Part shown: piece by piece, positions 1-11,474 of the stretch
Position numbering within the stretch: the stretch's first letter is position 1
How the letters are laid out: each line of letters opens with the position of its first letter
Assembly (NCBI GenBank): GCA_048882385.1
Contig: JBHLRQ010000094.1
Span: 1-11,474, forward strand
DNA: 11,474 bases
Source: Candidatus Thorarchaeota archaeon
Lineage (GTDB): Archaea > Asgardarchaeota > Thorarchaeia > Thorarchaeales > Thorarchaeaceae
Direction: 5' to 3'
Program-made: the position numbers and the translations under genes
Notes under the pieces: generated by a model
What the model was told of the DNA's origin: nothing
Database searches by the model: none
Seen by the model: only the letters and a program-made list of their open reading frames with translations

Positions 1-381
1 GATCCGAATAGAGAAACCATAGACGATTTAGAAACCCTCTTTGCTAAGAGAACTGAACCCAAAGAAGTTCCATCCGACTGGGAAATTGTCCACACAATGC
101 TTGCAGATGGAAAGTATGCTTTTCGAAACGATAACTGCGTTTTTCTTAATGCCATAGGAGAAGACCTGCCTGATTCTGAGCTAAAATACTACGTCTGTTG
201 CTATGGTGATTATGAGAAGTTCAGGAATTACCATGATAGTGTAATCCTAACAATGGAACACACAATTGCCCAAGGGGATCCATACTGTTCTCGTGTACTT
301 CATGACACTCGGGTTGACTGGAATCTACAACACCCTCCGAAGAGCTTCTGGGACAGCATGGAACCTGATAATGAACATTAA
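1..381 (+). CDS. 5'-truncated L-2-amino-thiazoline-4-carboxylic acid (ATC) hydrolase-like protein
   Basis: The frame is open from base 1 (DPNRETIDDLETLFAKR...) into the 97..381 ORF, so the gene starts outside the window. The Cys pattern NCVF...VCCYGD...TMEHTIAQGDPYC resembles the family's 'TxAxGxxxC' C-terminal motif. Confidence 0.6.
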   Translation, partial: DPNRETIDDLETLFAKRTEPKEVPSDWEIVHTMLADGKYAFRNDNCVFLNAIGEDLPDSELKYYVCCYGDYEKFRNYHDSVILTMEHTIAQGDPYCSRVLHDTRVDWNLQHPPKSFWDSMEPDNEH

Positions 382-463
382 AACATCTTTGTTCCTTTAT
401 ACATAACATAATTTTCAAATTGCTATCGAGCCCAAAGTTGTCTATCGTTAAATTGTATTAGAA

Positions 464-895
464 GTGTGGCACATGACATCATTAGATGATTTTCACATTA
501 AAGTCGATATTCCCATTGCTTGGGGCGACATGGACGCTTTCAAACATGTAAACAATACACTATTTTTCAGATACTTTGAAACTGCCCGTATAAGATACTT
601 TGAGGAAGCCGGGTTCCTTGAAACCATGGAGAAGAACTCTATTGGTCCAATCTTGGGTAGCATCTCAGCCAAATTTATCAAACCCCTGTTTTATCCTGAT
701 ACAGTAACTGTAGGTGCTCGAGTAACTTCTATTGAACCAACCCAATTCATGATGGAATATATTATCGAGAGTAAGTCCAAGGGAATCGCTGCCATCGGTG
801 AATCTAGAATGGTGGTATATGATTACAAGTCTTCAAAGAGAACAAACCTTCCTGAATCCGTCAGAAACAAGATCAGAGAGATTGATTCTATTTAG
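464..895 (+). CDS. Acyl-CoA thioesterase (hotdog fold, 4HBT/YbgC/FadM family)
   Basis: Motif WGDMDAFKHVNNTLFFRYFETAR and FIKPLFYPD; ~140 aa. ATG at 473 is an alternative start. Confidence 0.92.
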   Translation: MWHMTSLDDFHIKVDIPIAWGDMDAFKHVNNTLFFRYFETARIRYFEEAGFLETMEKNSIGPILGSISAKFIKPLFYPDTVTVGARVTSIEPTQFMMEYIIESKSKGIAAIGESRMVVYDYKSSKRTNLPESVRNKIREIDSI

Positions 896-905
896 AACGA
901 GAAAG

Positions 906-937
906 TGGCGCCCCCGCCGGGACTTGAATCCGGGTCT
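906..937 (-). repeat. tRNA-Asp 3'-end fragment, copy 1 (att-like)
   Basis: Minus strand reads AGACCCGGATTCAAGTCCCGGCGGGGGCGCCA, 29/32 identical to tRNA bases 3858-3889. It overlaps the TAG stop of the methyltransferase. Confidence 0.92.
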
Positions 938-1772
938 ATGGCACTTCTCCAATTCCTAAGAACATGCTAACCATCAAGAATCTACCAGGATGATTAAGAA
1001 ACTCATCCAACTCTTTGTAAACCTTATCACTTTCTTCAGAAGTGATGATGCCTTGTTCAATCAAAAGATCCTTTATTTGTTCGTAACTCTGTTTTAAATT
1101 AGAAATATACGCTTCTAGAGCTTCTGCATTATCTCTCGTCATAACGGCCGGAAGTGGAATGATTCTAATCGACTTCAGTTCTGCTTGTTGGAATATGTCA
1201 TATAGCTGTTTTCCAATGTGTCGATTGACATTTTTTGTTTTCATCCATTCAATAGATTTCATTCTAAGTTCTGTTGACTTCGGAGTTGGTGGATAGATTA
1301 GCATTACATCATCATCAGTATCTGACACCGCAACAATTCCCCCGCTTTTTGTCACACGTCGTAGCTCAGATACTACCTTAACAGGATTTTGAACATGCAT
1401 TAAGACAAGTCTACAATATGATAAATCGAACATGGAATCGGAGAATCGGAGGTCTGTGACATCCCCCACCTCAAACTGAATATTCTCAATCTCTTCTTTG
1501 GCTGCAAATTCCTTAGCCTTTGTTATAAAGAATTCATCAAGATCAACTCCAACCACGTTCGAAGGTGCAACTCTTTTGGCAATTCTTCTTGTAACTGCAC
1601 CTGTTCCGCAACCAGCATCAAGGATTTTTAATCCTGAAGCAATCTGCAATATATCAAACTCATTGCTTAGGTGTTCTTCATCCTCATCTGCTTGAAATTC
1701 AAGACGAGTTACTTCCTCTTCCGTACCTTCATGCACATAACCTGTTCTTTCGTTCATCTCCAATCTCTCCAC
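936..1772 (-). CDS. Class I SAM-dependent methyltransferase (UbiE/Methyltransf_11/31-like)
   Basis: Motif I ILDAGCGTG, then VVGVDLD, GDVTDLRFSDSMFDL and LRRVTKSGG. Confidence 0.93.
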   Translation of the reverse strand: MERLEMNERTGYVHEGTEEEVTRLEFQADEDEEHLSNEFDILQIASGLKILDAGCGTGAVTRRIAKRVAPSNVVGVDLDEFFITKAKEFAAKEEIENIQFEVGDVTDLRFSDSMFDLSYCRLVLMHVQNPVKVVSELRRVTKSGGIVAVSDTDDDVMLIYPPTPKSTELRMKSIEWMKTKNVNRHIGKQLYDIFQQAELKSIRIIPLPAVMTRDNAEALEAYISNLKQSYEQIKDLLIEQGIITSEESDKVYKELDEFLNHPGRFLMVSMFLGIGEVP

Positions 1773-1863
1773 AATTATTTAGCACTCGGTTGAAACAAAC
1801 TGTTCGCTGACTAATGACCATTTTGGAATTCAAGTGTTTAGTGAAAAAAGTCATGAAGAGAAG

Positions 1864-1894
1864 TGGCGCCCCCGCCGGAACTTGAACCCAGGTC
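1864..1894 (-). repeat. tRNA-Asp 3'-end fragment, copy 2 (att-like)
   Basis: Minus strand reads GACCTGGGTTCAAGTTCCGGCGGGGGCGCCA, 27/31 identical to tRNA bases 3859-3889. It overlaps the TGA stop of the LRR gene. Confidence 0.9.
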
Positions 1895-3344
1895 ATTCGT
1901 ATATGTACTCAAGCATTGTTATGTACTTCCAATCAGTTTCAATATCATTCAAATGCTGCCGTATTTGATCGATTTCATTCTTTGTCAAAGTGTATCTTTT
2001 TCTCGTTTGATTCCTAGGGAGTACAAATCCTCTTTCTTCAAACGCTTGTTGACCATAAACAGTATCCAACAATGAATGAATGTAGTAGTTATCACCAAGT
2101 CTGTTGTCTTTTGAATACTGGATGAACACGACATCTCGTATCTCTTTGACACGTATCTCTTGTATCCTTGGAATGAACTGATCAAACATTGATTTATCTG
2201 ATATAATCTTCTCAATATCAAACCCTTTTGTACTGTGTTCACCATCAAGATACCGAGCTACCATATCTACAATGTTTTCATCTAGACGTTCCTTGACAAT
2301 CTTTGTATTTGGTCTTCTCCTGTTGGTGGGTTCAACTAATCGTAATAGGTCCGTGGGAATAACACAACGAGAGATATCAATTTGATACCTGTCTCTCTCA
2401 ATACCGCATGCCTTCAAGATGTACCTATTAAGACCAAGCCAGTAGATTGGTGCGAAGAATGACGCATACTCTTGTAGTATAACATAGGTAGTCTTCCAAT
2501 CCTCTTTTGGCAACTTGGCATATACAATATCACTCTGTGTTTCATTAACACGAAGCCATGTTTTCCCACATTCTTGTGAAACCAAAATAGGCAGACTAAT
2601 CCGACGAAATCCTCCACTGTCAAACATCTTAATCGTATTTTTGAAGACCAAGAGATTTGGCAAGCTTAGTAATGGAGTACAGTCCATTGGAGGTACAACA
2701 CTAAAGTCTGGAGGTTCATGAATCCAGCGAAACACGTCTGCATGATGTTCTATTGAGAGATGCACCAATTCCTGTAGATGCACAAGCGGTGTAAGGTCAA
2801 TAGAATCATCATTTGTAGAAATTGCTAGGCCTCGTAATCCCTTGCACTTACTAATGATCAATATATCGGGATGAAATAAATCTGGATTAAATCTACCACT
2901 CACAATCCTAAGAAACCGCAACGATTTACAGTCGCCAATATTATCCATTCTGATATTTCTGAGACTCTTATTGTCAACTATATGTATGCCCCTAATTCTT
3001 GGAGCTTCTAGCAAAATTCGCATATCAATCTCTTCAATCTCTGGATTTTGTGCAATCCTCATGTATTCAAGAGATGCACACTCATTGACAGAAGTCATGT
3101 CTATTTCTTTATAGGAACCGCCTCGTATCATGATTCTTTTCAAGTTTGAAAGACGAAACAAAAAATCCAGAGAAAGATGTTCTTTGAAATTAGTATTTAG
3201 ATGAATAATCAGGTTTTCAAATTCTTTCTCATCTAATAGTGATAATTCGGACTCCAGTTGAGCCATCGTGTATATGAATTTGATTTCAACAGTTTTACCC
3301 CTCTGTATATGTTCAGGAGAGGGATCCTTTCTCCTACCGACCAT
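1893..3344 (-). CDS. Leucine-rich repeat protein with uncharacterised C-terminal region
   Basis: N-terminal half has degenerate LRRs (LSNLKRIMI, CASLEYMRIAQN, CKSLRFLRI, IDLTPLVHLQELVHLSI, MDCTPLLSLPNL). Start codon uncertain. Confidence 0.75.
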   Translation of the reverse strand: MVGRRKDPSPEHIQRGKTVEIKFIYTMAQLESELSLLDEKEFENLIIHLNTNFKEHLSLDFLFRLSNLKRIMIRGGSYKEIDMTSVNECASLEYMRIAQNPEIEEIDMRILLEAPRIRGIHIVDNKSLRNIRMDNIGDCKSLRFLRIVSGRFNPDLFHPDILIISKCKGLRGLAISTNDDSIDLTPLVHLQELVHLSIEHHADVFRWIHEPPDFSVVPPMDCTPLLSLPNLLVFKNTIKMFDSGGFRRISLPILVSQECGKTWLRVNETQSDIVYAKLPKEDWKTTYVILQEYASFFAPIYWLGLNRYILKACGIERDRYQIDISRCVIPTDLLRLVEPTNRRRPNTKIVKERLDENIVDMVARYLDGEHSTKGFDIEKIISDKSMFDQFIPRIQEIRVKEIRDVVFIQYSKDNRLGDNYYIHSLLDTVYGQQAFEERGFVLPRNQTRKRYTLTKNEIDQIRQHLNDIETDWKYITMLEYIYE

Positions 3345-3477
3345 AAGTAGGTCTAGTCATAATCCCTATAATATCATCTGATAGTCAATGTGTGGTGTTT
3401 TGAACAAGATGTTACATTCGAAAAGCAATCAAGTGGAAAATGAATAGTGTGAGAATGATGATTGCACTGAGAGAAAG

Positions 3478-3509
3478 TGGCGCCCCCGCCGGGACTTGAA
3501 CCCGGGTCT
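3478..3509 (-). repeat. tRNA-Asp 3'-end fragment, copy 3 (att-like)
   Basis: Minus strand reads AGACCCGGGTTCAAGTCCCGGCGGGGGCGCCA, 30/32 identical to tRNA bases 3858-3889, followed by CTTTCTC. Confidence 0.92.
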
Positions 3510-3513
3510 GATT

Positions 3514-3720
3514 ATGCCTATTGATTAGTCCCCTAGTGAAACTATACTTAGTAATAGGGCTGCAGATATTCATGGACAGTACTCGAAGATTAGATGTGCA
3601 TTAGCATTTCCACCCAACCATCCACAGAAATCAAGCCGAAGTGAGAATTTCCTTCGCTCTCAGAATCTGGATGATGTAATGATGATTGGAGAACAGTTGA
3701 AGAATGAAGGAATTCTCTAG
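3514..3720 (+). pseudogene. Possible gene remnant next to repeat copy 3
   Basis: ATG at 3514, in-frame TAG at 3526, then 63 open codons (SPSETILSNRAADIHGQYSKIRCALAFPPNHPQ...EQLKNEGIL) to TAG at 3718-3720. No family recognised. Confidence 0.25.
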
Positions 3721-3744
3721 ATTATGATGTTCTCGACCGATGAG

Positions 3745-3751
3745 TTTAATA
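3745..3751 (+). promoter_or_regulatory. Putative TATA box of the tRNA-Asp gene
   Basis: TTTAATA lies 31-37 nt upstream of the tRNA 5' end. Confidence 0.5.
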
Positions 3752-3781
3752 GAAAATCGACTTTGCTCCAACCGAACCGCA

Positions 3782-3889
3782 GCCCCTGTAGTGTAGTACG
3801 GTCAATGCTGTAAATGTTCTACAGTATCCGGATTAGCATTCAAGACTGTCACTCTTGAGACCCGGGTTCGAATCCCGGCGGGGGCGCCA
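3782..3889 (+). tRNA. tRNA-Asp(GTC) with ~30-nt D-loop intron and encoded CCA
   Basis: Acceptor stem GCCCCTG/CGGGGGC, discriminator G plus CCA, anticodon arm CAAGA-CT GTC AC-TCTTG (anticodon 3848-3850), T arm CCGGG-TTCGAAT-CCCGG. Mature length is about 78 nt after intron removal. Confidence 0.95.
3804..3833 (+). other. Non-canonical (D-loop) tRNA intron with relaxed bulge-helix-bulge motif
   Basis: 8-bp helix ATGCTGTA(3805-3812)/TACAGTAT(3820-3827), central helix ACGG/CCGG (3 of 4 pairs), 3-nt bulges TCA and ATT. Removal restores ...CGGTCTAGCAT. Boundaries may be off by 1 nt. Confidence 0.8.
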
Positions 3890-3895
3890 CTTTTT
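3890..3895 (+). terminator. Oligo-T archaeal terminator of tRNA-Asp
   Basis: CTTTTT immediately follows the CCA. Confidence 0.55.
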
Positions 3896-3905
3896 GACTC
3901 ATGTA

Positions 3906-6900
3906 CTAGTAATAATCAATTACCACTCCCTTGTTTTCAAACGCATCTTCTACCTCTCTCAAGATAGATTCTATTGTATCCTTGCTTACCTTACGATCTC
4001 TTAGATTGAGCTTGACTTCTTGCTTGATGAAGTCAAAAGATATCGATTGGTTCTTTGCAATTTCAGATGATACTGATACTACTATCACCTCCTCAAAGTC
4101 AGTTTCGTCATCTACATTGCACAGATGTGCAATCGCATCCAAAGATCTCTGACGTGAAGATTCCTCCACATGTACTCTGACAAACCTAAGTTCTGGTGCT
4201 GAATCATCAATTTCGAACACTTCGTCATCAATCAGTTTTGACTCTTCCAATTCAGCTGATTCAAGTTCGTCTATTTCCCCAATTATCGAGTTTTGAATTC
4301 GTGGATAATCAGAGAGGAGATGAACCACTCTAAGACTGACAAGAGCCTTTGAATCAATCGTGACATCACACCTTTTCCCGGAATCCGAGTCCACAAGTTG
4401 TCTAGACTCTGCCAATAGAGCTATATCGAATATCCCCATGTCCTCCATCTCAAGACCAATCAGATGTCCTCTTCCCTGTAGTCCATCCAGCTGGATCTTG
4501 AGACACTTCTTGTAACCTCGGTCCTTTCGTTGTTCATCGACTATTATTCTCAGAGTTATGTCTTCACCAGCTTTGGTCATCAAGAAGTCCTCACAGGTCA
4601 GAGGTAATTTGTAGCTGTCTGAATAGAACGAGTATCTGTGGATGAGTGGCTTGAACACTGACAAGTGATAGAAGTCATACTTCCCATCTCTGTTCTTGAG
4701 TTTCACTTCATCATACTCGATGTCTTTCTGAGCATCCCACTTGAGGTATGTGCCGTCTGCAGTCGAAAAGTACTCTCCAATTCTCTGGGGGTATCTGAGG
4801 AATCTGATCACCTCATCAGTATACTGAGTTTCCTTCTTTGCTATGGTCTTTGAGCCTTCATTCAGGTCAATCCTGTAGACCTTTTTTTCAGGGTCAAGGG
4901 TAAGGAAACATGAAACCTCTCTTACCACACCGCTCCACTCAGCAGCCTCTTTTAGCACTTCGTCACACTCTGTTTCGATATCAGAGTAAAAGGAACTTGG
5001 CTTGTACATGTTCAAGGCTACAAGAGTTCCGGGTGACGGTTGTGACAGTCTGATCCAACGTACAGGTTGATTCTGCCCCTTTGGAGGATTTCCGTACTCC
5101 AACAGACCATTCTGAACCCATTCTTCCTCGCCCTTTGTGTAGAGCACGTGTTGTTTGTTCATAAAAACAAGAACAATCGGATATTCCACCCACCCCTCTC
5201 TTGACAAGGCACTTTTTGCACTCTTCGAGAGTTTTTGAGGATCTATCTCACCTCTATACCACCCATAGCGAAGAATGGCACTCATCTGCTCCTCCAACAA
5301 CGCACCAAATATAGTCTTCTTGATTGAAGAAAACAATAGCCAGATACTGCCACCATCACTCTTCTCTTGAAAGAGCAATAGTCCGTGTTGTTCAGGAAAT
5401 CTTGTGGTTGTTTGCGAAGTTGTCTTCTTCATCTGTTTTGCCCTCCATGTGAGATTTGAGTGGATTGCTTGAAAGTCATACCTGTGTTCGAATTCTCCGT
5501 CATCCTGTTGCCTGAAACCAATCTGATAGAGCTGCCATCGTGCAACTGATGACCATAGATTGTTACAATGAGGGGACTCTGCATCTCTTAGGACTCTAGT
5601 TGCTACATCAAGTACTCCAAGAAAGAGATTCATTCCATAGAGATCCATGAGTTCAGGATTATGACCCAATGCTTGTTTCAATGTCCTCAGGTCATCAGAG
5701 TTCAATAGGTTTCCAAGATTCAACCTGTCATTGAGGAGAAGTGTCCAGAGACGCTGAGTTTCAGTTCTGCGAAGAATGGCCTCCCTGACTTGAGTGAGAA
5801 TTTCCAGTAGATTCTCCTCAGTAATAGTTTCGTTGTTGTCATAAGTACAGAGTGAAACGATCTTTCTGTAGAGAGAGCGATAGGAAGTTGGTCTCTTACT
5901 GAGGAACTCAGCAGCGTATGACAACCGTAGGACTTCTCTTCGTCTGGTATCAATCGTATCGATATGAGATGATTCAGATGAATAAGTAAAAGCTGGTCTT
6001 CGGGTGATTGTTACTGATTCTTCTTCCTCTTCGTCAGTTTCTTTATGAATCCACCCTCGTGTGATGGACTTTGCCTCAACATAGATCCCCTCATGACCAG
6101 TTCCTATTCGGTTTGGATGCGGTGGCTCTCTATTCACATCAAGATGCAGTCTGCTTGATAGACTTGGTTGAACACTGTTTGCATTGACACTGTGAAAGGT
6201 CGTTGACCAATCAACATTATGTTTATTGACCAGACTCAGTGGTTGTCCATCTCTAGGTCTGAGAAGACTTGGAATCAGGATGAATGCATGCTTTGTAATT
6301 TCTTCCAAGGAGATCATGTCAATAGTGTCAGAACGCACCTGGATGGATGAACTTCGAAAAGACCGTCCATGCATGTTTTTATGTTGATTCAGATCACCAG
6401 TTTGCCTCTCGATTTTGACAATAGGACTTCTAACGGAAGCCTTGCTGAACTTGCGGCTCAGACCCTTGAGATGCGGTACATGGATGACCGTGGACCATGG
6501 ATCTTGTTTTGTTGGTAGGTCCTGAATGATCACTCGACTGTCCTCATACTCCGGGATCTGCCACCCCATCTTTCGAGGAGCTGTGGGCACATTCCATAGA
6601 ACCTCGTCAATGACTTGTTTCCTGGGAGATTTGTAGTAGAATGGACTTGGACTGTTCCGTTGATAGAGCTCGGAAACCTGTGGAAGGTCAACTCCTGTAT
6701 CAGTCCAGATCACCTCGTTCATGAGATTCTTTACAATCTGAAGCAGTGAAAGTTCAAGCACCTGTAGATTGTTCCTATGAGTCATAGGAGTCATATTCTC
6801 CAAGTCCGACCAGCCATCCACAACTGCAATTCGATTCTCTGACTCAGATTGAAGAGCTGCAGTGATTGCAGACTTCGCTTTCTCGATTCCTGATTGTTTC

Positions 6901-8999
6901 CCGTTGATGAGAAATCCATCAATATCATTTCTAAGACTGACAAAGGTGACTCTTTCTAACAGTCTTCTCAGTCTTGCATATTCTGGATTCGTAATCAGCT
7001 TGTTCTTCTTTAGATCCTCAAGTCCAAATCGTTTCTCTATCAGTTTCTTTGTTGGAAAATCACCGATTAGATCAATCCAAGTCAAAGAAGTTTCTGTGTT
7101 TGCAACCTGTTCAAGCTCTGCAAGGTGGTTCAAGAGATGCCAGTTCTTGGCAAACCATGTTGCACTCTTGCCAAATGATGTTGGAGATGATAGTGAAATG
7201 TACTGAGTGAAGAAGGTGTCATCCTCCACTCTATCTACAAAGGGGTCTTCGAATAGAACATCTTTGAGGGGATTGATACGTTTTAGTACATCCACAGGAC
7301 CTTGTGCTGGAGTCATTGTAACGGCTACTCGAGGAGCTATCTGTTCTGTAGACTTGTCTTTGAATTTGAGTGACTTCCACTGTCCCTTGAATTCTCCTTT
7401 CATTATTCGATTAGCCAGGTCGGAGATGATGTAATCGAACGCTCGCTTTGTGTCTTCGTAGTCTTGAGAAACATCAAGTGTGACCACTCCCTTCCAGAGT
7501 TCTTTGAAAGCAATAGTTTCACCGATGATTGAATGGTACTCTGATAACAGGGCATTCTCATATGCATCTATCTGGTCAAGATGGATTTTAGGGGGCTTTG
7601 AACCAAGTGTTTCACCCCATTCTGATGTCTTGAGAGGTTCTTTCCAAGCGTTCAAGACTGGTGTGAAGACATTGGATTTTTTCGTACGAGGACGTTTTCC
7701 AAATAGGTTGAAGTCGAATCCAGTCTTGGTCTTCACCTCAAGAATCATGATGGGCGCCCAGATATGGCTACCACGCCAACGAATACGAACAAAAAGGACA
7801 AGGTCTATCTTTCCTGATTCTTGAGTTCCAGTGACTGGAACTTCAGCAAAATACTGAAACCCAGAAGGAGTCTGAAGGAGATGGTCTCCAGCAAAGATAG
7901 CCTCTTTGAGTGAGTGAGGTTGAGGATATCCAGAAAGCAACACTCTGTGCCAGTTGTTCCCTTCTAGTTGTACGCTCCTCATGATGTTTTCAAGGAACGT
8001 TTCCACTTCTCTGTGTGTGACGATTCTTCTCTCAATGTGCTGAAGAATTATCCTACATTTCTTCTTGGTTTTTCTGTCTTCTGAGTTTTCTTGTATTGCT
8101 TCAACCTGTTCTTTGAGAGCATCTATTCCAAAACCTTGAGGAACATCTTCGACCGGTTTACTCATTCTCTCTCTAGTCCCAATGTGTCTGCTGTAGTTGT
8201 TCCTGATTTCAAGTACAATCTTTCTCAATTCCCTGTCTGCGCCGGGGGAGAAATCCTTGCGACCTGTCTTTCCTCGTGTGTACACCCAATCGAGAAATGG
8301 GGTCAGTCTATGAATCAACAGTCTAATGTATCGATGTGACTCAGTTCGAGGTACACAATGGATGAAGCATTGTCGACAGAGCTCAATGAGATGAGCTCGT
8401 AGCATATCTCCAAAGTCCATGGCTGGTAGTGTAGGATGTGTAAGTAACACTCGAGGATTCTTAGAGTTGCCTCGATATCCCGCTTTCAAGTGAGTCTTCA
8501 CCCCAAGTGCTGCTGGGACCTTGGCCGCTACATCTTTTGGAATGACTTGCTCTGTTCCATCTGGATATTCTCGGATCTCGTAGAGCTGTGGGGTTGGGAA
8601 TGTATAACGTGGAACAACGATATCTCGTAGTGTTGCTCCAGCATAATTCAGTAGACTATTGAGTTCTCCAATGGTGCCCTCTTTCCAGCTGTATACTCGC
8701 CTCCTCTCTTTGTTGCCGTATCGTTTCGTGCTAAGCCAGAGCATACGTAGATTCAGCTTTCTGAGGTGGGATTCTATCTTCTGAACTTTAGAGAAATCAT
8801 GCGGGCGGCTTGATCCGTCCATTTTCTTATTCACTTGGATAGATTTCCATTTGTTTCTAATTTTTTCAAAGATTTCTTCTGTCTGTCTATTCTTTCGTCT
8901 ATTTGCTAACCAGACTAGAGCTGATAATCCTGAATAAAGTGCAGTAGCTAGAACTACATTCGGTCTGAATTCCTGAGTTCTTCTCCCCAAATAGGACAC
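3906..8999 (-). CDS. Large multidomain protein: PD-(D/E)XK nuclease domain + degenerate P-loop NTPase-like domain + long unknown C-terminal region
   Basis: 1697-aa uninterrupted ORF. Nuclease motifs E386, GKID399, ILE421VK423 and Q476IDAY480 (RecB/Cas4-like QxxxY). Walker A-like SSPTSFGK611S and Walker B-like RIAVVD728G. The true start may be ATG at 8822 (MDGSS). Confidence 0.8.
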   Translation of the reverse strand: MSYLGRRTQEFRPNVVLATALYSGLSALVWLANRRKNRQTEEIFEKIRNKWKSIQVNKKMDGSSRPHDFSKVQKIESHLRKLNLRMLWLSTKRYGNKERRRVYSWKEGTIGELNSLLNYAGATLRDIVVPRYTFPTPQLYEIREYPDGTEQVIPKDVAAKVPAALGVKTHLKAGYRGNSKNPRVLLTHPTLPAMDFGDMLRAHLIELCRQCFIHCVPRTESHRYIRLLIHRLTPFLDWVYTRGKTGRKDFSPGADRELRKIVLEIRNNYSRHIGTRERMSKPVEDVPQGFGIDALKEQVEAIQENSEDRKTKKKCRIILQHIERRIVTHREVETFLENIMRSVQLEGNNWHRVLLSGYPQPHSLKEAIFAGDHLLQTPSGFQYFAEVPVTGTQESGKIDLVLFVRIRWRGSHIWAPIMILEVKTKTGFDFNLFGKRPRTKKSNVFTPVLNAWKEPLKTSEWGETLGSKPPKIHLDQIDAYENALLSEYHSIIGETIAFKELWKGVVTLDVSQDYEDTKRAFDYIISDLANRIMKGEFKGQWKSLKFKDKSTEQIAPRVAVTMTPAQGPVDVLKRINPLKDVLFEDPFVDRVEDDTFFTQYISLSSPTSFGKSATWFAKNWHLLNHLAELEQVANTETSLTWIDLIGDFPTKKLIEKRFGLEDLKKNKLITNPEYARLRRLLERVTFVSLRNDIDGFLINGKQSGIEKAKSAITAALQSESENRIAVVDGWSDLENMTPMTHRNNLQVLELSLLQIVKNLMNEVIWTDTGVDLPQVSELYQRNSPSPFYYKSPRKQVIDEVLWNVPTAPRKMGWQIPEYEDSRVIIQDLPTKQDPWSTVIHVPHLKGLSRKFSKASVRSPIVKIERQTGDLNQHKNMHGRSFRSSSIQVRSDTIDMISLEEITKHAFILIPSLLRPRDGQPLSLVNKHNVDWSTTFHSVNANSVQPSLSSRLHLDVNREPPHPNRIGTGHEGIYVEAKSITRGWIHKETDEEEEESVTITRRPAFTYSSESSHIDTIDTRRREVLRLSYAAEFLSKRPTSYRSLYRKIVSLCTYDNNETITEENLLEILTQVREAILRRTETQRLWTLLLNDRLNLGNLLNSDDLRTLKQALGHNPELMDLYGMNLFLGVLDVATRVLRDAESPHCNNLWSSVARWQLYQIGFRQQDDGEFEHRYDFQAIHSNLTWRAKQMKKTTSQTTTRFPEQHGLLLFQEKSDGGSIWLLFSSIKKTIFGALLEEQMSAILRYGWYRGEIDPQKLSKSAKSALSREGWVEYPIVLVFMNKQHVLYTKGEEEWVQNGLLEYGNPPKGQNQPVRWIRLSQPSPGTLVALNMYKPSSFYSDIETECDEVLKEAAEWSGVVREVSCFLTLDPEKKVYRIDLNEGSKTIAKKETQYTDEVIRFLRYPQRIGEYFSTADGTYLKWDAQKDIEYDEVKLKNRDGKYDFYHLSVFKPLIHRYSFYSDSYKLPLTCEDFLMTKAGEDITLRIIVDEQRKDRGYKKCLKIQLDGLQGRGHLIGLEMEDMGIFDIALLAESRQLVDSDSGKRCDVTIDSKALVSLRVVHLLSDYPRIQNSIIGEIDELESAELEESKLIDDEVFEIDDSAPELRFVRVHVEESSRQRSLDAIAHLCNVDDETDFEEVIVVSVSSEIAKNQSISFDFIKQEVKLNLRDRKVSKDTIESILREVEDAFENKGVVIDYY

Positions 9000-9165
9000 T
9001 CCAGCTATTCCTTTTCAATTTTATTTATAAGTATTTCATACTTATTCAGAAGTCTATAATTTATAAAAATAGCCTTATCAGTTTTTATTTTCTTAATTAA
9101 AGGATTTATAATATATTTTCATAATAACTTAATAAGGAAACTTGTATGATAAATCTATGAGTTAA
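9000..9165. promoter_or_regulatory. Very AT-rich divergent promoter region containing the self-target 9126-9140
   Basis: Several TATA-like boxes (TTTATAA 9060, TTTATAAT 9105, TTAATAA 9129) lie between two head-to-head genes. Confidence 0.65.
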
Positions 9166-9168
9166 TTA

Positions 9169-9236
9169 CTCCAATTCTAGACAAAGATTGGAGTGAACTC
9201 AACTGACCTGAAACAGGTCAGAACTTAATAAGGAAA
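9169..9236 (+). ncRNA. Candidate leader/tracr-like RNA with built-in 15-nt guide
   Basis: Hairpins CTCCAAT/ATTGGAG (9169-9193) and CTGACCTG-AAA-CAGGTCAG (9203-9221). Bases 9186-9214 are complementary to downstream repeat 1. Bases 9222-9236 are identical to 9126-9140. Confidence 0.55.
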
Positions 9237-9245
9237 GACAAAGCG

Positions 9246-10922
9246 ATGGCTCGGTCCAAGGGTGTGACAATCTCGGTTAAGGTCCCAATCAACTGGGAAG
9301 CCATGACCGAGAGGACTAAGCAGAGACTTAGGCAGACCATTGGGCGAGACACCAGAGTGATACGTGCATTCCTTGGAATTATTGAACAACATGAAGACAA
9401 GTTGTTGACAGGTCGTAAGAAAAATCGGATTGATGAAGGTGAGCTGGATAAGCTCACTATGACTGCACTCCAAGTCAAGGCGGGCTATAGTCAGAGACTG
9501 ACCGTACCTCATGACTTCAAGGCGAGGTTCCCTCGAATATCTCAGAACGAGATGACCGAGTGCAGACAGACTGCAGTTTCTTTGTATGAGAGTTATCTTA
9601 AGCTCAGAATAAAGAATGGATTGAGAGCTTCTCGCCCTGCATCAATCAATAGAAGTCGACGTATTCCCAGATGGGTCTTTGCTCAACGATTCAGACTTGT
9701 TGAAAAACGTACATCTTCAGCCCGCTGGTGGCTAGACATCAGGGATTCTCTTGACTCCGTACAGGCTGGACGTACATTTCACGATAGATTAGTCATTCCA
9801 TTGAAGGTTTCACCCTTTCACCTGAATCAACTCCACCGTGGAGATGTAAAGGCTGTACAGATCTTCACTGATCGATTCAGAAAGTGGTGGGTGACAATGG
9901 CTGTCAGGGTAGCGGTTGATGACTTCCACAAGAGTGAGCTTCCTGCAGCGATACTTGGAATAGACCTCGGCATTGAAAAGGCCGCATGTTCAACTCTTCT
10001 GACTCCAGAGAAGACGAGGGAAACAAGATACTTCATCCAAAAAGAGAAGGTCAAGGTCATCAAGAAGTACGATGGACTTGTCGCCGACCTGCAGAGGAAA
10101 ATGCACCTCCGCAGAGACAACGGAAAACCTCATGATAAGATGGCAGTAAGGCTCCGACAGATGAAGAGTAAGAGGGAGAATGTAGCCAAGGAGTATGATA
10201 GAGTTCTAGTTCGACAACTCCTTGATTACATCTCCACACTGTCCAAGAAATACACACTCTATGTTGCCATTGGTCGCCTGAAGAATATACGAATGCGTGC
10301 CAGAAGAGGAAACTATCAAGGTTCTAGGTACCGGGCCATGATACATTCATGGGCTTTTGCCCGGATAACCGATAGTCTGAAACATGGACTTGCTCAGCTC
10401 GGTTGGAAGGTTGAGGGAAAGGACTCGAGGTTCCGTGCAGTTCCTGAGGCTTGGACTTCCATCATGTGCTGGAAGTGTGGAAGCAGGGGTAAGAGACCCA
10501 AACAGAACTATTTCCACTGTCCATCCTGTGGTCACAAGACCAACGCTGATAGGAATGGTAGTATCAATATTGCTGCACGCATGCTTAAGCTCACAAAGTC
10601 ACTGCACTCTGTGAGAGGACTAGGTATGTGGACTAGAGCTCTAGATGGAGTTCGACGTGCACGACCAAAAGCTCAAGAGAAACAACTTTCTCAAGGGAAG
10701 TCCTTACTCTCTTTTAAGGATCAAACATCAGATCTTGGAGAGTCCGCGGCTGTTCACCATACTCAGATGAGTCTTCTCAGCTTCAGCGATGAATCTGGGA
10801 AGGGTGATGATGACCCCGCCGTGGTAAGTACTGTGGAAACTCTTGCTGTCGTTGGAAGTGATGATCCGACATCAGTACAGGAGAAAAAAGCCAGGTCTTC
10901 AGGAGGGATTCCATCCCGATGA
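9246..10922 (+). CDS. tnpB: TnpB/Cas12f-like RNA-guided RuvC protein with rearranged catalytic site
   Basis: RuvC-I ILGID240LG; RuvC-II position YVAIG343RL (Gly instead of Glu); alternative Glu in VPE401AWTS; zinc ribbon C408/C411/C425/C428; RuvC-III NAD435RNGSINIA; ~115-aa C-terminal tail. Confidence 0.88.
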   Translation: MARSKGVTISVKVPINWEAMTERTKQRLRQTIGRDTRVIRAFLGIIEQHEDKLLTGRKKNRIDEGELDKLTMTALQVKAGYSQRLTVPHDFKARFPRISQNEMTECRQTAVSLYESYLKLRIKNGLRASRPASINRSRRIPRWVFAQRFRLVEKRTSSARWWLDIRDSLDSVQAGRTFHDRLVIPLKVSPFHLNQLHRGDVKAVQIFTDRFRKWWVTMAVRVAVDDFHKSELPAAILGIDLGIEKAACSTLLTPEKTRETRYFIQKEKVKVIKKYDGLVADLQRKMHLRRDNGKPHDKMAVRLRQMKSKRENVAKEYDRVLVRQLLDYISTLSKKYTLYVAIGRLKNIRMRARRGNYQGSRYRAMIHSWAFARITDSLKHGLAQLGWKVEGKDSRFRAVPEAWTSIMCWKCGSRGKRPKQNYFHCPSCGHKTNADRNGSINIAARMLKLTKSLHSVRGLGMWTRALDGVRRARPKAQEKQLSQGKSLLSFKDQTSDLGESAAVHHTQMSLLSFSDESGKGDDDPAVVSTVETLAVVGSDDPTSVQEKKARSSGGIPSR

Positions 10923-11474
10923 ATGTTGACAACGCTCTTGCTAATTTTGGCAAATTCTTTTGGATTTTGCTAGGAGGTGGTGACACTGGCAAGAGAGGGG
11001 CGGAACACAGAGGTTTCTTTCAGTTGTGGTTCACTCACAATCTCAGAAGCAGGTCATACACTACAGGGGCTCGGGTACTATGATTGAGCATAGAGGTTAT
11101 TTGCAGTTGCGGAACACACACAATATCAAAAGCAGGTCATGATGTTCACTCACTTTGTGGAATAGGTTATGCTAGATCGGACTTCACTTGGTATAGCATA
11201 GTATTAGATGAATGAGTGAATCATTCTGATAGGTCATGGAGTAACATCTAAGGACTTGTTCTAAATCCCACCTAGTGTTACGGAGATATAGCTCACTAAC
11301 CAACAGCCTGAGTAGTTGTGAAAAGATTACAGAGTAGATTTATTACCATCCGAGCCCTATAGAAGAGTGGCTCACAGAGCCAAGCTGCCCCTAGACCTTA
11401 CTCCATTTCTGTGTTTTATCGCAACCCTTTTATGGCTACAGAATTCCCCGTCCTTTGCTCAGACAGAACTGCTT
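10923..11474 (+). ncRNA. Candidate large structured ncRNA/guide region downstream of the tnpB-like gene (may extend past the window end)
   Basis: No substantial ORF. Many stems: 10935-41/10989-95, 11002-14/11405-17, 11067-74/11350-57, 11145-52/11213-20, 11168-74/11194-200, 11236-44/11398-406, 11368-82. AGGT(C/T)AT recurs. Confidence 0.55.
11009..11140 (+). CRISPR. Mini-array-like unit: two imperfect 49-bp direct repeats around a 34-nt spacer that matches the tRNA-Asp gene
   Basis: Repeats 11009-11057 and 11092-11140 match at 40/49 positions and both end in AAGCAGGTCAT. Bases 11057-11071 are the exact reverse complement of 3781-3795. Not a canonical CRISPR array. Confidence 0.55.

What the first reader, a model, noticed from the sequence alone, without database searches (positions are those of the whole stretch)
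906..3509. Integron-like array of single-gene cassettes bounded by tRNA-Asp 3' fragments, with stop codons fused to the repeat
Seen: three co-oriented 31-32-bp tRNA 3' ends (spacing 958 and 1614 bp) all start at the variable-loop (A)GAC. Each of the two intervals holds exactly one co-oriented gene whose stop codon overlaps the first bases of the next fragment (TAG|ACCCGG, TGA|CCTGGG). No integrase is in the window. Known: integrative elements duplicate tRNA 3' ends as att sites, but usually flank larger islands carrying their own integrase. Inference: minimal cassettes accreted in tandem by a trans-acting enzyme, possibly the neighbouring system, which has a guide to the same tRNA. Use as mRNA 3'-processing or termination signals is an alternative.
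Basis: partly seen in the sequence, partly recalled or inferred. Interest (0 to 1): 0.8.

Follow-up and report, generated by a model that had tools for sequence, protein, structure and literature searches.

The report
Integrase-less gene cassettes at tRNA-Asp
In an Asgard (Thorarchaeota) archaeon, two single genes sit between spare copies of the tail of the aspartate tRNA gene, and related species carry different small genes at the same copies, so this tRNA acts as a gene-swapping site although no recombination enzyme is encoded nearby.

Summary
Three co-oriented copies of the tRNA-Asp 3' end (variable loop to CCA plus a CT-rich tail) lie at 898-937, 1855-1895 and 3469-3509. They bound two one-gene units, a methyltransferase and an LRR-like orphan, whose stop codons overlap the repeats.

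In 23 genomes of the genus this locus, between DinB/SIS and the RNA polymerase operon, is hypervariable. It ranges from empty sites to three extra repeats. Nineteen repeat-to-repeat intervals measure 310-1573 nt and hold 1-3 ORFs each. One cassette recurs at 89% identity in a different array position.

I read the repeats as att-type scars of serial insertion of tiny integrase-less cassettes at the tRNA T-arm/3' end, made by an enzyme supplied in trans.

- No tyrosine, serine or Y1 recombinase was found in the genome, and none among about 180 neighbouring ORFs.
- Integron membership fails: there is no IntI or attC, genes lie in both orientations, and each cassette has its own promoter.
- The stop-codon overlap is not general.
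- The neighbouring TnpB does carry a 14-nt match to the tRNA 5' end, but arrays also occur in genomes where it was not found.
- The intact tRNA-Asp is inverted relative to the array.

Similar arrays flank tRNA-Tyr and tRNA-Phe in this genome. This scan noted the same kind of array before in other Thorarchaeota DNA.

The parts
1..381 (+). 3' part of an ATC_hydrolase-family gene. It is an older accessory gene of the variable region and the backbone-side flank.
   Evidence: Pfam PF14196, E 2.9e-7. Orthologues lie next to SIS/DinB in G013, G015 and G016.
464..895 (+). Thioesterase (4HBT_2) gene. Its 3' end abuts the CCA end of repeat 1. In relatives the same junction is formed with the intact tRNA.
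   Evidence: Pfam PF13279, E 2.9e-26. In G020 and G010 the thioesterase abuts the full tRNA-Asp. An X12 contig, 97% alike, continues after 937 into the tRNA anticodon arm.
898..937 (-). Repeat 1: a copy of tRNA-Asp from about nt 44 to 76 plus a CT-rich tail. It is the oldest attR-like scar.
   Evidence: nhmmer E 8e-14. There is one mismatch in the 25-nt core.
936..1772 (-). Cassette 1 gene: a class I SAM-dependent methyltransferase of 278 aa. Its stop codon TAG overlaps repeat 1. A TATA-like box (TAAATAAT) lies about 20-30 nt upstream of the start.
   Evidence: Pfam Methyltransf_31, E 3e-32. ORF. The sequence is read. The cassette is colinear with the G013 cassette at 81% identity. GC is 38.8%, against 42.7% for the genome.
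1855..1895 (-). Repeat 2. Its two T-stem changes both leave G-U pairs.
   Evidence: E 3e-12. At the same position G013 has a truncated three-intron tRNA-Asp.
1893..3344 (-). Cassette 2 gene: a 483-aa near-orphan with a weak N-terminal LRR signal. Its stop codon TGA overlaps repeat 2.
   Evidence: Pfam LRR_8, E 0.008, below the family cut-off. Only one relative (40% identity, a Thorarchaeota MAG) among 5.8 billion proteins. There is a distant likeness to an LRR cassette protein in another tRNA-Asp array. GC is 37.4%. No listed match to this stretch in any relative searched (28 genomes of the genus together).
3469..3509 (-). Repeat 3. It matches the consensus core exactly and no ORF ends at it.
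   Evidence: E 1.3e-14.
3511..3721 (.). Non-coding spacer between repeat 3 and the tRNA promoter. It is not shared with G013.
3722..3889 (+). Promoter region (3722-3781) and intact tRNA-Asp(GUC) gene (3782-3889), with a D-loop intron of about 30 nt at about 3798-3827. The gene is inverted relative to the three repeats. Its T loop reads TTCGAAT, against TTCAAGT in the repeats.
   Evidence: The intron was placed by comparison with intron-less orthologues. The promoter is conserved in relatives of both orientations.
3906..8999 (-). Giant ORF of 1697 aa with no Pfam family, convergent with the tRNA 3' end. It is part of a unit (3722-11071) that is 92.8% identical in G013.
   Evidence: The same gene-tRNA pairing occurs in G016 contig C140.
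9246..10922 (+). TnpB (Cas12f1-like TNB domain), 558 aa. It is the only full copy in this genome.
   Evidence: Pfam PF07282, E 1.8e-13..
10923..11070 (+). Omega-RNA-like right end of the TnpB element, ending ...AGGTCAT at 11056. It is followed by 14 nt (11057-11070) that are the reverse complement of tRNA-Asp nt 1-13 plus one upstream base, in the guide position.
   Evidence: The conserved right end is shared with a remnant on C147, with G011 and with G013. Repeat pair I6. The stub is conserved in G013.
11086..11140 (+). Second, degenerate copy of the last 55 nt of the TnpB right end.
   Evidence: Direct repeat D2, 80% identity.

Best explanation
The three repeats are attachment-site scars (attR-type partial tRNA-Asp copies). 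Very small units of DNA, each a promoter plus one or two genes and one copy of the tRNA's T arm to CCA, were inserted one after another into the 3' end of the tRNA-Asp gene by Campbell-type recombination, most likely with the crossover in or next to the T loop.

Each insertion rebuilt the tRNA with the incoming copy and pushed the previous 3' end, with everything behind it, further away. The order from oldest to newest in this window is therefore thioesterase flank, methyltransferase, LRR-like gene.

The units carry no recombinase, so the enzyme must have acted in trans. It could come from a virus or plasmid that is not in the bin, or from an unrecognised host enzyme.

Later, the working tRNA gene with its promoter came to lie inverted next to the array, inside a unit with a giant gene and a TnpB element. 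The present arrangement is therefore not the direct product of insertion.

Shown:
- the repeats and their tRNA origin;
- a genus-wide hotspot with empty, differently filled and reshuffled states;
- small, densely coding intervals;
- the ancestral downstream flank retained at the distal repeat;
- no recombinase detected.

Inferred:
- circular cassette intermediates;
- the type of recombinase;
- the crossover position;
- how the tRNA became inverted.
For: (1) Origin and non-chance of the repeats.

(2) The hotspot. In the genus genomes whose locus I fetched (31 loci, 23 genomes) the tRNA-Asp lies between SDR-HEAT-SIS-DinB and the RpoB/RpoA' operon. G012, G001 and G014 have DinB directly next to the tRNA, which is the empty state. 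Sixteen of the 23 genomes have 1-3 extra repeats; G009 is unclear because its contigs end there.

(3) In genomes with the simple orientation (G007, G010, G015, G016, G020, G022, G041, G042) the intact tRNA is followed downstream by co-oriented partial copies. This is the classical attL...attR layout.

(4) The distal repeat keeps the ancestral downstream flank. The flank of the G020 distal repeat matches the flank of the G014 intact tRNA in 29 of 30 nt. Other cassette-specific junctions recur whether the left copy is a repeat or the tRNA itself.

(5) Cassettes are discrete units. A 1.1-kb methyltransferase cassette is 89.1% identical from repeat to repeat in G016 and in a metagenome contig, but lies on opposite sides of a small-membrane-protein cassette in the two.

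(6) All 19 co-oriented repeat-to-repeat intervals, in 13 genomes, are 310-1573 nt long with 1-3 ORFs and a coding fraction of at least 0.64. No integrase pseudogenes or long debris were seen.

(7) The LRR cassette has no listed match in any relative searched (28 genomes of the genus in all), and both window cassettes have low GC.

(8) A contig from a mangrove metagenome that is 97% alike has the thioesterase followed by a tRNA copy reaching at least to the anticodon arm, at the position of repeat 1.

(9) Every copy and every intact gene is followed by a CT-rich tract. This is expected if each copy once served as the working 3' end with its terminator.

(10) The same layout occurs at tRNA-Tyr (two cassettes) and tRNA-Phe in this genome. 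It varies among species, with tRNA-Tyr joined directly to the distal flank in G004, G043, G010 and G042.

(11) The T stem, 7-nt loop and T stem form the inverted-repeat/overlap geometry used by tRNA-targeting tyrosine integrases. This point is recalled from Williams 2002, which is cited in PMC9897764; I did not read it.
Against: - No recombinase was found. PF00589, PF00239 and PF01797 give no hit in this 95%-complete genome. PF00589 hits only 8 of 28 genus genomes, on contigs where the 25-nt tRNA-Asp 3'-end pattern (up to 2 mismatches) had no match. None of 179 ORFs scanned around arrays was an integrase.
- An exact-match scan of IMG/VR found no element carrying the site.
- No circle or excision junction was seen. 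Only assembled contigs were available.
- The 5' limit of the repeats is not uniform. About ten copies start at (A)GAC. Others start inside the T stem or T loop, and some reach back to the anticodon or D arm. That fits several enzymes, or homologous recombination, better than one fixed att site.
- In this window the intact tRNA is inverted, so an extra rearrangement must be assumed.
- In G013 the thioesterase lies at another locus with no repeats nearby, so not all movement of these genes involves the repeats.
Confidence: 0.6

Rival explanations
1. The intervals are the last remnants of ordinary, much larger integrase-carrying viruses or plasmids that integrated at tRNA-Asp and then lost their integrase and replication genes by deletion. 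This is CIME-like decay followed by accretion.
For: This is the textbook route to integrase-less, att-flanked segments (PMC5704250, passage read). Partial tRNAs as attR sites of 9-23 kb elements are documented in Thermococcaceae (PMC9897764, passages read). MAG binning tends to lose mobile elements, so active parents could exist unseen. Tyrosine recombinases do occur in 8 of 28 genus genomes.
Against: All 19 intervals are 1.6 kb or shorter and densely coding, with intact ORFs and no recombinase or replication pseudogenes. Random decay should leave a broad size range and debris. One cassette keeps identical repeat-to-repeat limits in two genomes at different array positions. No full-size parent was seen in 31 genus loci or 24 metagenome loci.
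Confidence: 0.2
2. No site-specific enzyme is involved. DNA from relatives that already carries 'tRNA copy - gene - tRNA copy' is exchanged by homologous recombination or gene conversion, using the tRNA, the 25-60 nt copies or the conserved flanks as homology. Breaks made in the tRNA gene by the TnpB-guide RNA complex might stimulate this.
For: The repeat lengths vary, from the T loop up to the D arm. No recombinase was found in most genomes. The TnpB right end is followed by 14 nt matching the tRNA-Asp 5' end, conserved in G013. TnpB elements sit next to tRNA genes in several relatives.
Against: It does not explain how the first gene-plus-partial-tRNA units arose. Twenty-five nucleotides is very short for homologous exchange. 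Arrays occur in genomes where this TnpB was not found. The guide matches the 5' end, not the repeated part. TnpB cleavage and its TAM were not tested.
Confidence: 0.12
3. The copies are kept because they work as RNA signals: a T-arm hairpin plus a pyrimidine tract that ends or processes the upstream mRNA.
For: In the window both cassette genes end exactly at a copy. Each copy is followed by a CT/T-rich tract. The two changes in repeat 2 keep G-U pairs in tRNA sense.
Against: The copies lack the 5' acceptor strand, so they cannot form a tRNA-like minihelix. Six of 13 cassette types face the other way. Repeat 3 follows no gene. The G013 copy of repeat 1 has a 4-nt deletion and two changes, which is decay at about the neutral rate. 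This reading does not explain the empty or reshuffled states. No RNA data could be examined.
Confidence: 0.05
4. The repeats and their order are an assembly artefact.
For: Short-read contigs of other runs break at the copies (X8 pieces 1860-3494, 3465-3863 and 3864-5759).
Against: Independent assemblies hold 84-97% of the sampled words of 400-4000. G013 has the colinear methyltransferase cassette. The copies differ from one another, so they are not collapsed duplicates. The same architecture is seen in many genomes.
Confidence: 0.03

Closest known systems
Tandem accretion at tRNA genes and cis-mobilizable elements (CIMEs) of bacterial ICE/IME systems (review PMC5704250, passage read; Pavlovic 2004 and Bellanger 2011 seen only as references)
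   Same: Several direct copies of the 3' end of a tRNA gene separate segments that lack integration and transfer genes. New arrivals insert at the intact end.
   Different: CIMEs are decayed ICEs or IMEs of several kb, and a related integrase-bearing element is usually found in tandem. Here the units are 0.3-1.6 kb with 1-3 intact ORFs and no parent element or integrase anywhere in the genome, and the host is an Asgard archaeon.
Tycheposon-built genomic islands of Prochlorococcus (bioRxiv 10.1101/2020.12.28.424599, passages read)
   Same: tRNA-proximal islands grow by repeated insertion. Elements are separated only by partial tRNA copies. The cargo is accessory or defence genes, and content varies strongly between strains.
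   Different: Each tycheposon carries its own tyrosine (rarely serine) recombinase and often replication genes, and measures several kb to more than 10 kb. None of these hallmarks is present here.
Integrons and CALINs (clusters of attC sites lacking an integrase). Recalled from Cury et al. 2016 and Ghaly et al. 2022, neither read here.
   Same: An array of one-gene cassettes, each ending in a recombination site. Cassettes are reusable in different order. As in CALINs, there is no integrase beside the array.
   Different: No IntI, attI or attC. The site is a tRNA 3' end. Genes lie in both orientations with their own promoters. Arrays are short, with at most three extra copies.
Archaeal tRNA-targeting integrative elements and their attR partial tRNAs (PMC9897764, passages read). 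SSV-type and pTN3-type integrases are recalled.
   Same: Partial tRNA copies mark integration. Inversions that put the partial and full copies on opposite strands are documented in Thermococcus kodakarensis.
   Different: Those elements are 9-23 kb viruses or plasmids with integrases. No split integrase (SSV type) is present here.
Aloposons of Heimdallarchaeia (PMC8813620, passages read)
   Same: A giant gene lies directly beside a tRNA gene, and Asgard-specific mobile DNA sits at tRNA sites.
   Different: Aloposons have tandem 3000-6000 aa genes plus a four-gene module with a ParA-like ATPase. Here there is one 1697-aa ORF with a TnpB. Homology was not tested.
IS200/IS605-type TnpB-omega RNA elements. 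Recalled from Karvelis 2021, Altae-Tran 2021 and Meers 2023, none read here.
   Same: The TnpB gene is followed by a conserved right end, and the flank lies in the guide position.
   Different: There is no TnpA in the genome. The flank is a 14-nt copy of an essential tRNA's 5' end. The element is fixed at the same place in two species.

Membership tests
Integron | An IntI-type tyrosine recombinase gene next to the array | tested here: not met
   No PF00589 hit in the window ORFs or in the whole genome. No integrase among 179 ORFs scanned around arrays in this genome, in relatives and in metagenome contigs.
Integron | attC recombination sites: 55-140 bp imperfect palindromes closing each cassette | tested here: not met
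   The repeats are colinear copies of tRNA-Asp nt 44-76. Their only palindrome is the 5-bp T stem.
Integron | Promoter-less, co-oriented cassettes read from a common promoter | tested here: not met
   The window has 2 of 2 genes co-oriented. Across the genus there are 7 sense and 6 antisense cassette types. TATA-like boxes lie upstream of both window genes (sequence).
Integron | Cassettes are discrete units found in different order or context | tested here: met
   The MT282 cassette is 89.1% identical over 1122 nt from repeat to repeat, and its order relative to the sTM cassette is swapped between the two loci. The sTM, thioesterase and TM295 cassettes occur at different array positions.
Site-specific integration at a tRNA gene (attL/attR duplication) | Direct partial copies of the tRNA 3' end, co-oriented with and downstream of the intact gene | tested here: inconclusive
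   Met in 8 genus genomes of simple orientation. In this window the copies are co-oriented with each other, but the intact gene is inverted. The same inverted layout occurs in G013, G004 and G011.
Site-specific integration at a tRNA gene (attL/attR duplication) | The distal copy keeps the ancestral downstream flank, and empty sites exist in relatives | tested here: met
   The flank of the G020 distal copy matches the flank of the G014 tRNA in 29 of 30 nt. Empty sites are seen in G012, G001 and G014. An X12 contig shows a tRNA copy, to at least the anticodon arm, at the position of repeat 1.
Site-specific integration at a tRNA gene (attL/attR duplication) | An integrase encoded by the inserted element | tested here: not met
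Site-specific integration at a tRNA gene (attL/attR duplication) | Excised circular form with a single att copy | not testable with these tools
   Only assembled contigs of public runs could be laid on the window. No circle junction was seen.
CIME (cis-mobilizable element) | [quoted passage not shown] | tested here: met
   Structure as described. The definition is from PMC5704250.
CIME (cis-mobilizable element) | Derived by decay from a related ICE or IME that can mobilise it in cis | tested here: inconclusive
   No parent element or pseudogene debris was found in 31 genus loci and 24 metagenome loci. Absence from MAGs is weak evidence.
SSV-type archaeal integration | The integrase gene is split into N and C parts at the two att sites | tested here: not met
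   The ORFs that abut the copies are a complete methyltransferase and an LRR-like protein. The genome has no PF00589 hit.
IS200/IS605 TnpB element as the maker of the array | The element or its guide is associated with each repeat or each array | tested here: not met
   The guide-like flank matches tRNA nt 1-13, not the repeated 3' end. This TnpB was not found in 9 of 28 genus genomes, and 5 of those carry a cassette or an extra copy at this locus.

The most novel reading that the evidence does not exclude
Thorarchaeota have a general gene-cassette capture system that uses the ends of stable-RNA genes as docking sites. Here the docking site is the T arm to CCA of tRNA-Asp, and also of tRNA-Tyr and tRNA-Phe. 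The system moves minimal units of promoter, one or two genes and site, and it is driven by an enzyme that is not a recognisable tyrosine, serine or Y1 recombinase. That would make it an Asgard counterpart of the integron with a new kind of recombinase. The many species of the genus that lack any tyrosine recombinase (20 of 28) would then still be shuffling accessory and defence genes at these sites.
Probability: 0.18. Interest if true: 0.85.

Novelty: new variant of a known kind. Interest (0 to 1): 0.55.

Why it matters
Asgard archaea are studied as the closest prokaryotic relatives of eukaryotes, and how they gain and lose genes is poorly known. This locus shows that in one Thorarchaeota genus a large part of local gene-content variation is packaged as very small, reusable units docked at tRNA genes, without the integrases that normally accompany such islands. 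The units carry methyltransferases, LRR and Schlafen-like proteins, Mrr- and Abi-type defence genes and many orphans.

If the cassettes really move as such, an unrecognised recombination activity, or a very efficient helper element, is waiting to be found. The sites would also offer natural landing pads for genetics in Asgard archaea.

The locus links three things that are usually discussed apart. One is integration at tRNA genes. The second is the striking variation in tRNA introns in this genus (none to three in tRNA-Asp), including a T-loop intron that splits the attachment core. The third is a TnpB element whose guide position holds the tRNA's own 5' end.

Tried and rejected
- **Integrase near the arrays.** Pfam scans of 95 + 49 + 11 + 24 ORFs found none.
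- **Integrase elsewhere in the genome.** PF00589, PF00239 and PF01797 gave no hit.
- **A virus or plasmid carrying the site.** An exact scan of IMG/VR gave two hits, both high-GC bacterial tRNA-Arg genes and unrelated. An exact scan of JGI metagenome contigs gave 24 loci. One of them, L080, looked virus-like but turned out to be a different tRNA in a tRNA cluster. Asking for the full records of four metagenome loci failed because they are not held.
- **Circles or empty sites in reads.** Only Logan contigs were on offer. Two low-depth joints in X12 (895 to 3734, and 3505 back to 178) have short sides and unknown letters between, so I do not count them. Parts of the window without cover in X8, X11 and X12 are not evidence of absence.
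- **The thioesterase as a mobile cassette in G013.** Its second locus (C4) has no tRNA copy and no tRNA gene nearby.
- **Relatives of the methyltransferase cassette outside the genus.** The genome-contig scan returned only the G013 locus.
- **The unknown neighbours of the inverted tRNA as one hidden recombinase family.** The proteins of 483, 504, 560 and 642 aa showed no mutual similarity. Two of them give weak CARF/PD-(D/E)xK-type hits.
- **A split or permuted tRNA at 3478-3600 on the minus strand.** No acceptor 5' strand is present, ARAGORN and Rfam find nothing there, and I dropped the idea.
- **Retroelement primer-binding site or casposon target duplication.** Considered and dropped. The copies are colinear with 31-44 nt of the tRNA and occur only at the tRNA locus.

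Full report
**What is in the window**

The window is the whole of contig C94 of a 3.7-Mb, 95%-complete archaeal MAG with 42.7% GC. A close relative in the same genus is titled a Candidatus Thorarchaeota MAG. That agrees with earlier unchecked notes of this scan on other pieces of this genome.

One search finds three direct copies of 39 nt at 899-937, 1857-1895 and 3471-3509, spaced 958 and 1614 nt apart. Each is the reverse complement of the 3' end of a tRNA gene at 3782-3889 on the plus strand (34-36 nt, 88-94% complementary). A 31-nt pattern with up to 3 mismatches hits only these four places in the genome, and its reversed control hits none.

The gene is tRNA-Asp(GUC). It carries a non-canonical intron of about 30 nt in the D loop, which I placed by comparison with intron-less orthologues. 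ARAGORN therefore misses or miscalls it, and Rfam scores only its 3' two-thirds.

Read in tRNA sense, the copies start at AGAC, GAC and AGAC in the variable loop. They run through the T arm, the acceptor strand and CCA into a CT-rich tail.

Between the copies lie one methyltransferase gene (936..1772) and one 483-aa LRR-like near-orphan (1893..3344), both on the minus strand. Their stops, TAG and TGA, overlap the next copy.

**The locus in relatives**

I fetched this locus from 23 genomes of the genus (31 loci) and mapped genes and copies.

The backbone is conserved. SDR, a HEAT-repeat protein, SIS and DinB lie on one side. On the other side lie a conserved block, a second tRNA gene and the RpoB/RpoA' operon. 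The tRNA-Asp lies between them.

The states observed are these.
- In G012, G001 and G014 the DinB gene abuts the tRNA, which is the empty state.
- Sixteen of the 23 genomes have one to three extra copies. G009 is unclear because its contigs end at the copies.
- Eight genomes show the textbook order, with the intact tRNA followed downstream by co-oriented partial copies.
- The 19 co-oriented copy-to-copy intervals, in 13 genomes, measure 310-1573 nt. Each holds 1-3 ORFs of at least 70 aa, with a coding fraction of 0.64 or more.

The contents are accessory genes:
- thioesterase;
- hemerythrin;
- ATC-hydrolase-like protein;
- two kinds of methyltransferase;
- an 80-aa two-helix membrane protein;
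- a 295-aa membrane protein;
- flavodoxin;
- many singletons.

Beside the arrays, though not inside copy-to-copy intervals, lie an aldo-keto reductase and a Schlafen/AlbA_2 protein. Metagenome contigs add Mrr, AbiTii and LRR genes. None is an integrase or a replication, capsid or transfer gene.

**Evidence that the copies are recombination scars and the intervals discrete units**

- The distal copy keeps the ancestral downstream flank. The flank of the outermost G020 copy equals the flank of the intact G014 tRNA in 29 of 30 nt. Junctions specific to a given cassette recur whether the copy to their left is a fragment or the working tRNA.
- A 1.1-kb methyltransferase cassette is 89.1% identical from copy to copy in G016 and in a metagenome contig. 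It lies nearest the tRNA in one and behind the small-membrane-protein cassette in the other.
- The window's methyltransferase cassette is colinear at 81% identity in G013. The LRR cassette has no listed match in any relative searched (28 genomes of the genus in all).
- Both window cassettes have low GC, 38.8% and 37.4%. The 5th percentile of 1-kb genome windows is 38.9%.
- A mangrove-metagenome contig that is 97% alike continues from the thioesterase through the position of repeat 1 into the tRNA anticodon arm. In that strain a longer tRNA copy, reaching at least the anticodon arm and probably the whole gene, sits where this window has the oldest scar.
- Every copy and every intact gene is followed by a CT-rich tract. 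This is expected if each copy once served as the working 3' end with its terminator.

**What does not fit an integron**

- There is no IntI and no attC.
- Cassette genes face both ways (7 sense and 6 antisense types).
- Both window genes have TATA-like boxes about 20-30 nt upstream of their starts.
- The stop-in-repeat arrangement holds for the methyltransferase, the LRR gene and a 292-aa ORF in G007. In G022 the stop lies 8 nt before the copy. In the MT282 cassette it lies about 130 nt before it. The overlap is therefore a sign of compactness, not a rule.
- Arrays are short, with at most three extra copies.

**The missing enzyme**

PF00589, PF00239 and PF01797 give no hit in this genome, although the same searches ring in control genomes. 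PF00589 hits 8 of 28 genus genomes, on contigs where the 25-nt tRNA-Asp 3'-end pattern (up to 2 mismatches) had no match.

Exact scans of IMG/VR and of JGI metagenome contigs found no element that pairs the site with a recombinase.

This absence is weak evidence. MAG binning loses viruses and plasmids, and divergent recombinases may escape Pfam.

The 5' limits of the copies are heterogeneous. About ten start at (A)GAC, others start inside the T stem or loop, and some reach the anticodon or D arm. This suggests more than one enzyme, or a share of homologous recombination.

**The neighbouring TnpB**

The TnpB at 9246-10922 is followed by a conserved omega-RNA-like right end ending AGGTCAT at 11056. 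Then come 14 nt that are the reverse complement of tRNA-Asp nt 1-13 plus one upstream base.

The block 3722-11071 holds the promoter, the tRNA-Asp, the giant ORF, the TnpB and the stub. It is 92.8% identical in G013, while the flanks differ.

In G013 the position of repeat 2 holds a truncated, three-intron tRNA-Asp lacking about the first 17 nt. G015 has an intact three-intron version. The old tRNA gene was therefore disrupted in that lineage, and the inverted copy is now the working gene.

I could not reconstruct the event. Two or three bases are missing at the junction, and the sequence beyond the stub is not the native promoter.

As the maker of the 3' copies the TnpB is unlikely.
- It points at the other end of the tRNA.
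- This TnpB family was not found in 9 of 28 genus genomes, and five of those carry a cassette or an extra copy at this locus.
- Arrays exist at other tRNAs.

**Other arrays in the same genome**

A scan of the 3' ends of all predicted tRNAs found two co-oriented tRNA-Tyr copies 1.9 and 3.1 kb apart (C1:125448-130596). They bound a beta-helix protein gene and an octopine-dehydrogenase/B12-binding gene pair. A tRNA-Phe copy lies 0.6 kb behind its gene.

The tRNA-Tyr array also varies among species. The beta-helix cassette gave no strong match elsewhere in the genus (one 130-nt match at 72% in G001 and one 99-nt match at 74% in G004). In four genomes the tRNA is joined directly to the distal flank.

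Contig C1 ends with the same 77 nt that start this window, so the two arrays are probably about 16 kb apart.

Earlier notes of this scan describe the same kind of integrase-less array in other Thorarchaeota at tRNA-Ala, at the initiator-tRNA promoter and behind the 23S gene. These are unchecked AI notes and I did not test them.

**Comparison with known systems**

Partial tRNAs as attR sites, tandem insertion, and even inversion of the partial copy relative to the full one are established (PMC9897764, passages). Integrase-less att-flanked segments are known as CIMEs (PMC5704250, passage). tRNA-anchored islands built by cargo elements are known as tycheposon islands (bioRxiv 10.1101/2020.12.28.424599, passages).

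What differs here is the uniformly tiny size, the intact single genes with no decay debris, the lack of any recombinase in most genomes of the genus, and the Asgard host.

My literature searches found no description of such arrays in Thorarchaeota. They were 'Thorarchaeota + tRNA + integration site + integrase' (2 of 3 papers listed) and 'tRNA gene fragments + archaea + integrase' (1 paper). The two Asgard mobile-element papers I consulted, as passages, describe integrase-bearing elements or aloposons. Subscription journals and supplements were not covered.

**Verdict**

The finding is real and more than an ordinary prophage scar. It is a variant of a known process rather than a new category. 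I rate my explanation at 0.6 and interest at 0.55.

Noticed in passing
window 10923-11140 and 11226-11236; L027 (G013) 1380-1640: The TnpB right end (...AGGTCAT) is followed by 14 nt matching the 5' end of tRNA-Asp, and this is conserved in G013. Two further degenerate right-end remnants follow in the window. This genome has no TnpA, and the element sits at the same place in two species. It looks like a fixed TnpB whose guide position holds an essential tRNA's own 5' end.
   Followed up: partly
L028 (G015) 8203-8370; L027 (G013) about 9480-9634; window 3798-3827: tRNA-Asp genes of this genus carry from none to three introns, at the D loop, at 37/38, in the variable loop and in the T loop. The T-loop intron splits exactly the sequence that is duplicated as the attachment core. 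This fits the old idea (recalled from Randau and Soll 2008) that introns protect tRNA genes from integration.
   Followed up: partly
window 3474-3509 and 3858-3893: A 36-nt inverted repeat (94% complementary), made of repeat 3 and the 3' end of the tRNA gene, brackets a 348-nt segment holding the tRNA promoter and the 5' two-thirds of the gene. Recombination between the arms would flip the gene back into the classical orientation. G004 and G011 have the same inverted layout, with 1.4-2.5 kb between the arms.
   Followed up: partly
whole genome G000 and genus: No Phage_integrase-family (XerA-type) tyrosine recombinase was detected in this 95%-complete genome or in 20 of 28 genomes of the genus, although the search rings in all 14 control genomes.
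   Followed up: partly
G000:C1:125448-130596 (L063) and G000:C125:28-703 (L064): The same architecture occurs at tRNA-Tyr, with two cassettes (a beta-helix/NosD-like protein, and an octopine-DH plus B12-binding protein pair), and at tRNA-Phe. The tRNA-Tyr array varies among species of the genus.
   Followed up: partly
window 11325-11474; L032 1785-2119: The last 150 nt of the window are highly conserved across the genus. In relatives this block precedes a second, intron-containing tRNA gene (Rfam 56 bits) that diverges from tRNA-Asp upstream of the RNA polymerase operon.
   Followed up: partly
window 3906-8999: A 1697-aa ORF with no Pfam or PADLOC family lies convergent with the tRNA 3' end and only 16 nt from it. 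This recalls the giant-gene-next-to-tRNA layout of Heimdallarchaeial aloposons. Orthologues occur in G013 and G016, and G004 has an unrelated 1192-aa ORF at the same place.
   Followed up: no
window 1-77 and G000:C1:141674-141750: The first 77 nt of this contig are identical to the last 77 nt of contig C1, which looks like an assembly-graph overlap. The window probably continues C1, which would place the tRNA-Tyr array about 16 kb upstream.
   Followed up: no
genus-wide: This TnpB family is very active in some species, with up to 35 matches in G015. It leaves many remnants that encode only the last ~100 residues together with the right end. Several copies sit beside tRNA genes, for example next to tRNA-Tyr in G007 and G024 and next to tRNA-Asp in metagenome locus L089.
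   Followed up: no

Follow-up and report, generated by a model that had tools for sequence, protein, structure and literature searches.

At this locus of a Candidatus Thorarchaeota archaeon a tnpB-like gene stands head-to-head with a giant gene, and the neighbouring DNA carries short sequences identical to a tRNA-Asp gene and to the region between the two genes. The question it raises is whether the arrangement is a single, domesticated RNA-guided system or one copy of something more widespread. The window referred to below is the whole stretch of DNA analysed (11,474 nt), and its features are collected in Table 1. The answer that we favour, with moderate confidence, is that positions 3894-11057, together with the guide that follows, form one copy of a mobile element from a Thorarchaeota-specific family, the Asgard 'aCas1-TnpB' element that has already been noted, in which the giant gene would supply the integrase and TnpB would be served by two guide modules. 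This reading is carried by the anatomy, copy number, synteny and covariation of the element and by its link to tRNA genes; integrase activity, autorepression and the role of TnpB at the tRNA are what we infer.

The initial annotation knew of no described system with this gene pair. That claim does not hold, as an Asgard aCas1-TnpB pair with the same GTTCACTCA motif is found in the main text of PMC10691335 (Altae-Tran et al., 2023). There the Asgard aCas1-associated TnpBs (Cas1H-Asgard-1/2 groups) are considered a likely transposon, aCas1 is called 'likely the transposase' and the GTTCACTCA motif lies downstream of tnpB. The locus described here agrees with those elements in its Asgard host, in the tnpB gene beside a proposed Cas1-family (aCas1) gene and in the GTTCACTCA downstream of tnpB, as well as in its multicopy, transposon-like behaviour and in the 'rearranged' RuvC-II glycine given in the same text.

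Table 1. Features placed on the window; positions are those of the analysed stretch.
Feature	Position	Strand	Basis or detail
tRNA-Asp 3'-end copy, variable loop to CCA plus trailer	899..937	-	directly after the stop of a methyltransferase gene
Site matched by the 3' guide: one upstream base plus tRNA positions 1-14, antisense	3781..3795	-	exact 15-mer
tRNA-Asp(GUC) gene with ~31-nt non-canonical intron (about 3809-3840)	3782..3889	+	Rfam, ARAGORN, hand parse
Giant gene (putative aCas1), 1697 aa	3906..8999	-	ORF; N-terminal Cas1-like candidate and PD-(D/E)XK-like motif
TATA/BRE-like box, putative tnpB promoter; 15-mer 9126-9140 preceded by TAAT 9122-9125	9122..9140	+	target of the 5'UTR guide
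5'UTR scaffold: long hairpin, then CTGACC (9203-9208)/GGTCAG (9216-9221) hairpin, handle CAGGTCAG at end	9144..9221	+	
5'UTR short guide AACTTAATAAGGAAA	9222..9236	+	exact repeat
tnpB-like gene, 558 aa	9246..10922	+	D240 (RuvC-I), Gly343, E401, D435; CxxC...CxxC zinc finger
Candidate ωRNA gene: last ~105 tnpB codons plus 135 nt	10602..11057	+	covarying stem, solos, RNA contigs
3' guide 1: 14 nt (15 with T11057) equal to antisense tRNA-Asp 5' end; 18/20 overall	11058..11076	+	
Truncated scaffold ends, as a mini-array or graveyard	11086..11253	+	repeats and handles

The divergent gene pair

The head-to-head arrangement first reported is borne out by the two open reading frames, which diverge with a spacing of 246 nt. 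The absence of tnpA, cas1/cas2 and tns genes also stands, as no ORF of the window has a Pfam match to TnpA, Cas1/Cas2 or Tns proteins; among the genomes of the genus a Y1 TnpA (PF01797) was found in only 1/28, and in none of the element loci. The stop codon of the giant gene does lie close to the tRNA-Asp gene, at a distance from the CCA (3889) of 16 nt and not 17.

The 558-residue protein matches PF07282 (E 1.8e-13), the Cas12f/Cas12u models, the PDB TnpB chain 9nzp (E 1.1e-10) and NCBIfam guided_TnpB (E 2.3e-23), the last at 83 bits, below the curated cut-off of 100. It contains a RuvC-like domain with the zinc-finger (TNB) signature. The residues D240, G343, E401 and D435 are present in 38/38 TnpB sequences; in all 38 a glycine replaces the canonical RuvC-II glutamate, the canonical D-E-D triad being absent, and the invariant E401 (VPExWTS) is a candidate substitute. 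This D/G/E/D set fits the 'rearranged' RuvC-II catalytic class set out in section 8 of PMC10691335. Since the rearranged site is retained throughout the 38 sequences, TnpB is probably still a nuclease, an effector with a rearranged catalytic set rather than a dead one.

The giant protein has no match in Pfam, NCBIfam, PADLOC or PHROG, the Pfam Cas_Cas1 profile included, and the profile of its family has none in the PDB. The family amounts to 190 representative clusters among 1.84 billion proteins. Five invariant residues (E76, N114, H188, D195 and D198) mark an N-terminal candidate for a Cas1-like catalytic domain. When 101 sequences were aligned by hhalign to 30 Asgard Cas1 sequences an E of 0.028 was obtained, with a score that 0/60 shuffles reached, and with 19 sequences the E was 0.06, the score being reached by 4/60 shuffles. 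The alignment sets E76, N114 and D195/D198 against the catalytic motifs of Cas1, and does not place H188 onto the Cas1 histidine. Cas1 homology is therefore weakly supported. A PD-(D/E)XK-like motif (E386, D399, ExK423) is conserved in the family, as a candidate at the level of the motif. The protein would then combine a very diverged N-terminal Cas1-like catalytic domain with a PD-(D/E)XK-like nuclease motif, and the gene most likely encodes an integrase or transposase. The P-loop or ATPase-like character that had been attributed to the partner finds no support, the family consensus showing no conservation of the GKS-like stretch. We take the protein to be aCas1, a name said to go back to Makarova et al. 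in 2020, by inference from the GTTCACTCA motif link and from synteny.

A multicopy family at tRNA genes

Homologues of the giant protein are found in 25/61 related genomes, all within family f1 (24/36 there, 0/24 elsewhere) and often with 8-12 matches per genome, and TnpB relatives in 42/61 genomes with >300 matches, many of them 3' fragments; all these counts come from related genomes, which are not independent samples. Of the 20 loci fetched around giant-protein homologues, 18 have the divergent tnpB-like neighbour that had been predicted, 246-280 nt from aCas1. Copies with TnpB only also exist (14 TnpB loci for which 3.5 kb or more of upstream DNA shows no aCas1, a set picked for having no listed aCas1 match), as do MITE-like derivatives. 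The homology of these solos begins at aa 442-458 in 16/20 and is fused to left-end sequence, so that they start with ATTGTATGAG-type sequence as in the 5'UTR scaffold. The element locus is syntenic in three genomes (G000, G013 and G016), and G000 holds a single full copy and a decayed one, C147. The locus is thus part of a multicopy mobile family rather than a lone domesticated one.

The ends of the element are less regular. Neither terminal inverted repeats nor a target-site duplication could be defined for it; the sole 20-nt inverted pair (3776-3795 and 11057-11076) corresponds to the match between tRNA and guide, and the flanks of the element show no direct duplication. The sequence homology of giant-gene paralogues stops at the stop codon, and contig breaks are frequent at the element.

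A tRNA neighbour, as had been anticipated, is a common feature of the family. In the window the Rfam tRNA model scores 29.7 bits over 3824-3886. Plain ARAGORN called no tRNA at this locus; its intron mode calls the gene at 3782-3889 but mistypes the anticodon as Arg(CCG), where a hand parse gives Asp(GUC). The anticodon arm CAAGA/CTGTCAC/TCTTG has a compensatory counterpart, CGAGA/TCTCG, in the sister genome G004, and blastn of the genome found no second tRNA-Asp copy in the assembly. Besides the 3'-end copy in Table 1 there are two more, at 1861-1894 and at 3474-3509; the three run opposite to the intact tRNA and carry the T-loop variant TTCAAGT. The region is a rearrangement hotspot, with flanks that differ among G000, G004 and G022. 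A comparison of filled and empty sites, which had been proposed as a check, is provided by G004, which keeps the tRNA-Asp gene and its upstream region (95% identical over window positions 3727-3893) with no element past the CCA.

Two guide modules and what they may do

The window contains 8 copies of the motif CAGGTCA, where 2.1 would be expected, and 0/200 shuffles reach 8; the copies include 9214-9220, 11050-11056 and 11133-11139. The shared handle followed by exact matches of 14-15 nt, as originally described, is confirmed by the CAGGTCA-handled 15-mers that match the tRNA 5' end and the TATA-like box. TnpB would be an OMEGA-type RNA-guided protein with two guide modules that have this handle in common.

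In the 3' module, a stem formed by 10935-10942 with 10988-10995 covaries, showing compensatory changes in 6/8 pairs. The anchor GTTCACTCAC follows at 11029-11038, the position of the GTTCACTCA motif, which is found in 17/18 aligned scaffolds as well as here, and then the handle at 11050-11056. Similarity between copies stops right after this handle, and the solo copies retain precisely this module. Exact metatranscriptome contigs, from one study and as contigs only, cover no more than 10602-10984. A long 3' ωRNA (about 10602-11057) would read the DNA that abuts the right end of the element.

What it would read here is a piece of tRNA. The 15-mer TACACTACAGGGGCT lies at 11057-11071 (+) and at 3781-3795 (-), with 0 expected by chance, and the match extends to 18/20 over 3776-3795. 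The orthologous locus L033 carries the same pair. Guides that match tRNAs recur at other loci, in keeping with what had been foreseen. In the first set of paired elements 7/18 are firm (Asp twice, Arg-TCG 15/15, Pro-CGG 16/16, Arg-CCG 20/20 and two elements abutting tRNA-Gly) and two more soft; in the second, 2 are firm among the 15 with an anchor (L166, Arg-TCG; L180, Asp anticodon arm); among unpaired or solo guides 2/24 are tRNA-derived. The right-end DNA of aCas1-bearing elements would very often be a tRNA piece because these elements sit in or beside tRNA genes. Against this explanation, the guide of L039 matches a tRNA-Pro that is not the tRNA adjoining aCas1. The end tRNA pieces are mutually inverted in the window element, L036, L040 and L166, an arrangement that simple insertion models do not account for.

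The higher frequency of tRNA guides with aCas1 than in TnpB-only or solo copies could also point to a CAST-like system such as was first suggested, in which TnpB with a tRNA guide recruits the giant integrase for RNA-guided insertion beside tRNA genes. Such a system would suit the guides of L035 and L037, which equal the 3' end of the abutted tRNA-Gly and resemble an attP arm, the 14-nt guide that the window element shares with L033 ahead of different sequence, and the guides that may match a tRNA not adjoining the right end (window element, L033 and L039). It is nevertheless unlikely. The catalytic set of TnpB is complete, if rearranged, unlike that of Cas12k, and the window ORFs include no TnsC/TniQ-like adaptor. 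Type V-K CASTs insert on the PAM-distal side, whereas the target of the window element is 94 nt away from it, with the element on the TAM-proximal side. Furthermore, the tRNA targets are preceded on the 5' side by GTAC, GAAC, GCCA or ATGT, unlike the T-N-A-T of the promoter targets, and the majority of guides in the family are not tRNA-like.

Beyond the first guide the scaffold end is repeated. A 55-nt repeat (11086-11140) is 80% identical to 11003-11057, the two being separated by a 28-nt spacer; an anchor remnant (11144-11153) precedes the handle ATAGGTTAT at 11162-11170, and a further handle, TAGGTCAT at 11230-11237, is followed by 11238-11253, of which an imperfect inverted copy lies at 11389-11406. 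Multi-unit arrays are also present in L042 (3 units), L125 (2), L175 (2) and L180 (2). The succession of repeat, spacer and repeat, the presence of units missing from the orthologue L033, the arrays at these four other loci, the adjoining putative Cas1-family gene and the irregular ωRNA-like arrays with long repeats mentioned in the main text of PMC10691335 would be consistent with a primitive CRISPR, its units an array rather than insertion scars, in which the Cas1-like protein adds spacers beside the ωRNA scaffold end and duplicates that end. We regard this as very unlikely. The units of an array mostly share their start (TAGGTCCC three times in L042, TC(A/G)AGACTGTCA twice in L180, and twice in L125), and therefore repeated events at one site fit better than the sampling of foreign DNA. 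The repeats are moreover cut to differing lengths, the targets are the host's own tRNAs, and a multicopy family with MITE-like derivatives behaves as a transposon.

The 5' module precedes the tnpB start codon. Its scaffold is conserved across 29 aligned loci, with helices 1 and 3 93% paired, few compensatory changes and little covariation. The guide AACTTAATAAGGAAA at 9222-9236 recurs at 9126-9140 (0 expected), and the short guide noticed at the outset to match the shared promoter region covaries with its target: an exact match of at least 11 nt, 92-105 nt upstream, is found in 22/36 loci against 8/1248 non-self pairs, with 30 distinct guides and a T-N-A-T motif 5' of the promoter targets. This covariation of guide and TATA box suggests autoregulation of tnpB. 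TnpB loaded with the 5'UTR guide would bind its own promoter and damp its own transcription, and the shortness of the match would permit binding without cutting. The 15-mer duplication could instead be structural rather than regulatory. A guide to its own promoter would be dangerous if TnpB is an active nuclease.

That the locus holds a domesticated, immobile TldR-like regulator of tRNA-Asp or of the giant gene is hardly credible. Guides of about 15 nt, one of them falling on a promoter, are what such a regulator would use, and synteny in G000, G013 and G016 with one full copy in G000 would agree with it, but relatives have many copies per genome, G000 itself has the decayed copy C147, solo derivatives exist and the catalytic residues are invariant. 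The promoter target, furthermore, is tnpB's own, with the giant gene's TATA-like box some 80 nt away. Just as little credence is given to functionless matches, the tRNA match as a rearrangement scar at a hotspot and the 15-mer repeat as a leftover duplication: the tRNA-Asp region is indeed rearranged, with three extra inverted tRNA 3'-end copies and variable flanks, and another 14-nt exact repeat in the window is probably due to chance, but both matches set in precisely where the shared handle ends, 30 distinct versions of the 15-mer pair covary at a fixed distance, the guides of other loci match other tRNAs, and the chance expectation for either 15-mer is 0.

Relation to known systems

Two aspects of the element appear to be new: the tnpB 5'UTR scaffold with a 12-16-nt guide equal to its own TATA box, and the 3' ωRNA guides of paired elements that are often pieces of tRNA genes, together with the occurrence of mini-arrays. 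The main-text passages of PMC10691335, where the word tRNA is absent, mention neither the self-promoter guide nor a link to tRNAs nor MITE-like solos, although its supplementary Fig. S4 may bear on them. In that main text the variable stretch upstream of GTTCACTCA is proposed as a possible guide, whereas here this stretch is a strand of the covarying stem and the divergence of copies sets in only some 20 nt later, past the handle GGTCA(N).

With the IS200/IS605 OMEGA systems the element shares the TnpB fold signature and zinc finger, a long ωRNA that overlaps the tnpB 3' end, a guide taken from the DNA just beyond the right end, and TnpB-only and MITE-like derivatives. It differs from them in its giant partner gene in place of Y1 TnpA, in the second guide module in the 5'UTR and in that a consistent TAM is not seen at the empty tRNA sites. 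Type V-K CASTs are likewise mobile elements at tRNA genes with a TnpB-derived RNA-guided protein and a short, self-encoded guide that matches a tRNA; here, however, Tns proteins are lacking, the catalytic residues are kept, irregular scaffold-end repeats stand in place of a regular CRISPR array, and the integrase candidate is Cas1-like, not DDE. Casposons also are archaeal mobile elements with a Cas1-family integrase (a candidate here) as transposase, and integration into tRNA genes is reported for some of their families. Unlike casposons, this element yields no PolB match, and neither terminal inverted repeats nor a direct duplication of a 14-15-bp target was found; its protein is five times larger, and TnpB is present.

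Autoregulation by Cas9 tracr-L, in which a short guide is aimed at the promoter of the effector itself, was reportedly described by Workman in 2021. TldR is similarly reported to use a short, partial-length guide against a promoter (10.1101/2023.11.30.569447). Both differ from the present case in an archaeon, where the effector keeps a full catalytic set and carries the guide in the leader of its own mRNA, a TATA box would be targeted and the evidence is drawn from sequence. The RuvC residue loss or C-terminal truncation and the immobile single-copy locus that define TldR are not found.

A further reading, distinctly unlikely as it stands, would make the family a two-protein RNA-guided Asgard transposon. 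The Cas1-family integrase would work with TnpB, two self-encoded guides would mark both outer flanks, TnpB would cut or mark the element, the tRNA guide would steer the integrase, and the mini-arrays would represent Cas1-mediated capture of guides. The marked DNA would be, on the left, the promoter box that precedes the end by 3-14 nt and, on the right, the flank itself; cutting or marking by TnpB would serve excision or copying of the element.

The favoured reading, a Thorarchaeota-specific aCas1-TnpB element, offers three testable handles: the precise position of the guide after GGTCA, the covariation of the self-promoter guide, which predicts an archaeal RNA-guided autoregulatory loop, and the strong tie of integrase-bearing copies to tRNA genes. 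Apart from the aCas1-TnpB pair, no natural link of a Cas1-family integrase with TnpB has been reported outside CRISPR. If TnpB guidance and Cas1-type integration are coupled, the pair would add a compact archaeal RNA-guided insertion system and bear on the first meeting of the CRISPR adaptation and effector modules; if the two-protein reading is true, the family would bridge TnpB transposons and type V CRISPR adaptation as a living intermediate.

The gene pair as a mobile element

The window, which is the entire 11,474-nt contig C94 of a genome (G000) of 256 contigs and 3.7 Mb, contains a tnpB-like gene and a large gene that are divergent, with starts 246 nt apart. The 558-aa product of the former is TnpB/Cas12f-like. 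It matches PF07282 (Pfam, E 1.8e-13), the PADLOC Cas12u3/Cas12f models and a solved TnpB structure (E 1.1e-10), and also NCBIfam guided_TnpB, with an E of 2.3e-23 that falls under the curated cut-off of that model. The neighbouring tRNA-Asp scores 29.7 bits with Rfam and its anticodon stem carries a compensatory change in a sister genome; plain ARAGORN does not detect it and the intron mode gives the wrong type. The genes, the tRNA and the exact short matches described in the initial annotation were confirmed, although the gap between the large-gene stop and the tRNA is 16 nt and not 17. None of these matches is expected by chance, and the handle CAGGTCA that precedes the guides is enriched in the window (8 copies against 2.1 expected). 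The last 77 nt (11398-11474) recur unchanged at the end of contig C75 of the same genome, on the reverse strand, and the contig therefore continues there. A tRNA-Lys(UUU) is found on the plus strand about 80 nt past the window end, and an intron-bearing tRNA occupies the equivalent position in the orthologous locus L033.

Features located in the window
Feature	Position	Strand	Remark
tnpB-like gene, 558 aa	9246-10922	+	ORF call
Large gene, 1697 aa	3906-8999	-	ORF call
tRNA-Asp(GUC), ~31-nt intron after the D-arm	3782-3889		Beside large-gene stop codon; read by hand
Truncated scaffold end	11086-11140		Downstream of guide 1
Truncated scaffold end	11144-11170		Downstream of guide 1
Truncated scaffold end	to 11237		Downstream of guide 1
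tRNA-Asp 3' fragment	899-937	-	Last ~36 nt, variable loop to CCA plus CTTTCTC trailer
tRNA-Asp 3' fragment	1861-1894	-	As preceding row
tRNA-Asp 3' fragment	3474-3509	-	As preceding row

The gene pair forms a mobile element that is present in many copies. Of 61 related genomes, 25 have homologues of the large protein, with records titled Thorarchaeota or Promethearchaeota and commonly about 10 matches per genome; these homologues are confined to the window's own family (24 of 36 genomes there, against 0 of 24 from 17 further families of the phylum). A protein search gave 190 representative relatives of the large protein. TnpB relatives are present in 42 of the 61 genomes; their matches run into the hundreds, and many are short pieces from the 3' end. 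A conserved divergent tnpB-like neighbour, which the initial annotation proposed as a check, is present at 18 of 20 loci fetched around large-protein matches. At G032:C6:85153-88666 two tandem tnpB-like genes (85153-86823 and 87053-88666, both on the plus strand) lie beside one large gene. Paralogue similarity ends at the stop codon on the large-gene side and, on the tnpB side, directly after the handle GGTCA(N), about 135 nt beyond the tnpB stop. A second, decayed copy is found on C147 of G000 itself.

In a related genome (G004) the tRNA-Asp and its upstream region are 95% identical to window positions 3727-3893, and unrelated DNA without a large gene follows directly after the CCA. This locus is an empty site. 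The suggested comparison of filled and empty sites thus holds at the 3' end of the tRNA but not in the flanks, which in G004 are unrelated to the window. In another genome (G022) the right flank of the window is present inverted, about 1 kb upstream of tRNA-Asp, and comparison of the three gave no single rearrangement path.

Copies without the large gene were also found. Among 20 further TnpB loci chosen for the absence of any listed large-gene match, 3 have an adjoining large gene, 14 have none within the 3.5 kb or more available upstream, and the remaining 3 do not extend far enough for a judgement. Homology starts at TnpB residues 442-458 in 16 of 20 short 3'-fragment matches ('solos'), many of which are preceded by ATTGTATGAG-type sequence, the start of the tnpB leader. 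From this start position and leader-type sequence the solos are MITE-like fusions of the left end with the guide-RNA gene. Y1 TnpA, the usual partner of TnpB, was detected in just 1 of the 28 genus genomes. Such a mix of autonomous, TnpB-only and miniature copies, with no TnpA, is the pattern expected of transposons that the large protein drives.

The gene pair belongs to a type of Asgard transposon that is known although uncharacterised. The initial annotation knew of no described system of this composition, yet the type appears in Altae-Tran et al. (2023; PMC10691335), where 'aCas1-associated TnpBs' fall in two Asgard groups, aCas1 is named the likely transposase, and downstream of tnpB a variable stretch is described that leads into a conserved GTTCACTCA. 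This motif lies at 11029-11038 in the window and is present in nearly all relatives. The canonical RuvC-II glutamate is replaced by glycine in 38/38 members of the TnpB family, and D240, E401 (in the motif VPExWTS) and D435 are invariant in the same set (n = 38). Section 8 of PMC10691335 describes a 'rearranged' site in which Glu is changed to Gly and a substitute Glu stands on the next strand, and argues that such proteins stay active. In view of the invariant E401 and this published class a 'dead nuclease' reading was dropped, and the present TnpB is not called dead.

Relationships of the large protein

No match to the large protein was found in Pfam, NCBIfam, PADLOC or PHROGs, and the ESM Atlas gave no usable one. 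The same was true of all 19 family members against Pfam and of profiles of both halves against the PDB, and Pfam Cas_Cas1 misses the large gene in five genomes. aCas1, for which this protein is a candidate, is said to go back to Makarova 2020. Aligning the N-terminal family alignment with 30 Asgard Cas1 sequences (hhalign) gave E 0.06, and 4 of 60 column shuffles scored as high; with 101 family members the value was E 0.028 and no shuffle of 60 reached it. Both runs place the invariant E76 on the Cas1 catalytic Glu, the LLNY motif on the N-x-L-L-x-Y helix and the invariant D195/D198 on the D-x-x-D/E motif. This likeness of the N-terminus to Cas1 is suggestive, not proof.

A PD-(D/E)XK-like motif (E386/D399/ExK423) is conserved in the family. 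The P-loop reading that had also been proposed was rejected, since the GKS-like stretch shows no conservation. A casposon-type model was set aside as no TIR or TSD was found in the window. Aloposons (PMC8813620) differ in having tandem genes of 3000-6000 aa and no TnpB.

Guide RNAs on either side of tnpB

A long-range stem lies after the tnpB stop, and 6 of its 8 pairs show compensatory changes. By sequence inspection, the variable stretch before GTTCACTCA pairs with a stretch after it. As the former is thereby taken up in a stem, the guide is placed after the handle, in contrast to the position before GTTCACTCA suggested by Altae-Tran et al. (2023; PMC10691335). In three metatranscriptome runs, all from one study, exact contigs extend over 10602-10984 only, a span beginning where the solo copies begin; RNA runs hold small shares of the query (0.06-0.09 of words), and uncovered parts are uninformative. 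The contigs are a weak hint only of a guide RNA because they show neither ends, strand nor level. The predicted 3' guide RNA would be about 470 nt long and end 14-20 nt beyond the CAGGTCA at 11056, and a leader RNA would start near 9144.

The first 14-15 nt of the 3' guide are antisense to tRNA-Asp positions 1-14. The orthologous element at L033 (genome G013) has the same 14 nt and then a different sequence. Three more, truncated scaffold ends follow guide 1, and similar mini-arrays occur at five other loci. After the last degenerate handle (ATGGAGTAACATCTAAGG) stand 16-18 nt (11236-11253) with an imperfect inverted copy 135 nt downstream (11389-11406, 83% complementary); the downstream arm at L033 is the exact reverse complement of the upstream arm in the window. 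The two arms could be a guide and its target or a stem of an RNA gene; Rfam gave no match around them.

Conservation in the tnpB leader spans about 80 nt, which form a long hairpin and then a CTGACC...GGTCAG hairpin that ends in the same handle. RNAalifold gave only 4 pairs from the 5'UTR alignment, so a structure drawn by hand was tested instead; its helices 1 and 3 are 93% paired with little covariation. The leader sequence GGAGTGAACTC (9190-9201) is the reverse complement of GTTCACTC(AC) in the 3' scaffold (11029-11038). As RNAs or as DNA ends the two could pair over 8-9 nt, which could be akin to subterminal inverted repeats or to a crRNA-tracrRNA anti-repeat.

The 12-16 nt after the leader handle repeat a TATA-like box that lies 92-105 nt upstream and usually follows T-N-A-T, in most cases TAAT. 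The guide to the shared promoter region noted in the initial annotation recurs in covarying form: guide and box match exactly over at least 11 nt in 22 of 36 loci; when a guide is paired with the upstream region of another locus, 8 of 1248 pairs match. There are 30 distinct versions of the 5' guide, and the paired 15-mers change together across proteins only 46-90% identical. This pattern is best explained by selection for the match. Copies at L125, L127 and L129 have no upstream box and start directly at the leader scaffold, so the box lies just outside the minimal TnpB unit. TnpB loaded with the leader guide would act in RNA-guided autorepression at the TATA box, analogous to the promoter-directed short guides of Cas9 and TldR.

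Guides and tRNA genes

Guides matching tRNAs, looked for at other loci as the initial annotation had proposed, do recur. A 16-nt ungapped scan is uninformative where matches overrun the tRNA ends, and blastn results were used. The guide of L036 matches Arg-TCG (15/15), that of L039 Pro-CGG (16/16) and that of L040 Arg-CCG (20/20). At L035 and L037 the element end abuts a whole tRNA-Gly, and the 3' half of tRNA-Gly stands directly after the large-gene stop; L042 and L047 are softer cases. A second sample comprised 20 right ends from paired elements, 15 with the conserved anchor motif; here the guide of L166 starts with tRNA-Arg positions 8-26, and L180 has two units both starting with the tRNA-Asp anticodon arm. 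Among 24 guides from TnpB-only or solo copies, only 2 match tRNAs. Other guides adjoin other conserved RNAs or ordinary DNA. The elements bearing the large gene are thus tied to tRNA genes.

Several loci show further arrangements. At L042 (G027:C22) an insertion of about 9.6 kb apparently interrupts a tRNA-Leu(UAG), whose 3' parts share a strand with its 5' part (positions 1-37, the same as in the G000 allele). The insert holds an intact tRNA-Leu(UAG) on the opposite strand, as if a replacement had been brought; this allele has diverged, and it is the split fragments that agree with the allele of the genus. Directly beyond the 3' handle, L052 (G035) and L136 (G034), from different genera, share the guide GCACTGCAT(A/G)CG; next come a hairpin that shows compensatory changes and CGACCCT(G/A)TCC. 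These features point to insertion beside a conserved structured RNA gene, for which Rfam gave no name. About 200 nt downstream of tnpB at L045 (G001:C17), beside the right end, a fragment matches the final ~90 nt of archaeal 23S rRNA, and the L044 guide matches sequence ~30-45 nt past the end of this fragment.

In the window each tRNA-Asp 3' fragment immediately follows a minus-strand gene or non-coding block. All have the opposite orientation to the intact tRNA, and their T-loop is TTCAAGT where the intact tRNA has TTCGAAT. One of them (fragment B) ends on the plus strand in CAGGTCAT, which resembles the handle. Such fragments are numerous in sister genomes (20 matches in G020, for example), and resemble either gene cassettes or what is left of attachment sites at a tRNA integration hotspot.

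Much of the apparent self-targeting follows from the location of the element, because the guide is the DNA beside its right end. The guide piece is inverted relative to the nearby whole tRNA in the window, L036, L040 and L166, an orientation that is not a simple consequence of location and for which no single model is offered. Guided recruitment of the large protein to the tRNA is possible, although some details speak against a CAST-like geometry. An IS605-type model of TAM plus flank was rejected, as the intact tRNA sites in G000 share no motif before the guide match.

The features described in the initial annotation are real, and its overall picture is bold but in part right. Literature searches found no paper describing a self-promoter guide with autorepression or the tRNA link. 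As far as these searches reach, the guide position, the covarying self-promoter guide, the tRNA bias of the integrase-bearing copies, the MITE-like guide-RNA copies and the mini-arrays are new here.

Follow-up and report, generated by a model that had tools for sequence, protein, structure and literature searches.

The window is an 11,474-nt stretch of DNA from a Candidatus Thorarchaeota archaeon (contig JBHLRQ010000094.1, positions 1 to 11,474), which carries a giant gene, a TnpB-like gene followed by an RNA scaffold, and a tRNA gene. The giant gene lies on the reverse strand (3906..8999) and encodes a protein of 1697 amino acids from a GTG codon. An initial annotation, made from the letters of the sequence, proposed this open reading frame, and it is real, being present in both the list of reading frames and the translation. 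Translation probably begins instead at the TTG of residue 4 (position 8990), which would give a protein of 1694 amino acids; this start is preferred because the family consensus opens with MGR there and one public record begins there. Comparison with a 91%-identical orthologue gave a dN/dS of 0.24 for the giant gene, and purifying selection acts on both this gene and the TnpB-like gene.

The intron-containing tRNA gene (3782..3893, forward strand) is convergent with the giant gene and lies 12 nt from its stop. Its anticodon is GUC (Asp) according to an Rfam alignment and Arg-CCG according to ARAGORN. The 54 nt ahead of the tRNA include a TATA-like sequence, TTTAATAG, and may be no more than the tRNA promoter. 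A 36-nt copy of a tRNA 3' end is found at 3474..3509 on the reverse strand and is possibly the remnant of an attachment or target site.

Homologues of the giant protein include 50 of approximately 1600–1900 amino acids, and every match with a named source comes from Thorarchaeota or Promethearchaeota. The family was found at 47 genomic loci, and 61 sequences, with identities down to 24%, form the alignment on which all column counts given below are based. The giant protein has no match in Pfam, NCBIfam, PADLOC, or PHROGs, and sequence and profile searches against the PDB returned nothing. The ESM Atlas gave no usable match for the whole protein or for residues 1005–1697.

Domains of the giant protein

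At the N terminus of the giant protein (residues 5–256; 8232..8987, reverse strand) lies a Cas1-like catalytic alpha-helical domain, with E76, N114, H188, D195, and D198 as its key residues. Cas1 is the spacer integrase of CRISPR systems and the transposase of casposons. In the fold search, the giant protein matched the C-terminal alpha-helical catalytic fold of Cas1, and it has both the 'NALL.Y' motif and the catalytic Glu in a conserved helix. When aligned by hhalign with 10 canonical Cas1 sequences (E 0.012 and 0.0014), E76 stands opposite the invariant Glu and N114 opposite the invariant Asn. H188 and LD195FGD198MIR resemble H...LDIxEEFR of Cas1, a correspondence matched by eye, as the profile alignment ended before these residues. 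Conservation in the 61 sequences is high: E76 is kept in 56 (the other five have gaps), N114 and D195 in 59 each, and H188 and D198 in 60 each. The N-terminal beta-sandwich domain of Cas1 is absent; the match begins at residue 5 of the protein, equivalent to residue ~83–114 of the Cas1 chains, so there is no room for it. The Pfam model PF01867 did not match the giant protein, 19 family members, or a six-frame translation of the organism's own genome. No Cas2 was detected among the six window ORFs scanned, and a repeat scan of 3300–11474 found no CRISPR array other than two copies of the scaffold end. The initial annotation had described the N terminus as a basic region, which holds for its charge (+16 net in residues 1–120) and overlooks that the region is in fact the Cas1-like domain. 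This domain shifts the likeliest chemistry of the protein from 'nuclease/ATPase' to 'integrase plus nuclease'.

A PD-(D/E)XK-type nuclease region follows at residues ~360–535 (7395..7922, reverse strand). Its motifs FAE386VP, GKID399L, ILE421VK423, and DQ476IDAY480 are all present as first listed, and E386, D399, K423, Q476, and Y480 are kept in 61 of 61 family sequences, while position 421 holds E in 56 sequences and D in five. The motif set claimed at the outset is thus borne out across the alignment as more than chance. An AF2 model places the elements of this region in beta-beta-beta-alpha order. We count the PD-(D/E)XK fold as inferred, since no fold-search row spans the region. The motifs are those of Cas4-type PD-(D/E)XK or RecB nucleases. 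Membership of Cas4 itself is ruled out by the lack of both cysteines and profile similarity: residues 355–540 contain none of the cysteines that hold the Fe-S cluster of Cas4, the Cas4 model PF01930 has no match in the organism's own genome, and hhalign against seven Cas4 sequences gave only E 0.67 on an unrelated stretch. Cas4–Cas1 fusions and Cas4/Cas1/Cas2 complexes (e.g., PDB 7mi4 and 8d3p) also differ in order, as the Cas1-like domain comes first in the giant protein, and no Cas2 or array accompanies it.

Residues 592–900 (6300..7226, reverse strand) form a RecA/RadA/KaiC/DnaB-like domain, with the degenerate Walker A SSPTSFGKS and the Walker-B-like VVDGW. The motifs SSPTSFGK611S, TWID643, and VVD728G were confirmed, and the suggestion of a RecA fold drawn from the last two was right, as fold searches found a RecA-like core. 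The P-loop does lack its first Gly, with Ser at that position in 59 of 61 sequences and Gly in two. G610 is kept in 59 sequences, K611 in only 40, D728 of the Walker B motif (VVD728GW) in 58, and D643 in all 61. An intact Walker A, GxxxxGK[ST], is missing family-wide; the giant protein itself retains G610-K611-S612. The Ser at the first Gly and the partial loss of the Lys set the domain apart from RadA/Rad51 paralogues, KaiC, Elp4/5/6, and DnaB, as does its embedding in a protein of 1700 amino acids.

The rest of the chain is a family-specific C-terminal module (residues 1005–1580; 4260..5987, reverse strand), composed of a helical subdomain followed by alpha/beta subdomains, and an acidic, variable tail (residues 1581–1697; 3909..4259, reverse strand) with a net charge of -16. 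The module is conserved across all paralogues, and its AF2 pLDDT is mostly 80–95. A profile search with it gave 221 matches. Among the 150 listed, the long proteins (at least ~1400 amino acids) resemble the query, and in these the module runs from about residue 920–1250 onward, as in the query. No family-library or atlas match to the module was found, and the rows listed by the four fold searches touching the C-terminal half, one of which reached residue 1150, were filled by RecA-like or Cas1 matches. The estimate of ~900 unassignable amino acids stands for ~690 C-terminal residues (1005–1697) plus linkers and fails for the remainder. Together, these domains support the claim of a multi-domain DNA-processing protein.

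The TnpB-like gene and its RNA scaffold

The TnpB/Cas12f-like gene (9246..10922, forward strand) encodes a protein of 558 amino acids with a C4 zinc finger and a RuvC site that has been rearranged (D240, E401, and D435, with G343 at the position of the RuvC-II Glu). In PADLOC, it matches only Cas12f/Cas12u-type models. Such a gene lies divergently upstream of the giant gene at 31 of the 47 related loci, and the head-to-head pairing is seen at 27 of the 28 loci that have more than 1900 nt of upstream flank. The giant gene is accordingly a conserved neighbor of the guide effector, which fits the link to that effector drawn in the initial annotation.

Two types of TnpB occur in the family. All 23 short-type proteins have Gly at RuvC-II and a Glu in 'PExW', whereas all five long-type proteins keep the canonical RuvC-II Glu and are missing the 'PExW' Glu. 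The rearrangement of the RuvC-II Glu is already described in section 8 of PMC10691335. Judged from its residues, the TnpB-like protein is probably active. The idea that TnpB is a nuclease-dead repressor, there to regulate or recruit the giant protein, was considered and rejected, as E401 compensates for the lost RuvC-II Glu in 23 of 23 short-type proteins.

The two genes are separated by a divergent intergenic region (9000..9245), and the gap measures 220–260 nt at most loci. The region contains conserved hairpins and an invariant TATAAG (9026–9031), ~30 nt from the start of the giant gene. Ahead of the TnpB-like gene lies GGAGTGAAC (9190–9198), an inverted copy of the end motif.

Downstream of the TnpB-like gene is the 3' part of a guide-RNA (omega-RNA)-like scaffold (10923..11057, forward strand), whose conserved end, ...GGTCAT, falls at 11057. 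The motif GTTCACTCA lies ~100 nt past the TnpB stop (11029–11037), occurs exactly at 11029 and 11144, and was found with at most one mismatch at the equivalent place in 23 of 23 regions scanned. The scaffold shows covariation: 94.2% of cells are paired, compared with 42–48% when the alignment is slid, 14 of 23 pairs show a compensatory change, and none of 500 shuffles reached the observed values. A degenerate duplicate of the scaffold end (11086..11152, forward strand) is specific to the window, is 80% identical to 11003–11057, and leads into the second GTTCACTCA.

A 15-mer follows directly on the scaffold (11057..11071, forward strand) and matches, in reverse complement, the beginning of the tRNA gene (5' end, 3781–3795). 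These are the only two sites of the 15-mer in the 3.7-Mb genome, and they belong to a 20-nt inverted pair (3776–3795 and 11057–11076). The 15-mer may be either a guide or the remnant of a target. A subset of loci lies beside tRNA genes. At loci L006 and L010, the RNA end directly adjoins a complete tRNA, and a 3' fragment of a tRNA comes after the stop of the giant gene, forming direct repeats. Seven of 25 modules have a tRNA gene or T-arm within 600 nt, and the other 18 have no tRNA signal. A general rule linking guide and tRNA fails because of these 18 modules and because a T-arm-like segment at locus L012 mismatches the nearby tRNA.

Distribution, age, and ends of the module

The giant-protein family is patchy and multi-copy. 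It is present in 43 of 77 genomes of the organism's own GTDB family and in three of 11 genomes of one other family, with up to 10 matches per genome, and none of 213 genomes from 28 further families of the phylum contains it. Only one copy of the giant gene occurs in the organism's own genome, which counts against the transposase or integrase reading set out below.

Against the syntenic locus L002, dS is 0.169 (giant gene) and 0.301 (TnpB-like gene), compared with 0.99 and 1.03 for the two flanking genes. The module is much younger than its chromosomal flanks, and the block shared between the compared loci has sharp ends. There is evidence that the module has been exchanged between lineages at one chromosomal site. 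When the flanking DNA was searched against 28 genomes of the genus, genome G013, the source of L002, was the only one in which the orthologous site was found. Contigs from four DNA runs are fragmented, and none of them joins across the element; all four runs have loose contig ends at 3892–3894, which probably come from other tRNA genes.

Searches around the whole module revealed neither a target-site duplication nor a convincing terminal inverted repeat, and no repeats were found flanking most of the other loci. The conserved end signals bracket only a TnpB cassette of ~1.9 kb (9124–11057), with the giant gene outside it, and the resemblance between the left end of the block and the left end of the cassette is unconvincing. 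Across 20 loci, the identities of TnpB and of the giant protein are discordant (Spearman 0.20); between loci L027 and L040, for example, TnpB is 83% identical and the giant protein 31%. This discordance implies that the two genes do not always travel together. A solo cassette remnant, without a giant gene, is also present elsewhere in the organism's own genome.

Proposed role and alternative readings

The aCas1–TnpB description of Altae-Tran et al. reportedly builds on Makarova et al. (2020, CRISPR J). The divergent TnpB-like gene and the covarying scaffold with the published GTTCACTCA identify the locus as an aCas1–TnpB element. The giant protein belongs to the aCas1 family of very large Cas1-like proteins that accompany TnpB in Thorarchaeota elements, and its gene is a further copy of a known, catalogued kind. 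According to part of the text of Altae-Tran et al. (2023, PMC10691335), such elements of Asgard archaea form the groups Cas1H-Asgard-1 and -2. The following features of them are shared here: the Asgard (Thorarchaeota) host, the Cas1 homologue beside TnpB, GTTCACTCA downstream of tnpB, the two TnpB types, and the Glu-to-Gly rearrangement at RuvC-II. For repeats flanking the locus, a further mark of these elements, the candidates are the 20-nt inverted pair of the window and the tRNA-derived direct repeats at L006 and L010. Nothing found in this analysis speaks against membership. The word 'novel' in the initial annotation is not supported, given that both the pairing and the downstream motif already stand in PMC10691335. 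The aCas1 family appears in surveys, but no bench study of it turned up in a literature search. Four points are possibly reported here for the first time: how the domains of the giant protein are arranged, the difference in dS between module and flanks, the discordant identities of TnpB and the giant protein, and the match between the 15-mer and the tRNA gene.

We infer, with moderate confidence, that this aCas1 member is the DNA breakage-and-joining enzyme (transposase or integrase) of the TnpB element. The Cas1-like site (E76, H188, and D195/D198) would attach 3'-OH ends to target DNA, in the manner of Cas1 and casposases. The PD-(D/E)XK site would cut or trim the other strand or the ends, by analogy with TnsA in Tn7 and Cas4 in adaptation, and the RecA-like domain would serve in assembly or DNA binding and not in ATP turnover. 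By analogy with TnpB of IS200/IS605 elements, for which such a role has been shown, TnpB and its RNA may be a separate RNA-guided nuclease that aids the persistence or homing of this element. A transposase role for aCas1 has been proposed before, in the part of PMC10691335 that deals with it. A Cas1-like site, a second nuclease, and a RecA-like domain beside an apparently active TnpB are a candidate for a new mode of moving DNA, and the protein may link transposons with CRISPR adaptation. The window supplies candidate catalytic residues, a scaffold with a defined end, and a candidate guide of 15 nt that matches one other site in the genome.

Several casposons insert at the ends of tRNA genes. 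Casposases, the Cas1-family transposases of casposons (e.g., PDB 6opm), likewise belong to mobile elements without a CRISPR array. In contrast to casposases, the giant protein lacks the N-terminal beta domain, is approximately five times larger, and carries the nuclease, RecA-like, and further modules. The element also differs from casposons in its pairing with TnpB, in the lack of a family-B polymerase among the window ORFs scanned, and in that neither terminal inverted repeats nor a target duplication was found around the module. Tn7 and CRISPR-associated transposons (CASTs) use the TnsA nuclease, the TnsB joining enzyme, the TnsC ATPase adaptor, and an RNA-guided selector. The likeness to them is one of analogy, with a PD-(D/E)XK nuclease, a strand-joining enzyme, a P-loop-type domain, and a neighboring RNA-guided protein. 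However, the joining domain here is Cas1-like and not DDE, the P-loop domain is RecA-like, decayed, and not AAA+, all modules lie in one chain, and the RNA-guided protein appears catalytically competent from its residues.

A closer parallel with CASTs would be an RNA-guided Cas1 transposon, in which the 15-nt guide of the TnpB RNA points to the tRNA 5' end and the giant protein is recruited and inserts the element beside it at a set distance, with the RecA-like and C-terminal modules serving as an adaptor like TnsC. This reading is unlikely. The sole other genomic match of the 15-mer is indeed the tRNA 5' end, 111 nt beyond the stop of the giant gene; the 15-mer is retained in L002 and L007, even though the L007 element is only ~73% identical; the TnpB and giant genes are obligately paired; and the scaffold at L006 and L010 runs into the end of a tRNA gene. 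The same 15-mer is, however, equally explained as the remnant of a disrupted tRNA target, and alongside the 18 modules without a tRNA relation, no match of the guide-tRNA type was found in L003, L012, or other loci. The element sits at the TAM-proximal end of its putative target, the reverse of the type V-K geometry. The TnpB-like protein also has a complete, rearranged catalytic site, whereas the transposon-recruiting Cas12k is inactive, as stated in a passage of PMC10691335. If true, this reading would give a third independent case of a DNA-insertion enzyme joined to an RNA-guided protein, one that uses Cas1 chemistry and occurs in the archaeal lineage closest to eukaryotes. The earlier cases are the Tn7-like CASTs and the IS110 bridge-RNA recombinases.

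It is decidedly improbable that the giant protein is no transposase but a cellular or defense enzyme of the DNA-repair or nuclease kind, with the 1.9-kb TnpB cassette merely inserting by, or being kept by, its promoter. Conserved end signals that enclose the cassette alone, the discordant phylogenies of TnpB and the giant protein, and the solo remnant would fit such an enzyme. However, the giant gene is itself patchy and multi-copy, and its dS (0.17) is far below that of the flanks (~1.0), which means that it moves or is replaced as well. A transposase-less cassette would also need a transposase, for which the giant protein is the only always-adjacent candidate, and the Cas1 fold is an integrase fold. 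No PADLOC or NCBIfam family was matched. The 'defense nuclease' offered by the initial annotation is likewise not supported, as PADLOC gave no match and the locus has the traits of a mobile element.

In the transposase or integrase reading that we prefer, the giant protein acts on its own element; that it would instead write guides, as a Cas4–Cas1-like adaptation module that inserts them into the RNA gene of TnpB and a one-spacer forerunner of CRISPR adaptation, is very remote, as there is no Cas2, the Cas1 N-terminal domain is missing, no guide turnover was detected among paralogous loci, a second GTTCACTCA (at most one mismatch) occurs in only two of 23 regions (the window, exactly, and L007, with one mismatch), and the variable stretches around GTTCACTCA are complementary by eye, like a covarying stem and not like spacers, even though the hypervariable stretch by GTTCACTCA resembles the start of a CRISPR repeat in the account given in part of PMC10691335, and the window holds two 55-nt copies of the scaffold end in an array-like arrangement, separated by 28 nt that open with the tRNA-derived 15-mer.

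Domains of the giant protein

The giant gene is a 1697-aa open reading frame on the minus strand (3906..8999) with a GTG start. Its fourth codon, a TTG, is where a public record and the consensus of the family both start, so the true length is probably 1694 aa. Translation and an alignment of 61 giant-protein sequences, down to 24% identity, bore out the frame and motifs of the initial annotation. The nuclease motifs E386, D399, E421xK423 and Q476xxxY480 are all present, together with the Walker A-like SSPTSFGKS (last residue S612), TWID643 and VVD728G. The N-terminus is basic, with a net charge of +16 over residues 1–120. In the alignment, E386, D399, K423, Q476 and Y480 are invariant (61/61), and position 421 is Glu in 56 sequences and Asp in 5. 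The P-loop is degenerate, as had been claimed: Ser replaces the first Gly in 59/61 sequences and G610 is conserved in 59/61, with K611 in just 40/61. D643 is found in 61/61 and D728 in 58/61. Across sequences this divergent, such conservation is far above chance.

The giant protein had no match in Pfam, NCBIfam, PADLOC or PHROGs, 19 family members had none in Pfam, and a search of PDB sequences by single query or profile gave none. For want of a curated-library match, two overlapping pieces were folded with the 61-sequence alignment. The predicted model of residues 1–1150 reached a mean pLDDT of 85.0 and a pTM of 0.78, and that of residues 560–1697 a mean pLDDT of 81.7. Structural search of the first model against representatives returned rows of two families, Cas1 and RecA, of which the Cas1 domain had been missed in the initial annotation. 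The RecA-like part is also supported by Foldseek and by the second model.

H188 and LD195FGD198MIR resemble, by eye, the catalytic His and LDIxEEFR of Cas1. Because the alignment with Cas1 stopped short of H188, D195 and D198, these are putative catalytic residues; they are conserved in 56–60 of 61 sequences, with exceptions that are mostly gaps. The N-terminal beta domain of Cas1 is absent, since the structural match begins at residue 5. In the model, the nuclease region (residues ~360–535) follows the strand-strand-strand-helix order typical of PD-(D/E)XK enzymes; it had no row among the fold-search matches listed, which were filled by Cas1 and RecA. A Cas4 identity was rejected for this region, which contains no cysteines, has no Pfam Cas4 match and shows no profile similarity to seven Cas4 proteins. 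Residues 1005–1580 form a well-predicted module conserved in all paralogues. An exhaustive profile search with this module (1.84 billion representatives) yielded 221 proteins, and among the 150 matches listed, every long protein has the module at the same C-terminal place as the giant protein.

We give somewhat better than an even chance to the reading that the element's breakage-and-joining enzyme is the giant protein, which would combine Cas1-like joining with PD-(D/E)XK cutting and act separately from TnpB. The Cas1-like site would join 3'-OH ends to target DNA, while the PD-(D/E)XK site would cut the complementary strand or trim ends, by analogy with TnsA or Cas4 and without homology to them. 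Assembly or DNA binding may be the role of the RecA-like domain, given a P-loop that is decayed family-wide. TnpB and its RNA would constitute a separate RNA-guided nuclease.

TnpB-like neighbour and RNA scaffold

A TnpB/Cas12f-like gene (9246..10922, plus strand, 558 aa) is oriented divergently to the giant gene. Searches for giant-protein relatives gave 50 proteins and, separately, 47 loci, found only in Thorarchaeota-type MAGs apart from two loci in Ignavibacteria-labelled bins. These two, L028 and L035, come from a MAG named 'uncultured Ignavibacteria bacterium'; every other named locus is Thorarchaeota or archaeal, and misbinning, not transfer to bacteria, is the probable cause. A profile of the TnpB-like protein detected a divergent neighbour at 31/47 loci; where the upstream flank exceeds 1900 nt, it did so at 27 of 28 loci, all but L039. 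The gap between the two genes is mostly 220–260 nt.

The TnpB-like proteins are of two types, 23 short (544–609 aa; 558 here) and 5 long (714–721 aa). In the short type, the RuvC-II Glu is changed to Gly and a Glu appears in 'PExW' (23/23), with D240, D435 and the zinc finger retained; the long type has the canonical RuvC-II Glu and lacks the 'PExW' Glu (5/5). A dead, repressor-like TnpB was rejected because this relocation matches the RuvC-II rearrangement described as probably active in section 8 of Altae-Tran et al. (PMC10691335).

A conserved non-coding stretch 3' of the TnpB-like gene has a covarying structure at 16 loci. In this scaffold, 94.2% of cells are paired versus 42–48% with partners slid, 14/23 pairs show compensatory change, and 0/500 shuffles reached the observed values. 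GTTCACTCA occurs with at most one mismatch in 23/23 regions. Where the TnpB frame ends as in the window (16 regions), it lies ~100 nt past the stop codon; the other seven have a longer frame, with the motif at the corresponding alignment position just ahead of its stop.

According to PMC10691335, the TnpBs of two Asgard groups are associated with 'aCas1', a proposed transposase, and a conserved GTTCACTCA lies downstream of their tnpB. The window has a TnpB beside a Cas1-like gene with GTTCACTCA downstream, and is therefore a member of this published aCas1-TnpB kind. The interpretation in the initial annotation is partly right: the giant protein is a DNA-processing partner of the guide effector (27/28 pairing), but it is not novel, aCas1-TnpB being already published. 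The family is striking; this copy mainly adds detail, some of which may already be in print.

The 55-nt scaffold end recurs in degenerate form (80%) at 11086–11152, followed by a second exact GTTCACTCA. The two copies are 28 nt apart, and the stretch between them starts with a tRNA-derived 15-mer. This duplicate is absent from L002, the closest related locus, and is either array-like or the scar of an older insertion. The solo remnant L076 in the same genome (G000:C147:4799-5031, 79% identical) retains the last ~100 nt of a TnpB frame and the scaffold, and terminates in GGTCAT with no TnpB or giant gene nearby.

tRNA genes and element ends

An intron-bearing tRNA gene (3782–3893) lies 12 nt from the giant gene stop. 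Its intron is at a non-canonical position, and ARAGORN misses the gene without intron mode. It is Arg-CCG by ARAGORN intron mode, and its anticodon loop CUGUCAC reads GUC/Asp by Rfam alignment. The 15-mer at 11057–11071, directly after the scaffold, is the reverse complement of the 5' end of this gene, and the sequence has no further occurrence in the 3.7-Mb genome. At two related loci, L006 and L010, the RNA end adjoins a complete tRNA-Gly gene, and beyond the giant gene stop comes a diverged tRNA 3' half with a degenerate element-end copy; the arrangement amounts to an att-like direct repeat. Of the 25 modules, 7 (~5 independent sites) have a tRNA gene or T-arm less than 600 nt away, far above the 0.04 T-arm motif matches expected per 1200 nt at these loci. 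CAST-like insertion guided by RNA is favoured by the 15-mer/tRNA match, but it is rather unlikely, given that TnpB looks active and that the remaining 18/25 modules show no such tRNA association. In several genomes of the genus, a 34-nt tRNA 3'-end sequence is repeated two to four times within 1–1.5 kb (e.g., G016:C151:3643-5100 and G020:C52:73-1036), a pattern like that of attachment-site remnants stacked at tRNA insertion hot spots.

The conserved end signals enclose only the ~1.9-kb TnpB cassette (about 9124–11057), with the giant gene outside. The left signal is an inverted motif copy (9190–9198) with hairpins upstream of TnpB, and the right signal is the RNA end, ...GGTCAT. The giant protein could instead be a non-transposase cellular or defence protein with cassettes merely sitting beside it, which we consider improbable; the defence-nuclease reading of the initial annotation is not supported, the giant protein having no PADLOC match and the features being those of a mobile element. 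A guide-writing adaptation enzyme is highly improbable.

Pairwise identities of TnpB and the giant protein are nearly uncorrelated (Spearman 0.20; 20 loci from L002 to L044, 190 pairs). L027 and L040 share 83% identity in TnpB and 31% in the giant protein, and L015 and L017 share 46% and 71%, respectively. This discordance implies that cassettes and giant genes have been reshuffled among co-resident elements. Around the module as a whole, neither a target duplication nor convincing terminal repeats were found. No contig from four DNA runs bridges an empty site, and no RNA run contains the locus.

Distribution and age of the module

The distribution is patchy. Residues 1–560 have matches in 46/301 genomes of the phylum: 43/77 in its own family (own genome counted), 3/11 in one other family and 0/213 in 28 further families, with up to 10 matches per genome. 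Within the genus, 11/24 other genomes have matches. In the own genome there is a single giant gene, a single TnpB gene and a lone RNA-end remnant.

In L002 the module occupies the corresponding chromosomal site. Relative to L002, the giant gene has a dS of 0.169 and TnpB one of 0.301, versus 0.99 and 1.03 for the two flanking genes. Both module genes are under purifying selection, with dN/dS of 0.24 and 0.18, respectively. Sharp ends delimit the shared block at about 3727 and 11071, and L007, just ~73% identical, has both boundaries. The low dS and common boundaries argue that the flanks had long diverged when the module was exchanged or re-inserted here. In L007 (10004–12302), the giant gene is split into 585-aa N-terminal and 145-aa C-terminal frames with most of the middle gone, and is still flanked by TnpB and that same tRNA gene.

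The stretch 1879–3721 is missing from syntenic L002 and may be a second inserted element. It is flanked by 34–36-nt tRNA 3'-end copies on the minus strand (902–937 and 3474–3509). Its 483-aa ORF (1893..3344, minus strand) has no family in Pfam, NCBIfam, PADLOC or PHROGs, a weak LRR match being the only hint. Besides many generic methyltransferase models, the adjoining SAM-dependent methyltransferase gene (936–1772, minus strand) matches the PADLOC model 'mad2' (E 1.6e-22, 121 residues), and the 'mad2' match probably reflects only the common methyltransferase fold.

What the first reader, a model, noticed from the sequence alone, without database searches (positions are those of the whole stretch)
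9122..9236. Second guide in the 5' leader matches the system's own promoter region (possible autorepression)
Seen: AACTTAATAAGGAAA occurs at 9222-9236, directly after the hairpin ending in CAGGTCAG (same handle as the downstream repeats), and again at 9126-9140, overlapping a TATA-like TTAATAA. The hairpin CTGACCTG-AAA-CAGGTCAG resembles a natural anti-repeat/repeat fusion. Known: short-match guides repress promoters without cutting, for example Cas9 tracr-L. Inference: a natural single guide in the effector's leader gives negative feedback on one or both divergent genes.
Basis: partly seen in the sequence, partly recalled or inferred. Interest (0 to 1): 0.85.

Follow-up and report, generated by a model that had tools for sequence, protein, structure and literature searches.

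The report
Leader guide matching its own promoter
An Asgard-archaeal TnpB-type (RNA-guided nuclease family) gene carries, in its own 5' leader, a small folded RNA followed by 12-15 bases copied from its own TATA-box promoter, a pairing kept in dozens of diverged copies, which looks like a built-in RNA-guided brake on its own expression.

Summary
AACTTAATAAGGAAA stands at 9126-9140 and 9222-9236, the second copy directly after the hairpin that ends CAGGTCAG.

The gene (9246-10922) encodes a 558-aa TnpB/Cas12f-like protein of Candidatus Thorarchaeota. A roughly 1700-aa gene of unknown family is read divergently from it.

In 46 of 52 homologous loci, the 12-15 nt after the handle GGTCAG repeat a sequence 92-118 nt upstream. 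That sequence holds a TATA-like box and is preceded by CTTAAT.
- The 46 loci carry 33 different 12-mers.
- 27 of these equal their target and 6 differ by one base.
- Non-cognate pairs reach 12 matching bases in 0.9% of cases.
- A second subfamily (45-50% identity) keeps the design in 10 of 11 loci.

The 65-nt leader folds into two hairpins (mean z -4.4). Its last 13 nt resemble the end of the 3' guide-RNA scaffold.

Best reading (about 0.6): a natural short guide in the 5'UTR steers the protein onto its own TATA/BRE, giving autorepression like CreR or tracr-L.

Not shown here: transcription of the leader, the TAM, binding of the protein to the leader, and repression itself. The 'downstream repeats' are tandem remnants of the 3' scaffold, not a CRISPR array.

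This is a new variant of a known kind.

The parts
9120..9125 (+). 5' flank of the target (CATAAT here; family consensus CTTAAT). It is a candidate TAM and overlaps the expected BRE position.
   Evidence: over 43 distinct pairs, T at -1 in 43/43, T at -4 in 43/43, A at -2 in 39/43, A or C at -3 in 41/43. TTAAT at this offset in 0 of 27 (TTTAWAWA) and 0 of 154 (TTTAWA) TATA-like sites upstream of crude ORFs in the same genome.
9126..9140 (+). Target copy of the 15-mer. It contains the TATA-like box TTAATAAG (9129-9136) of the putative promoter of the tnpB-like gene.
   Evidence: The TATA-like 8-mer lies 28-31 nt before the conserved TA(C/T)GAG, the putative start of the leader RNA.
9157..9221 (+). 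Leader scaffold RNA (65 nt). It has a long stem P1 (9158-9201, with a variable inner hairpin) and hairpin P2 (9203-9221) that ends in the handle CAGGTCAG.
   Evidence: MFE -29.1 kcal/mol, z -5.6, 0 of 200 shuffles as stable; the same architecture in 45 of 45 leaders, mean z -4.4, 44 of 45 below -2, 44 distinct inner hairpins. Covariance model R1: one hit in the own genome and one per locus in 52 loci, always just upstream of the ORF.
9222..9236 (+). Guide-like copy of the 15-mer, directly 3' of the handle.
   Evidence: It is unpaired in the predicted fold. Mean unpaired probability of nt 1-13 is 0.74 over 45 leaders.
9236..9245 (+). Shine-Dalgarno-like stretch and spacer before the ATG (AGACAAAGCG here; AGGCGAA or GGTGA in relatives).
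   Evidence: Alignment A2. The guide start lies 21-29 nt before the ATG.
9246..10922 (+). tnpB/cas12f-like gene, 558 aa.
   Evidence: Pfam PF07282, E 1.8e-13. NCBIfam guided_TnpB, 83 bits, below its cut-off of 100. PDB TnpB 9nzp, E 1.1e-10. More than 120 clusters at 71-89% identity; those that carry a name are nearly all named Candidatus Thorarchaeota.
10816..11057 (+). 3' scaffold (omega-RNA-like). It runs from the end of the ORF to the conserved end ...GAAGCAGGTCAT. The 5' limit is approximate.
   Evidence: conserved in relatives up to (A/G)GGT(C/T)A(T/G), after which the flanks diverge; a remnant of just this part on contig C147; exact RNA-library contigs over 10602-10984.
11058..11071 (+). 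14-mer ACACTACAGGGGCT after the scaffold end (position of the 3' guide). It is an inverted copy of 3781-3794, the 5' end of a tRNA-like gene.
11086..11170 (+). Second partial scaffold copy (11086-11140; 80% identical to 11003-11057) and third partial copy (11141-11170).
3906..8999 (-). Divergent partner gene, about 1694-1697 aa, family unknown. A homologous long divergent ORF is the neighbour in most related loci.
   Evidence: No Pfam, PDB or Atlas match.
3782..3890 (+). tRNA-like gene (anticodon arm reads GTC) with an irregular 5' part, 16 nt from the stop of the partner gene.
   Evidence: Rfam tRNA hit at 3824-3886, 29.7 bits. ARAGORN finds none. Sequence.

Best explanation
The 5' leader of the tnpB-like mRNA is a natural, compact guide RNA. 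It consists of a two-hairpin scaffold that ends in the same roughly 13-nt handle as the element's 3' guide-RNA scaffold, followed by a short (12-15 nt) guide.

The guide is identical to the non-template strand of the gene's own BRE/TATA region 96 nt upstream. That region carries a conserved 5' flank (CTTAAT-like) that would serve as the TAM.

Proposed mechanism (inferred):
1. Once enough protein is made, it binds the leader.
2. The guide pairs with the promoter DNA.
3. The bound complex blocks TBP/TFB, so transcription falls.
4. Because the Shine-Dalgarno sequence follows the guide directly, binding of the leader may also hinder translation.
5. The match is short, which in TnpB and Cas12 enzymes allows binding without cutting.

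Shown here: the sequence pair, its co-variation, the conserved leader structure, the shared handle and the conserved target flank.

Inferred: transcription from the upstream TATA, loading of the leader RNA into the protein, TAM function, and repression.
For: 1. Co-variation.
- 46 of 52 loci have the pair.
- There are 33 distinct guide 12-mers; 27 are identical to their target and 6 differ by one base.
- Four-way variable position 3 agrees in 43 of 43 pairs and position 12 in 41 of 43.
- Agreement decays to background at position 16 (7 of 43).
- Non-cognate pairs reach an exact prefix of 12 or more in 17 of 1802.

2. The design persists in a subfamily at 45-50% protein identity. 10 of 11 loci (L112-L121) have 11-14 nt matches, read by eye. 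It recurs in 19 of 22 leaders found in loci L083-L111, many of which are the same records as before.

3. The match begins exactly at the handle/guide border.
- The target is preceded by T at -1 and T at -4 in 43 of 43 pairs.
- The guide-encoding copy has G at -1 in 43 of 43. This is the asymmetry expected of a PAM/TAM system that spares its own guide DNA.
- The flank is not a general companion of TATA-like motifs in this genome (0 of 27 and 0 of 154).

4. The leader is a conserved structured RNA found only in front of these genes. Its last 13 nt resemble the end of the 3' scaffold.

5. Geometry.
- The TATA-like box of copy 1 lies 28-31 nt before the conserved leader start.
- The TATA-like box of copy 2 starts about 18-26 nt before the ATG (guide start 21-29 nt before it), closer than the 28-31 nt spacing seen at copy 1, so it is badly placed to drive the ORF.

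6. Nine copies in one MAG carry nine different 12-mers (record titles; guides).

7. Precedent.
- CreR steers Cas12a to a PAM-flanked, partly complementary site at the cas12a promoter (bioRxiv 10.1101/2023.03.10.532045, section 10 read).
- ISDge10 TnpB with a 10-nt guide binds without cutting, and with a 20-nt guide it cuts (PMC13507860, abstract and passages).
Against: - No RNA evidence for the leader. The only RNA-library contigs that matched exactly cover 10602-10984. No transcription start is mapped.
- Apart from the last ~13 nt, the leader scaffold does not resemble the 3' scaffold, so whether the protein can load it is unknown.
- The TAM of this family is unknown. The one other place in the window that matches a 3' guide (3781-3794) is preceded by TACT, and C at -2 occurs in 0 of 43 leader targets.
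- The near-perfect identity (27 of 33) could also come from a copying mechanism rather than selection on pairing.
- Six loci keep the scaffold and guide but have no matching upstream copy. In five of them the upstream copy is simply absent, and in L024 it is degenerate. All six lack the long partner ORF.
- The canonical RuvC-II glutamate is glycine (invariant in 14 of 14). The literature describes this change as a rearranged, probably still active site (PMC10691335, section 8). The protein may therefore cut, which would make a self-target risky.
- The loci come from MAGs and are related to each other, so the counts overstate the number of independent events.
Confidence: 0.6

Rival explanations
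1. The two copies are DNA sites for an RNA-independent DNA transaction that needs two identical cores. One example is recombination between direct repeats that removes or restores the 96-bp leader cassette (a switch). Another is a target-site duplication left by insertion of the leader cassette.
For: - They are direct repeats of 12-15 bp, a length like the duplications made by Cas1-type integrases (recalled, not from a call).
- The module sits among tRNA-gene pieces and repeats typical of integrating elements.
- Identity is almost perfect (27 of 33 distinct 12-mers), as a copying mechanism would give.
Against: - The cassette is homologous and in the same place in all loci, so it entered once.
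- Duplications made once would since have diverged independently, as the spacer between the TATA box and the leader start has (alignment A2). Instead, both copies changed together many times.
- No locus of this clade lacks the cassette while keeping a single copy.
- The sharp start at the handle, the conserved structured RNA and the shared handle are left unexplained.
Confidence: 0.12
2. Both copies are protein-bound promoter elements. Copy 1 drives the leader-containing mRNA. Copy 2 is a second TBP/TFB site (an internal promoter, decoy or roadblock). On this reading no guide RNA is involved.
For: - Both copies hold a TATA-like box with purine-rich bases before it.
- Solo copies that lost the upstream promoter still keep copy 2.
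Against: - The general transcription factors give no reason for co-variation at the non-consensus positions 3 and 11-13.
- Copy 2 starts about 18-26 nt before the ATG, closer than the 28-31 nt spacing seen at copy 1, so a start would be expected inside the ORF.
- A Shine-Dalgarno-like GGTGA/GGCGA between copy 2 and the ATG argues for a leadered mRNA.
Confidence: 0.08
3. The leader guide is real, but it directs cutting or nicking rather than repression. Possible purposes are transposition, copy-number control by self-destruction, or starting recombination at the junction between the two genes.
For: - Two of the three RuvC residues are kept, together with a candidate replacement glutamate (E401 in VPEAWTS, invariant; literature).
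- The family is multi-copy and contigs often break at it.
- Solo copies begin about 10 nt before the leader start.
Against: - The match is held at 12-15 nt and never extends further, although nothing in the promoter spacer forbids a longer match. Short guides bind without cutting in a studied TnpB.
- Cutting its own promoter in every generation would be costly.
Confidence: 0.1

Closest known systems
CreR (Cas-regulating RNA) of type V-A, I-B and I-E CRISPR-Cas (Liu et al., bioRxiv 10.1101/2023.03.10.532045; abstract and section 10 read)
   Same: - A degenerate copy of the guide-RNA handle is followed by a short or partial guide.
- The guide matches a PAM-flanked site in the effector's own promoter.
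- The effector then represses itself without cutting.
   Different: - Here the effector is a TnpB-family protein of an archaeal, apparently mobile module, not a CRISPR-Cas system.
- The guide sits inside the effector mRNA's own 5'UTR, directly before the ribosome-binding site, not in a separate small gene.
- The target is an archaeal TATA/BRE.
- The match is contiguous (12-15 nt) from the handle.
tracr-L, the natural single guide RNA of Streptococcus pyogenes Cas9 (Workman et al. 2021; seen only as summarised in PMC8730458)
   Same: A natural fused guide with a short match to the cas promoter turns the nuclease into an autorepressor.
   Different: - It belongs to Cas9 (type II), in bacteria, and is derived from the tracrRNA.
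- The match is about 9-11 nt.
- The leader here is part of the effector's mRNA, and its hairpin only mimics a repeat/anti-repeat stem.
TldR, TnpB-like nuclease-dead repressors (bioRxiv 10.1101/2023.11.30.569447 and later papers; search listing and abstracts only)
   Same: A TnpB relative is guided by an RNA to a promoter and represses transcription.
   Different: - TldRs have lost RuvC residues or are truncated. They use the 3' guide RNA and regulate other genes (flagellin, transporters).
- Here two RuvC aspartates are kept and the zinc finger appears intact by eye.
- The guide is a second, 5' one, and the target is the gene's own promoter.
aCas1-associated TnpBs of Asgard archaea (Cas1H-Asgard-1 and -2; Altae-Tran et al. 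2023, PMC10691335; passages and section 8 read)
   Same: - The host is Asgard.
- The tnpB has a conserved partner gene.
- The conserved GTTCACTCA motif lies downstream of tnpB.
- The locus is flanked by repeats.
   Different: - In the passages I read, that paper describes only the region downstream of tnpB. It does not describe a leader guide or a promoter match. Its supplementary figure S4 could not be seen.
- I could not confirm that the partner gene here is a Cas1 homologue.
Arc repressor of IS605-family elements (bioRxiv 10.64898/2026.09.24.754181; abstract and one passage read)
   Same: It is a transposon-encoded brake on the tnpB promoter.
   Different: Arc is a DNA-binding protein, not a guide RNA, and it is found in bacteria.

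Membership tests
TnpB/Cas12 superfamily (RNA-guided RuvC nucleases) | TNB/zinc-ribbon domain and RuvC fold detectable by profile | tested here: met
   Pfam PF07282, 50.9 bits against a cut-off of 26.3. PDB TnpB 9nzp, E 1.1e-10 over residues 111-445. NCBIfam guided_TnpB, 83.1 bits, below its cut-off of 100.
TnpB/Cas12 superfamily (RNA-guided RuvC nucleases) | Canonical RuvC catalytic triad D-E-D | tested here: not met
   D240 (GIDLG) and D435 (NADRN) are invariant. The RuvC-II position is G343 (YVAIGRL) in 14 of 14 sequences. The literature calls E-to-G a rearranged site with a compensating glutamate. E401 is a candidate for that role, but this was not tested structurally.
TnpB/Cas12 superfamily (RNA-guided RuvC nucleases) | Guide RNA scaffold overlapping the 3' end of the gene and ending at a variable flank | tested here: met
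   The conserved scaffold runs to about 135-145 nt after the stop and ends (A/G)GGT(C/T)A(T/G), after which the flanks diverge. RNA-library contigs cover 10602-10984. No Rfam family matches.
Autoregulatory natural guides (CreR / tracr-L type) | Handle related to that of the cognate guide RNA | tested here: met
   The last 13 nt of the leader and of the 3' scaffold are alike. In the window they read TGAAACAGGTCAG and AGAAGCAGGTCAT. The family consensus reads GAAAcgGGTCAG and AGAAatAGGTcAt. The rest of the scaffolds differ.
Autoregulatory natural guides (CreR / tracr-L type) | Short or partial guide matching the effector's own promoter | tested here: met
   15 nt in the window. 12-15 nt in 46 of 52 loci, with co-variation.
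Autoregulatory natural guides (CreR / tracr-L type) | Target flanked by the effector's PAM/TAM, which is absent from the guide-encoding DNA | tested here: inconclusive
   A conserved CTTAAT stands before the target and GGTCAG before the guide. The flank is not generic to TATA-like sites. The TAM of this protein is unknown, and the flank overlaps the expected BRE.
Autoregulatory natural guides (CreR / tracr-L type) | The guide RNA is expressed and repression depends on the effector | not testable with these tools
   No RNA cover of the leader in the three RNA runs laid. This needs start-site mapping and reporter assays.
TldR (nuclease-dead TnpB-derived repressors) | Loss of RuvC catalytic residues and/or C-terminal truncation | tested here: inconclusive
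   Only the RuvC-II glutamate is replaced. The protein is full length, and the zinc finger appears intact by eye.
aCas1-associated TnpB elements of Asgard archaea | GTTCACTCA motif in the conserved region downstream of tnpB | tested here: met
   GGTTCACTCAC at about 11027-11037 in the window and in most loci examined. The motif is quoted in PMC10691335.
aCas1-associated TnpB elements of Asgard archaea | The neighbouring gene encodes a Cas1 homologue | tested here: inconclusive
   - No Pfam Cas1 hit.
- No PDB hit.
- The AlphaFold model of residues 1-330 is poor (pLDDT 63) and Foldseek finds nothing.
- hhalign against seven canonical Asgard Cas1 sequences gives probability 0.17%.
- There is only a motif-level likeness (GPLNALLNYAGA; H..LDF.D.IR), judged by eye.
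CRISPR array | Several near-identical short repeats separated by unique spacers of similar length | tested here: not met
   There are two 55-nt copies at 80% identity plus a third partial one. They are copies of the end of the 3' scaffold.

The most novel reading that the evidence does not exclude
A TnpB-family protein of Asgard archaea, part of a multi-copy two-gene module and possibly still able to cut, uses a deliberately short guide built into the 5'UTR of its own mRNA to sit on its own TATA/BRE.

If true, this would be:
- the first RNA-guided transcription control described in Archaea;
- a natural case of the 'short guide binds, long guide cuts' switch in TnpB;
- a set of private circuits, since each paralogue carries its own guide-promoter pair.
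Probability: 0.5. Interest if true: 0.85.

Novelty: new variant of a known kind. Interest (0 to 1): 0.78.

Why it matters
Self-repression by a natural short guide is known for Cas9 (tracr-L) and for type I and V-A CRISPR effectors (CreR). RNA-guided repressors derived from TnpB (TldR) are known in bacteria.

This case would extend the principle in four ways:
- to the transposon-side ancestors of Cas12;
- to Archaea, with their eukaryote-like TBP/TFB promoters;
- to a guide embedded in the regulated mRNA itself;
- to dozens of natural guide-promoter pairs that already amount to a compensatory-mutation experiment.

It also supplies concrete material for bench work: a candidate TAM (T-N-A-T just 5' of the target), a compact 65-nt scaffold, and a protein family of about 560 aa.

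In my searches of the held library I found no paper that describes a promoter-matching leader guide for TnpB. The supplements of PMC10691335 could not be seen.

Tried and rejected
- **CRISPR array reading of the downstream repeats: rejected.** They are partial copies of the 3' scaffold end.

- **Nuclease-dead reading: dropped.** I first read the RuvC-II E-to-G change as inactivation. The literature describes this change as a rearranged, probably active site.

- **Leader-to-3'-scaffold pairing: left unexplained.** A 16-nt stretch of the leader (GGAGTGAACTCAACTG) is the reverse complement of CAGTTGAG(G)TTCACTC in the 3' scaffold. Locus-specific extension of this complementarity was weak (cognate 21.7 against non-cognate 19.6, sd 3.7).

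- **Formal covariation of the leader helices: undecided.** The outer P1 and P2 helices are too conserved for the test to decide (87.7% of cells paired; covariation score reached by 12 of 500 shuffles). RNAalifold on the MAFFT alignment found only P2 and a trivial hairpin. The inner hairpin is misaligned by MAFFT, so for it I relied on single-sequence folds.

- **Structure of the 3' scaffold: no result.** Its MFE is no better than shuffles (z -0.06). A closing helix between GUGAC(A)CUG and the handle was considered by eye but not supported.

- **RNA evidence for the leader: none.** Three metatranscriptome runs of one study held only small shares. Exact contigs covered 10602-10984 only, and there was no cover of the leader. 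This says nothing about absence.

- **Other targets of the guides: none.** The other 3' guides (the C147 orphan and the window's second and third) have no match longer than chance in the own genome.

- **Identity of the partner protein: not resolved.** Pfam, NCBIfam, PDB by sequence and by profile, the ESM Atlas, AlphaFold plus Foldseek, a Pfam Cas1 search of the genome and hhalign against Cas1 all gave nothing usable.

- **Known RNA families: none.** Rfam found only a marginal tRNA hit at 3824-3886.

- **More distant relatives lack the design.** Relatives at 33-40% identity (L122-L130, 9 loci) have no leader scaffold and no duplicated TATA, read by eye. The design is therefore limited to the clade at 45% identity or more.

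Full report
**1. What is in the window**

The window is a whole 11,474-base contig (C94) of a 3.7-Mb metagenome-assembled genome.

The ORF at 9246-10922 (+) encodes a 558-aa protein.
- It has the Cas12f1-like TNB domain (Pfam PF07282, E 1.8e-13).
- It hits NCBIfam guided_TnpB weakly, below the cut-off.
- It is similar to a solved TnpB, 9nzp, with E 1.1e-10.
- Its relatives number more than 120 clusters at 71-89% identity. The named ones are almost all Candidatus Thorarchaeota, an Asgard archaeal group.

Copy number varies.
- The own genome has one full copy, plus a remnant of the last 32 codons and the 3' non-coding scaffold on contig C147.
- Other genomes hold several copies, and contigs often break at them.

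A long ORF is read divergently from it (3906-8999, minus strand, about 1700 aa).
- It has no recognisable family.
- A long divergent ORF, with an N-terminus that is homologous where I compared it, is the neighbour in most related loci. The two genes therefore form a conserved module.

**2. The observation**

The 15-mer AACTTAATAAGGAAA is at 9126-9140 and at 9222-9236. The second copy follows directly on the hairpin CTGACCTG-AAA-CAGGTCAG (9203-9221).

In the whole genome the 15-mer occurs exactly only at these two places.

All end in GGTCAT or GGTTAT.

**3. Comparison with relatives**

I fetched 75 related loci from species-representative genomes. In the window plus the 51 loci that hold the 5' end and a recognisable handle, the region before the ATG has one plan. 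In order:
- (G/T)CTTAAT;
- a 12-15-nt block of the form A-R-N-TTTAWAWA-NNNN;
- about 20 variable bases;
- the conserved TA(C/T)GAG;
- a 65-nt structured stretch ending GGTCAG;
- the same 12-15-nt block again;
- a Shine-Dalgarno-like AGGCGAA or GGTGA;
- the ATG.

The numbers are as follows.
- 46 of the 52 have at least 12 of 16 matching bases between the two blocks, 92-118 nt apart.
- Among 43 distinct pairs, positions 1-12 agree in 41-43, position 13 in 37, position 14 in 26, position 15 in 19 and position 16 in 7. The last figure is background.
- Positions 3, 8 and 11-13 differ freely between loci, yet the two copies within a locus agree.
- There are 33 distinct 12-mers. 27 are identical to their target and 6 differ by one base.
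- Pairing the guide of one locus with the target of another gives an exact prefix of 12 or more in 17 of 1802 cases.

The six loci without a match (L024, L031, L039, L045, L065, L081) still have the scaffold and the guide block.
- They lack the long partner ORF.
- They also lack the upstream block, except L024, where it is degenerate.

Further loci extend the picture.
- A second subfamily of the same taxonomic family, at 45-50% protein identity, keeps the plan in 10 of 11 loci fetched. Its handle is GGTCGG and its flank CTTCAT or CTTAAT (read by eye).
- Nine loci of relatives at 33-40% identity have neither the scaffold nor the duplicate.
- In a further 29 loci from a phylum-wide search, a pattern search found 22 leaders, and 19 of them had at least 12 of 16 matches. 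Many of these are the same records as before.

**4. The leader as an RNA**

- From the conserved TA(C/T)GAG to the handle, each of 45 leaders folds into a long stem with a variable inner hairpin, followed by a second hairpin (CUGACC-loop-GGUCAG).
- Against dinucleotide shuffles the mean z-score is -4.4, and 44 of 45 are below -2. The inner hairpin has 44 different sequences.
- For the window, z is -5.6, and the guide, the Shine-Dalgarno region and the AUG are unpaired.
- A covariance model of the scaffold finds one copy in the own genome. It finds one copy per locus in 52 loci, always directly before the gene.
- Formal pair counts on the outer helices are uninformative, because those helices hardly vary.
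- Anchored at their 3' ends, the leader scaffold and the 3' scaffold share their last 12-13 nt (GAAAcgGGTCAG against AGAAatAGGTcAt). Otherwise they differ.
- No Rfam family matches either RNA.

**5. The promoter reading**

This part is inference from what is established about archaeal promoters: a TATA box centred about 26-27 nt before the start site, with the BRE just upstream of the box.
- The TATA-like 8-mer of the first block begins 28-31 nt before the conserved leader start. The first block, with its 5' flank, is therefore the likely BRE/TATA of the gene.
- The TATA-like box of the second block starts about 18-26 nt before the ATG, since the block starts 21-29 nt before it. That is closer than the 28-31 nt spacing seen at block 1, so a start driven by block 2 would be expected inside the ORF.
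- The flank CTTAAT is not a general neighbour of TATA-like motifs in this genome. It occurs in 0 of 27 sites (TTTAWAWA) and 0 of 154 sites (TTTAWA) upstream of crudely called ORFs.
- The guide-encoding copy has G where the target flank has its invariant T (43 of 43 each).

**6. Interpretation**

The simplest account of a direct repeat with these four properties is a guide and its DNA target held together by selection:
- its two copies change together;
- one copy sits at the 3' end of a conserved structured RNA with a guide-RNA-like handle;
- the other copy is a promoter with a conserved 5' flank;
- the match starts at the handle and fades after 12-15 nt.

The protein would load the leader, pair it with the promoter and block initiation.

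Precedents exist.
- CreR does this for Cas12a.
- tracr-L does this for Cas9 (as summarised).
- A studied TnpB binds but does not cut with a 10-nt guide.

Nine copies in one MAG carry nine different 12-mers. This fits private circuits, with the caveat that a MAG may mix strains.

I give this reading about 0.6.

**7. What speaks against it, and the rivals**

The weaknesses of the main reading are these.
- Nothing shows that the leader is transcribed. RNA-library contigs matched exactly only over 10602-10984.
- The TAM is unknown.
- The leader shares only its last 13 nt with the 3' scaffold.
- The near-perfect identity could reflect a copying process.
- The RuvC-II glutamate is a glycine in all 14 sequences aligned. 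The literature treats this as a rearranged, probably active site. I therefore cannot call the protein nuclease-dead, and a self-target would then have to rely on the short match to avoid cutting.

The rivals are:
- an RNA-independent recombination or duplication site (0.12);
- a second promoter or TBP/TFB decoy (0.08);
- an RNA-guided cut rather than repression (0.10).

The first two fail to explain the co-variation together with the conserved RNA and handle. The third does not explain why the match never exceeds 15 nt.

**8. Relation to what is known**

- Altae-Tran et al. 2023 describe Asgard tnpB genes linked to Cas1 homologues, with a conserved GTTCACTCA motif downstream. The same motif is present here.
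- I could not confirm that the partner is a Cas1 homologue.
- The passages I read in that paper do not mention a leader guide, and its supplements were closed.
- Four literature searches found no description of a promoter-matching guide for TnpB.
- I therefore file the finding as a new variant of a known kind.

**9. Seen in passing**

- The 14 nt after the 3' scaffold end (11058-11071) recur inverted at 3781-3794, the 5' end of a tRNA-like gene next to the partner gene's stop.
- A close relative (L132) shows the same arrangement. Another relative (L133) has a direct 22-nt repeat of the tRNA piece 7.65 kb away.
- In several other loci the flank after the scaffold is also a tRNA piece.
- The module thus seems to sit in or beside tRNA genes, as integrating elements do.

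Noticed in passing
window 3781-3794 and 11058-11071; also 3477-3520 and 3782-3890: The 14-mer after the 3' scaffold end recurs inverted at the 5' end of a tRNA-like gene (anticodon arm GTC; Rfam 29.7 bits; ARAGORN none). That gene lies 16 nt from the partner gene's stop. A further inverted tRNA 3'-half piece lies at about 3477-3520. The two-gene module (about 7.2 kb) therefore sits between tRNA pieces.
   Followed up: partly
L132, L133, L134; flanks in L008, L018, L019, L034, L040, L044, L055, L072, L077: In relatives the flank after the 3' scaffold is often a tRNA-gene piece. L132 has the same inverted 14-mer 7.3 kb away. L133 has a direct 22-nt repeat 7.65 kb away. L143 abuts a whole tRNA-Gly gene. 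This suggests integration at tRNA genes.
   Followed up: partly
G000 contig C147:4799-5040 (L002 about 1465-1745): An orphan remnant holds only the last 32 codons of a tnpB-like gene plus a complete 3' scaffold (79% identical to the window's), followed by a different flank. It may be a stand-alone guide RNA or a decayed copy. Its flank has no target longer than chance in the genome.
   Followed up: partly
window 9191-9206 versus 11019-11036, and the same places in relatives: A 16-nt stretch of the leader (GGAGTGAACTCAACTG) is the reverse complement of CAGTTG(A/T)G(G)TTCACTC in the 3' scaffold. Both stretches are conserved across the family. Locus-specific co-variation is weak. It could be an RNA-RNA contact or an old inverted repeat of the element's ends.
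   Followed up: partly
window 3906-8999 (-): The partner protein (about 1700 aa) has no detectable family. Its family consensus shows motifs that look, by eye, like:
- a PD-(D/E)xK nuclease (IDLVLF...ILEVKTK);
- Walker A (SPTSSGKS) and Walker B (VVVDGWSD);
- near the N-terminus, the Cas1 signature (GPLNALLNYAGA; H..LDF.D.IR).

None of these was confirmed by a profile or fold search.
   Followed up: partly
window 10269-10274 region (residue G343 of the 558-aa protein); residue E401: The canonical RuvC-II glutamate is glycine in all 14 aligned family members, while D240 and D435 are kept. An invariant glutamate in VPEAWTS, before the zinc finger, may replace it, as described for 'rearranged' TnpB sites.
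   Followed up: partly
L011, L014, L018, L020, L023, L024, L049, L062, L071 (one MAG): Nine copies in one assembly carry nine different guide 12-mers. Some differ by a single base at position 3. This looks like diversification into separate guide-promoter pairs.
   Followed up: no
L024, L031, L039, L045, L065, L081: These are solo copies without the partner gene. They keep the leader scaffold and guide, but their similarity to other loci starts only about 10 nt before the conserved leader start. This may mark the edge of a smaller unit that moves or recombines on its own.
   Followed up: no
window 10602-10984: Three metatranscriptome runs of one study contain exact contigs over the 3' end of the ORF and the start of the 3' scaffold only. 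This is the region where omega-RNAs of TnpB elements usually lie. DNA carry-over cannot be excluded.
   Followed up: partly
window 11398-11474: The last 77 bases of the contig are identical to G000:C75:15865-15941 (minus strand). This is probably an assembly overlap or a repeat at contig ends.
   Followed up: no
whole genome G000: The strict TATA-like 8-mer TTTAWAWA is rare upstream of crudely called ORFs (27 sites, 25-110 nt upstream, among 2526 ORFs). The module's promoters are therefore unusually canonical for this genome.
   Followed up: no
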